Origin: Dicyema japonicum
Taxonomy: Eukaryota; Animalia; Dicyemida
Length of the DNA: 64,000 nt
Assembly: GCA_011109175.1 (NCBI GenBank)
Contig: RDEW01000035.1
Coordinates: forward strand, 263,564-327,563
Direction: 5' to 3'
Position 1 is the stretch's first letter, and each line of letters begins with the position of its first letter. The notes beneath the pieces are model-generated. The model worked only from the letters and a program-made list of their open reading frames with translations. It was not told where the DNA came from and did no database searches. The position numbers and the translations under genes are program-made. This document shows positions 1 through 64,000 of this stretch, piece after piece.

Positions 1-1234
1 CATTGGTAGAATAAGCATTATTCAATTACGGATTGAGCCTAATGGATCTCGGAAATTAATTTCCATTTTCAACATCTACTTTCCGCATAGTTGTAGTGTA
101 TTGAAGGATCCGGAAGAGCTAGATATTTTCTAAAAGAATCCTTCAAACCGTTACGTAATTGGGTTCTTCCATACTTATTGCGAGTAATTGGAATTCCAAA
201 GGAGGGGCGTAAGGAATTTCCAGGGTCAGTATTGGCGTACATTTGATGCACCTTTGACCCACTTTTTTAACCATAGTTTCAAACGTTCTGCATGCCATGA
301 ATAACTTGGACTAGCTCCTGTCATCCTGATAAATATTAATAATCTGATCGACTAAATAATTTCTGCCGTAAAAGACATCTCTTTTATGCGACTCGAGATC
401 TTAGAGTAGACTAACAGTAAACAGTGACCACAAATTTGTCTCTACTAGATTTGCCTTGATTCACCTCAAGTTGGCGCATGTGAATAAAAATAATCCCATG
501 GTATCAAGGAAAAAAACACCTGCACATGCGGTAACGGTTTCAAGAGTCTGTATCTACATGGATCGGGAGAATAATGACGGACTTCTTTCCAACCAAAACA
601 TGGTTCACTACTGTGAACGGAATCCTACCTTCGGCTACAAACATATTTTAGAATCTATTTATCTCTTAATATAGTGAAGAAATCAAAAATTCTGAAATTT
701 AAAAAAGAGAAAATAATTAAAAAATATTGTTAATAATTTTTTAATAAAAAAATTAAAAAATAAAATTTAAAATTGAAAAAAAATCGTAACTTAACTTAAA
801 GTCCCTCGCTATGCCACTTCGATAGAGTAGAGCGAAAGGGTATGAGGATATACACTTGAAAATACAGAATCAATAACCGAGAAAAAATTATTAAAAATTC
901 CTTTATAACAAATTTCGTGAAATCAGCGATAGGATATGAACCTGGAGTGAAAGATCGAAAACAATGCTAGAAAAAAGCAGGAAAGTGACAGGTATATAGA
1001 TTCTCATGAACTCCTAGGGCTAACAGAATACACTCAAGAGGATGTAGAAAACCCTTTGATTTTTCGCCTCTTGTAACCTGGAAAATAAGGATTTTCTAAA
1101 TAAGATCATGAAGTAATAGTCACCTGTCTGTTTATTCCACATAAGAGGTTTTAGTTACCATTTTTGTCCATCAAATGCAAGAAAGACGCTACCACAATTT
1201 TTATCAACGTCAACCTATTCCATCGTATAGGATT

Positions 1235-1410
1235 CTATTGAACCTCTTCCTGAACAATATCCCAATAGTTCTCGCGTATGCTGAAGATTTAATTATTGCA
1301 TCGAGAGACCAGTATGTTCACACTGAGGTTGCCTAATATAAAATTTATTAGAACACCTGTCTAGTCGGCTAATTAATATGCAAGCCATGAAAAAATTGTT
1401 CACAGTGATA
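1235..1410 (+). pseudogene. APE-type LINE reverse transcriptase fragment
   Basis: Translates LLNLFLNNIPIVLAYAEDLIIASRDQYVHT, a YADD-like motif; closely resembles VLAYADEVILATRDQYIH at 51.6 kb. Confidence 0.55.
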
Positions 1411-1434
1411 TTCACCTCACTTATGTAGTTCTGT

Positions 1435-1822
1435 TTATTGCCATTCGTATTTTCTTAATAAAAAAATAATAGCGTTCCACCATATTCCGAAAACATAAAA
1501 AAATGTAAAATTAAAATCAAATAGGGATATCGTCAGAGGTTTCTCTTCTAAAAAACCCGAAATCTTTAAATCAACATAATTTAAACTATTTCCAATGAAA
1601 TAAAATTTCAAATCATTCCGGAAAATTTGAGCTTTAAATAATATAAAATGAGCGTGAATTTTGTAAATTTTACGAGGGACCGTGATAGAATGCATTTCAC
1701 AGTAACAATAATTTCCAACTTTTATATATTTCCGATTATTTGGATACCATAACCCAAAATACGTTTTATTCTACATAAAACCAATCTCCGATATATAATA
1801 TTCATTTTGAGTCAAATTGAAT
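1435..1822 (-). pseudogene. Possible degenerate host ORF with hydrophobic C-terminus
   Basis: The 86-aa ORF extends upstream through one TAG to about 130 codons; no TE motif and no recognisable domain. Confidence 0.2.
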
Positions 1823-2894
1823 ACAAAAAATATTTCAACTAAACTTTTTTTAGAAATAACTTAATTCTATCGCTTTCAAAATCAATTTTTGTAATTACAG
1901 TCTTTAATATCATTAGAATAGCTCATCTACACTTAAAGTTAACAATTTACGTTGTGAAGATTTTTGTAACTGAGATATTCCCACTTAATATAGCCTTGAG
2001 TATATTTTCGGAGACAAATACCAATTTTGAGAATATGGATCATTTGACAAAATAATTTTCGATTTTTTTTCATTTTTAATTTTTTTAAAAGAAAAATTTT
2101 TTTAACAATTAAATTTTCGATTTTTACCAATTTGAATAAATATTTCTTACTCAAAAATAATTATTAGATTAATGGACATACTTTTTGTTCGATTTGGAAA
2201 GTATGGAGAGTATCAAAACTACGACATGTAACTCTAAAATGTAATCTCCCTATTCAAGTATGTTTTCCACCTTCATTATAATAAATTATTATAAATATCT
2301 ATACAATAGAAAGTAATATTATAAACCAGGTCATTGCCCTCATTGGAAATTTATCATTCAAAACAGTTGAAAAAAAAAAAATAATGGAAAAACAAACAGT
2401 ATAACTGAATTGAAGCAACGTGGTTAACCCGATAAATACGTTTGTGGGCACGAGTAGTGTCGTGGTGCCTATTTAATAGCAGAAGTCTTCCAATATTGTA
2501 GAATATAAGAAACAGTCTTACCTATTATAATAAAGACAAAAAACCCCATTTTAGACTTAAACTCCAGTACTACTTTTCCAGTAACTCTAGAGACGTCGAT
2601 GGCGGGCCTTTCTTTGGAAATTTTTATACGGGCACCATCTCAGAATTTGTCGCAAAAAAGCACACACACATATAGATAAATGGTAAGACATACAGTTTAT
2701 TTCCGGCACTCCATAGCTTTTCAGAAAGTTTTTCTTGATGATTACGCTTTTGAAGTAGTGAAAAAATCACATGTGCACGTTAAAGGTGATACCCAGAATT
2801 TTCTGTTTGCAAGCTAAATGGAATTTTGATATTATCCATTTTAAGCTTCATCATTTGTCGCCTAATGCAGTGTTCTCAACGAGGGGCGATTCGA

Positions 2895-3235
2895 ATTTTA
2901 CTTGTCAGGAAATGACCAGATGGGATGAACATCTTCCCCTTTAAAGCCGGGAAACCTCTTGTCTGGGAAGTCACCTTCAACGACACGTTTGCCCCTTGCA
3001 ACCTCTACAGACTGCCTCTTAAACGGGCGGTCCTACCCTATGATTTTTTGTTTGTTCCACTAGCCATTGAGATGTCTAATTACTTTACGCTTGCAAAGAT
3101 GAAATTCTTGAATCGTCTAAGGAATCAGATTTCTACACAATCAGGAGATCCCCGTGAGCGCTGCTTAATATTTGAGTGAATCTCGCTCGCCATCATAAAA
3201 GGGAATAGCCACAAAGTCAAGGCTGTATGATTATT
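2895..3235 (+). mobile_element. CRE-like non-LTR retrotransposon, RLE C-terminal fragment
   Basis: K*PDGMNIFPFKAGKPLVWEVTFNDTFAP ... SGDPRERCLIFE*ISLAIIKGNS. Confidence 0.85.
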
Positions 3236-3372
3236 TGATCACTTTTTCTGTAATAAATTGTTAATATTTATTAAAAATAATTAAAAATATATTTTTTATG
3301 ACAAAAATATTTCAGTGTCAAATTATCGGTTAACCATAAATTAAATAAATTGTTATTCATTTATAGGTCATA

Positions 3373-3847
3373 ATGGTTTGGATTTGATATATTTATTTAG
3401 ATTTTCCTACTTTTTTCATCTCTCATTCTTTCAAATAATCCAATCGACTTGGAAATTTATTTTGGCAACAATGATGAACTCAACGGCTACAAGAAGGAAT
3501 CTTTTCCTGTTGATAATCAAATTATTGCAATTGAAAATGACAAAATATTTAACCCTGATGTTCTCAGACAATCAAAGGTGAAACAAGAATTCCACAAGGC
3601 CGTGTTATGGGTAATCTTGTTAAATCAAAGTTTAGTACGCAAAGAACAACTTTTACATAACATTTTTCATAGGGATCGGACATGTTCTAGTTCTAGTGGC
3701 CTCTTTAATTTCTTATGCTGCAAAATTCAGTAGATGGGTTGGTTTACGTTCGATATTTTAGCTATCAAGGAAAAACAAGACAGAAGACTGCGAAGAAATA
3801 AATGTATTGGGTTTGTTCAATTTTAGTTTATTGAGAAAGATATTTAA
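3373..3847 (+). CDS. Intact 125-aa predicted type I membrane protein; 5 exons join(3373-3375,3401-3610,3636-3737,3762-3803,3827-3847)
   Basis: Four phase-0 GT..TTAG introns of 25, 25, 24 and 23 nt. The spliced product has a signal-like N-terminus MIFLLFSSLILS, a TM segment FYITFFIGIGHVLVLVASLISYAA, a basic stop-transfer stretch and a TAA stop. Confidence 0.75.
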
Positions 3848-4379
3848 TTAGTTCATGGTGTCACAGTTTTTGTTATGGGTTTTGCCTAATTTTTGTCTAA
3901 TCGTGTAGTATTAAGTAGCTAACCGATCCTAAAAGTGTTCTGATTTGCTACTAAGCTAATATTTAGATTTGCTTCCATTTTCAAATCGGACTTTTATTCA
4001 ATAAATGATGTTTGTGAATTTTTCTGAGAGACTCAACACCTATTTTATCTGAAATTATTTATTTAGAGGGTAGAAACATGATTCCGTTGTTTTAACTAAT
4101 ACTCTATCTATGGCTCCGCAAACAGAATGTAGACTTCTCGAACAGTTAAGAGCCTGAAAGTGTAATCCAAGTCAATTCTCTCCAAAAATTATTTTTGTTT
4201 AACTACAATCTCTGTTTACTTGCAAGTAAGAGAAGTAATCTTTAAGTAATAAGCAGTTGACATATTTGTCATCAATATTAATAAAATAATAAAGAAAGTG
4301 CTCATTGATGGAATAAATTAACTGAATTCAACTTTGTCTTAGAAAGTTCACTTATTATTCTATTAACATTAAATTGTGG

Positions 4380-4572
4380 AAACCCCTCCTGCGGAGTGGG
4401 GGTGAGCAAATGATCCTTTTTCGTTCCGGCCTGGCACTTCGCCACCTGCAAATATGGACGTCTTTTACCCTTTATGTTGATTCCGGATAGACTCTTTTTG
4501 TGGAAGTGGAAACTGGATACACTTAATTAGTTGTTTACTTTAACTTCTTTCTCGGTGTATCCGGGGTTATCA
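4380..4572 (+). mobile_element. SINE family 2, 5'-truncated copy with inverted core module plus LINE-like tail
   Basis: 4380-4450 matches 53246-53320 in the same orientation, while 4460-4570 matches 53112-53232 as reverse complement. Confidence 0.55.
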
Positions 4573-4759
4573 TTTTATTTTTTATTAACATTAAATTATA
4601 TTAGTTAGTTAGATAAGTGACCCCAGTCTCACGAACTTGTAGGAGACCAACGGCTATTAAGTAAGACGCATCGTAGACGTATGTCCCTCGGGAAAGAGGA
4701 TTCCGATTGATCTGTCGATAGAGGAACCGGCTTAGTGTCAAAATGCGACTGAAAAACGC

Positions 4760-5900
4760 TGGTAACTTTGACGACAAAAATAACTTGTGGATCACCAGAT
4801 GATTTGCGCCCAATCACGTACATGTCTATATTATATAAATTACTCACTGTTAATTCCAATCTTACTGATTATTTGAAAACATTCGATCTCGTCTCTGACA
4901 ATCAGATGGGAGCGAAGAGGTGGTATCAAGGCGCCAAAGTGGTCTGTATCAACCAGTGTATAAACAATAAATATGAGAATAATTTTATTTGCAACTTGGA
5001 TCGACCTTAGGTAAGTATATGATTCAGTCGACCATGATTTTCTGTGTCATGTATTGGAATGTTCGGGACTTCCAAATTAAATAAGAAATTTCGTGAAGAG
5101 TTTAACTACCAAATGGAGAGTACTAAACTTAAACATGAAGAGGATTGGGACAGTTGTATCGAAACGTGGAATACTCCCCGAGACTATGTCTCCCCAACTT
5201 TTAGTTTCAGTCATGGATCCTTAAGCATAATTCTAAATAATAAATTTCCAAAATTGTCTATATCCCAAAGTTATTCATAATTGATGCCGCATACAACCAA
5301 TCACTTACTTTTTATTGATGATATAAAAATATTTACTGAGAAGGCAGATATAACGGTGAAGATAATAAATGAAATTGATGAGCATTTCAATGTGGTTGGG
5401 ATTAAGAAGAGTTTTGAGAAGACTGCCACTAATCTGGAATGTATGAAAGATGCAAAACCTCTGGATGGACATGAAGGCTATCAATACCTCGGATTGTTAG
5501 AGATCGTACAAGCAACATCATGAAGCATAATGTTTTGAGAACAATCGTGGAAAACGTAAAGAAGATTGTGAGATTGATGCATACTAAACTCAATACTACA
5601 AACCTATTTAAAGCGAACGTCTGGGTTGTGTCCTTTCTATTTGTCTTGACTGATTATCGCGTAAGGCTCTCCAGTCAAAGTCATACCTATTGTTCTAACT
5701 TGGGACGGAGTAGTTTCTAAGGCTCATGAATCTCACTTGAAAGCCATCGCAATAGATGCGCCGACCAGAACATACATCTAATCCGTGGTCCTTTAAAAAG
5801 ACGTTGGAGAGCATGTTAGTGGAATATAAGTACGGGTGCACAATTTCGAAGAAGAGTTGGTTACTGGTGGAGTTGACAGTTTAGTCTTGAGTAAGGTGGA
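4760..5900 (+). mobile_element. R4-like non-LTR retrotransposon RT region, degraded
   Basis: GSPDDLRPITYMSILYKLLT, NQMGAKRWYQGAK, TNHLLFIDDIKIF and GYQYLGLLE, interrupted by stops and frameshifts. Confidence 0.85.
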
Positions 5901-6039
5901 AACAGGTAGAATTCAGGTTACCTATTCCTCCTCTAAGAGGAGAGGGTTTCGAAGCGAGTAGTAATTTTCGATTTAATTGTGTTTTCCGTAAAAATAAATC
6001 TCCTTTTTGTCGAAACGATTATTGATCAGAAACCAAATA

Positions 6040-6083
6040 CAGTCGACCTTCGCAAATTGGCCAATCTTTAAATTGGCCACAGT
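6040..6083 (+). mobile_element. Solo pogo/Tigger-like terminus
   Basis: TA|CAGTCGACCTTCGCAAATTGGCCA followed by a repeated AAATTGGCCA; no partner end found. Confidence 0.3.
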
Positions 6084-6169
6084 TTTTAAATTAATTTTTA
6101 ATACAAAAAATTTTATTAACACATCGAATGCTACTCGTAGGCTCGCCTACTTTTAATGAAAAAACTCAA

Positions 6170-6500
6170 ATTAGTTTGTTAGTTAATGCACGTCCGCGTT
6201 GCTAGTAAACAGTGTTTATGGTTTCGCTTGTGCCATGTTTTTAACTATTCTTGCCGTTAGCCTTCTCCATCCCTTTCGTCTTGCTCGCCTCCTGATTTCG
6301 TCCAGATCGTCTGCACCCATCAAACGGCCTTCGATCACAGCATAATCATCTGCAAGTGTCCTGGGAAGACAAACTCTTGGACGTCCTCAGAGTGTAGAAA
6401 ATTCAGTATTCCCGAGAAATTCTTCCATGGGGCATTGCAGGGTGTGTCTTTAATGATCGCGACAATCTTCAGTGAGACGCCTTCATGCTTTAAATTAATA
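6170..6500 (-). mobile_element. RTE-clade LINE 3' fragment
   Basis: GRPRVCLPRTLADDY..MGADDLDEIRRRA and GWRRLTARIV, like the other RTE ends in the window. Confidence 0.6.
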
Positions 6501-6729
6501 TCAAAGATAATAATCAAATAGCGACCCAGTTAAATTATTGACAATAAGGAAGTGGTCAATTTATCTTGCAATCTCTTCTTCCATACGAAACATTATTTTC
6601 TTTTCTTTTACAAGGTAGAACATTTTTCTTTCTCTTTTAACTCAGTGGTCCTAAACCAATAATAATGATAACTTTGATTAAAAATTAATTATACAAAACA
6701 AAATAAATTTAAATAAAATTGGAACAAAA

Positions 6730-6970
6730 TACCACAAGGGTTATCTGAAGCAGTTGGTGGTAGATAGGAAGCTCCAGGCCTATCTACAGTCCACTGTGTT
6801 AAAGCGGATCCTAGAGAGCCTGACACTGGAGTATAGGAGGCAGAGCCCTGAGATGCCATATGGGCAGAGGGTTCAATTAGACAAGGAGCCCTAGGAATTG
6901 TTTCAGCAACCAGAATCGAACTTGCCTGAGGACTGGCGAACAGGCAGGCGAGGAAGGTTGTTGATTATTA
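6730..6970 (+). mobile_element. R4-like element 3' end
   Basis: HKGYLKQLVVDRKLQAYLQSTVLKRILESLTLEYRR, homologous to the 24.2 kb fragment. Confidence 0.7.
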
Positions 6971-7030
6971 AATATATTCATTTTTTTATTGTTTGTTAAA
7001 TAAAGTGGGATTATATTTATATTATAGAAC

Positions 7031-7284
7031 AAGTGGTTCTAGATGCTATACCCTATTATGAGCAGGGATATGACAATGTCCTCGTAAAAGAAGCTGTAGA
7101 CTAAATAATTATTTTGTAGGTATTAAATCTAATCGAGGAGGAAATGAAAACCTTTCCTCACACAAAAAACTACCTCGGAAAATTTCCCCCACTTGACTTC
7201 AGCTTATTTGAGGTTTGCCAAAAAGTCACGTGCGAGACTCAAATTCTAAAAAAAAGTGGAGAGGATCAAATCAGGTATTCCAAT
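7031..7284 (+). repeat. Unclassified ~250-bp dispersed repeat, copy 1
   Basis: Aligns along its length with 23039-23291. Confidence 0.8.
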
Positions 7285-8149
7285 GGAAACCCTTTCCACA
7301 AAATGATACGATTTCCCGAAATCGGCTCAAAGCAGACTTGAGGACCCGTCCGTCTTGGAGGAATGCGTGAACAACGCAATGGCCCAAACCAACCATCAAA
7401 GACTGAGGTTAGGGATTTTTAATACTCGTAGAATTCAAAAGTTAATATTATGAGGAAAAATGCTCAGATTGAGGCTGGAAATCATATTAAAAGTTTGGAG
7501 AATCAGTTTGGCCTTTGGTGGTTTTTTGTTGGATGAATCTTGTCAGGAAGAATTATGATTTTGAATAGATAAATGGAATATGGACAGAATAATTAATTTT
7601 TTAATAAATTTCGGTTTTTTTAATTTTTATTGATTCCTCGATGTTGGAATATTTTTGCTTGTATGAGCGGTCTAGAGCCACTTTTATAGCAACCAATGGG
7701 ATTTTTGGGGAAAGGTCCCTGAGGGGAAATGCTAATGACTCTAAAAGACATATATGGGCGCCCAATAATCTCAGCTGGTCTCTTGATAGCAACCGGGCTT
7801 ATATTAGTGGGCTCTTAGTAACTAACTATCTCTTGCTATAAAGAAAACATGTGCACATTAGTTGCGCGGGATTTTTTATGAAAATTTGCTATTTAGTGTA
7901 ATTACATGATTACGTCGATTTCACATTGGGCATATTCTTTATTAACTTATGATCCTCTCGTTGGTTGTAGAGCTCCATTGATAATCTTCAGTGAGACGTC
8001 TTCACGCTCTTTTCGAGGATTAGATTTTGCGTAGAGCATCTTGGTTTTCTGCTTCATCTAGTTTTATTTTTGAATTCCTTAGAAAATATATTAACCCTGA
8101 CATATCTGAATGATGAATGGAAAAAAAATTTTATTTATTTATTCAAAAC

Positions 8150-8500
8150 ATCATAACTGAATACCATTTCAGAAGACAAATTGGTTCTATCATCGTCTCT
8201 CCACTTTAGAATCAACCAATTCTTCTCTTCCAACATTCACTGAAGCAAAAATGAAATCTTTATCAAGACCTTGACCCGTGCTTTACTCAACTACCGTACT
8301 TTCAAGAGTTCTGTTCAACATAACTGATTGGATGCGAGTCCCCGTTTTTTTGTCGATATATAGTTTATCCATGTAATTCTTAAATCATTTTGAGAATACT
8401 CCGTCCCAGTTCATAATCAATCTTTATTCAGTGGTTGTAGAGAAGAGAGAACTGTCTTGCAAGAGGTTCATACTCTTGACACTTTTCTTTTCACTCACAG
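8150..8500 (-). mobile_element. R4-like element 3' fragment
   Basis: IMNWDGVFSK*FKNYMDKLYIDKK..IQSVMLNRTLES matches the 24.1-24.3 kb copy. Confidence 0.75.
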
Positions 8501-9069
8501 CCTGTTTATGACGATTCCGTAATTAATTCTCCATGTTGTCATTTTTTCAATCTTGCAAACGAAAAAATCAAATATCGTCGTATTAATACGTATCTCAACA
8601 TATTTTGTGATATTTAATTCTGACAAGATGACAGCATTTATTATAAAATAAATTCATTAATATTTTTATTATTAAGAACATTCAATACTTCAATGATAAT
8701 TACCCTCTTCAATCCCAAGGTATGAGGTTCTTACCAATTTTTCTAAAGTCTGGGTCAGACGAGAATTGAACCAAGACATTGATGCATAAGATGCTTCATC
8801 ATTTCGAAACTTCAGTTCTTTTTGGATTCTTACCACCCATTGTCAATTCAACCAAAATAGACTAGATCATCAATGTACTTACCCGAAATATGAGAAGACT
8901 CCGATCCCGCTTCAAGATCCCCGCCTGATCATCCTCCCTCTTGTTAGTCTGGGATAGTTTAGTTAGAAGGTATGTTTTTTCTCTTTTAACCCAGTTGTCT
9001 TGCGGCAATAATAAATAAATAATCACTACAGTCTACATAATTGCATCAAGAGATCAAAAGCTGAGTATA

Positions 9070-9700
9070 GACAGACTTCTAATTGAGGCACACCTCCGAA
9101 GTGGGGCATTTCTATTTTTGGAGAAACCCTGTTTTTGAGGGCTTATAAATTTTCTACAAAAAGATGACAAATCGATTAAATTTGACACCTCTTTTCAAGA
9201 CATTAATTTTTATTATATAAAATTAATTATGTGATTTTATTAAACAGATTTAAAAAATTAATATTTTAAAAGTCTCGTTGTGGCATAGTGGTTAGGTGTC
9301 GGGCTAAAAGTGACTTAGATTACGGGTTCGATTCTCGCTGCTGTTCACCTGGTGGAAGGTTCCACGCATCTACAATGCTAAAAAGGCTTGGACGAGTGAC
9401 TCCGTCATCAGTGGACTCTCACTGCGGAACTGAATAGTCAAAAAGGACCCACACACAAAAAAGAAAATAGAAGTGAGGATCATTACTTCGTTCTACGATT
9501 AGTTAAAATTAACTGTTATTTACTTAAATAAAGTGTGTCCTGCCTATGCGGAGCTAATACCACGGCTCCGTGAAAAAGGCTGTTATTATTAAGTCACGTT
9601 GTATTTCAAATTTTTTGTTGATTATAATGCCTATGAATCGTGAAACAAAATTATGATTACAGATTATCTCTCATAAAAGTAACCTTGTAAAGATCTGATT
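9070..9700. repeat. MITE-like repeat interrupted by a SINE; partial second copy at 12075-12180
   Basis: GACTTCTA.TTGAG..GTGGGGCATTT..TTGGAGAAAC and TATCTCTCATAA.AGTAACCTTGTAA are contiguous at 12.1 kb but separated at 9.1/9.66 kb, with the SINE in between. Confidence 0.5.
9272..9591 (+). mobile_element. tRNA-derived SINE family 1, copy 1
   Basis: A box TGGCATAGTGG (9281), B box GGTTCGATTCT (9325), ~320 bp, TTA tail; homologous to 17563-17875. Confidence 0.8.
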
Positions 9701-10559
9701 TTTTGTTTGTTCGTCCAGGACATATTTTTTGACTCTAGAAATCAACATGGTTATTTGCTTATCCAGTGAGGATAGTTCTCTTTGATGATCAATCTTCGAT
9801 CTCTTTAAGCGTCTCTTCTCTCACGAATGAGGTGGAGGATTTCACTATTAAAGCAAGGTTAGAGTCCCTGATGAAGCCTTTGAGGATAATTTCTTACTCA
9901 GCCTATAACATAGCAGAGTTGAAAAGGCCACGGCTTTTCTGAACTCGTGAATTTGTAAATTTGTGTGACTTATAACATCTTTACATGACTAAATGAAAAA
10001 ATCATGAAAAAAATAAACAGTCCCAATTTTAACGTAGAGTCTAGGTGGTCCAGATCAAGCAAAGAGCTCATGAACAATATTTAAGCCAGAGATGGATGAT
10101 TCTACAATGCAGACATGAAATTCAACTCTTTAAACCTTCTGGAGTAGCCGTTCTATAGAGGTAATCTCAGGTGGTATGTATTCTAGTATCTTGTTCATTT
10201 GAGGTTCGTATAAATAGCGAAGGCATAATGCCGTGTATATTGATAGTTCAGGTACAGTCTTTGTACGGAGATGTAATTTTCCAGAGAGATTTTTGGAGGT
10301 CAGTGAGGTTTATCTGATGCAGCGATCCGATTAATGGTAAATTAGGATTATTGGGTCTAGTATTGTTGGAGATATTGAATCTTTTGCATTTCAAGTTTAC
10401 CTAACAGTAAACTAAAGGTCATTTAAATTGATGTTACTTATGATATATTTACATTCCTAGAACTGTATTTTTAGATAAAAAAATATTAATTAATTCTTTA
10501 TTTTATTTAAAATATTAATTTCAATTTTATTTAAATAAAACAAATTGCTTCATAATTAG

Positions 10560-11617
10560 AACAATTGCAGTGAGATGTTCCAATTACTAGGTTTATAAAG
10601 TAAATTAAAAATAGGAAAATATACGTGTTTAGCAAGCAATAAATTATTGGGGAGGAATATTACTACTTTTGAAATGTTGTATAATAATGTAACTATGTGG
10701 GGTGCGACAAAGAACAACCACGTCGTAACGTTATTTAGTGGAACAATTGAAGTTGAATATAAATTGAAATACAGTAAATACATTAAATTAAATAAAAGAT
10801 GAAATATGAAAATTTAAATGACGCAATTTTTGATTTTTATTTACGTGAACATTTTGGTGCGCTTAAGTGGATGAAAAATGATATAAAATTCACATTACTA
10901 TTTTCCCGTATATCAAATTATATACATGTATGGGGATTAGAATTGAATTCTTTCATGGACTTATGTACACTACAATCCGAATTTCGACTAACGGCTATTA
11001 TAACTGCAGTGAACTAGTTATAACTATTCCTAATTATGGAACTATAAAAATAAAAGATATGAAAATGCAGCTATCAAAAACAGATAATAACACTAGGTTT
11101 ACTGGAAATGGTAACTTTATTAACCGACATTTAGCACTCGGATGTGATTTCAGAAAAAAAAAGAAAAAATATTTTAATATAATAATGACAAATACAACTC
11201 GAAGTTATACAACAACTCATCGTACTCTAAAAACAATAAAGTCTCATGCAATCAGTAATATTAATTTAAATTTAGAAAACAAATATATATTATCAATTTG
11301 TGTAATTGGTGTAATTATTGTTGCCATTGTTATCACTTACTTAATAAAATATAAAAGAAGAAGACGTTTTTTTCATTACAGATTGGGATTTTCAATTATT
11401 AATATTATTTTATATTAGATTATAATAATGACTTACAAATTTATTTTCGTTAATATTTAGTTCATAATTTAAGAAACTTGGACGCCTGGCTAAACTAAAA
11501 AGCCACGACGCACATGAAACCCGATAGCTTCTCCAGTTGATCACTATTACACTCAATCCCATAAATGTTGACCCAATTCCCATAAATGATGACCCAATTC
11601 GCATAAATGATGTCTAA
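10560..11617 (+). pseudogene. Host type I membrane protein gene with frameshifts; Ig-like motif and tentative LAMP-like domain
   Basis: A 24-nt intron (10591-10614) creates GKYTCLASNKLLG. TM segment YILSICVIGVIIVAIVITYLI is followed by KYKRRRR. Candidate 25-nt introns at 10774-10798 and 11449-11473. Confidence 0.45.
11558..11617 (+). repeat. 21-bp tandem repeat, about 3 copies
   Basis: Unit CCCATAAATGWTGACCCAATT; reads PINVDPI PINDDPI RINDV* on the + strand. Confidence 0.85.
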
Positions 11618-13469
11618 GTTATATATATTATACTAATAAATAATTTAGTAAAAAAGTATTTTATTCAATTAATCTGTTATTAATTCCATTTACCCTTATA
11701 TATTAAGGTGCTGCTAGATTTGATGTCTATTATCCTTCTCAAAACTGAAATTTAGTATTGGAGATATTCAGAAATGCTTGAGTAGGAGAAGTATCCGTAT
11801 TGGAACTTGCAGCCTTCATTTTAAAACCTCTAAACCTGTGCAATCTTTGCTATAACGAGATTTATCATGAAATAATACTTGAAGATAAAAATCCTCATGA
11901 ATCAGTAATCCAATGCTCACAAATACATACAGGAAAGTAACTACCATATATAGACACTCCATAGATCCGAAAGGTTGATCCAATGTAGAGGAAAAAACGA
12001 AGGGGCCTTGACTCAAGAAAAGAAGATATGTCCCGTGGTCATCAAGTGACGACTTACCTATTCGGTCTTCATAGTCAGACTTCTATTTGAGACGACCTTC
12101 GAGGTGGGGCATTTTTATTATTGGAGAAACTCCGTTTTGCAGAATATCTCTCATAAGAGTAACCTTGTAATGATCTTATCTACCATGTACAATACAAGCA
12201 AGGAACTATTTTTCGTATAAAATATTCTACAATTATCTAAAAAGGATTCATTTATTCAAGTTCAAATAATTGGTTAATATTTGTATCTCTATTTAAAAGT
12301 GAAAATAAAAAAAATTAGACGAAAATTCAAGTATATTTTTTAGCGTTTAAGGGAGCAGAATCTTCCACTTTTCGGAACTCTTAAAAAATATCACTAACTG
12401 TTACTTCGAGAATTGACTTGAAAATTTTATGACAACCATTAATAATTGGAAGATACGTAAATGATTCAAAAATTTATCTCCTGAAATTTATGGAATTTTA
12501 TACTCTTGCGTGTATGACAGAAAACATTTTTTCTAGGTTTCAAAAAATTAACGAAAAATGAATTTTCAAAAAAATCTTAATGTAATTGAATAACGCTTCC
12601 TGCCACAAAATATAAAAGAGTAGTAATATTAGTTTTTTATCGAATCTCTATCCAAATTTAATTTACAAATTATTTCTAATGGATATCTCTATGATGATAT
12701 AGACTATGAACAATCAATATCAACCCATCTCCACGTGTACTTTTTACTTGTTAGATCTTATTGTACTTCTTGATTCCAAATTTGTCGCTCTGTCCTTTCT
12801 TTTCTCGATGGATCACCTCAAGTCTGCTTTAAATTCCTCCGCAACACTGGATCATATAATCTGTTCGTGAGAGCGTATCTCGTGGATTTTATATTATTGT
12901 TAGACTCCAATTTCTTCCACTTGAGAGATCGGGGGTAAATAACCAATGTATAGTTTAATTGAATTATTTGTAGAGCCCTTTTCGATTGTTTTCACTAATT
13001 TCTGATTATAGCACAAATTTTACATTTCAGTGGAACATTGGAATTTTAGATTAGAGCTTCTAAATGTGAACAATTCCTCTAAAACAGTACTCACTATGCG
13101 CCTACAATATTATAAATTCCACATGCCACAATAATTGGGGATAACTAAGAAAATAATAATTAGTTGTTCTGAATTAATTATTTATTATTATTTAAAATAT
13201 TCGGGTATTAATAATTTGACTAGAAATTACAAATCTTTTCTCAAAGTAGACATGTTAAAGTTATAAATTTGGCGCTATACAAGATTTTATATAGATGCTT
13301 CCTAGTTTCGAAACATCGTATATGCAATGCCTCCCAGGTCCATCATTTTGTCGATCACACAAGAAAAAGAATAAAGATCACATCCATCTTGAGAGATGAA
13401 GAAATTTAATTCAGTCAAACAAAAATACGATAAATGAAAAAAAAATATTTAATTATAAAATTCCCGAAA

Positions 13470-13660
13470 ATGTCCAATTTGTTCCGCTTGCTATGGAGAC
13501 TTCCGGATCCTACTCCCCCTCTACACTGGAATTTCTCGGACGTCTTGGAAACCGGATCACCTCATACTGGAGATCTCCGCGAACGCCGCTGGCAGAATTT
13601 CTCTCGCAATTCTGAGAGGTAACAGGGCGGCAGCAACTGATGTTTTGTCCTTTTTTAATT
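13470..13660 (+). mobile_element. CRE-like RLE 3' end
   Basis: FVPLAMETSGS..TGDLRERRW..ISLAILRGN; 3' end ACTGATGTTTTGTCCTTTTTTAAT is shared with the 50.6 kb copy. Confidence 0.8.
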
Positions 13661-15689
13661 TGATTTAATAAAATTATTTAATAAAATAAATAAATAAAAA
13701 AATGATTTTATATATCTAGTGGTTAATGACTATTTTGGTTGTTATTTTAATATGGTAGAATAAATACATATCTAAAAATATTGGAGGGTCAAAGTTATTC
13801 AACATCACTCCTGTTTTTTCCCTGATTCCAGGTAATCTATTTCCATATTCTAGATGACTATATATTGCAAGCTATAATAAATTTCATTCATTCTTGTGTT
13901 ATCGGAAAACGAATTTTAACCTCAACTAGGAACGATTATGAAATCACGTGCATTCGAATAAACCAAGAAAATGAAGTTCTCTTAAACTTTAATTTCAGTT
14001 AATGTCATAAGATTCTGACGGAAACTTAATTATTCGGGATTACAATGAGAATTGTCTTAACGTGAATTTTGCTTTTTATTTAAAAATTAAAATTTGAGGT
14101 ATCAAGACATTTATAGTGATTTCAGATAAGTCAGGAACTCCTCGACGACGATGACGAAAAAAGCTCAAAGATAGCCTTAATATTGAAATTGGAGGTATTT
14201 TTGCCGATTTACGTGATTAGAGAAAATTTCGATAACTGTTCTGCTGGATGAGGGGAAATATTATAAATGCAGGAATCTTGACTTGGAAGGATCAACTCAC
14301 ATTCTAAACGCGGTTTCTAATGGATCTCATCTTGTACTTACTGGAAAACATTCAGTACGCATTATCGACACAACAGCTTTAGTTGTAATTTCCCGGTATA
14401 TTATTATTTTAAATATTTAAATAAATAATTCATTATTCTTTAATTTTTAGAATAAAGTTTAATAAATCGGAAATTATTTGCGATTTGTGAGCTCATCCTA
14501 CGATCTACGACTCAATAGCAGTGTCCTTCAACTCCGGAAAATTCTCGTAGTATCCAACATCATTGATCCTGACAATTCCCGCTAGAACTAAAATGGCACG
14601 TGGGGTCTAACACATGCCTTGCGTATCATCCTAATGGTAGTCTCTAATAAGCATTAAAGGTCTCTACCTGTAGTTTGCAGGATGTAGTGTGGCCTCGTCA
14701 AGTGGAAGGTTGATTACCATAGCAACGAATTCTTCCGAGATTGTCCGCTCTAATTAGACAAATGGCTGTAGCACCAAACTCCCATGACATTTGCCTAATC
14801 CACTTAGACAACAGTAAGGCTTATATTTATTGCAGCTATCACGTTTGGTAACAGCAATAAACAAGTAATTAACTCTGTGAAGTTATTTCTACGCCAATGC
14901 TGAAACAGGGATTAGAGGACATGTCCAGTGTGAGTACCCAATTGGCATATTCACTGGGTATTCAGATGAGGTTTTAATGACAAATGGACGGTTGTATTCA
15001 GTTTTTCTCTTTTGAAGAATCGCAGAAATTCTTTGAAGTTTTATTAAATTTTAATTTTTTGGTCGATATATCCCGCCAAAACTACGTTGTTGCTATTGAC
15101 GACGAGAGGGAGGTTTTTTTCCTGTTTGATGACTGGCTTATTACCTTCTGAATATTACCAATGTGACATCTGAGAGTAAGTTGAAGTTTGGGAATTAGAT
15201 AAATCTGCCAAATCGTTAGGATCTTAATTTGATTTAGAATAAACTGGCTAATTATGTCGATTTGTTGGACAGAATCTACTCAATATTGGCTCGAAAAAAT
15301 TGGATGATTTTTTGTACACTGTTTTGTATTGCTAAAATCTCGTACAAATTTGGGAGTTTGCGAGCTGTTGTGCACCTTTGTTATTTATTGTAGATTGGAA
15401 ATGTACGAGAGAACTGGACGTGGATTTTGAGTGATGAATCTGAGATTGAGTGATGATTGCTCAGTAATGATGGGTGTTGTAACCAAACCCCACTTTGATC
15501 AAATAACCATATGGGATTTTGAGAATCTCTCCGTTTCCCCACCTTTAATTGCATTTCCAATATTACGGATTTAGGTTGGTTTTCGATTTTATATTTAATA
15601 TTATTTAATTTCCTAATAATTTATTTTTTTTAATATTTCGTAATTTTTAGTTGTATTAAATTTATTTTTTTTATTTAAATATTTAAATT

Positions 15690-16600
15690 TATTAATTTCT
15701 AGACAAACTTTCATGCAAAAACCAAGTGGACTCAATTCTTTCAAAGCTTCCATCTCGGAAACTGTCCAATGACTTGGTTGAATACATGGACGTGTGGCGA
15801 AGTGAAGGGCTTAGCGAGCCGCGTAACCCAGACCAACAATCGTCTTGGATGATCCATAGATGGAATGCTCTGGCATCCAACCTAGTCAGCCGGCTCTCTG
15901 GACATCGCCTGGATTGTTTCCAAAATTCGAGGGAGGCGGTTGATGGATCTTGGCTTGGGGTTTACCCATGTCAAGAAGTTGGTGGATTGTTGGATGATGA
16001 CTCACTTCGTACAGCTGTATGTCTACACCTCGGATTGCCTGTTTGCACCAAATCGAAGTGCAAATGTGGCTGTCTATCGGACGAACTGGGTCTCCACCTC
16101 CTCTCATGCCGGAGCGGAATTGGCAGATCTTCTCGACATTCGGCAATGAACGGCATCATTAAGAGGGCATTAGAATCGGCTGGATTCCGTTGCCGGATCG
16201 AACCGACTGGTCTATTTGACAACGGAAGACGCCCTGACGGCATGACCTCCTTTCCTTTTGAGCGAGGGCGAAACCTTGTATGGGATGTGACCTGTGTCTG
16301 CTCTTTCGCCCCAAGCAAAAAAAATTATTCACCGGGCAGACCTTCTTCTCAAGCAGAGGAAGTAAAAAATGCTAAATACTCGGATATCAGCGACAGGTAC
16401 ATTTTCGCACCTGTCGCGATTGAAACTTCGGGGAACTTTGGCCCTAAAACACTGAAGTTCCTGAACCATTTGGAAAACTACTAACTGACAAAACTGGTGA
16501 TCTTCGTGAGACGAGATGGCTCAAGGAGAGGCTCTCGTTGGCTGTTGTCCGTGGGAATAGCTTGTGCATCTCCCAACAGCTGAATTAAAATTAACTATTC
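15690..16600 (+). mobile_element. CRE-like non-LTR retrotransposon, longest copy (zinc knuckle plus RLE)
   Basis: 252-aa ORF with CKCGCLSDELGLHLLSC..RH, RPDGMT..GRNLVWDVTC and FAPVAIETSG; a frameshift precedes TGDLRETRWLKERLSLAVVRGNS. Confidence 0.9.
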
Positions 16601-17562
16601 TTTTTCCTTTTTCCTTATAATAAATAAGTATTTTATGTTTAGTGGAGTTAAAGATACTTTTACTTTAAAGCGGGAAATTTTATCGGAAAACATTTTTGCT
16701 ATGTATGCTGGGTTTTTTGGAAAATTGAGTGGACTTTGATGGAATCAGAATTTAATCAAAATTTGTCCACGTGACAAACTTAGGCTGGAAAATTGTACTC
16801 AAATCACTGATATGCCGAAGCAGAGCACGTTTACTAGTTATTTGGATGAAGAGTCAAAAGTGGTGAAGACGGTTTATTTCGTTACTGTTAGTAGTGGTTA
16901 TAGTGAATATGTATGTTGTTGTGTTATTGTAGTTGATGACGCTGTCCTCACATATGCTTCCTCCTGCTGATGTTATGTGGGCCAAACAGTATTTTGATGA
17001 CTTGATTAAAATGAAATGTGGAATCTGATTTTTATAATAAATGATTTTATACTTTTTTAATAATATTTTTTGATTCCATTCAAAAAAAAACTTGGTGTTT
17101 TCTCTTCTTAAGTCTACCGTTTCCTATCTTATATTAGTCCGTAAATCGAACTGTATTAAAGGCACTCATTTCTAGTGTGGCATCATTTGGTTCCCATAAT
17201 TGCAGGGACTGGTTCTAGATGTTTTCTTCTTTTCCTCTGGTTCTGGCATGAAGTTATTTGATATTGGAAAGTCTCTGCTTGGGTCATTATTGGAACTGGA
17301 TACGTTTATTAATTGTTTACTGTTAACTTTTCCTCTGTGTATCTTGACCAATCTAGAAACGATCAGTATTTGGAAATATTTTGAGTCCATCAAGTCTATT
17401 ATTCAAAGTGACACGCTAAAATCTCATTGGTCGCATTTTGACTTGGATACAAGCACGCCAAAAAAATATCGCTTAAATTTAATTCCAGAAATTTTCATGC
17501 CTAAGTTGGTAAAAGTTGCATAAATCTGTTAATACTATGAAATTTAAATGACAATTAAAGAA

Positions 17563-17875
17563 CGGGTGCATAGTGGTTAGGTGTCGGCTAAAGTGACTTA
17601 GGCTACGGGTTCGATTCTCGCTGCTGTCCACCTGGTGGAAGGTTCCACGCATCTTCGATTCCAAAAGGGTTTGACGAGTGACGCCGTCATCAGTGGATAC
17701 TCACTGCGGAACTAGATTGTCTAGATAGGACCCACACACACAAAAAAGTGAAGATTATCCCTCGCTCTACGATTAGTTAAAATTAACTGTTCTTTATTAA
17801 TTAAAGTGTGTGTCTTGCCTTTGCGGAGCTATAAATTTTATGGCTCTCGTGAAAAGGCTGTTATTATTATTATTA
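17563..17875 (+). mobile_element. tRNA-derived SINE family 1, copy 2
   Basis: GCATAGTGG and GGTTCGATTCTC boxes, same body as 9272, (TTA)n tail. Confidence 0.8.
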
Positions 17876-18029
17876 GAGAACTGCCTGTATTTTTGTCATT
17901 ACTTATTAACCCCGAATACACTGGAAAATAAGTTAATATTTAATAACTAATTAAATGTCTCCCATTCCCACAGAGTCATTCTAATATTTCACTCAGAACC
18001 AACAAAAAGGAAAAAACATATCCAGCATG

Positions 18030-18230
18030 TGCAACCTTAAAAATCCTTTCAATTGGATGTAAGAAAGCAAGTGATCCATTTTCATTCTATCCCGGTACCT
18101 GAGATAGATGGATCACATGAAGCCACTCTATTAGAACGAAAGAAGATAATAAATTACAACAAGTAGGAGGCTAGTAAGGAAAATCGATCCCGTGGCCAAT
18201 TGCTGTGAATTATTAGTTAGTTTTTACAAA
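18030..18230 (-). mobile_element. SINE family 2, diverged copy
   Basis: Core CCTGAGATAGATGGATCACATGA and a degenerate B box (GGATCGATTTTCC on the minus strand). Confidence 0.5.
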
Positions 18231-18234
18231 GGCT

Positions 18235-18620
18235 GAGGAACAGGAGATGGACTCCTTTCATCGAAGGAAGCAGAGAAGAATTCTCAGTTTGAATTGGGAA
18301 ATGAAAATAAACAAGAAAGCTTTATATAATATCTCTGCCACTGGTCATTTGAGTCTCGAGATCCTGATCTAAGATGGAGACTCTTCAGACATATACTGAG
18401 ATTGAAAACGGATTACCCAGCTAATATAGAGATGGAGGAGTACTTCGTCGTTAATGGATCACGTTTCTGTGGACGCCCGCGAATCACACTCCTTGGTATA
18501 CTTGATAATGATCTCAAGAATGCCAAAAGGAAAATGAAATGCGGAAATCATCTGGACGACTCGAGAGAGGTTGTGCATGACCACGGAAGGTGGAATCACT
18601 TGTTTGATAGTTTCTAACCA
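18235..18620 (+). mobile_element. RTE-clade LINE 3' fragment
   Basis: MDSFHRRKQRRIL, WRLFRHIL, PANIEMEEYF..FCGRPRITL..LDNDL. Confidence 0.8.
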
Positions 18621-19310
18621 AACGAGTAAAATTATAACTATTACTGTCTTACAAATGTTATTTTTAAAAATATCAGTTAGTTTTAATTGCCATCAGTAAA
18701 TTTGTAACTTTTTCTAAAAAAACTTACAATTTTTTTAAATGGAGCTTTCACATAACATCGCCTCATTTTCTCACTACGGGATGCCTAGTGTTGGTGATAA
18801 TTGAAGTTACTCATGGAGAACTTGTTGCCGCTTAATATGCCGTATAATTAGAGCCCCTCTGACTCAACGAAACTAAAAAAGTATAATAAGACGACTTCTT
18901 TTCGCTGAATAGTAGGAATTTGGCCTTGTATCGAAAGTTTTTGATTTTCTAACGTTTTTTTAGCCACAAAGTTCTTTCAAACACTGAAAAATTGTCTATT
19001 TAATGGTTAGATCGAAGAAATACGATAATCAAACTGTGATTATCTATTGTGGGTTATATTATAATTAGAACAGTAAAAACTTATATATAATCTGTAATGT
19101 ATTAAGCCTGGTCTAATATTCATGAGATATTACAAGATTGCACGTGGAGATCAGACAATCGAATTGTTTTTAAAAATGACACTTTTATCTTTAGGAACTC
19201 ACATAATTGCATTACATTACTACATATAACTAATTCAGACTCATGATTTACTTCAATGATAGTAATATCATTCTCTAATTTCATTTGTTGTATTAACCCT
19301 CAGTGATTAT

Positions 19311-21019
19311 TAGGGCAAGTTGTTTCTAGCACTTAAAAAAATTTTTTAGCGCTAAAAAATCACAAAATCTAGCAATTATAATTAAAAAAGTTAGCACTTA
19401 AAATGATAAAATCTAGCATTTAAAATTGTAAAATCTATAACTTAAAATAATAAAATAAAACATTTAAATTTTATTTATTGTAATATAATAAAAGTTAATG
19501 CTTGATATTGTCTGGATGGAAGTTCCTATCCTTTTTTAAAAATTTTTTAGCATTTTAATAGCTCTTTCAACAGATGCATAGGATGCCTGACAGCGTGCAA
19601 GAGAAAAATAATCTTGTTGGCTAATTTTTGGTTCAGTCATTTCAATAATAAGTTTAAATCCATTTTCCTCCATTCTTTTATTTATATAATTTTTGATATT
19701 TGCCTTGTCATTATCAAAATGTAGTCCTTGTATAATAGTAATCTTCCATCATTTGATTGCAAGGAATCACTTCGTCCATTCTCAGAACATGTCCGATAAG
19801 TCGCCAGCGTGAGGTAATTACTTCTCTGCTTATCGGTTTGCATTTACATAATTTGTAGAGAGTGTCTTTTTTGATAATCTGTGGCCATTTAATTCCCGCA
19901 ATTTTTCTCAATTGATTTCTATGAAATGTGTCTAGTCAGTCACGGTCCGTTTTTGATGTTCTCCATGTTCCCGAGTTGTATAATAGGACTGGTTGTATGA
20001 ACGTGCTATATAAGCGCATCCGAAGATTTAAGGAGATAAGTTTTCTGCGAGTCCAAATACTCCACATCTTTTCAGTGCACACGATACCAACATCTTTCTG
20101 CGAGCAATGACCTCAGCATCACCCAAAAACGAGCCGAGCCTTTTAGTAAACTTTCATTTTTCATCGAACCGCTGAATCGAAGTTAACTCCGTTTTTCTGA
20201 ATTGATCTTCAAAGACCACCTCGCCAGAACTGTTGTGGCTTTATCTATTACAGTTCTTAGTACCACCACATCCTCAGACACAAAATCGATGTCATCAGCA
20301 TACATTAATTTAACAAAATGATTATTTAAGTGACCTAATTCTTTCCTAACGTCCCTCAACGCAGCTTCCAAATAGATTGCAAGGAGAACTGGCGAAAGCG
20401 AGTCCCCTTGCAGAATACCAATGCCGGTCGTGAATTTTTCCGAATAGCCCTTCCCTACTTTCACTATGAGGCTCGTGTCAGCCAGCAAAAAACGCACAAT
20501 CATCAAACAGTCCTCATCAATTATGTCCTTGAGAACTTGCAATATTTATCTCTGCAGACACAGTCGAATGCTTTTGATTAGCCGACTCCCAGAGTATATA
20601 TTGATTTTCTGTACTTCTGACATATTGACGCAAGCTACCGATGACTCCATACTATATCAGCAGTTGATTTTCCTGGTTTGAATCCGCTTTGACTTTGTGA
20701 CAAGTATTGGTCAACTGAATTTGATATTCAATTCAATGTTGTAATCGACAATGTTTTTCGCAAAGTGGTCAAAAGTACGATCGGTTTGAAATTTTCGATT
20801 GGACCTGCAGGTTTCAGAATCCGTAAACACATTATTAACTGCAATTTAAATTAGCATTTAAACAAAAATTAGCATTTAAAATTAAAAATAGCACTTATAG
20901 CATTTATAATGTATGTTTTTTTTAACAAAATTAAAAAATAATTATTCCAAATTCAAATTTATATTTAAAAAAGTATAAAAAAAATAAAAATAGCATTTTA
21001 GCACTTAAATTGCCCCTCA
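19311..21019 (-). mobile_element. Non-autonomous CGGBP1-type hAT element carrying a nested RTE
   Basis: Ends TAGGGCAA...TTGCCCCTCA, flanked by GTGATTAT at 19303-10 and 21020-27; TAGCAYTTAAA subterminal repeats; minus-strand remnant CQASYASVERAIKMLK..DRNF. Confidence 0.75.
19700..20825 (-). mobile_element. RTE-clade LINE RT plus C-terminus, degraded
   Basis: GPIENFKPIVLLTTLRK, GILQGDSLSPVL, LMYADDIDF, WRLIGHVLRMD. Confidence 0.9.
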
Positions 21020-21589
21020 GTGATTATTCACTAAACTAACTAAAATTCTACATAGGTCAACTATTTCAGCAACAGTGATACAAGAGACTATGAATTATAA
21101 TTATTTAACATCAAGTAAACCAAAAATTCCCATTTTAATCATAAGTTAACCAGACGATTAATTTTTGTAGGTTAATAACCTAATTTGCCTCCTCTATGGC
21201 ATAACTAATTACCGTGATTTTCAATACCAAATCAGGAAATCAACGACACAGCAAAGAATGGATATTATGACTTTCTTGGTTACTCTATGATGGTGTAATA
21301 ATAAGAATTATCACTTTTCGTGTAGACAGTTTAGTTTTAATTTTAGTTTGCTTTATATTTGGTGAGACTGTCTTATAAGTCGAATTTTCACAATAAAGCC
21401 CTAAAATAATAATAACCAAAAGAGCTAAATTTAATAGTATCTCTATTATTGACTATTTTGGGCATTAACCAAGAAAATTTAAAAAATAGTTTGACAAGCA
21501 CCCTAAATAGCCTTATTATAATGCATATTCGCAATAAGGAAGTAATATTCTTCCCGTAGCTTATGGAACTCCCTGATTATCCAGTTTGG

Positions 21590-21890
21590 TAGACTCTTCC
21601 AAACTCGTCTTGAGATTACAATTTTTCAGAGACTTTCTTGATTACATTCTAATGTAATTTTAACATGTTTTAGATCGATTTTCAGTTTTGATGGCGAAGT
21701 TGTTCGTGGCTTACTTCTAAAACCCCCTAGGCAGAACAAGTATGATTCAATAATGTAGTGAGCAGGAACGGCATGAGTCATCCATAATATGTGCCCAAAT
21801 AATCCCAAGTGCTTTGATTTAAAAACTGTGTATATGTCTTGGTTTTTGATAAGTATGATTTGTCCAGGATGTGTTTTAGACATACGTACA
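21590..21890 (-). mobile_element. RTE-clade LINE 3' fragment
   Basis: LFGHILWM..PAHYIIESYL..FRSKPRTT..LKIDL. Confidence 0.75.
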
Positions 21891-22024
21891 ATTGAGGGAC
21901 GTCACCACCTCAGCCAATCAAATTTAATAATTTAAATATTTTGTAAATTAACGTATAAAAACAACAATTAAAAAATAAAAAAGAATTTAATGTTAGTAAG
22001 AATTAAAGTTCATAGACGAATTTA

Positions 22025-23038
22025 ATGTTGTCCTTTCCTAGACGCTTCCACTGTCAGTATGGCCACCACCCTCCTAGCTGATACTTGGCTCACTGTAAGA
22101 GTCAGGGGGAGCCTGTCTCGCCGATTTGAGACGACTGTTGGCACTCCACAGGGAGACCCATTATCACCTATCATTTTTGTCATATACCTTGAAGCTGCTT
22201 TACGGGAGTCAAAACTGATAATGGGTGAAATGACAAACATTATTGCGTATGCTGACGACGTAGACTTTATTTCAAACGACAAAATATCGCTCACCGCTTG
22301 ATGGAAGAAGTGTTTAATTGCTAAAAGTAAATCCGGACAAGACTGAGGGAACTGAACACAAGAGGGAAGAAACAAGGAAGAAGGAGCACTGGCGCAAGTG
22401 CAAAAAGTTTGGCTTCCTCCTAGGAGACCGTGAAGAAATTACAAGGAAAACCCTAGCACAAACTGCCTTCTCCAGATTAAAGAACACCTGGCTCTACAAA
22501 AAGGGCCTTGATATTATAACAAAAACTCGATTATAAAACTCACTAGTGAAACCCATACTACTGTATAACGCTGGTACCTGGACCTGCTCAAGAAATGAAC
22601 TGAAGAAGCTTAATGGGTTTCATAGAGACCAACTACGGCATATGATGTTTGAAAGAAGTGATACGAGAATGTTATCTAATCATTTTTATAAGAGGACGAA
22701 GACCTCAGAAATTTCTAATGAGATTCTGGATACACGATAGAGGCTTTTTGGTCATATTCTGCGACTGGACCTAGATTCACCCGCGAACGTAGCCATGGAG
22801 GATTATATCATGTTGGAGGCCCCCTGTTTCCGTGGTCGCCCAAGGACGAAACTGTCAGTCGTTTTCGACGAGGACCTCAAAGAAATGGGACGGCATTTTG
22901 GAAGTGGAGAAGATCTTGACTGGTTACGCACTACGGCTTTGAATAGGAGAAATAGATGAAACTAACCAGTGTTTTGCTAACTCGTGTTGCATATGTTTTG
23001 TCAAGTCCTATGACATAGCGATAAGTGAAAATAATAAT
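22025..23038 (+). mobile_element. RTE-clade LINE, 5'-truncated
   Basis: VGTPQGDPLSPIIF, IAYADDVDF, KPILLYNAGTW, RLFGHILR, FRGRPRT; ends in (ATA)n. Confidence 0.9.
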
Positions 23039-23291
23039 AAGTGGTTCTAGAAGGTCTACCGTATTATGAGCAGGGATATGACAATGTCTCGTAAAAGAAG
23101 CTGTAGACCAAATAATTATCTTGTAGGTATTAAATCTAATCGAGGAGGAATGAAAACCTTTCCTCACATAAAAACTACCTAAAAAAATTTTCCCGTTAGA
23201 CTTAAGCTTGTTCGAGGTATGCCAAAAATTCACGTGCCTAGACTAAAATTCTAAAAAACGAAATGAAGAGGATCAAATCAGGTATTTCAAT
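23039..23291 (+). repeat. Unclassified ~250-bp dispersed repeat, copy 2
   Basis: Aligns with 7031-7284. Confidence 0.8.
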
Positions 23292-23439
23292 TTTATTCAC
23301 ATCCAGTTATGCAAATAAGTGAGTGTCTCATCCTCCCTCAGAATCGACCTTAACATTTCTGTTGTGTCCATGGGGAAACGAAATCTTAACGTTCCCTGAT
23401 GATTCTTCGTTCCGTTGTTATCTGAGATGCTGCACGTTT

Positions 23440-23635
23440 CAATTATAGATTGTTAAAAGGAGTGCGGGCAGAGCACCCCGCCATGCTTCTATGAACAACA
23501 TTGTCATGCGTGCTCTTGAAGCTGCAGGCTTCCCAGCAGTACTGGAGCCCATAAGATTGGACCGCGGAGACGGGAAAAGACCGGATGGGTTAACTATCTT
23601 TCCGTTCACTGAGAGAAAATCACTCTATAGGACTG
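23440..23635 (+). mobile_element. CRE-like RLE fragment
   Basis: RHASMNNIVMRALEAAGFPAVLEPIRLDRGDGKRPDGLTIFPF. Confidence 0.85.
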
Positions 23636-23859
23636 CACTGTTGTGGATTCTTTGTCGAACTCGATTTACATTATTTGGCATGTTCTGCCTTTTGACACGT
23701 TTCTGTCCTTTAACACGTTGGTTTGGTCCCGTATTTTGTTTTACATTTATTTCATATATTTCTATTATATTGTCGCACATTTAGACAAATATTATTTATG
23801 TTATTGTTTCATCAAATAGTGTTGAAGGTCTTTTATCAAAATGTCTAATATATATTTTG

Positions 23860-24481
23860 GAACCTATAAATATGAATTGAAAGGACATTCGGTTCAGTCA
23901 ATATTGACGAATCAAAATGTCGAAATTAGAGTTGACACGTCGATTTTGACAGAAACAAAAGTTCCAATACAATAAACCTGATATTTTCGTGTATGACAAA
24001 ACAAAGAAGGAAGTAACTTAATTGAAGTGGGATTACCTCACAAGACCGACTAAAGCAAGTTGAAGTTGAGAAACTTCACAAATATGACTTGCTAGCAAAT
24101 AAACTTTCGCTGCTCTATGAATGCCAAGTGAAGATTATTCCAGTGGTTTTGACATGGGATGGAGTTGTCTCAAGATGCTTCAAGAATCATATGGATAAAT
24201 TATCTATTGAAGAATCAACGAGGGCTTAAATCCAATCGGTTGTGCTGAAGAGAACGCTCGAATGTATGCTCATTGAACATAAGCATGGGATGAAGGTATA
24301 CGATGAAGAGTACGCCTCTGCTACCTCCCAACTTGTGGAACTGGCATGCCGTGAGAACAGCCCATTGGACTCTAACGGAGATATTTTGACTGAATCTGAT
24401 GTGGAGATGCGGAGTAACAGAGAGGTTATGGCACATTCTTCTTCTAAGAGAAAAAGAGGGATTACCAACAATCTGGATTAA
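23860..24481 (+). mobile_element. R4-like retrotransposon RLE domain and 3' end
   Basis: KPDIFVYDKTKKEVTLIEVG..TSQDRLKQVEVEKLHKYDLLA (PD-(D/E)xK), then IIPVVLTWDG and QSVVLKRTLE. Confidence 0.9.
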
Positions 24482-24779
24482 AATACGCTTAATTAGTTGA
24501 TTTACTCGTTTATTTACTATTATTAAATTTATTTTTTTATCAATATTTTGAAAATTTATTGTAATTTTTCTGAAATGTTATCATTATTGCTAACTGAAAG
24601 CTCATTCAATTATTTTTTTCTCGTCGGTGGGTATTATAAATGCACGAAACTATTTACGTCCCCATGAGAAGGGAGTTTGCTTTTCTTTTATCACATCCAG
24701 TTTGAAAGGCAATGTCAAGACATTCCAGATCGACTTGACTTTGATCTGGCATTACTTGTTGACCTTCAAATAATCAATA

Positions 24780-24885
24780 TTTTGGTTATGTAATCCAAAT
24801 TAAGTCGTGTCTGACCCTTGGAGATATCATGAGCCAATTTTCTCCACTCTCCCCGATCCGTCGCAATTTGGAGTGCCTTGATATG
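24780..24885 (-). mobile_element. RTE/BovB-like extreme 3' fragment
   Basis: ALQIATDRGEWRKLAHDISKGQTRLN. Confidence 0.5.
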
Positions 24886-25554
24886 GGCATTCTCTGAAAG
24901 ATTATCATTATTGCTAACTGAAAGCTCATTCAATGATTTTTTCTCATCTACGGATTAGTTTTGTGTGATCATTTCAGAATTTAGAAATTCTTTTTTTACA
25001 CCACTCCCTATGAATCCCTCATTCCTTATGTTACAACGGTATTGTCTATATATTCATCCGTATGATTATCGAATAACCATATTTTTTAGATCGTTACGAC
25101 AATTTGAGGAAGGTTCAACTTTATCTTCAAGATTTTAATTGACTCTTGGTTGTTCTACTGATAAAATTGAATAAGAGGGGAGATAAAATGGGAAGGAACT
25201 GTATTTTCTGGTGTACGAGATTATTCATTTCTTCAAGTAATCCTTTGTGCCAAGTACATTGAAGGATCCAAGAGTAAATGATAAGAGATGGTATAGACAT
25301 TTTTTTACTTTTACTCTCAATACTTGTTATTACTCCAGTAGGTGCCTTCACATATCTGGAATTCTCATTCCTTTTGTAACTCTTCCATGTAAGCATCTGC
25401 CACTTTCTTCTCCAAAAGACGAGATAACAACCACGGCAATAAATTAATTCAAATTTACCAAATTTCAAAATATTTGTAAATAAACTAATTTTTATTATTT
25501 AAATAAAATTTAAAAAAAATATCTAGGTCCTCCTCAAAATATGAGAAGAAATCT

Positions 25555-26240
25555 TTTATGAAGATTAATGCCAAAAAGACATTACTATCACCATTCTTAT
25601 TCAACTTATTTACGGCTGACATTCCGACGCCGAATGGAAATGACGACCTGCTCCTGGCTCATGCAGTCGAGGTCGTCTTGGCCTTACGGGATCAGACATC
25701 TAAACAGCGACGTAAAGAATACAACAACACTTCGATCGACTACTTGAGTAGTTTAATGAAAATCGGATGTCAATCAACACCAAAAAATCTGCTACAACTA
25801 TCTATACCTCGGACAAAAGATTGTCAAACAGACAATAGAATTTACTGCGAAGGTGTGAGAAAAAAATCAACCTTCTGAAATGCCTAACAGGTCTATGGAA
25901 AATTGGACATCACCCTATACTTAAAACGCTCTACTCACAGTACATCGAACCATGCATTTCATCTGCGTGTGCTTCATGGGGACCATTGGCCTCTTGTACG
26001 AACACTCAGAAAATTTCCACAACCCAGAAAAGGCCTTCAAACTAACTCAAAGATGGTATACAGGGGAAAATATCAAAATCACCGACGCCCTTGGAGACAC
26101 TAATTAAAAAATGAGAAAAAACACCAACGCCAAGAAGAAAGTGCTCGCCCGAAGCGAACTTCTGTAGGCTCAAGGATCAACACCGAGCAAATATGAGACC
26201 CATGATTCAATTCGTCGGATCACTTAGTTAGTTTTTTTCC
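25555..26240 (+). mobile_element. APE-type LINE RT C-terminal half, degraded
   Basis: LLSPFLFNLFTADIPTP..LLLAHA (QGS.LSP and YADD region), followed by thumb-like sequence. Confidence 0.7.
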
Positions 26241-27049
26241 GTTTAACAGTAGTCTTTGAATTAATTTTAATTTTTTTATTTAATGCAAGATTCCAAGAGA
26301 AACCTTAGGACCAAGCCATGTATGGACACTGAAATCACTTTATTAGATTATAACTCTTGCCTCTTAGGGTTCCAGTATTTATCAATTAAATTAAGCAATT
26401 CAATCTACTTTGGGCAATTATCAAGATCTGGATCATTGAGAGATAATAACCAAGACCACTCGGAATATTTGAATGAATATTTAAAATAGATGCGCGTAAA
26501 TTTCTCCTTATTGACGATAACAAGCACGAGTCTAAAAGGGCATTAATAGTTTTTTATAGTCGATGAAGCTAAAATCGAATTATCGGAAAAGTAATGTCCG
26601 TAAAGAACGAGGCGCATCATTAAAATGTATAGTACCTGATGTTAAATACGGAGTGGAGCACCTGAGATCCGTATTTTATCGGTAGGATTCGACTCAATAT
26701 TTAATCTAACGGAGGACCCTTTTATTATTTTCTAAAAATTGAACCTATTTTCTGTTGTCTCCAAGAAATAACTGAGTAAATTCAATATTGGGGGAAAATT
26801 AGCGATTATTTTTTTAATTAATAAATAAAATGGCTTTTTTATTTTAACATGCTATTTAATCAAAAACTTCAAAAATATTATGAAATTATAAAAATAACGA
26901 TGCAATGAATTACTTGAAAATGACGTACTTTACCTGAAATAGGGTAATAAATAAGCTATAGTTAGTAAGTCGATTTTCAGACACAAATGGATGACTATTA
27001 TTTATTTTTGCCCGAGGATCACAAAGTTAGAAAAGAAAATCAATTTTCT

Positions 27050-27292
27050 CTTCTATGTGGAAGTCGATACTAGGGAAGGATTATTTCATTAACTTTAACA
27101 CACATTGTTGTAGTGGTAGGCGGTGAAGCGAGTTCCGTTAACTTGAGCTTTATCAAAAGCCGGAAAAACATATTCCCCACTATTAATAACTTCAAAAAAT
27201 AACTTCTTTAACATGAACATCTAAACAAAATAAATTTACAATCACCTCTGCTACTTATTAGAATTTTAAAAAGTAAAGCAAAATCATGATGG
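27050..27292 (-). pseudogene. Possible secreted-protein pseudogene with a 25-nt intron
   Basis: Start MILLYFLK; GT..TTTAG intron at 27221-27245; needs two homopolymer frameshift corrections. Confidence 0.25.
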
Positions 27293-27539
27293 TTTGATTA
27301 AAAAAATAAAATTCTTATTACCTTTGCGGCCCCTGGTCAATTTATAAATTATCGATTTTGCCTCTGGTCTCAAATCGTGAGTACCTTTGCTTCACATAAA
27401 GAGAGCCACCCCCGTTTAAGTGCGACATCAGTCCTTTGAAATCAGTTAAAATACGTACTTAAGTACATCACCAAGGAAATCACGTTATGAATATTCATGT
27501 GACACGTGATTTTTTGAGAACCTAACATTAAACTTGTAA

Positions 27540-27745
27540 GAACTGTTATTGGAGTGAATTCACCTAATAAGTTCCGAGTTCGAATCTCGTAGCTGTACAC
27601 TGCGGAACCGGATTGTCTAATAACACGCAAAGAAAACAGAAATGAAGAACATACCTTGTTTCCCAATGATTAGTTATTCTAACAGTTTTTACTCGAATAA
27701 AGTGTATGTCAAGCCTGGGGGAACTACTAGGGTAGTTAACTAATA
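27540..27745 (+). mobile_element. SINE family 1, diverged and internally deleted copy
   Basis: B box GTTCGAATCT, then CACTGCGGAAC and GATTAGTTA..AATAAAGTGT..GCCT shared with the other copies. Confidence 0.55.
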
Positions 27746-27747
27746 AT

Positions 27748-29040
27748 TAGGGCAAACATTTTTAACCTTAAAATTAAAAAAATTTAACTTTATTCTCAAT
27801 TTAAACTTGTAAAATATAAATACGAAACAATAAAAGAAAAATGTTGTTTTAAAGACTATTTATTGAAAATGGACATTACGTAGTTTTCCAGATTTCGTGT
27901 ACAAAAGTATCTATTTGTTTTTAAAAAAACTCTTGAATTAAGAAAAACATCTTTCGACAGATACCGAGGATGGCTGACAATTTAGAAGGAACGAATAATC
28001 TTCAGGAAATATATTTTTACATTCCATATTAATAATTTTAGTTAGGTCGCTTTCCAAAATTCTCTTCTCCAAATATTGCTCTGACCCCTGTTTCATCTTT
28101 TCCAAAATCAATTGCACTAAGCGTCGAATATGCGTACTATAAGAACAACCTGGAATATGTGAATAGTTATGCGAAATAGCGCATAAGCTCTGTACTATTT
28201 TTTCACTTTTCATTGTATTCTTCGTAAAAATGCCTTCGTCCTCAATTAACTCGAAAATGTTAATCACTGGGATAAAATTTTTTGAATAAAAAGATGCAGC
28301 CTTCACTAGATACCCCATCTCGTCAATACGACTTTGGAAAATTCCAATTTCGGAAAACAACAATTTTCGCTTTTGGTTCTTCCTAATAGAAGCTTGTACG
28401 CTAGCTATCACATCATCTCTTCTGGACAAGATTTTCTGATCTCCATTGAACAATTATGCAAAATGTGGGCGACCTTAAAAATTATAATTTTTTTAACTTT
28501 CCCAGCTAAATCATAAATGAATTAAATCAATATCGGCTGTCATATACCATACAGCATCAGAAATGAGAAGCATAAAATTATCCCGTTCAACAATTATATT
28601 TCGGATCGAATCATCAACAATCTGTGCTATAATATTTTTTGTAGGTGCAGACTCAATTGGTTTGAATGAGACCAAATAATAATTTTAGGCAGTTTGATTG
28701 ATCCCACCAAAAAATTTGTTAATCGGAATGTCACATTTCAGAAGAGCCTTAGTCACCTTCAAATCCCAGTTTCCAACTTTAGATTCATTTAATTTTTGTT
28801 GGCTAGACGTTGTCATACGATCTATCTATATCATCGAAAAATCTTTACCAACGGAAATTTTATGTTCTTGAACGACTTGTGAAGGTTAACAAAGTGTTTT
28901 TTAGCACTTCACTGTCGTTAAGCATAGTTTAAAATAACTCATGGTTATTATGTAATTGAAACTCTCTTGGAAATTCGTTAACAATTAATGTTGCTTAGTC
29001 AGAGAAGACGTAGAAATACGTGGCATACAAAAAACTGTAA
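27748..29040 (-). mobile_element. CGGBP1-type hAT transposase pseudogene
   Basis: MPRISTS.., VTKALLKCDIP, NFMLLISDA, VAHILHNC and dimerisation motif CQPSSVSVERCFS; TAGGGCAA terminus at 27748. Confidence 0.8.
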
Positions 29041-29169
29041 ACTATGCTGTTTAATATTTATTTAATAATAAAATAATAATTTGTTGAAATAATTAAAAAA
29101 AATTAAGTTTAAAAAATTTTACCTTACGATTTATTTTTTTAACTTTTTTTCAAAATATAAAGGGAGAAC

Positions 29170-29745
29170 GTTTAAGTTGTTTCTGCAATAATTTTTATTA
29201 GATTAAACCTTTCTATGCGTTGTGTATAGAAACCAGTACTCGGGTCAATGAGGTTATAACGATGATCGACCATCATATGTACGAAAAGCATATCTTGTTG
29301 GTCGTTAGTCGAATATCCTCGCCAACTGTCTGATGAGTGTTGAACCAACTGCCACATTTGTGATTGTAGCTTTTGTAGGGATTCCATAGTTCGATCCGGA
29401 ATTTAAACGAGGAAAAATTCTTTAGTTTCCATGCAAATTCCTCCAAAAATCCATTGCTCGGTGAATACTCGTCCATAATTATTTTTGGCTTAGAAAATAG
29501 ACTTTCATAAGTTTCTAATGGCTTCTTCAACATTCACTCTAGGATTCTCTAACCATTTACCTAAGATATGTAGCCACTAAAAATACCAGATTGTATACTA
29601 ATATTTGTCATACATGTTCTCTTCAAACAAAACCACTTCGCTACTCTAAGGACCATAGAATGTCCTTTTTACAATATCTTTCCTGGGGAAAATCCCCTTT
29701 TCTTGTAAAAATTAATTGTTTTCACAGCAAAGTATATTCGTAGAT
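29170..29745 (-). mobile_element. Merlin (ISXO2/IS1595-like) transposase remnant
   Basis: SDSWRGYS..HMMVDHRYNLIDPSTGFYTQRIE matches the SD.W..Y..H..VNH..F.DP.TG.HTQ.IE pattern. Confidence 0.75.
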
Positions 29746-30469
29746 AAAAAATTCAAAAACTTAATAAATAAAAATAAATTATTAATTAAATATTTAATAT
29801 TTAACTAAAAAATTGTTGCAGGAAAGTGGCAGTCAATCAACTAGATAAAACCTCAATAAGTATTATGGAACTCATGAAAAGTGCTGTTTACCCAAAAATT
29901 GTTAAATTTGGTAAATCAAGACCATCGTGTTTCCCTTCAATGTGTTTGTCCCGCATGAGCATCATTAATACCATTGTGGGCAGTGCTTTCGCTCGCGTCA
30001 CGGATAGTTATGGGTTCGATTCCATTACCGTTACCTACTGGCGATAGGCTACCTTCTGTTATTTGCTTTCTTCAATTCCAAGAGGTGTCATATGATAAAT
30101 CGAATCTAAGACGCCCGTGCCTATCGGTATCCAAAAAGGACCCTTTCACCCCTATTCTACTGGAGAGGTTCCCACAATGGATGGAGGAAATAGGGTTCCG
30201 TAAATTGTTATAATGTTTCTGTGTTTAGATTCGCTCATTACATTGATCTCGAATGATACGGAATCCCAATCATCATATTTTCTTACGTTAATCACTTTCA
30301 ACATTAACAACCGTCCTTGTGCCAAATGTCAGGGATCTAGTACGGATGAGATAAACTCTGTGCAAAGACAGAAGACAGAAAATATAACGTTGTGATCTGA
30401 TGTCTTCAAGAGACTAAATTGGCTAGTCTGACTAACCTTCCTTCCCAATAGGTCGAAGCAACATGATTT

Positions 30470-30700
30470 GGGGTTTTTAATGAAGAATGCTATGTTTCAA
30501 ATATATCAAGATATTGCAATATTAAAGGCAGAATTGGGGTTCTATAACTCGAAACAAATTATTCTTCCCGCTCTAATGTACACCACAAAATGGGTGAATT
30601 AAAAGAATTCTCAATAAATTGATGATCTCCGCATTCACTCTCAACGGTGTACTGTTAACATGAACATTCCCGATTAATATATATCGCTGGGTATCAGAAG
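30470..30700 (+). mobile_element. Highly degraded RTE fragment
   Basis: IILPALMY followed by a decayed LR.I stretch; weak match. Confidence 0.3.
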
Positions 30701-30787
30701 GCAAAAGTGGGCACGTGGAGAAAACCTTCATGGGAAAGCTTTGTTTGGGAGAAAAACCTGAACTTCTTTGCTAACTTCTGCAGGCGA

Positions 30788-31116
30788 ATATTACCCTAAC
30801 AGTTAGAATGTCATACACGAACAGAGGTTTTTTCCTATGCTCTGCCCTTTTTTTTCCTTCAATTAGTGTGACGTCATGTGATCCATCTGTCTCAGGAGGA
30901 GTTCAGGATAGTATCAAAAGGACTATTCGCCTCATCTTACTCCATTGGATCATTTCTTAACTCAGTGTTTCACTGGGAGTCATCAGAGACAAGTAGATGA
31001 CGCCACAAGAGAAAAGAAACAGATAAAAAGAAAAGAAACTTCTACCGACTAGCCAGTGGGGGAATCGAACCCAGGACAAATTGCTATGTTAGTCCAAACC
31101 ACTAGGAATATAACTC
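30788..31116 (-). mobile_element. tRNA-headed SINE family 2 with an internal inverted repeat
   Basis: Minus strand A box-like TTCCTAGTGG and B box GGTTCGATTCCCC; imperfect inverted arms at 30868-30896 and 30981-31006. Confidence 0.7.
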
Positions 31117-31162
31117 AACAAGTAAGGTCAACCAAACTATAAATTTAATAACTTATAATTAG

Positions 31163-31711
31163 TTAATCCGGCTTCAGTATTTTATTTAAATTTCTTCATT
31201 CTTCTTTAGTTTATTACTAATATCATTAATGGTACAATCTATCAATCTCTTATACTCCCTCATATTATTCACGTCTTCTTCAAACTCATTTATTATATAC
31301 TTCATCTCTGCTATTCTAACTCTATCTTTACTTATTTCTCTTATTAAAACTGAATTTTCACTATCTTTAACTTTTATTTTCTTCTCGTACTTTGTCTTTT
31401 ATTATTATTATTAGTTTTACTAGCAAACAGTCGCTTTTTAACATTTGAAGCTGTTGTTCTCTGTTAAATGATGCTTTGGCGTTCTCAAATGTTTCTTCAA
31501 GTTCTTTGTACTTATTTTCGATTGTTGTCATCTATCACTTATACTCATTACCAATCTATTAACAAGATCTTGATTCTCCGACATTTTCAGTGATAGTCTA
31601 TTCTCGCATTCTTGCTGATTAATCTTTAATGATATGTTAATTTTACTCTTATATTATTTAATTTGTTTATTTTGACATTATTCTCGTTTTTAATTTCTCC
31701 AAAGAGTCCAT
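31163..31711 (-). pseudogene. Coiled-coil host gene with three tiny introns, copy 1
   Basis: Introns 31624-31646 (23 nt), 31532-31551 (20 nt) and 31396-31420 (25 nt) each restore one frame: ..NNIR|INQQECENRL..NRL|MTTIENKYKELEETF..DCLL|TKYEKKIK... Probable 1-nt deletions near both ends. Confidence 0.65.
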
Positions 31712-31812
31712 CGGAAAAAATACGAAATTTCCCGCTTTAATAGTATTGTTGACAATTATTATTTATTTTTTTTAGTTTTTTAAATTTTATTATCAAATAG
31801 ATAAAAATTAAA

Positions 31813-32265
31813 TTAAGGCATCTGAATGGCCATGCTATTTCCCCTAACAATAGCCAACGAGATACGTTCTCGGAACCAACCAGTCTCTCGCGGATCTTTG
31901 GTCACAGCTTGAATCATGGAGCCGATCTTACGAACCAACTCATCTGCTTGGGGGCCAAGGATTCCTGACGTTTCCACCGCGAATGGAACAAAAAGATACT
32001 CCTCCGAAATTCTCTGGTACTTCCTCCTCTTTCGTTCCTCGGCCTGCTTCGAAACATGTCCTGGGTCTGAAGCACAAGCAACCAAATTAGACGGGGAATA
32101 AGTATCAACACACGTCGCTTCCCAGATCAGGTTTCGTCCATTGGCGAATGGAAAAGTCGTCATCCCATCAGGGCGTTTTCCATCGTTTCGGGAAAGACCA
32201 GCAGGTTCTAACAGGCAATGGTGTCCAGCAGAGGCAAGGGAATTCTTTAATGTCATGTTAAGACA
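31813..32265 (-). mobile_element. CRE-like RLE domain, open frame to stop
   Basis: RHSCLN..LEPAGLSRNDGKRPDGMTTFPF..LIWEATCVDT..FVPFAVETSG..ERISLAIVRGNS. Confidence 0.9.
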
Positions 32266-32267
32266 GG

Positions 32268-32700
32268 AGTGCCTGGGGAAAATAGTGCATGGAAAGAAAA
32301 GAACTTTATAACGACCTTCCAAAATACAAGATATCAATCGGATGTCTCCAAGAGACAAAAGTATCGAAGGAGTTTGAAATCTTATACAAGAGAACAGGAA
32401 CTGAGCCAATATTATGTGAGATTACTGATTCAAGATGGAGGCTCTTTGGACACATACTCCGCCACGATATGGGGACCCCTGCCAACATAGCAATGGAGGA
32501 GTATTTTGTCTTAGAAGCTTCTCGTTTCCTCGGCCGGCCGAGGACAACACTGCCGGTTATTTTAAATAAAGATCTCAGGATATGCTACGGAACTTGGCAA
32601 CGGATCGAAAAAGATGGGGGACGTTAATTAGATTGTTAACTTTTCGTGTTGCACATGCTTTGTCATGATCTTGGCATCGCGTACGTGCCTATAATAATAA
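32268..32700 (+). mobile_element. RTE-clade LINE, internally deleted (APE start joined to 3' end)
   Basis: IGCLQETK, then WRLFGHILR..PANIAMEEYF..GRPRTTLP; (ATA)n tail. Confidence 0.85.
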
Positions 32701-32859
32701 AATGAATTATCATGCCTTTCATTGAAAAATTTATGTTTATGAAAACATGAAACACATATCTTTTTGCCGTTATTCTCGCACAATAATATATAAACTCCAC
32801 TTTTTTTCAGAATGGTTCAAAAAGTTAACACATAAAAATCTAAAAGAGCTGCAGTGAAA

Positions 32860-35620
32860 GTCACAACAATGAAAGCCAGTAGCTCTTCTCGTCCTCCGGG
32901 AAGTGCTACAGCTGAGTCATTCTCTTTGGATAACAAGACGTCGCATAAGGCAGAACCTGTTAAACCAGAGAATGTTCTTACAAAACACAACCCACGGAAG
33001 TGTCCAAACCTACGGATGAACCAATGAAAGCTGATTCTTTAGAGAACAAGACTATATTAATCACAGTGGATTCTACTATGAATGCGATAAAGATTGCAAA
33101 CGTTTTACAATACTATACCAATATCTGAGAATGAGCCACAGAGGACCGGGCTCATTCCGACTGGATTTCCAGGACAACTCCCACGTGACCACCTATATGG
33201 AGGCTGTGAATGAGACCTGTCCCTTTGGTCATGACAATCACTTTTTCAAGACAATCTCAACAAAACCGTCTGAGATTGTCCTCAGGAACCTTCCCTTCTG
33301 GGTGAAAGAGACGACCTCTTGGTCTACCTCCAGGAGATGGCTCCTTCAGTCACGAAGGTTACCCGAATGACCAGAGGATCGCAGGCCATGCTAATGGCGA
33401 AGGCCTCGATCAATAGTAAATCGGAGGCCACATCACTAATACGCTGTGGCTTCTACATCGGAACGAACAAATCTCTTGTAAGTGGATGAGAAGAGGGCCG
33501 CCGATCTGCTACAACTGTCAGCAGGTCGGTCACTTTGCATACCAGTGCACGGGAAAGAAGAAATGTTTCCGTTGCGCGGGAGAGCATGACACCCCCAGGT
33601 GCAATGCGGATCCGGGTCATGAACCTACGTGTGTTAACCGCTGATCAACAAAACACGGTGCAAGATATGGAGGATGCCCTGTGCTCATGAAGGCCAGGCG
33701 AAAGTTAAATCCCGAATCGACAATACGGAACCAAAACAGATGAATGTTATACCCAACAAAGTGGAACCGCCATCCCAAAAAAGAATAATTAGCCCAAAGA
33801 CTAACAAGAATGAAGCTGCTCCTCTTGCACGAGAGTCGGCCTGGCTACCCTGCAAAAGTTATCAGGGAGAATTGCAAAAGAACTGGAGGAAATAATATCA
33901 AGACTGTAGGAACTAAGCGGCATACTCTGGGTGGATTTACGAAGAATGGTGGACCTGGCCATGGAGAGCCCGGGCCACCAAAAAGAAAATTGAAAAGAAA
34001 CCTGAAGATAGTGCTGGTGAACGCCCGATCCCTGAGATGACCTGGCACTACTCTTATCGTCTACCAAGATTGACATCCTGATGGTCAACGAGACCAAGGT
34101 AAAAAAGACCAACACTACAATGTACAGGGATACAATTCTATAGAAATACCATGGGTCGAAGCTGCAGAAGCTTGTACTGGAACCACATTGTTCAGTGATG
34201 TTCTAAAGATACGTGATCCAAAAGTTGTTATGAATACTCATTGTGAATTTGTTTCCGTCGAGGTGAGATGCTGTGGCCGTTGGATATACGTTGGAGGAAT
34301 TTATTCAAAGGACCTCAGAAAGTGCTCCACAGAAATTGAATAATTCTTCACAAGAAACGATATGTCTGTCCTAGTAAGAGATCTAAATGCTAAGAACATT
34401 AAATATGGATGTCTCGGAACCAACGAGGATGGAATCAGGCTAAGAAAATTGAGTGATAAGACTGGCTTCGAGATTTTGACGTCGGAGAAGCCGAATCACT
34501 ACTCGCACCACGGTGGAGACATGCTTGGGGTGTTCCTGGTGTCACCACTGCTCTACACTTATGTGGAGAGACCGATGATCATGTGAGACATCGGGAGCGA
34601 CCACATCCCCAAGAGATGTTACTGAACCTGGCTCCGGACACTACGGAGTCAGTGTTTACAGGATACGACCTATCAAGACTAAATTAGGAACACTATAGAA
34701 GATACATATCTAGAAACCTTAAAAACTGGAAGGAGGGACCTTATTCCCGAAGTGATATTAACAACATATACTTTTCAATTGTGATGGAGAGATACTTATT
34801 ACTTTACGCAAGGAGCACCCTCAAGGACCAATTATGGGAAGAGCATCAATCTCTCCCCTTCTACATTATCTATGATTAATAAAAGAAACCGCCTGAGGAA
34901 CAAACTCAGAAAATGTGTCGACTGGATGTACTGAATTGTATTGACCGGTCAACTGAAGGTAATCAAAAAACCATTGAAGAAGGAACAAGACTGTCTCAAA
35001 AACAATGTTTGAGGGTCGAGGCAAGCAAACTAAACACCGAAGACCCCTCGTTCTGGAAGTTCTACAAAAGAATAACTGGCCAGAAAATGAATGACATGAA
35101 AATCTCTTTGACCAAGCCAGAAGGTTGATCATGTTCTATGGAAAGAAGCCCCAGATATTTTTAAGAAGCAACTAGAGCGCATTCAGGGGGTCAGCTGATC
35201 CCGAGGTAAAAGTTAGATGCTTCACAGAAATTCTAACGTACTCTTTGGATGATCTCAAAGATACTGAAATGAAGATAACGACAGAGGACGTCATGATTAG
35301 CATCAAAACATGCAAAGCTAACGCCCCTGGACATGACCATATTAGCATGAGATTGTTCAAGGTAGGCCCAGAGGATCTACTGCTCGTAATGAAGAATTTA
35401 TTCAACGCGAGCATAGATTATGGCTACGTCCCCGAACGCTGGAAAACCTCCATAGTCAGAATTATCTTGACACAGGGAAAGTCGGGGAGGGACCCTTTCA
35501 GCTATTAGCCGATCAGCCTCATCTGCTCTATTTCCAAGATTGATGAGCGAATTATCTTCGAGAGGCTAAACGACCACATGGAAGAGAGTGGTTTCTTCCT
35601 TGCAGAGCAACGTGGCTTCA
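32860..35620 (+). mobile_element. Two-ORF APE-type LINE (gag-like ORF1, APE, RT start), degraded and 3'-truncated
   Basis: Zinc knuckles CYNCQQVGHFAYQC and CFRCAGEHDTPRC (33507-33602); VNARSL, MVNETK, DLNAK, SDH; KANAPGHDHI, WKTSIV and SY*PISL..QRGF. Confidence 0.9.
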
Positions 35621-35621
35621 A

Positions 35622-36223
35622 AATTTGCAGAGTTCACAATTTCGAATGAATTTTCTGATAATCTCATTCTTTAAAGTGAAGTATCTTTGTCGACATTCAT
35701 ACTCAATTTTATTGACTCCTCCGTGTGAAAACTCGTGCAACGATTTCGCAACATATTCCATTTCGGTTTCATTATCCAGGAATATGACTAACTTGAAATC
35801 AGTTGATTTAAGATACAGTCTAAAATTATTGTAAATTTACAATACCTGTCATTGATAATGGAAAAATTCTCTATCTTCTTTACAAGCCTATATTTTCGGT
35901 GCCTCGGAAGATTTTCGGGAAATTTATCATGCAAAGCATCTTTTAAAGTCTGATATTCAACGCAATCTTTCGCAAAACCCTTGTAAGAAGCCATTGCAAC
36001 AAAACAATCTTCCATGCTATAAATCACGTAGAAATCTAGGTTTACCGCTATAAAAAATAAAATCTTTATAATCATAATATTTATGAATAAAAAACTAATT
36101 TAACAGGATTAAATCACGATATAAATCGGATATACAAAATTAGATGTCGGATAATCAAAAAACCTTTTCAAGGTCGAAAAAATGTAACAGGCTGCCCATG
36201 CTTTACGCGCCGCCCATGTGACA
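35622..36223 (-). mobile_element. Ginger/GIN-like integrase DNA transposon, 5' part, with a 26-nt intron
   Basis: Removing 35820-35845 gives NDR|LYLK..LHEFSHGGVNKIEYECRQRYFTLKNEIIRKFIRNCELC (HHCC zinc-binding domain); TGTCACA terminus at 36223. Confidence 0.75.
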
Positions 36224-36560
36224 TATTACCCTAACAGTTAGAATGTCATACACGAACAGAGGTTTTTTCCTATGCTCTGCCATTCTTTTTCTTCTTCCAA
36301 TCAATGTGACGTCATGTGATCCATCTGTCTCAGGAGGAGTTCAAGATGGTATCAAAAAGGACTATTCGCCTCATCTTAGTCCATTGAATAATTTCATAAC
36401 TCAGTGTTTCACTGGGCGTCATCCGAGAGAAGTAGATGACACCACAGGAGAAAAGAAACAGATAAAAAGAAAAGAAACTTCTACCGACTAGCCAGTGGGG
36501 GAATCGAACACAGGACAAATTGCTATGTAAGTAAGTCCAAACCACTAAGAATATAAATCA
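36224..36560 (-). mobile_element. SINE family 2 copy within a segmental duplicate
   Basis: Closely matches 30788-31116. Confidence 0.75.
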
Positions 36561-36605
36561 ACAAGTAAGGTCAACCAAACTATAAATTTAATAACTTATA
36601 ATTAG

Positions 36606-37012
36606 TTAATTCGGCTTCAGTATTTTACTTAAATTATTTTCATTCTTCTTTAGTTTACTACCAATATCATTAATGGTACAATCCATCAATCTCTTATACT
36701 CCCTCATATTATTCACTTCTACAAACTCATTTATTATATACTTCATCTCTGCTATTCTAACTCTATCTTAACTTATTTCTCCTATTAAAACTGAATTTTC
36801 ACATTCTTTAACTTTTATTTTCTTCTCGTACTTTGTCTTTTATTATTATTATTAGTTTTACTAGCAAAAAGTCGCTTTTTAACATTTGAAGCTGTTGTTC
36901 TCTGTTAAATGATGCTTTGGCGTTCTCAAATTCTTCTTCAAGTTCTTTGTACTTATTTTTGGTTGTTGTCATCTATCACTTATACTCATTACCAATCTAT
37001 TTACAAGATCTT
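36606..37012 (-). pseudogene. Coiled-coil host gene, copy 2 (5'-truncated)
   Basis: Retains the 20-nt and 25-nt introns; one premature TAA; ends KKNENNLSKILKPN*. Confidence 0.65.
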
Positions 37013-37240
37013 AGCACTATCAAGTTCGTTGAAACACTTGGTCGACTAGATCAAGTGGATCAAGAATAACTTTGTTACTGTTATGTCGAGCCTCCGCGTC
37101 GAGAGCATAGTTCCAGCTTATCAAGCATTTGTTAGCAGACTGAGTCGCTGATTGAATGCTTCTGTTTTTGAAAGAAAGAATGATATCGTCTGCATAGGAA
37201 AGGATTATGCAGTTTTCATTACAGGTTTGTGGCATGTCGT
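37013..37240 (-). mobile_element. LINE RT fragment
   Basis: CIILSYADDIILSF. Confidence 0.65.
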
Positions 37241-37269
37241 TTATTTTTATTTTACTTTATTGAACCAAA

Positions 37270-38335
37270 AAACCACCGTCATATCCAAAATATACAAATT
37301 CAAGTGATCCCAGCCTCCCTTAACAGTCTCCGCATCATTTCTTGGCCTTCCGACTGCGTTCCTGCGCATTTCCGATATGGACGGTGTCCGCATTCCAGAG
37401 TCCTTCGCAGAGGCACTGTTCCAGTCGCCTCTATCACATTTTCTAGGTTTCTAGGCAGGATTTCTACTCGGGAATATTTCCTTAGTAGGTTTGCTGCCTT
37501 CACTTGAATGTTGCATATCTTGTCCAAATTCGTTGCAGAAAGGTCAGATCCCCAGATATTACATGCATATCCTATTGTAACCTCGATGTACTGTTTGTAT
37601 ATGACATCCAGACCACTCAACTCTTTTATGTCTCTTAGGTTTCTCAAGAACGCCTTCAGGAAGTTGATTTTCCTCGTACAAGTCAATAACATATTTTCGA
37701 CATGTTTTGTAAAAGTTAAAGTTTCAAAGGTAACTCCCAGGATTTTCTGGTATTTTTTGCGGGATATTCTTCCCATCAGTGTGACGTCAATCGATACTTT
37801 CCCTAGTCTCTGTTTGTCGTGAATAGGGTCAACACGACTTCTCCAAGCTAGCAGTCATTTGATTTTCCCAAAGCTGTAGAGATTGAAGAGTGGGGTGACA
37901 GTGGAGAGCCTTATGGGACTCAATTTGGAACGTAACGAGATCTTGATTTGATGTGCAAAGTGCCTGTGCTCGTCTTCCATTTAAGAAGTTTCCAAGCCAA
38001 AGTTTCAAGTTCGAATGCATTTTGGTTTCAAATATCTTATTTGTAAGGAGTTTCCTGGGGACTGAGTCGGACGCATTTGTGATGTCCACGGATATAAGTA
38101 CTGTCCTCTGATGGGGTTTGGGGGAGTTAAATTTTTCCGCAATGAATTATGTGAGGGTTGTTGTGTTCTAATGGTTACCCCGGAATCCGTGCTGGGTCGA
38201 AGGTATTGAGATTGAGTCTTGTACTTTTTCTAGAACAAACCTTTAAGGGATCCTTGAGACCGGACCCAGAATGGATATTGGGCGATAGGATTATGGTTCA
38301 TTTATTTGTTAGGTTTTCAAATAGGTTTGATTAGA
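37270..38335 (-). mobile_element. I/Ingi-like LINE RT to C-terminus, degraded
   Basis: SYRPISIL, QHGFRG, RTVLISVDITNASDSVP, LWLGNFLNGR, KILGVTF..LTF..HV and YKQYI...IGYACNIW. Confidence 0.9.
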
Positions 38336-38339
38336 GACT

Positions 38340-38620
38340 TCTTCCATATTTCCAGCCTCCAACATCTCTCGAATTATCTTCGAATGCTCCGCCAATAAAC
38401 CAACAACGTTCTTGAAGTGTCTTTTATTTCGCCATAGGAATTCTATCGGAGTGCACTTTTTTAATGCCGATCTGTATTTCTCCGCATGAACCGCCCTCTC
38501 TCTGAATGGGTTTCCTATCTCCTTGCACATACGTAGGAAGCCCTGGCCATTTCTCAAGGGGATGGATGGTGTCTGATTGCATATGCTGCATGAGGGCAAA
38601 GCTCCCAGTTTATTTAAATA
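38340..38620 (-). mobile_element. LINE C-terminal Cys-motif end
   Basis: LPSCSICNQT..AEKYR..TPIEFLW..FKNVVGLLAEH, homologous to the 62.2 kb fragment. Confidence 0.5.
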
Positions 38621-38680
38621 ATTAAAAGAGCAAATTAAAATAAATTTTAAATTATTCGCGTAACTCTGAATCATTTAGAT

Positions 38681-40704
38681 CAGGGGTTCTCAACCTGGGG
38701 TCGATTCGACCCTCAGGGGTCTAAAATCAATCCAGATCGATCGTAAGGGGGTCGAAAATAAATTTAATATATTTAATCTTTTTCATTTTAAATTAAGTTA
38801 GTTTATTTTTAAAGTGGTAAACCTTTGTTCTTTAAAATTTTTAAAATTACCATGCATGTTTTTGTTCGTGTATGAGTCGTCCTTCTACATTAAAAATTCG
38901 TCAATATAAAAATGAATATTTGGAATTTGGATTTATAAAATTTTTTTTGATAATAGACCATATTGCTTACTGTGTAACAAGTTATCAAATGATGCAATGA
39001 AACCGTCCAAATTGTTGGATCATCTTAGGAGTAAACATTCGGATAAAAAAGATAAACCATTAGAGTATTTTGAAGAATTAAAGGATTCTTTTCGTAAACA
39101 AAAAACGATTGACAGTTTTTACAAATAGTATTGAAAGAAACAAAAAATACTATTTTTTTCGCTTCAAATTGACGAAAGTCATACATGTGACAACCAATAA
39201 ATTCTAATGGGATATGTCAGGTTAATCTTATTAGAAGCTTACCTTTTAAGATATTTTGACGATCATGCTATTCCTACAGAAGCTTTATTATTCGTCAAAT
39301 ATTTGGAAACTGATATGACTGGATTTTCTATTTTTTCCGTAGTCAAATTATTTTTGGATGACAAGAAGATTCCATATGAAAATTTGGTTTCTTGTGCCAC
39401 AGATGGTGAATGTCTATGGTTGGAAAATATAAAGGATTTGCGCATATTTGACAAAAATATGTCCAAATGTGATTCATATACATTGCGTCCTACATATACA
39501 ACATTTGGTTTCAAAAGCTCTTTCGCCAATTCTACATGAAACGTTAAATATAGTTATTAAAACCATAAACAAAATTAAAGCAAACAGCAAGTATGACCGT
39601 CTTTTTAGAAAATTTTGCTATGAGGCTAAAGAAACATATGTCCGTCTTGTGCTTCACACTGAGGTTATAGTTTCCAATTTTATTTTATAGGTACGATGGT
39701 TATCAAAGGGAAATGCATTAGAACGATTTTCAATATTATTTGACACAATCGTAAATTTTCTTACTTCTGGGTGATAAAACTTTAGCAGATTTAATTGTAT
39801 CGAAAAAGAAAGAAATTGTTTATTTGACTTGGATTTTTGGAAAATTTAATGAAGTTTCATTAGAACTTCAGGGAAAGTATGTGACGTTAATAGATTGTAA
39901 AAGAATTATTCAAATATTTATCGAAAAAATTAAGTTATATAAATATAACTTGGAAAAAAGAAATTATTATAACATTCCCGAATTCCACTCAATTGGTCAA
40001 ACATTTGATAATGAAGATATTAACAACTTTTTGCAACATTTATTACGTGTAGAAAAAGATTTGATTCTTCGATTCCAAGATATTCTTGAATTTGAAATTT
40101 CATTTTAAATGTTTAATCTGTTTTTGTCAAAGCCAGAAGAACAAAAAGAAAATATTAAAGAGGAATTAATTATGTTAAAATTCAATCCAGAATTAAAACT
40201 ATTTTAGAATGATTCACAATCACCTGCTATTTTTTGGCAAAATATGAAAGTGAAGGAGAGTTATCCAAAATTGTGGACATAAATAGCACAATTGCTACTC
40301 TATTTTCCGACATCATACTGTGTTGAATGCGGATTTAGCATTCTACATCGAATTGTAAATAAAGAACAAAACAGATTGGAAGTGTCCATTAGAGGAGATA
40401 TTCGTTTAAAAATAACACAAATAGATCCAGATATCGAATCTTTGGTCAAAAAACATCAGTCACAGGGATCCCATTGGTATTTAATTTTTTTATTATAGAT
40501 TTATGCTAAGATACCAACTTAACATCGAGTATATACTTTTTTTGTTTGATTTGATTATTAACAATGAATTCATTTTAGATAGTTAACTAATTTTACTTAA
40601 AATTATCTGTTCAAAATAAAAAAGTTTTAAGGGGTCGATTAAATATTAGGGGGGTCGAAAAAAAAGTCATGGGGTCGACGAGTAAAAAAAGGTTGAGAAC
40701 CCTG
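38681..40704 (+). mobile_element. Buster-family hAT transposon, internally deleted, both ends intact
   Basis: TIRs CAGGGGTTCTCAACCT / AGGTTGAGAACCCTG; perfect 8-bp TSD ATTTAGAT with central TA; BED finger CLLCNKLSNDAMKPSKLLDHLRSKH; SLQIDES; LHTE|VRWLSKG; YCVECGFS. Confidence 0.95.
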
Positions 40705-42189
40705 ATTTAGATGGTTGATGTTGGCCATAAAACTGGTTTAGTTGACCCCCTCAAAATTATACTTTAACAGAAGAATTAGCAAATTTAGGCCAAAAAACAA
40801 CGAAGTGGAACTATAAATAAAGAAATAGATGTTTCTGTGCGATCCCGACAAATTTGAAATTCTGAGATATGTAGGCGAATGTTTGAAAATATAATTATTC
40901 CAACAGGTAAATCTGATGACGTGGACACCTCTGTAAGGTTATTATCAAAAAGCTCCGTACCGACTACCGGGAAGGGCTTCTATTACGTTTCTCCAGGTAC
41001 AGAAATAAGATGTAATATTTTTCTAAAATTCAAGGATTGACTCCGTAATTCGAAGATTTAAGGATAATTCTGGGGGTTTTGCATAATAATTTGCAGAAAC
41101 TCTTCACAACATCATGTTTGGGGACAAAATTATAACACACGTTCCCTCCACAGCTATCAGGTCATACCTCTTAATCATTAGACGATCTACACCGTTTCCT
41201 GATACTGTTTTCAGATCGGAACGACCCATATAGGGCCTTGCACTATAACCTTCCCGGATGAGATAGTACGACATTACTGAATTAGTAAGAATACGACTGA
41301 GGCGTGTGACACAAACGGACTTAGTTAACATAACGTTCAATGGTCTGTGAAAGTGCTTTAATAAAATACACTGATTCCTACGTCAGATTAGTCCCTGAAC
41401 TTATGTAACAAACGCTCACTTGATCAGCAATTCGGCTATTGGCTGGTAAATGAAGCATATAACTGTTTGTGTTTCTCTGATTAACCAAGGTGATGAGAAT
41501 TTATAATTAGAAGAGAAGCAATGTGAGTATTTGATCGCTTGAGGGGTTGAGAATTGTTCGTGTTAAAGGATGTCCAAACGAGAAAGAAAGACCAAGTCCT
41601 TAACCCACGTGGATATTTGAAGGAGGTACTTGTTAAGAATGAATCTCCATTGAGAAACAATGTCGACCACTAGCAAATTCTTCAAGGAATAATAGTCACG
41701 TGGATGATGAAGCTTATGGCTTATCACAGGAAGCATTTACGACTCGCTCCAGCAAATTGATGATTTTGTGAACTACCTACGAGACTGAGAGCTCTGAAAC
41801 TGTTATTTCTGCGAAACCGTACAAACCGATAGCGTGAAGCAAAGAATTCTGAAAAAGTTTTTGAAGCTGAGATCCGTGAAACTGGAGATTTTTGAAAATT
41901 GGAGAATCCTAGGGTCAAGTCTAAAAAAGACGAACTAACTGACGGATCTGTCACTTAAAGGAAGAAATCGATTGATACAATAAAAGGAGACTCAGGGGAG
42001 CTGAAAAGTCTAGAAAACGGAAAAAATTAGTAAATTTGTCAACTTAAACGAGCAGTGGATGATTCACTCACTGAGAAAGGGAATAAAGAGTGTTCACAGA
42101 AAAATAAAAAAATCCCCACGTTTATGTATCATTTACTGAACCTCCTAGAGGATGAGACTATCTATGGTATTTCTTATTAACTGTTAACA

Positions 42190-43800
42190 CTCTTACGGAA
42201 ATATTTTCGTGAAGAGTGGCTTATGTTCAAAGCTGAACCACGTGACTACACGTTTGACACGACTCGACTCAACGCATTAGTGGTCTTTTGACCATACTTT
42301 CGTGAAGTAGTGGATTTTGGCTGAAGGCTTGACTAGAAATCACGGAATAACACGTAGTAAGTAGTGGCTTTTGGCTTAGAGCTTAACTTGAAATCACCCG
42401 ATAAACCGTGGAAATTATCGTCTTTGCTCAAATTTGATTGGAAATTCTTGGATCCACGTGGAAGCAGTTGTTTATGTCTCGAAGCTTCTGGACCGACTTG
42501 ACACTACGTTTGGACACTACTCGCTATTAACTCACACTTTAGTGGTCTCCCGGACCATATTTTCGTGAAGTAATGGTTTGTGTGTCAAGGCTTGACTGGA
42601 AATCATCTATAACAAGTGTGAAGTAGTGGCTTATTGCTCAACGCTTCATTTACCCGCGTTACTTCACTTTTAAACTCTACTGACTATTGATCAACTCCTT
42701 ACTGGAGTCTCCTGACTTACTCAAAACAACAAAATTCGTATCAAAGCGAAGTGACTTACAAACCGGTGTTCTTTATACGAGTTGAAAGGATCATATTCTG
42801 CAAAGGCTCAAAAGTCCCTTTCAGAATATCAGACTTTTGCCACATACAACACTTGAAGTTGTAGCTAGATGAAACCACATGAATTCTTTCATACTCAGTA
42901 TTCATTCTGAACGCATAGAGAGTTCCGTGAAGGTCTCCACTTTTGAGTATGATGAAAGAACGCTTAGTAAATTATCTCAACTTGCTTTCTTCTCTTTTAT
43001 TGTTAACAAATTTGTGCAACTAGACAGAAACTTGTTCAGGAAATGCTTCTCATTGATGGATTTTGGGGAGTAACTCAGACCTTTTAGTCCGACAATATCA
43101 ACGGGATATGTTGATTTCACCTTCTCCGAGTCTTCCACATAAGTAATGTGGGAAATTGTATATATTTGGTCGATTTTGACAAAACTAGTAGTATTGGCCG
43201 TCTGTAAAGTTATCTCTGTATCCGTGAATTCCACAAATAGCATGTTCACGCTTTAAAACGCGGGAAATATCATACAAACTCATTTTCAAAAAGCCTCTTC
43301 GAACTTTGGATAGGAACAACATGACAAATTCAAATTAGCATCCCTCAACCAAAATTCCAGAGTGAAATCTCAGCTTAATAGTAAAAAATACAGCTTCTGT
43401 GGTCTTTTCCAACTTTATCAACCCTTAAAGACGTCTCTGCTCGCTTGAAGGTAAATATTCTTCAACAGGATCCCAATATCAGCCGAATGACGCCATCTTT
43501 CAAAACATCCGAGAAGTATGGAATGATGCAATACTGAGTAAAGGCAGCCCTGTCTGGCAATCTTGGAGATCAAAAAACGACTGAACTGCGTTTGGGACAA
43601 CAAAAATGAGTTTATACGTTTGATCAGAGTAAGAAGGATGCCAGTATCCAAATGGTCATTTTCAAATATCGAATTAAAGCACATGCATGTCAAATGGAGC
43701 ACAAATTCCATGCGGTCCTTCAAGCCGTAGTCAAATAAAGACAGAAATACAGAGCACGTGTCGTGAAGTTGATTGAAAGTCAAAATATCCTGGAAATTAG
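42190..43800 (-). pseudogene. Possible decayed host gene ending in Ser/Thr/Lys-rich repeats
   Basis: Collinear 121-aa and 90-aa ORFs; candidate 29-nt intron at 43251-43279; repeats read DFQSSL..ITSRKYG. Confidence 0.25.
42199..42650. repeat. Degenerate ~50-54-nt minisatellite with a ~265-nt higher-order period
   Basis: Recurring CGTGAAGTAGTGG..AGGCTTGACTGGAAATCA; 42299 and 42564 align over an extended block. Confidence 0.7.
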
Positions 43801-44496
43801 TAAGAATTCACTTCTGACCTCCCTACTGTCCTTTTTACGCGCCACGTTTAAAATGTGAAGCATTATTGTACTTTGAAATCTTTCCTTTCAGAAAAAAAGA
43901 AACTTTAAACCACGGAACATTGCAGGAGCTGAATTATAATGTCGTTGGTCCGCTAACCTTTCTCTGGGTCTTTTTAGCCTCTTTTAGGGAAAATCCAGTA
44001 AAGAGCACTTTTATAACAATTTTACTAAATAATCACACAAGTCAAATTCTTCTTCATTCATTTGAAAGTGCTATTTAATCCGTGAAACAACATTTAATTG
44101 GCTGAAGCTTAGATAAATGGCCAATTTTTGCCCCAAATATAACAAAATCAACGATTCTACTCAGAGGCAGCTTATACTAAGTGGGCAGAATAAAGTCAAT
44201 GAGAGAAATAAAGTGTACAAGAAAAAAATTAGATATACATTTTCTTCTCAGTCCCCTCTTTTTCTCCCGGGCTGTTCTGTCCCTATAATTTCTTCACAAG
44301 GAGTATCCACTCGAGATCCGCCAATTTTGATTTCAACACTTTATGGCTAAACTTTCATCGTGATATCAACATTAGATACTGATTTTTCCGTGAACCCGGG
44401 ATTTTAAGTGGCCTGCCAGGATCTAAATGCTGGAAGATCACTTCCTGTTAGAGTGAAAATACTTCTGTGGCCGACCAATGGTTAAACTCCCTATCA

Positions 44497-44650
44497 CACT
44501 GAACAAAGACCTCCAAAGATTGAAGAAATGCCTCTGGACGAGTTGATATCAATTGCGTGTAACCGTGAAGGATGGAAGAGGATACATTATTTGTTGCACA
44601 TTCTTAGCTATAACCATTATGACAAGGCGATAAGTGCTTATAACAATAGT
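44497..44650 (+). mobile_element. RTE 3' end
   Basis: KDLQR..LDELISIACNREGWKR; tail TGACAAGGCGATAAGTGCT shared with 48.07 kb. Confidence 0.75.
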
Positions 44651-45649
44651 TCCCATCAGAGATTGTGAGTTATAGGATAGTCAGAAGTCTGAGGGATCAT
44701 CAATCTGGTAATAAACCAATTTGTTTCGAATGAGCATTAAAACGTAGTCTTGGAATGATTCATGAAACGAAAAATATGGATGTCTTTCTATATTAGAGAA
44801 ATCCCAAAAATATGACTAATCGAATATGTCACATATCATTACTAATTATGCTAATTAAAATGCCAATGCCTTTCAACATTAGATAAATCCCAAAAAATAT
44901 GGGTTAATGACTTTCTATAGTGTTTCCCTCCTAGAGAGGAGATCTCCTTCGACCTCAGCTTTCCGGACAATGCACTTTGGATCAGTCGGCATACAAAAAT
45001 ATTACTCCTTTCGACACTTTCTATGACTTTTGAGAGGGAGAAATTTTATATTAATATAATAATAATAAATTTTATAAATTAATTTTAATTAAAAAATTTT
45101 AAATAAATCTGAATTAAAAATAGCTTGCCTTTGGATTGACAGAATGAGCATGCAACAGTTAGTGAAAAAGTTCGGATTGCTCAATTCCTCACGTGACAGC
45201 CGTGAGTATTTGCTAAAACATCCACAACTCGTCTCGTTTGATGGTGTCTTGACCATCATCATTTGGTGTGTGGATATGATTCATGCCAAAGTAGGATATT
45301 TGATTTCTTTAGAAATTTTCCTTGGCAGATCGTGTGATTCACCAAGCCATGTTTATCGTCTTCATCCACCATATGGATGATCAGGAAGGGCAAGATCCCC
45401 TATCAAAAATTAACACATTTTTCTTGAAGTAGTAAAAGATTTGAATTTAGATATAACAACGAGAGTAAGGATCCAAGATTTTTGGATTTTAAAAGTTCAT
45501 TTAATGAGCAAGTGGAGGATTATAAAGCGAGGATCAGATCGGCAGATCAGTTCCGATCATTCTTTTTCACTCTTCTTCATGAATTACTTGACTATTTTAT
45601 AATTTTGGTTTTTGTTAGTAAGTGTGCCTATTTCTTGTGGTCGACATTG

Positions 45650-45950
45650 TAGAGTTTATTGAAGGATCAATGACATCAATATGTATAGAGTGGTCTCATA
45701 TAGTAGCATCTTTTTGCTTTAAAAGAGTGATACTCTCATTTACACTTGGTTTAAGTTTTTTTGTGATGATAGGTCAACTGTCAGCGACGTCATGTCTCTT
45801 AAGATCTATTTTTGACATTCCCCACGACCTGAGTCATAAAGTAGTTTGGTTATACGAACGCATTAGCAGATTTATAGAAACGTGCTTCCAACATGTCCAG
45901 ATACTCCACGTCGTGCTTCCAACATGTCGAACCTGTTTAAAATAATGGAT
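45650..45950 (-). mobile_element. Degraded RTE fragment
   Basis: PTTL..SWGMSKIDLKR resembles PILMY..TWGMSK of the 46.8 kb copy. Confidence 0.4.
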
Positions 45951-46439
45951 TCTCCATAATTGGAGGTGCAAGGGTAAAAGCCCACAAGAGGACAAGTTTA
46001 TCCAACTAGGCATTCCTGTGACGTTAATGGTAAATATTATGTCGCGAGCGCTAGAGTGATCGAGCGCTGAGAAAGACAAGTCCATAAGGAACCAGCAGAA
46101 AAGGTAAAAGACGTTATTCTTGCAGTTGTGGAACCCCTTCAGTTGTGTGGGGGAGAGCAAATGACCTTTTTTCGTACCAGCTTGCATGGGTGCCACCTGA
46201 GACAAGTGGATGACATCGCAGTAGGAAAAGATGAGGAAAAGATGAAAATAGAAAATTTCAAACGACTTGGCATAATAATCAGCCGAATGAAGGTTAAATA
46301 ATCAGTGAAATGATCGTAGTTTTTTTAAATTAACATTTTTTTATTAAAAAGTCAAAATCTTTATTAAAAGATCTTTAAATGATTATTCAATCGGTCCCCG
46401 CGGCATTACGAGACCTTCGTTAGTTCTATGATGACAGCA

Positions 46440-47246
46440 TCGTCGAAATTGCTTACGGGACGACGTTGACTTTATGTCAGAAGACAAATCGGCCTACTTC
46501 GACTCTCGAGGTGGCACCTGATGAGCTGACAGATGGTTCCTCGGAATGAACACCGCAAAAACCGACATTGTGGAAATCCAGAGAATGGAAAGCAGATCAA
46601 GTGAAACGTGGCTTTACTTGGAGACTAACAAACTTGGCTTTTTACTTGGAGACAGCCAAGATATTGCCAGAAGGAAGGCCCTCGCTTGGGTAAAAAAGAT
46701 GAACAAGTTGAAGAAAGAGTGCCACATCTCTTCATTGTGACTCTATGAAGCCTTTGTCAAGCCGATCCTAATGTACATTTCATCGACCTGGGGGATGTCA
46801 AAAACCGAACAACTTGGACTAGACTCTTTCCATTGACGACAATTTAGATCCATACTAGGACTGAACTGACCAACTAGAATAAACAAGGAATCACTATATA
46901 AGAGATGTTGTACGGGTCCACTGAGTCTCGAAATTGTTGATATGCGTTAGAGGCTATTTGGACATATCTTGCGAATAGACTTGAGTGCTCCAGCCAACAT
47001 AGCAATGGAGGCTTACTTAATTAGACAAGGGCCGTGTTTCCGTGGACGCCGGCATATTACACTCCATATACACTTATGGAGATCTAAAGCTTGTGAACAA
47101 AAGTCTAAGAAGTGGGGACGATCTGGACGAGTTGAGTAAACTGTCTTACGATCGAGGAGGTTGGAAGAAGTTGGTTCGGAGGATTGTTTCGAATGCTGTA
47201 CGAAAGAAATTATAACTGTTATGATTTTACGCATGTTGCTTATAAT
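46440..47246 (+). mobile_element. RTE-clade LINE 3' portion
   Basis: KLGFLLGDSQDIARRKALA, VKPILMY..TWGM, RLFGHILR..PANIAM..FRGR; TAATAA tail. Confidence 0.85.
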
Positions 47247-47414
47247 AAATGGTCCCGCTAATATAATTGATGTTGCATCTCACGATGACAGCGAAGATCA
47301 GCTGTAGATGTACTTAAGAAATTTGATAGTCTGATTTAATGTGTAAATTGATGTGTGATTTGAGTCTCCAATTGTGAGAAACTAATTATGGAATTTCCGC
47401 CCACAAATTGCTTT

Positions 47415-47651
47415 TTACAAGTTCATGTCGTCTCCTTCATCGGCGGCCTTCTGGTATTGCTGGTATTCGGCGACCAAATCGTTCACGTTAGAGTCAGCTT
47501 CAGTAAAATCTATTTCATCCATTCCCTAGCCAATGTACCATTGAAGGAAAGCTTTTCTTCTGGACATAGAAATAAATTGCTTTGATAAACGCTTGAAAAG
47601 TTCCTGGAGACTTTTCTAGGAACAGGGAAACAGATGACATCTAACATTGTT
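47415..47651 (-). pseudogene. TUBB: Beta-tubulin C-terminal pseudogene fragment
   Basis: [53 protein letters not shown]; the conserved E codon has become TAG. Confidence 0.9.
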
Positions 47652-47699
47652 TCTTTTTTTAATGTTTACACCATATTATTTCTGATTGGCCTTTAGCCG

Positions 47700-48095
47700 C
47701 TTAGAGTGTCATTTGGCATGCAGTAGCCTGCCAGGATATCAAATGCTGAAATTTATAAAAATGCAATAGTAGGCCTCTAAGGGTGCACATCACTGACGCC
47801 AGATGGAGACTGTTTGGACACATCCTGGGTATGCTCCCTCAGCTAATGTGGCGATGGAGGATCACTTCATGTTCTATGGGAAATGCTTCCGTGGATGACT
47901 AAGGATAACACTCCCTATAATACTGCACAAAGACTTCCAAAGAGTGAGGAAATGCCTAAATACGGAAGACAATCTGGAAGAGCTGAGATCGATTGCATGT
48001 AACCGTGGAGGATGAAAGAGGCTAACTAATAACATTGTGTTGTACATGCTTTACTATAACCATTATGACAAGGCGATAAGTGCTAATAATAATAT
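47700..48095 (+). mobile_element. RTE-clade LINE 3' fragment
   Basis: ARWRLFGHIL, PSANVAMEDHF, FRG*LRITLP..LHKD; (AAT)n tail. Confidence 0.85.
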
Positions 48096-48329
48096 CATTG
48101 ATCTCGTTCCATTTAAAATTAATCGCAGTTATCAGTCCGATCTCGAGGTTGTTCCAAAAATCTAGGTTGTAAATGAAATAATAATCTATAATAAAAAAAC
48201 TTAAAAAATTTTATTATGGTGTACAAAAATGTTTAACTCTACTCTCAAATCCATATTCTTTTTCAGGTTTAGCTACAGTTTTTTCCTAAAGAGTAAAACT
48301 CAGGGAATCCGGAGCGATATTTAAAATGG

Positions 48330-48880
48330 ATTCTTCCAAATCATTATTTGTTTGGTTTTTTTATTGTTTCATTTTGTCTTGATTCACCATAATATTTCAT
48401 CATAGATTTATTCCTAATAATTCCTCCTATACATCGCTTTGATCATTGAGGCTGTTTTTTGGTGTAAATACTGTTCCAGCATTTTATAGCAGATTCACGC
48501 CATGCCTCATATTAAAATCAGTGTCGTAAATTAATTTTGTTAAGGGATTCCAACAAATAATCTTCTTGTCGATAAAGCATATAAACTCCATAATTTTGAA
48601 TAATTAAAAGATTTTAAAACTCCAATGGCTGAAGAATCGGAGAATATTTGGCAGGAAAAGTAATTCAATGTTTGAATGAATTTGTTTTCATGACATCGTC
48701 GAGGAGAACAAGGGTCTTTTTTTGATTTTTCAATTTTTTCGTTAATTCGACATAACCATGAATTAAAAAAGTCCTATGTCATCCAAGCATTCTGGGATGA
48801 TGAATACATAACGATACAAGAGTATTTCATGTTTTTCTTGGTATTTTAGGCTCATCTTAAGAACGCCACGAGGATATTAA
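48330..48880 (-). mobile_element. pogo/Tigger DDE_1 transposase remnant
   Basis: NAWMT*DFFNSWL, LVLLDD, NIELLFLP..LQPL..GVLKSF and KINL..AW..CW. Confidence 0.75.
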
Positions 48881-49129
48881 GTCAAAGTGAAATTTTCTTT
48901 TTAATTTAAACCAATAAATAAGTTATAATTAATTTTGTTCCACGTCGACGTTTTTGGTCTTCTCCATTTCTACTAAATCCTACCAAGCGTTCAAAAAATC
49001 TGGGGGTGTTCCAAAAACCAAGGTGAGGTTTTCTCCGAATCGAGGTCTGACTGTAATATAGTCCGCAGTGAGGCTATTGATATAATTTCATTATTTTCAT
49101 CAAATATGAGTAATGTGACTTAGGGAAAT

Positions 49130-49870
49130 GATGGGAAATGTAGTATTCAGCTCTGTCGCTAGGGTTTTCAGAGTTCATTCACCAATATTTTCATATTTCG
49201 CGAATTTAGCTTTCCATTTTCGGTCGTATTTTCCTGACATATTTCTTGAAGAGAAGTCACAGAGAGGTTTCCCGTCAATACAGAGCTCGGCAATAACACA
49301 AACAAACTATAAATGTTTATAGAATGCCCCTTTTCTTCATGGTTTTTAAAAAAAACTCAAAGATGTCGACATCATCCGACTAATAGAATCTCTCAGGGGC
49401 CGTATGTAACATCTTTCCGTTATAAATGTCGAATAGAAAGATGTAGTAGGAAAAATTGGTCTCCGACAGGTACACAGTCGTGTAGCTATCAAAATCAATG
49501 ATAAACACGAAATTCCAGCCGGTGAACATGTTCTCTGGTTTAAATCACCATGGTAAATCTAATTATTACATAATAGTCTCTGTTATGCCTGCATAAATTC
49601 CAAGCACACAATAGCTGGAAAATAATCGAGTTTTTCAATCCACAAAGCGTTGGATTTGAGTACATTATGTCGAATAGACTGATGTACATGAAAGGCCGCA
49701 TGAGAACAGCCATTCTTTCTTTTATTATAGTCTCCAGTCAAAATTTGGATTACTTAGTATGGAGGACAGTTCATGGAAGACAAGAGAGCCCAATCGATGA
49801 AATTGTTGTTTTAGTGGGCTTTTCTTATTGTTTGAAATTTCGGGATTAAATGAAGTGAATTTTGCAACAT
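49130..49870 (-). pseudogene. VPS15: VPS15/PIK3R4-like kinase domain pseudogene
   Basis: With frameshift correction: RPFMYISLFD..FQLLCA..IYHGDLKPENM.TGWNFVFIIDFDSY..YLSETN..FD..APERF..IYSL.CVIAEL.IDGKPL.DFS; the T.WN.V..DF.S..YL.E.N signature is typical of VPS15. Confidence 0.75.
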
Positions 49871-49951
49871 AAAATTCTCATTCGAATTTAATTTTTGCAG
49901 TTTTAAAGAAAATTGTACTTCCCAAAGGCTTGAATAATGTAAAGTAAAATA

Positions 49952-50885
49952 CAGTAAAACCTCTCGAATCCGCCAAATTTGGGACCTGGAAATTACGGCG
50001 GATTCGAGAGGCAAATTTGAATTTTTTATAAATTATTAAAATGCATTTTTCCTAAATTTAAAGACTAATTATAAAATGAAAACATTAATTTTTTTTAAAT
50101 AAAAAATAATAATAATCAGTTATTCTTGTTTTAATGTTCGCTTTGATGTTTCTACTAACATCATCGAGGACATTGAAGACATTTAAGTTAACCTCATCCT
50201 TCTGTTTAAAGTACTTCTTCAATGTATAGACAGGATTCATTGCATCATAGTCTAAAACGACTTGTTATATTCTTTTGTTTTCCATCATTAATGCATTCTT
50301 TGTCTTCATCATTTTCATCCAAATTTTCCAGGATCTCTTCATTCTCTGTATACTCATAGAGAAGAAACTCATCTTCTGAATTGAATCATTTATTTGCAGC
50401 CTTGACACGAATTCTTGATAAGTTTCAGGCGGAAACTCGTCATTAATTTTTCAATAAAATCTTCGGTCCATTTAGCATGTCGAAAACAGTTTATAATTGT
50501 TGTATTATTCAGCTTTTTCCATGCTTGATAGGTATAAATTATAGGCTTTTTTCTTTACATGCTTCGGTTGATGATTTTCTGAGTTCAATTTTTTTCAGTT
50601 TTTTTATAATTGAAATTTATTAAAAAAGGACAAAACATCAGTTAGCTGCCGCCCTCACTGCGTGGCTGTTCCCTCTCAGAATTGCGAGCAAATTCGCTTA
50701 AAAGCCAGCGGAGATCTCCAGTGCATGAGGTGATCGGTTTCCAAGAATTAAAAATTAAAAATAATAAGAAAATGAAAAAATTATTTTTAAAAATGCGGCA
50801 GATTCGAGAATTTCTCATAAGGAATTTTGTATTTTTGAAAAAATGTGGCGTATTCAAGAGGTGGCGGATTCGAGGGGTTTTACTG
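49952..50885 (-). mobile_element. Internally deleted Tigger/pogo element
   Basis: 24-bp TIRs CAGTAAAACCYCTCGAATCCGCCA at both ends, TA TSD, remnant AWKKLNNTTIINCFRHA. Confidence 0.9.
50618..50745 (-). mobile_element. CRE-like 3' end nested in the Tigger element
   Basis: TGDLRW..AILRGN with the same 3' terminus as 13470-13660. Confidence 0.75.
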
Positions 50886-50959
50886 TATTTGGCAATATTC
50901 TCAAGGTTTCTGATCTTTGATTTGTGCGTAGGCTTGGACTGTCTCCCATTTATTTAAAA

Positions 50960-51760
50960 CCAAGAATCACCGGGAATGGGTAGCCGTCAGGTGATCTCGG
51001 TTTCCTTTAGCAGTCTTCTCATCCTTTCTCCGAGTTCCTCCCGGGAGCCTACGCACTTCATGTATGAATGAGACACTTTTCGGAATTTTGGAGATTTCAA
51101 TTGGTCTCCCGTTCTCCTCACAAGTTCCTCAAACGAAGTTGGGATTAATGACGAGGAGAACCTTTATAGGGCCCTCGTGGCTGTTTCTTGGAAGACATTG
51201 ATCTTCTTTAGATTCGTATTGGTTTGTTCCCCATGCCGCACAGCAGTAGCTGATTGTCAGTTGAATGTATAGAGTTTAAAAGTGGCTTGTTGTGTAGAAG
51301 CAGCCTTTGTAGTATCCGAGTAGTGTTTTTACAAAATTTAGTTTTCGTTGGAAGAAATGACGTTGCTGGCATGTTTTTGAAAGTCATAAGGAAGTCTAAT
51401 ATGATCCCCAGTATTTTGATAGAGTTGGCGGAGGGGATTGACATTTCATTAAGTGTACAAAAATAATGCTGAGTTTTTTAGTCTTCTGTTTGAAGTAAAA
51501 AATCATTGTGTTAGAGTTTTCAGGAGTGTGTGTAATAAGTTCTTCATAATCCAACAGCTCAGATTGTCCAGTAAATTTTGTAAGCGAGTACCCGCTATGT
51601 GAATATACTGGTCTCTTGTTGCCAAGATTACTTCGTCAGCATAAGCGAGGACCAGAGTTTCGTTGCTGCTATGGAAAGTCAAATCGCTCATAAAGAGGTT
51701 GAAAAGACTGGGTGACAGTCGGGATCCATGTAGTACCCCATTTTGTAAAAATTTATTAAC
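50960..51760 (-). mobile_element. APE-type LINE RT C-terminal half
   Basis: QNGVLHGSRLSPSLFNLF, VLAYADEVIL, IKILGIILD and a C-terminus like the 37.3 kb copy. Confidence 0.8.
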
Positions 51761-52229
51761 AGCAAATATGTACTATGGAATTACTGTAACCACATACAAA
51801 TTTAATTGCTACTGATTTCTCTCCAACTCGGAGGAATGCTTGTTAGAAAGAAAAGGGATCAACGAAAAGGATTATGACTAAGACAAAAGATTGGAATGGC
51901 TATACACTGATGGAATTCGTTCGCAATCCACGCAGCAAGCTTCCTTAACTGACATTTTTTTAATTGTTAAAAAAATATTTAAAAAATTACTATTATAACT
52001 TTAAAGTTAGTTAGGTTAAAAAATAAAATTTAAATATTCAATTTTAAAAACATTAAAATTTTGGTACTTATTAAAAAGGTGGTATTCTTCGAGTAATCGA
52101 ACAATATATTGTGAGTAATTGGTAGTGGGAACAAACGGGGGACCACAGACGTTGGATGACTCGACTAATTGCGAGAATTGGTATTGCCTAACTGTTTAAC
52201 CTTTCTCTATTTTCTTTATCAGTGATCCC

Positions 52230-52905
52230 GGGGTTCTAAATATATAAATACATTATTTGGGATTCACTGTATGAAAAACAGTTATTTAAAAAATTTATGT
52301 AGTTCAATAATTTGAAGTTTATGTATAGTTCTTCGAAGTTCTGTAATTAAAGGGACATGATAATTTAACAAATAGCTTTTTATATAACTATTCCCTAATT
52401 TTGTGAAGTGAAATATCGGCATTTAAAAATGCTTTAACCAAAAGATATCTATTTTTCTTCGTTATCTTAAGTAAGATAAAGTTGAGTGGTCTCTATTCTT
52501 TTAGCATTTAGTCTGACGTCTTTTTTCATTAAGAGGTAGAGCGGTGTAGTATTGTTAGATGATTTTACTATCTTACAACATTTTGGCAAAATAAATCTCC
52601 TTTACATGTTATTGTAAATATGTATTAGTTTTTAGAAATTGCTTTTGAAATTCGTTACTTATTTTGTCCTGATTTCTAGTACTTTTAATTATTGACAAAA
52701 TGCAAACCTGTCATTAAATGAAGACTGCTAGTACCCAACAAAAAACAATTTATAATTTTTAATTTAAAAAGAAATGAAAAAATACTTACAAAATTAAAAA
52801 AAATCAAAATAATTCTGTCCTATTTTAGGACAATTTTACCTTTGAAATAGGACAAATAGGACAATGTCCTAATTTTTTGTCCTAAATAAAACAATTTCCG
52901 CCCTA
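52230..52905 (-). mobile_element. CGGBP1-type hAT, 5' end and transposase N-terminus
   Basis: Terminus ATTTCCGCCCTA (TAGGGCGG on minus); AGGACA/TGTCCT subterminal repeats; DLFCQ..CKIV and VKAFLNADISLHKIR. Confidence 0.7.
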
Positions 52906-53111
52906 ATAATTATTTTTAATTTTTTACTCTTTTAAATTAATTATACCAAAAAATGTAAATAAATTTATTCAAATTTGTAATTGGCTGGCGGCACACCGTT
53001 TGACAATTTCTGGCCTAACTGCATCCAAAAGAAATCTCTCTACTAAATGAAGGGCTTCTCACAATGGTGGATATGGATGGACTACGACCACTTCGACTGA
53101 AGTAAATTTAA

Positions 53112-53430
53112 ATTTATTAACTCGGATACACCGAGAAAGAAGTTAAAGTAAACAACTAATTAAGTGCATCCAGTTTCCACACAGAAACAGAGTTCATCCG
53201 GAATAAGCATAAAGAGTAAAAGAAGTTCATAGTTGCAGTTGTGTAAACCCCTCCAATGGAGTGGGGGAGATCAAATGATCCTTTTTCGTGCCAGCCAGGC
53301 ACTGGGCGCCACCTAGACAGGTAGATCACATGACGCCAGTCTAATAGGAAGAGAGAGGAAGAACAGACAAACAATCAGAAAACTTCAACCAATTAACCAC
53401 ACAGCACCACATGACACCACGCGGCTAATA
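53112..53430 (-). mobile_element. SINE family 2, apparently full length
   Basis: Minus strand reads head AGCCGCGTGGTGTCATGTGG, core module, then tail TTCTTTCTCGGTGTATCCGAGTTAATAA. Confidence 0.65.
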
Positions 53431-53584
53431 TTTAATTCTTTAACTGAAGGAACTAGATGCACCTTAATTAAAAGCTAATTAACCTCTATCCAGTGTATAC
53501 AGGTTTATTAAATAAAATAGAAAATAATTATAGATACTATGATTAGAGATAATTTTCAAAATTAGTAGAAACATTAATTAATAC

Positions 53585-55350
53585 ATGCGTATGTGGTTCG
53601 CCGTTTTTGCAGGCGCAAGTTGTGGATTCAACTTCACAATCAAAAAGGACCCACTACCCTTTCCAATCCAAGAAGAGTATCTTTCCTGGTCTGCCTTACC
53701 AATCTTGGTCGAAGCTTTGCTGATGCTCTCAGGGGAGATAAACCAAAATCCCGGTCAACCAAAACCCATCGTCCTCTTAGAACTAAACATTAACGCAATA
53801 AGAAGGAAAGTTCTGGAGCTCAGAGACCTTCTAAAAAACAGGACACAGACATTTGCCTACTTCAAGAAACAAGATTGTCTTTCTCCACTTGCTCCCCAGT
53901 CTTCCCAGGCTACAACATTATTCGGTGTGACCGCCCTTCTGATCGCGGAGGTGGAGTAATCACACTTATCAAGAAGGAAATCTCTTTCACGGAGAGGGCA
54001 CACCTCTACTTCCCCATCCCGTTGAATACATCACAATTTCAACCAACATTGGATGCCTCAGTGAATTGAACCTTTATGTACCTCCTCTCGGTTCGTGCCA
54101 CAGCTTTTCACTTCCAGACATCGTCCAACCCGATAACCTATTAGTGTGTGGAGACCTGAACGCGAAACATCCGATGTGGTTCAAAAACCAACCGAAAGAT
54201 GCCAGAGGAATCCACTTGCTATTGACGCTGAATAAACTTGTGATATTAAAGAACCTATATTCAACACAAGAACCCCTCACAGATCAAACGACAGAACGTC
54301 CTACCCCGACCTGACGCTTGCTTCCCAAAAATCGCCGCCTTAATCAATTGGTCAGTATCATACGACACTACCAGTGACCATAACCCCATCATCACGTTCA
54401 AATGAAGATTGTCCATTGAAAGGAAAACAATGTTACGGCCAGACTACAAAAATGTCAACTGGAGTTTGTTCTCACACTACGTCGATTATAACTTGTATGG
54501 TTTTGACCCTAACAACTTCAACTCTCTCGATAATGCTTTAATACACTTCAATGGTGTATTGCGTGAGAGCATGAGGACTTTTATCAAAAGAAAGCCAAAT
54601 CTATCTCACGAAGAAGCCTTCTTGCACATCCGACTCGATTAAAAGAAATTGCCTAAAAAGCCTACAGAAACAATCTTAGGAAACCAGGACGAGGATCCGA
54701 GCCTTGGAGAGATCAGATACAAGGCTAAGATGAAACAGGAAAGAGACTGGAATAACCTTATGTAAACCATTAAACAAACAGTCCTCCCTCACGAAGATGT
54801 GGAACAATCTTCGGGCTTTACCAAGTCATTGAGACCGCCTCCTTGCGAAGACCTGGAAACAAGATTTAAAAGTTTACTTTTCCGTGAGCTTTATCCCACA
54901 TCAGAAAATTGAGGTTCCTCCCATCCTCAATAAAACCAAAACGCGAGGCAATCTCGAACAGCCTTTCAATGGACGTCTGTGGAAAGATATTCAAAACCAG
55001 AAATCGTCTTACCCAAGTGGTCCAGATGGAATAACTCTATTGTACTTAAGAAGATTGGCCCCTACACATCTTGGCCTTGACCAGAATTTACAACCTCTCC
55101 ATCAGTAGGAACTCGATCTACTCTATGGAAATTATCTCATATTAGGCCCATCTTAAAACCTGGACGGCCGAAGGACTCACAGACCAATATCCCACATTTG
55201 TGCCACATCCAAAATCGTGGAAAAACTCACTCTCGGTCAGATTAAACCTCACCTCCCAGACGTATCATTCAAGCATGGTTTTAAGAAAGCTCGTTCCACA
55301 ACTACCCACCTTACTTGCTTGACAAAATTCATCAAGGAAGGCCTTCAACT
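53585..55350 (+). mobile_element. I/Ingi-like LINE: short N-terminal peptide, 2A-like motif, APE, RT start
   Basis: LLMLSGEINQNPGQ then LELNINAIRRK; PGYNIIRCDRPSDRGGGV; VCGDLNAKHPMW; SDH; SGPDGI; HGFKKARSTT. Confidence 0.9.
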
Positions 55351-55599
55351 TACGGGGGACGACTAGATGGTTTTTTACACAAACATGACATCAAAAGACC
55401 ATTATGTGTTCCATTGACATTTTTGGTTGAACTGGTGACGTGTTCTTAAATTATGTCTTTATCACACATGTCGAATAATCTGTTCACATAATGTATTTTA
55501 GAAATAATAGACAATAAATTAATTAGTATCAAATATCATTGAAATTTACATGATAAATTTAATTTTTTTATTAAAAAAAGAAAAGAGAGTAAACGGTTA

Positions 55600-56015
55600 T
55601 ATAGCGGCTGCCCTGACTGCGTGGTTATTCCCTCTCAGGATAGCGAGCGAGATTCGCTCAAATAACCAGCAGCGCTCACGAGTGTCTCCTGTTCATGTCT
55701 CCTCTAGATTGACTAAAGAATGACTCAAGCATCCAGCGTCGCAAGTGCAAGGGAACCAGACGTCTCAACGGCGAGAACAAAAAATCTTGGTAGGACCGCG
55801 ACTTTTCCCGTTTCAATCTATCTCGGCCTTCTCAGCGGAAAAAACAGGCTGCAGAAGCAACATGGATTAGGTTGCAGAGGCAAATGTGTCGGTGCAGGTA
55901 ACGTCCCAGACAAGAGGTTTCTCAACTTCAAAGGGAGGATGTCATCCCATCTGGTCGTTTCCCGCCTGCAAAGACCGACAGGTTGAGCATGGAGGGGTGT
56001 CCGGCGGCGTCAAAG
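55600..56015 (-). mobile_element. CRE-like RLE fragment
   Basis: GKRPDGMT..PLVWDVTCTDTF..ETSG..GDTRERCWLFERISLAILRGN; sibling of the 2.9 kb copy. Confidence 0.85.
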
Positions 56016-56179
56016 CTCGTAATTTCAATACTTACAAATTAATAATATTTCAATACACAATAAATTTTTTTTTTTTCACCAAAAAAAATACACAATAAAT
56101 TGTAATTTCAATACAAAATTAATTATCTACTTTTTAATTTTTTCATTAAACCAAATCAGAGAATTACACTAGGGCGATT

Positions 56180-56372
56180 TACACTATCTGAAACACTTGA
56201 CAGAGATCTAAAGCTCGTGAACAAACGTCAAAGAAGTGGGGACGAGTTGAGGAAACTTTTTTACGATCGAGGAAGTTGGAAGAAGTTGGTTCGGAGGATT
56301 GTTTTGAATGCTGCACAAGTGAAATTATAACTATTATGATTTTACGAATGTTGCTTATAATAATAATAACCA
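56180..56372 (+). mobile_element. RTE 3' end
   Basis: Close match to 47075-47246; (TAA)n tail. Confidence 0.8.
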
Positions 56373-56799
56373 TCAGAGAAATTCTATAACATTGCAATAA
56401 AATAGAATTAAATTCAATTAAAGATAATAAAATCCTGAGAATATAGAAATTTTCCTTCACATAAAAAAAGGAGAATATTACAAGCGTCTATGGTTTCTAT
56501 TGATTATTTAAACGCTATTCTGCTTTTTTGTACCAAAAAGAGCCAAAATGTTTGGAATTGAGTGGTTTTTGACGTTTTTCATGCTTGAGAATCGTTCAGC
56601 ATCATTATCAGTGATTAAGCGAGTCATCGAGCAGAGATGTCGATGTTAAGTCTTATAATCACACATATTGAATATCATCCTGATTTCTGACAACATACTA
56701 AAATAACATTTTCGTAACTTCAAATCCTTAGAGATCAATCGTTAGGAAATCAACCCTACTGTCTCATCAAGACTGCGAATCGATATATTTCGCAGTCAT

Positions 56800-57620
56800 A
56801 ACAGCTATAATAGAGACTTCTTTAACGTAACCAATAGCTAACAGCAATGTGACAACTAAAGTCGTGCGCTCTGTTACGTATATCTGTTATGACGAGGAAA
56901 TCGAAGGCGAATCGGGACAAAACAAGATGGCCCAGTTTCCACTCCTCTAGAAAGCAGAAGAGGTACAGCAACAAGGTCAATCGTCGAATTATGTTCAAAT
57001 AGTCTTTTAAACCAGTGATAGAAACTTGATAGTGGACATGAACTTCCAACCATCGAAAAGCAGCTTTTTTTACCAGGGATTTGATGACATTAGTAGAAAC
57101 CCAGTCGTTGATCATTATGAGAGACGACTAGATGTCTCCATTAATTAAAAAGCTGAGTTATTTGTTTAACAACCCAAGGCCAAGGTAAAACCAATCTAAT
57201 TATACGTGGTCCTGATGCATTCTAAGGTGACTGACTGCCTTCCGAATTTTTTATCAGAGGTAAAAAGGCGTAAACGACTTCTCTGCATTCGCCATGAATT
57301 GGTTTTCCAGCATCCAGCATTAAGCTAATCCAAGTTAACTGCATCTTTTATGTGACCTTCTGGCGAAGCTAACACAAGATCATCCTCAAAGGAGAGTAAA
57401 AAATCATTATCATATTCTAGAGTCAGGATATCTACCAGAGAGAAGTCAAACAGAGCAGAAAATAAGGAAGATCCTTGAGGGACTCTGTTGGAGAAAAACG
57501 TGAGATGAAATCCGAGGCATAAACGTCCCCATCGTCCACTTAGAATTGAAGCAATCCAAGTAACAATTCTTCATTTTGTCTTCAGAGATTGTGCGATACA
57601 ATTTCCGGTTAGCATTTTGT
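56800..57620 (-). mobile_element. APE-type LINE RT fragment
   Basis: IVTWIASILSGR..RVPQGSSLFSALF..LLSFEDDLVL. Confidence 0.65.
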
Positions 57621-59496
57621 AATTGTAGCTGCTAGGAATTCATGAGATCTTTAAGGGTCGGACGCGACTTAATTCGATAACATACATAACATAGGAACTC
57701 TCATCAAGTTGACCTCTTTCTTGATCTTCACCACAATCGGATATACGTAGAAAGATGACCAATTAGTTTTGGATAACAGTGACAAGGAGCAGAATGTTAC
57801 GTTCTGTGAGGTAGGTGATCCGTCATTAGCAACGAAAGCTGGTAGTAATTTATTTTTATTTAACACCCAAGACCACGGTAAAACCAAAACTAACTATCAC
57901 GTGATCCCGATGCGCTCCGCCAAAATTCTCATTCTTTCCCGGTACTCCTCCTTCGTACTCACACAAGCTCGTACAGGGCTGCTGACTGTATTTGCAGGGC
58001 CACCTTCCCGCATGCCGGAGTAATGATAAGAACTTTTTTGAATTAAAAAAATAATCAAAATCTTATTAAAATAAAAAAATAATATGATTTAAAAATTTTT
58101 TATGTTGAAGATCTAAGCTTCTTAGAAAGGCCTTTTAAAATTAAGGAACGATGGACTTTTGAAAGTTCTAATCTCCAATGCCTCTGGTATCCTTTATAGG
58201 GAAGAACCGAGTATCGTCCTGTTGTGACTACAAAGATCCAGTTATATGGCTAATATGGGCTTGTGTGGGCTCGAAGGAGGAGCAACGGGCCAAGTTGAGA
58301 TATTTGTTAGAGCGTACTATGATCACATGATTGGTTAGTTTGAAGTTACCGTGATCTTTGGAATATTTTCGTTTCATTTTTCCGGTTTAAAATTCTGGTG
58401 TTAAATTGATCATTTTTCCAATAAAGAAAAACTTTTTTCAACAGGAATAATGTAGAAAGACACTTTATCAGAAACTTGTATATATGGAGAGAGAGAGAAA
58501 TAAATGCTTTTTCCGTTCTAAATAGAAATAACTTGATCGACAGAAAACCTAAATTCGCAATATTTCTCTAATCTTCACTGAAATGCATTTTTGAATGTCT
58601 TCTATGGTAAATAAGTCTTTTGTACGATCTTTGTTCAATTGTTTATCTCAACTTGTCTTGTTTTTCATCGTGGAACCACCATCGAAGGAAAAAGAAGATC
58701 AACGTCTTCCAAATATCTACTGATTTTAGACAACAGTTGTGAAGTTGTAGAACTCAAATTCTCATGAGATGAAGCTATTACAAAGATCATGGGTAAACCA
58801 AACTACCTGACTTTGAAGTGTTACAGTATACCCCTTATCCAAGTACAGTGATCCAGAGGATATTGTCTGGGAACCTGAAATTGAAACCAAAACTCGTCGA
58901 CTGTGAGCGAAAAGTATTTCTGTGGAATGAAAAGATTTAATGGTGGATCCGATCCTTAATTTATTCAATTGCCTTTTTGATTGAACGTGTCATCACAATT
59001 TATCATTTATTAATTTGAAAGCACAAGACCACCAAAAAAGAAAGGTTAAACACGCTAATTAGGCGATCCCAGAACTGGACTATTTCCCGAATTTATAGAA
59101 AGCGTGTTGGATCGCGGGAAGTACATCGAGAAATGTTGAGAAAATTACTAAGTGAACCTAGTGAATATGTTTCCTCCATAACTTAGCGAGATTTGTTGTT
59201 TTNCCTTCTTGATTGAACGTGTCATCACAATTTATCATTTATTAATTTGAAACTACAAGACCACCAAAAAAGAAAGGTTAAACACGCTAATTAGGCGGTC
59301 CCAGAACCGGACTATTTCACGAATTTTTAGAGAGCGTGTTGGATCGCGGGAAAAACATCGATAAATGTTGATAAGACTACTAAGAGAACCTATTGGACAT
59401 GTTTCCTTCATGACTTAGCGTGATTTTTTGTTTTTAAAATAAAAAAATAATTTTTGATTTATTAAAAGAAAGATTTAGATAATTAATTTTTTGCAG

Positions 59497-59935
59497 ACAG
59501 GATTGCGCATGCGTTTCCACGTAATACGACATTCCCGATTCATTGTCTTAGCAAGAACGATCGTGGAATTCTATTTTTTGGCCTGCTAATTTCTCTCTTA
59601 TTTCTTTCAGAAAGGCCGCAGTGAAAGATCCTACTCCAATAGCCGAGTACTTCTGGATTTTGACCATTTCTGCTGCGTTGGTAACAGATCCACGTTTATG
59701 AGCAGATCTCAGGAGTGAAGTGGAAAAGGTATCCACACAGGTTACATCCCAGACCAATGATTTTCCGTGTTAATATGCAAAAGCNATCCAGGTTTATGAG
59801 CAGATCTCAGGAATAAAGTGGATAAGGTAACCACATAGGTTACATCCCAGACCAATGATTTTTCGTCTTAATATACAAAAGCGTCATTCCGTCTGGACTC
59901 TTGCCATCTCCACGATCCAGTCCGACAGGCTCTTT
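59497..59935 (-). mobile_element. CRE-like RLE fragment spanning an N junction
   Basis: EPVGLDRGDGKSPDGMT..SLVWDVTCVDTF..AE..KIQKY..LRGN. Confidence 0.8.
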
Positions 59936-61149
59936 GATTTATATAATATTTTCTATTAAAAACTATATTTTTATAAGTTTAAACAATTTTAAAGAACACA
60001 TTGATTTTTGACCTTATTTACAATTTTTTTGGCTTTGGGTATGACTAGTGACATGTGTGTTCTGTCTGTGCGAAGCTACAAGTATAATGGTTTTCGCAAA
60101 AAGTATTGTTTTTTGAGAAAAATCGCCTTAGTTATGAAACGTACATAATTAGCAATGTGAACGGTTTAGGAAGTTTTTTGCGATATAAGAGTTATTTTCA
60201 GAGTTTTAGCACAATTCATCTCATAGAACGTCAAAACAGACCAACTTCCTCCCCCAATCAAAATTTATCAATCATTATTGCTTCATAAAACTTGTTTTTT
60301 ATAACCAACGCACGTAATTTTCAATGTCCTTTTAAAGACAGTAACCTGGAAGACGACATTTATAAAACAAAATATTTGCTCTGCTGTTTTTTTATCGACC
60401 TCCGATCTCAGTATGGGTCATCTCTACTAAGTACCCTTAGCTTGTATGACCATAATTTAAAACTAATTTGCGAGGTTCTATTTTTCATTTTAAAAGCTAA
60501 TATAAGTGTTCCGCGGCATATCGATTGACAATCTCTGATCTTGTCTAATTAGTGAGATAATTGACCTTGCATTTCCTTCACCAATAGTGAAATTGCAGAA
60601 GCTAACTGAAGGTAATCAACTTGTTGCATCGTCACACTGCAAGGCATCTTATTAGTTTTATTCGCAATTGTTTTTGCGAATAACATTTTATTTTTAGTTT
60701 GATTTAAAATCTGTTTTATTCGTAAAATTTTGGAATAGATTTTGTGACTATTTAGTTTGCAAGATTTAATGCATTAACCATCTGTGAATGGTTTTCCCAT
60801 TTTGCTATCTCATGACTGACGATGAAGTTTCCAATGTTAGTAGTCTTAGCAGACTGCCTCCAATAATTAAATGTTGAACTTTGAATTTTAATATTTTTGG
60901 AGTTTTTCGCAGCTAGTTTTCGTGCATCGCCATTTGGATATTTTTTTGAAAAATCATGTTTTCTCTCCAGATTTGACTTTTTCTTCTGGTTGAATGTTTC
61001 GTGGGAAAAGAGACATTTTGGAAAGTTATCTGAGCTTAATATGATGGCAAAAGTCCATTGAGGTTAAAAAACGTTTTCTATCCGTTTTTTACTAATTTTC
61101 TTATTCATAATAATAAATAATAGTGCAAATTTGCCACAACATTATAGTT

Positions 61150-62030
61150 AATCAATTAACGCCGCTTGTGCCGTACCCGGGATAATTTTTACTGTCAGAT
61201 GCCTCCACTTTCCTCTTGAGATTTTACGGAAGTCGTCTAAGTTTTGGTTTTATGGTTAAAGTGGTGACGTCCCTCTTTTTCACTGTCTTATACAAACTCT
61301 GGAGAACTCGTCTTAGTGACATTTAATGTGAGAAGAATTGTGACCTCAATGCAAAGACACAACTGAATGAAGACCTCACTCGTTATGAAGTTTCTGNTGT
61401 CAGATGCCTCCACTCTCCTCTTGAGATTTTACGGAGGTCGTCTAAGTTTTGGTTTTATGGTTGAAGTGGTGACGTCCCTCTTTTGCACTGTCTTATACAC
61501 ACCCTGGAGAACTCGTCCTAGTGACATTCAATGTTAGAGGAATTGCGACCTCAATGCAAAGACACAACTGAATGAGGACATCACTCGTTATGAATATTCT
61601 GTAGCCTGCCTTCAGTTAACCAAAGTGAAAAGGAGACTTGATGAAGTCGTGGAAACACACAAAGTCATCTGCTAGAACCATTCAACTGAAGTTGTGCAAA
61701 ACTCTGACTACTGTTATCAACGCATATGCCTCGACTATGGGCTTAGCAATGAATTGTCCAGATGAAGTTGAAAACTTCTACACGTAACTCGCGATGACAA
61801 TGGACGATATTCTTGCTTCCCCCCTAGTTTTTCTTGCCGGTGACTTGAACGCAAAAGTTGGAACACGTAGCACGGACGAAAACTTCATTGGAAACCATAG
61901 TAGAAGGAAGAGAAATTCTAATGGTACTGCAGTCGAGGATTCTGCTGTGCATTTGACCTCTTTCTATGCAACACAGCGTTCAAACACCCCTCAAAATACA
62001 TGAAGACATAGGTCTGACAGAGAAATATCA
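61150..62030 (+). mobile_element. RTE-clade LINE 5' region with APE domain
   Basis: VINAYAST..EVENFY..VFLAGDLNAKVG..IGNHSRRKRNSNG..LFLCNTAFKHP. Confidence 0.85.
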
Positions 62031-62139
62031 GAGTGGTGCCGATTTACAATTAAATTAATTATTTCTTGTGTAAGTGTGAATTTATATTCACAGACATAAT
62101 TGAAGAGCCACAAATTAAGCCACGCAATTTATGATTTAT

Positions 62140-62365
62140 TTATGTTAATAACCCCGGCAACACCGAGAAAGAAGAACAAAAAAGTCAGACAGTTAGGTGA
62201 TCCCAGTCCTCGCAATCAATTGTGCCATTAGAGTCTGTGATCTTCCATCGTCCCCACTACTTTCCGGAAGAGCCTTCTCTCGGTCTTTCAGAAGAATTCG
62301 ATCGGGGAGAGGAATTTCCTATCCAATCGGTATTCTCTTGCCATGGAAATGAACAGGCGAAATAG
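62140..62365 (-). mobile_element. LINE 3' end sharing its tail with SINE family 2
   Basis: AREYRL..SPIEFF..FRKVVGTMEDH followed by TTCTTTCTCGGTGTTGCCGGGGTTATTAA. Confidence 0.6.
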
Positions 62366-62454
62366 TAATGAAAGAAACAATAGTTGTTGTTATTTTAAAT
62401 TATATTTAGGAGGACTAATTGCATCCTATAAAATTGCAATGATTATTCCAAAAA

Positions 62455-63016
62455 TGAGAGTTCCCAAGAGGAATTAATTATGTTAAAAATTCAATCCAGA
62501 ATTAAAGCTATATTATAATGATTCACAATCACCTGTTATTTTTTTGGCAAAATATGAAAATAAAAGAGAGTTATCCAAAATTGTGGACAGAAATAGCACA
62601 ATTGCTACTCTATTTTCCGACATCATACTGTGTTGAATGCGGATTTAGCATTCTACATCGAATTGTAAATAAAGAACGAAACAGATTGGATGTGTCCATT
62701 AGAGGAGATATTCGTTTAAAAATAACACAAATAGTGCCAAATACCGAATCTTTGGTGAAAAAACATCAGTCACAGGGATCCCATTGGTATTTAATTTTTT
62801 TTATTATAGATTTATGCTAAGATACTAACTTAACATCGAGTATATACTTTTTTTGTTTGATTTGATTTTTAACAATGAATTCATTTTAGATTGTTAACTA
62901 ATTTTAATTAGAATTGTCTATTCTAAATAAAAAAGCTTTAAGGGGTCGATTAAATATTAGGGGGGTCGAAAAAAAAGTCAAGGGGTCGACGAGTAAAAAA
63001 AGGTTGAGAACCCCTG
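62455..63016 (+). mobile_element. Buster hAT 3' end, second copy
   Basis: Closely matches 40150-40704; TIR AGGTTGAGAACCCCTG followed by CTGTAGAC (central TA). Confidence 0.9.
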
Positions 63017-63506
63017 CTGTAGACCATTGTCTTCGAGAAGATAAATCTCCATTCAACGGAGGTATACTCAACGGCTGGCGAGATTGTTGGTTGGTAGAGA
63101 ATAGAAACAGTAAAGTCCATAGAATTTATGATTAAGTGAGTAAGATTTTTATAATTAAAAAAATATGCAAAGATTTTAGTAATTTANACATCTTAAAAAT
63201 TTAATTTTTTTATTTTTTAATGTGTGCCGTGGATTATTTTTTTTACGATTAGTGTGCCGCGAGAATTATTTTTTGAAAAGCTCTGCTGTATACCATTGTC
63301 TTCGAGAAGATAAATCTCTATGCAACGGAGGTATACTCAACGGCTGGCGAGATTGTTGGTTGGTAGAGAATAGAAACAGAAAAGTCCATAGAATTTATGA
63401 TTAAGTGAGTAAGATTTTTATAATTAAAAAAATATGCAAAGATTTTAGTAATTTAAATAAAAATAAAAATTTAATATAAATAGACTAAGATGTACAAAAA
63501 ACTTGG

Positions 63507-63600
63507 CCGCGTGCTGCCATGTGGCCCTATGTGGATAGTGGGTCAAAATTTTATTATTCTTCTTCCCGATGGAGTCATTGGTTCCACCTTACTGATGAGC
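63507..63600 (+). mobile_element. SINE family 2-like head fragment
   Basis: GGCCGCGTGCTGCCATGTGG aligns with the head of the 53.4 kb copy. Confidence 0.35.
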
Positions 63601-64000
63601 CGCCCAAGGTCTTTGGAATAAATTTAATTTAATAAAAAACATTTTTGAAGAAAAACACTATTTTGAAAATGTTTTTGTTAGAGATTTAAGTAATNCGCCC
63701 AAGGTCTTTGGAATAAATTTAATTTAATAAAAAACATTTTTGAAAAAAAACACTATTTTTAAAATGTTTTTTTTAGAGATTTAAGTAATCATTTGCGATA
63801 ATTTATAGAGCTACATAAACAACTCAAAGAGCAATGGTGGCCGACCCCTGTCCTATAGGACTCAAGAATTTTGGCGTCTGAACCTCGCCTAAAGACTTCG
63901 TTCAAGATCTGCCTGCAGGAGAGAGTGTCAATCTGGTCTCCGCATCAGCATGGGTCAGCACACAGACTTTTAATCCGAGTCGTAATGAGATCCCAATACT

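Follow-up and report, generated by a model that had tools for sequence, protein, structure and literature searches.

A candidate micro-intron gene for a small membrane protein beside a LINE 3' end in the dicyemid Dicyema japonicum

Four short GT..TTAG segments can be removed from a 475-base stretch of Dicyema japonicum DNA (3373-3847, + strand; C279:266,936-267,410 in the assembly) to leave an open frame of 125 codons without an internal stop. This raises the question of whether the locus is a gene interrupted by very small introns or a frame that happens to be spliceable in non-coding DNA. All positions refer to the window, that is, the whole 64-kb stretch of DNA analysed here, unless a contig is named. 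The published assembly of this species comprises 67.5 Mb in 377 scaffolds, with 49% repeats, 5,012 genes and a mean intron length of 38 bp (Lu et al. 2019, PMC6736024); the assembly that we analysed holds 67,542,437 bases in 377 contigs. According to Hadjez et al. (2026, PMC13644364), D. japonicum has introns of less than 30 bp whose splice signals are pared down to 'GTa' and 'AG', and micro-introns as such are therefore already published and not new. We consider it probable, at roughly 0.65, that 3373-3847 is a real, spliced, lineage-specific nuclear gene for a small type-I membrane protein, whose transcription, splicing, targeting, topology and function we infer from its sequence.

Neither tRNA genes nor Rfam matches were found in the window, and long ORFs are nearly absent; bacterial readings of it were rejected on these grounds and because the DNA belongs to an animal genome. 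The unit that carries the candidate frame directly follows the 3' end of a LINE fragment (2153 to ~3290) and is itself followed by a SINE-like insertion of ~200 nt (4376-4574) and then by further LINE pieces (4575-6450). The two sets of LINE fragments, 2153-3290 and 4575-6450, lie on the same strand and bracket the candidate; they include a piece of the ORF2 C-terminus at 2925-3179 and, judged by eye, a reverse-transcriptase-like ORF at 4768-5010.

The proposed exons have coding lengths of 3, 210, 102, 42 and 21 nt, which places every junction in phase 0 (Table 1). The start codon has an A at -3 and a G at +4. The model cannot do without intron 1: exon 2 contains no in-frame ATG, and its frame becomes open immediately downstream of the acceptor TAG. 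The first-pass annotation had described an ATG followed directly by a 25-nt intron and four phase-0 GT..TTAG introns of 23-25 nt, and the sequence of 3373-3847 agrees with that description; translation likewise confirms its claim of a 125-residue spliced product free of stops and frameshifts. It had also held that ORF callers split the gene into two overlapping ORFs, and a prokaryote-style listing of the region does give two, at 3378-3581 and 3449-3733. The claim of four introns stands insofar as all four are present as GT..TTAG segments, but the fourth is dispensable: reading through it also leaves an open frame, of 134 codons, that ends at a TAG at 3849-3851. Moreover, 3,652 alternative GT..AG splice paths start from the ATG at 3373, such that the 125-codon model is not unique.

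Table 1 Features of the proposed gene model and its flanks, in window coordinates.
Feature	Position	Strand	Description
Putative promoter and 5' UTR	3251..3372	+	Conserved in copy L002; overlaps the A/T-rich 3' end of the LINE fragment (~3288)
Exon 1, coding part	3373..3375	+	Start codon alone
Intron 1	3376..3400	+	25 nt, GTT..TTAG, phase 0, directly after the ATG
Exon 2	3401..3610	+	70 codons: hydrophobic N-terminal segment, then acidic, Asn-rich, Cys-free putative outer segment
Intron 2	3611..3635	+	25 nt, GTA..TTAG, phase 0
Exon 3	3636..3737	+	34 codons: juxtamembrane stretch, predicted transmembrane helix, basic stop-transfer stretch
Intron 3	3738..3761	+	24 nt, GTT..TTAG, phase 0
Exon 4	3762..3803	+	14 codons, putative cytoplasmic tail
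Intron 4	3804..3826	+	23 nt, GTA..TTAG, phase 0, optional
Exon 5, coding part	3827..3847	+	6 codons and TAA at 3845-3847
Putative 3' UTR	3848..4005	+	AATAAA at 4000-4005, a motif frequent by chance in AT-rich DNA

That the removed segments are introns, as the first-pass annotation proposed, is supported by their form, which matches both the introns of D. japonicum actin and kinase genes and the published class of 20-30 nt (PMC6736024, PMC13644364); their removal from a transcript would be expected. The actin gene of this species has introns of 27 and 22 nt, and 33 in-frame introns that we recovered from kinase and actin loci have lengths that peak at 21-27 nt, with a mode of 24 nt. Among these 33, 13 end in TTAG and 17 start with GTT. 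A TTAG end is found in only 8.6% of all GT..AG 21-27-mers of the window, which corresponds to a 4.5-fold enrichment per intron in real introns; all four candidate introns have it. The candidate thus shares intron lengths, a minimal GT..AG, a frequent TTAG end and short exons with the micro-intron genes already described for this species (PMC6736024, PMC13644364), but those genes are backed by transcripts and mostly have homologues, whereas the candidate is known from sequence alone and has none.

To obtain a chance expectation, ATG-to-stop paths were threaded through third-order Markov shuffles of the window, and models of at least 125 codons were counted. When any GT..AG segment of 22-27 nt could serve as an intron, with up to four introns per model, 5.5 chance loci arose per strand; when any GT..AG segment of 21-27 nt was allowed and at least three introns had to be needed, there were 3.8 chance models per strand. 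As such lax models are common, the fact that a frame can be built with bare GT..AG introns means nothing. With at least three introns still needed, the expectation was 0.125 chance models per strand for GT..TAG ends, and GT..TTAG ends in any phase produced no model in 40 strand-windows. Under the form seen in the candidate (23-25 nt, TTAG, phase 0), 150 strand-windows gave 44 models; 42 of these were intronless ORFs, and no model required a second intron. The real window contains a single model that depends on TTAG introns of this sort, namely the candidate. The candidate therefore exceeds chance for TTAG-ended introns, not for lax GT..AG introns.

The topology of the predicted protein was judged by Kyte-Doolittle hydropathy of the joined product. 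Its N-terminus is hydrophobic at residues 2-12 (up to 2.82 in a 10-residue window), and a single strongly hydrophobic segment follows at about residues 77-100 (19-residue window up to 2.27, at residues 79-97). Between them lies a stretch of ~60 residues that is acidic, Asn-rich and Cys-free, and the second segment is followed by five K/R within 11 residues and then by a short acidic end. By hydropathy alone this is a type-I pattern: a hydrophobic core at the N-terminus, a single helix further on, and positive charges on the putative cytoplasmic side. None of 140 lax chance models combined a hydrophobic N-terminus with a membrane helix further on, and 1 of 44 strict ones did. The N-terminal hydrophobic segment derives from a pyrimidine tract of 33 nt that reads as hydrophobic whatever the frame. 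For exon 2 alone, a single-sequence AF2 model had a mean pLDDT of 58.9, with helices only at the two ends and no confident fold. The order of signal peptide, ectodomain, transmembrane helix and tail proposed in the first-pass annotation is thus recovered by hydropathy, while cleavage of a signal peptide and a location at the cell surface would go further than the order of features does. Compared with generic small type-I single-pass proteins, the candidate shares the order of hydrophobic N-terminus, helix of 22-24 residues and K/R-rich stretch (the positive-inside rule); unlike them, it lacks a family signature, its outer part is free of cysteines and N-X-S/T sites, and no fold is predicted for exon 2. 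A further frame in the window, at 10930-11418 (+), is an intronless ORF of 162 codons with a membrane-helix-like segment and weak, sub-threshold Pfam matches to RIFIN and TMEM154.

If the model is right, an mRNA would start a little upstream of 3373, and the spliceosome would remove the GT..TTAG introns of 25, 25 and 24 nt and perhaps the one of 23 nt. The product of ~125 residues would enter the ER by way of its hydrophobic N-terminus and end as a single-pass type-I membrane protein, with an acidic outer segment of ~60 residues that is probably unfolded, one helix, and a cytoplasmic tail of 25 residues that is first basic and then acidic. The protein may reside at the cell surface rather than in an inner membrane, its signal peptide may be cleaved, and intron 4 may be used.

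The unit is present three times in the genome, as the window copy and as two damaged copies on one other contig (C1). The first of these, L002 (C1:2,155,681-2,156,424), matches window 3251-3995 at 94%; the second, L003 (C1:2,150,272-2,151,116), matches window 3524-4375 at 93% and is without the 5' half. Identity between copies of the unit is thus 93-94%, compared to 75-87% in the colinear flanks. The C1 region is colinear with window 2153-6450, which indicates a DNA-level segmental duplication. L002 is preceded by the same LINE 3' end, interrupted there by another SINE-like copy (~5504-5682 of L011) that is flanked by a duplication of ~22 nt corresponding to window 3251-3273; the SINE-like element at 4376-4574 of the window is in turn absent from the colinear C1 copy. 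Because the two C1 copies share nearly all of their differences from the window copy, they amount to essentially one independent comparison. Homopolymer frameshifts in both C1 copies imply that, under the gene model, both are pseudogenes and the window copy is the sole intact one.

Purifying selection on the frame had been set as a test of the gene model, and the outcome is mixed: synonymous changes are in excess and indels are few, but substitutions are as dense in the coding part as in the flanks. Of the 13 coding substitutions against the C1 copies, 8 are synonymous and 5 are replacements in the proposed frame, compared to 2 and 11 in each other frame; 8 of the 13 fall at codon position 3. 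A type-matched simulation expects 4.26 synonymous changes, giving P(>=8) = 0.024 for these 13 substitutions and this one independent comparison, and the NG86 estimates from the same small sample are dS 0.115, dN 0.017 and omega 0.15. Most of this signal comes from the helix exon. There, five of six substitutions are at codon position 3 (four synonymous and one I>M) and the sixth, L>I, is at position 1; exon 2 carries two synonymous and three replacement changes, and exon 4 a single synonymous one, CTA>TTA. From exon 2 to exon 3 the position-3 substitutions change phase by +1, the offset expected of a 25-nt intron, and the shift downstream also matches introns of 24 and 23 nt. Although the introns carry five substitutions, both C1 copies retain GT and AG; three of the five lie in intron 3, while the sequence of intron 1 is identical in L002. 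Over ~800 aligned nt each, the gene body shows three indel events and the flanks 14 (P = 0.006), and all three in the gene body are homopolymer frameshifts, each private to one C1 copy.

The coding part is not, however, a peak of conservation. It diverges by 3.2-4.4%, and the corresponding values are 5.2% for the introns, 4.1-4.4% for the 3' flank and 7.4% for the 5' flank; the upstream flank at 3251..3372 differs from L002 by nine substitutions and four indel events in 122 nt, and the 3' UTR candidate at 3848..4005 is conserved in the C1 copies at the level of the coding part. The well-conserved island spans 3251-4375, well beyond the frame, and judging from the sequence comparison it resembles a younger or gene-converted segment more than the outcome of protein-level constraint. 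In the flank at 3848-4375, 23 substitutions fall 14/6/3 by coordinate mod 3 even though there is no open frame; such a bias in a stop-riddled flank indicates that small-sample periodicity of this size can arise by chance. This flank is as conserved as the coding part (~95.6%, counting substitutions only), and gene conversion or a younger duplication is possible. A second gene within it was considered and rejected, as all six frames are full of stops and show no convincing synonymous excess.

Base composition and codon usage are close to those of the surrounding DNA. The coding GC of the candidate, 32.5%, equals the background (the window has ~33%), compared to 41.9% in known exons. The codon log-likelihood is best in the proposed frame, at -0.025 per codon against -0.16 and -0.25 in the other two; this score lies in the top 4% of chance models (mean -0.106, sd 0.048) and in the low tail of real exons (-0.08 to +0.22). 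A score based on synonymous codon choice only had no discriminating power.

Searches for relatives used exon 2 (70 residues) and exon 3 as separate queries. Neither exon had a Pfam match at E <= 10. For exon 2, no relative was found in word-indexed protein searches, one of which used a longer unspliced reference that admitted products of 60-192 residues, or in a full scan of 1.84 billion representative proteins, and the ESM Atlas gave no usable match and a low recognition as a natural protein. Within the D. japonicum genome, exon 2 and the unit showed no similarity beyond the three copies, and a sequence-only profile of these copies found no further diverged ones. The label 'lineage-specific' in the first-pass annotation is consistent with these results for exon queries against Pfam, the word-indexed collections and the 1.84 billion representatives. 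As a control, an exon of D. japonicum casein kinase had no identical protein in the 1.84-billion collection; D. japonicum products are thus absent from that collection, and the blanks obtained there are silent on annotation or expression.

We favor a real gene because introns with the typical TTAG end were never reproduced by chance, because the membrane features come in a coherent order, and because the pre-specified frame is rich in synonymous changes and poor in indels. The same observations bear on the contrary proposal, namely that a chance spliceable frame lies in non-coding DNA within a recent segmental duplication that adjoins a LINE 3' end. Lax introns would readily supply such a frame, given 5.5 models per strand, 3.8 of the kind that needs at least three introns, and thousands of paths from this ATG; the coding part is no better conserved than its flanks within an island that far exceeds it, the non-coding flank has a comparable mod-3 bias, and the frame has background GC, no relatives and, for exon 2, no confident fold. 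Chance does not, however, readily account for introns that all end in the 4.5-fold enriched TTAG, a form absent from models of this kind in the shuffles, nor for a split of 8 to 5 in the frame specified beforehand when the others give 2 to 11, the scarcity of gene-body indels and the orderly succession of N-terminal segment, helix and basic tail. On balance we regard a chance frame as rather unlikely, though a serious competitor.

Two further scenarios accept part of this evidence and differ in what they make of it. The locus might be transcribed and spliced now, or have been recently, with no maintained function, either as a proto-gene arising de novo from LINE-flanking DNA or as the last intact member of a decaying family. 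Homopolymer frameshifts and a truncation have damaged two of the three copies, there are only three copies in 67.5 Mb, composition is that of the background, and exon 2 is poorly recognised as a natural protein and folds poorly, all of which would suit a young or dying gene; yet the omega of 0.15, together with the absence of indels on the branch that joins the window copy to the C1 ancestor, speaks for constraint in the past, in a sample too small to date it, and we consider this scenario improbable. Still more improbable, to the point of being nearly negligible, is that the 745-1,100-bp unit merely travels with the LINE, as a 3' transduction or part of a composite element, with the frame irrelevant. 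In the window and in L002 alike, the unit does come immediately after the 3' end of a LINE from one and the same family, and its identity between copies exceeds that of the colinear flanks; however, its copies number only three, neither a poly(A) tail nor a target-site duplication was seen around it (L002 inspected), the colinearity of C1 and window over 4 kb fits a DNA-level segmental duplication, and being carried along would in any case be compatible with coding.

Should the real-gene reading hold, it would add one more small lineage-specific membrane protein of a parasite of octopus kidneys whose host-facing proteins are almost unknown, and standard gene callers, along with the count of 5,012 genes, may miss short genes of this micro-intron kind. 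Since micro-introns have been published and the protein offers no functional hint, a single such gene changes no picture. A more far-reaching version, which we find doubtful, is that the frame arose de novo within dicyemids from DNA next to a LINE 3' end, with one copy selected to stay open while two duplicates decay; it is suggested by the background composition and by the lack of a fold and of relatives. If it were true, a genome with near-signal-free introns of 24 nt could quickly recruit introns and a membrane-protein frame from junk DNA. For work on the D. japonicum genome, the analysis offers a calibrated warning: that a region can be opened by splicing is uninformative with bare GT..AG ends and informative with typical TTAG ends.

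Two minor observations were made along the way. A repeat of ~300 nt at window 6717-7025 has more than 40 copies at 93-95% identity on many contigs and is probably a young SINE-like family. The best matches of the D. japonicum casein kinase I exon (L043, G000:C146:410826-411593) are four entries named 'casein kinase I-like [Octopus sinensis]' (P0001, P0004, P0006 and P0016), which are 77, 70, 69 and 66% identical to it and come from scaffolds of 0.46-1.03 Mb; three of the four (77-69%) are closer to it than any other animal CK1 (68% at most), and these scaffolds may be dicyemid-derived sequence in the octopus assembly.
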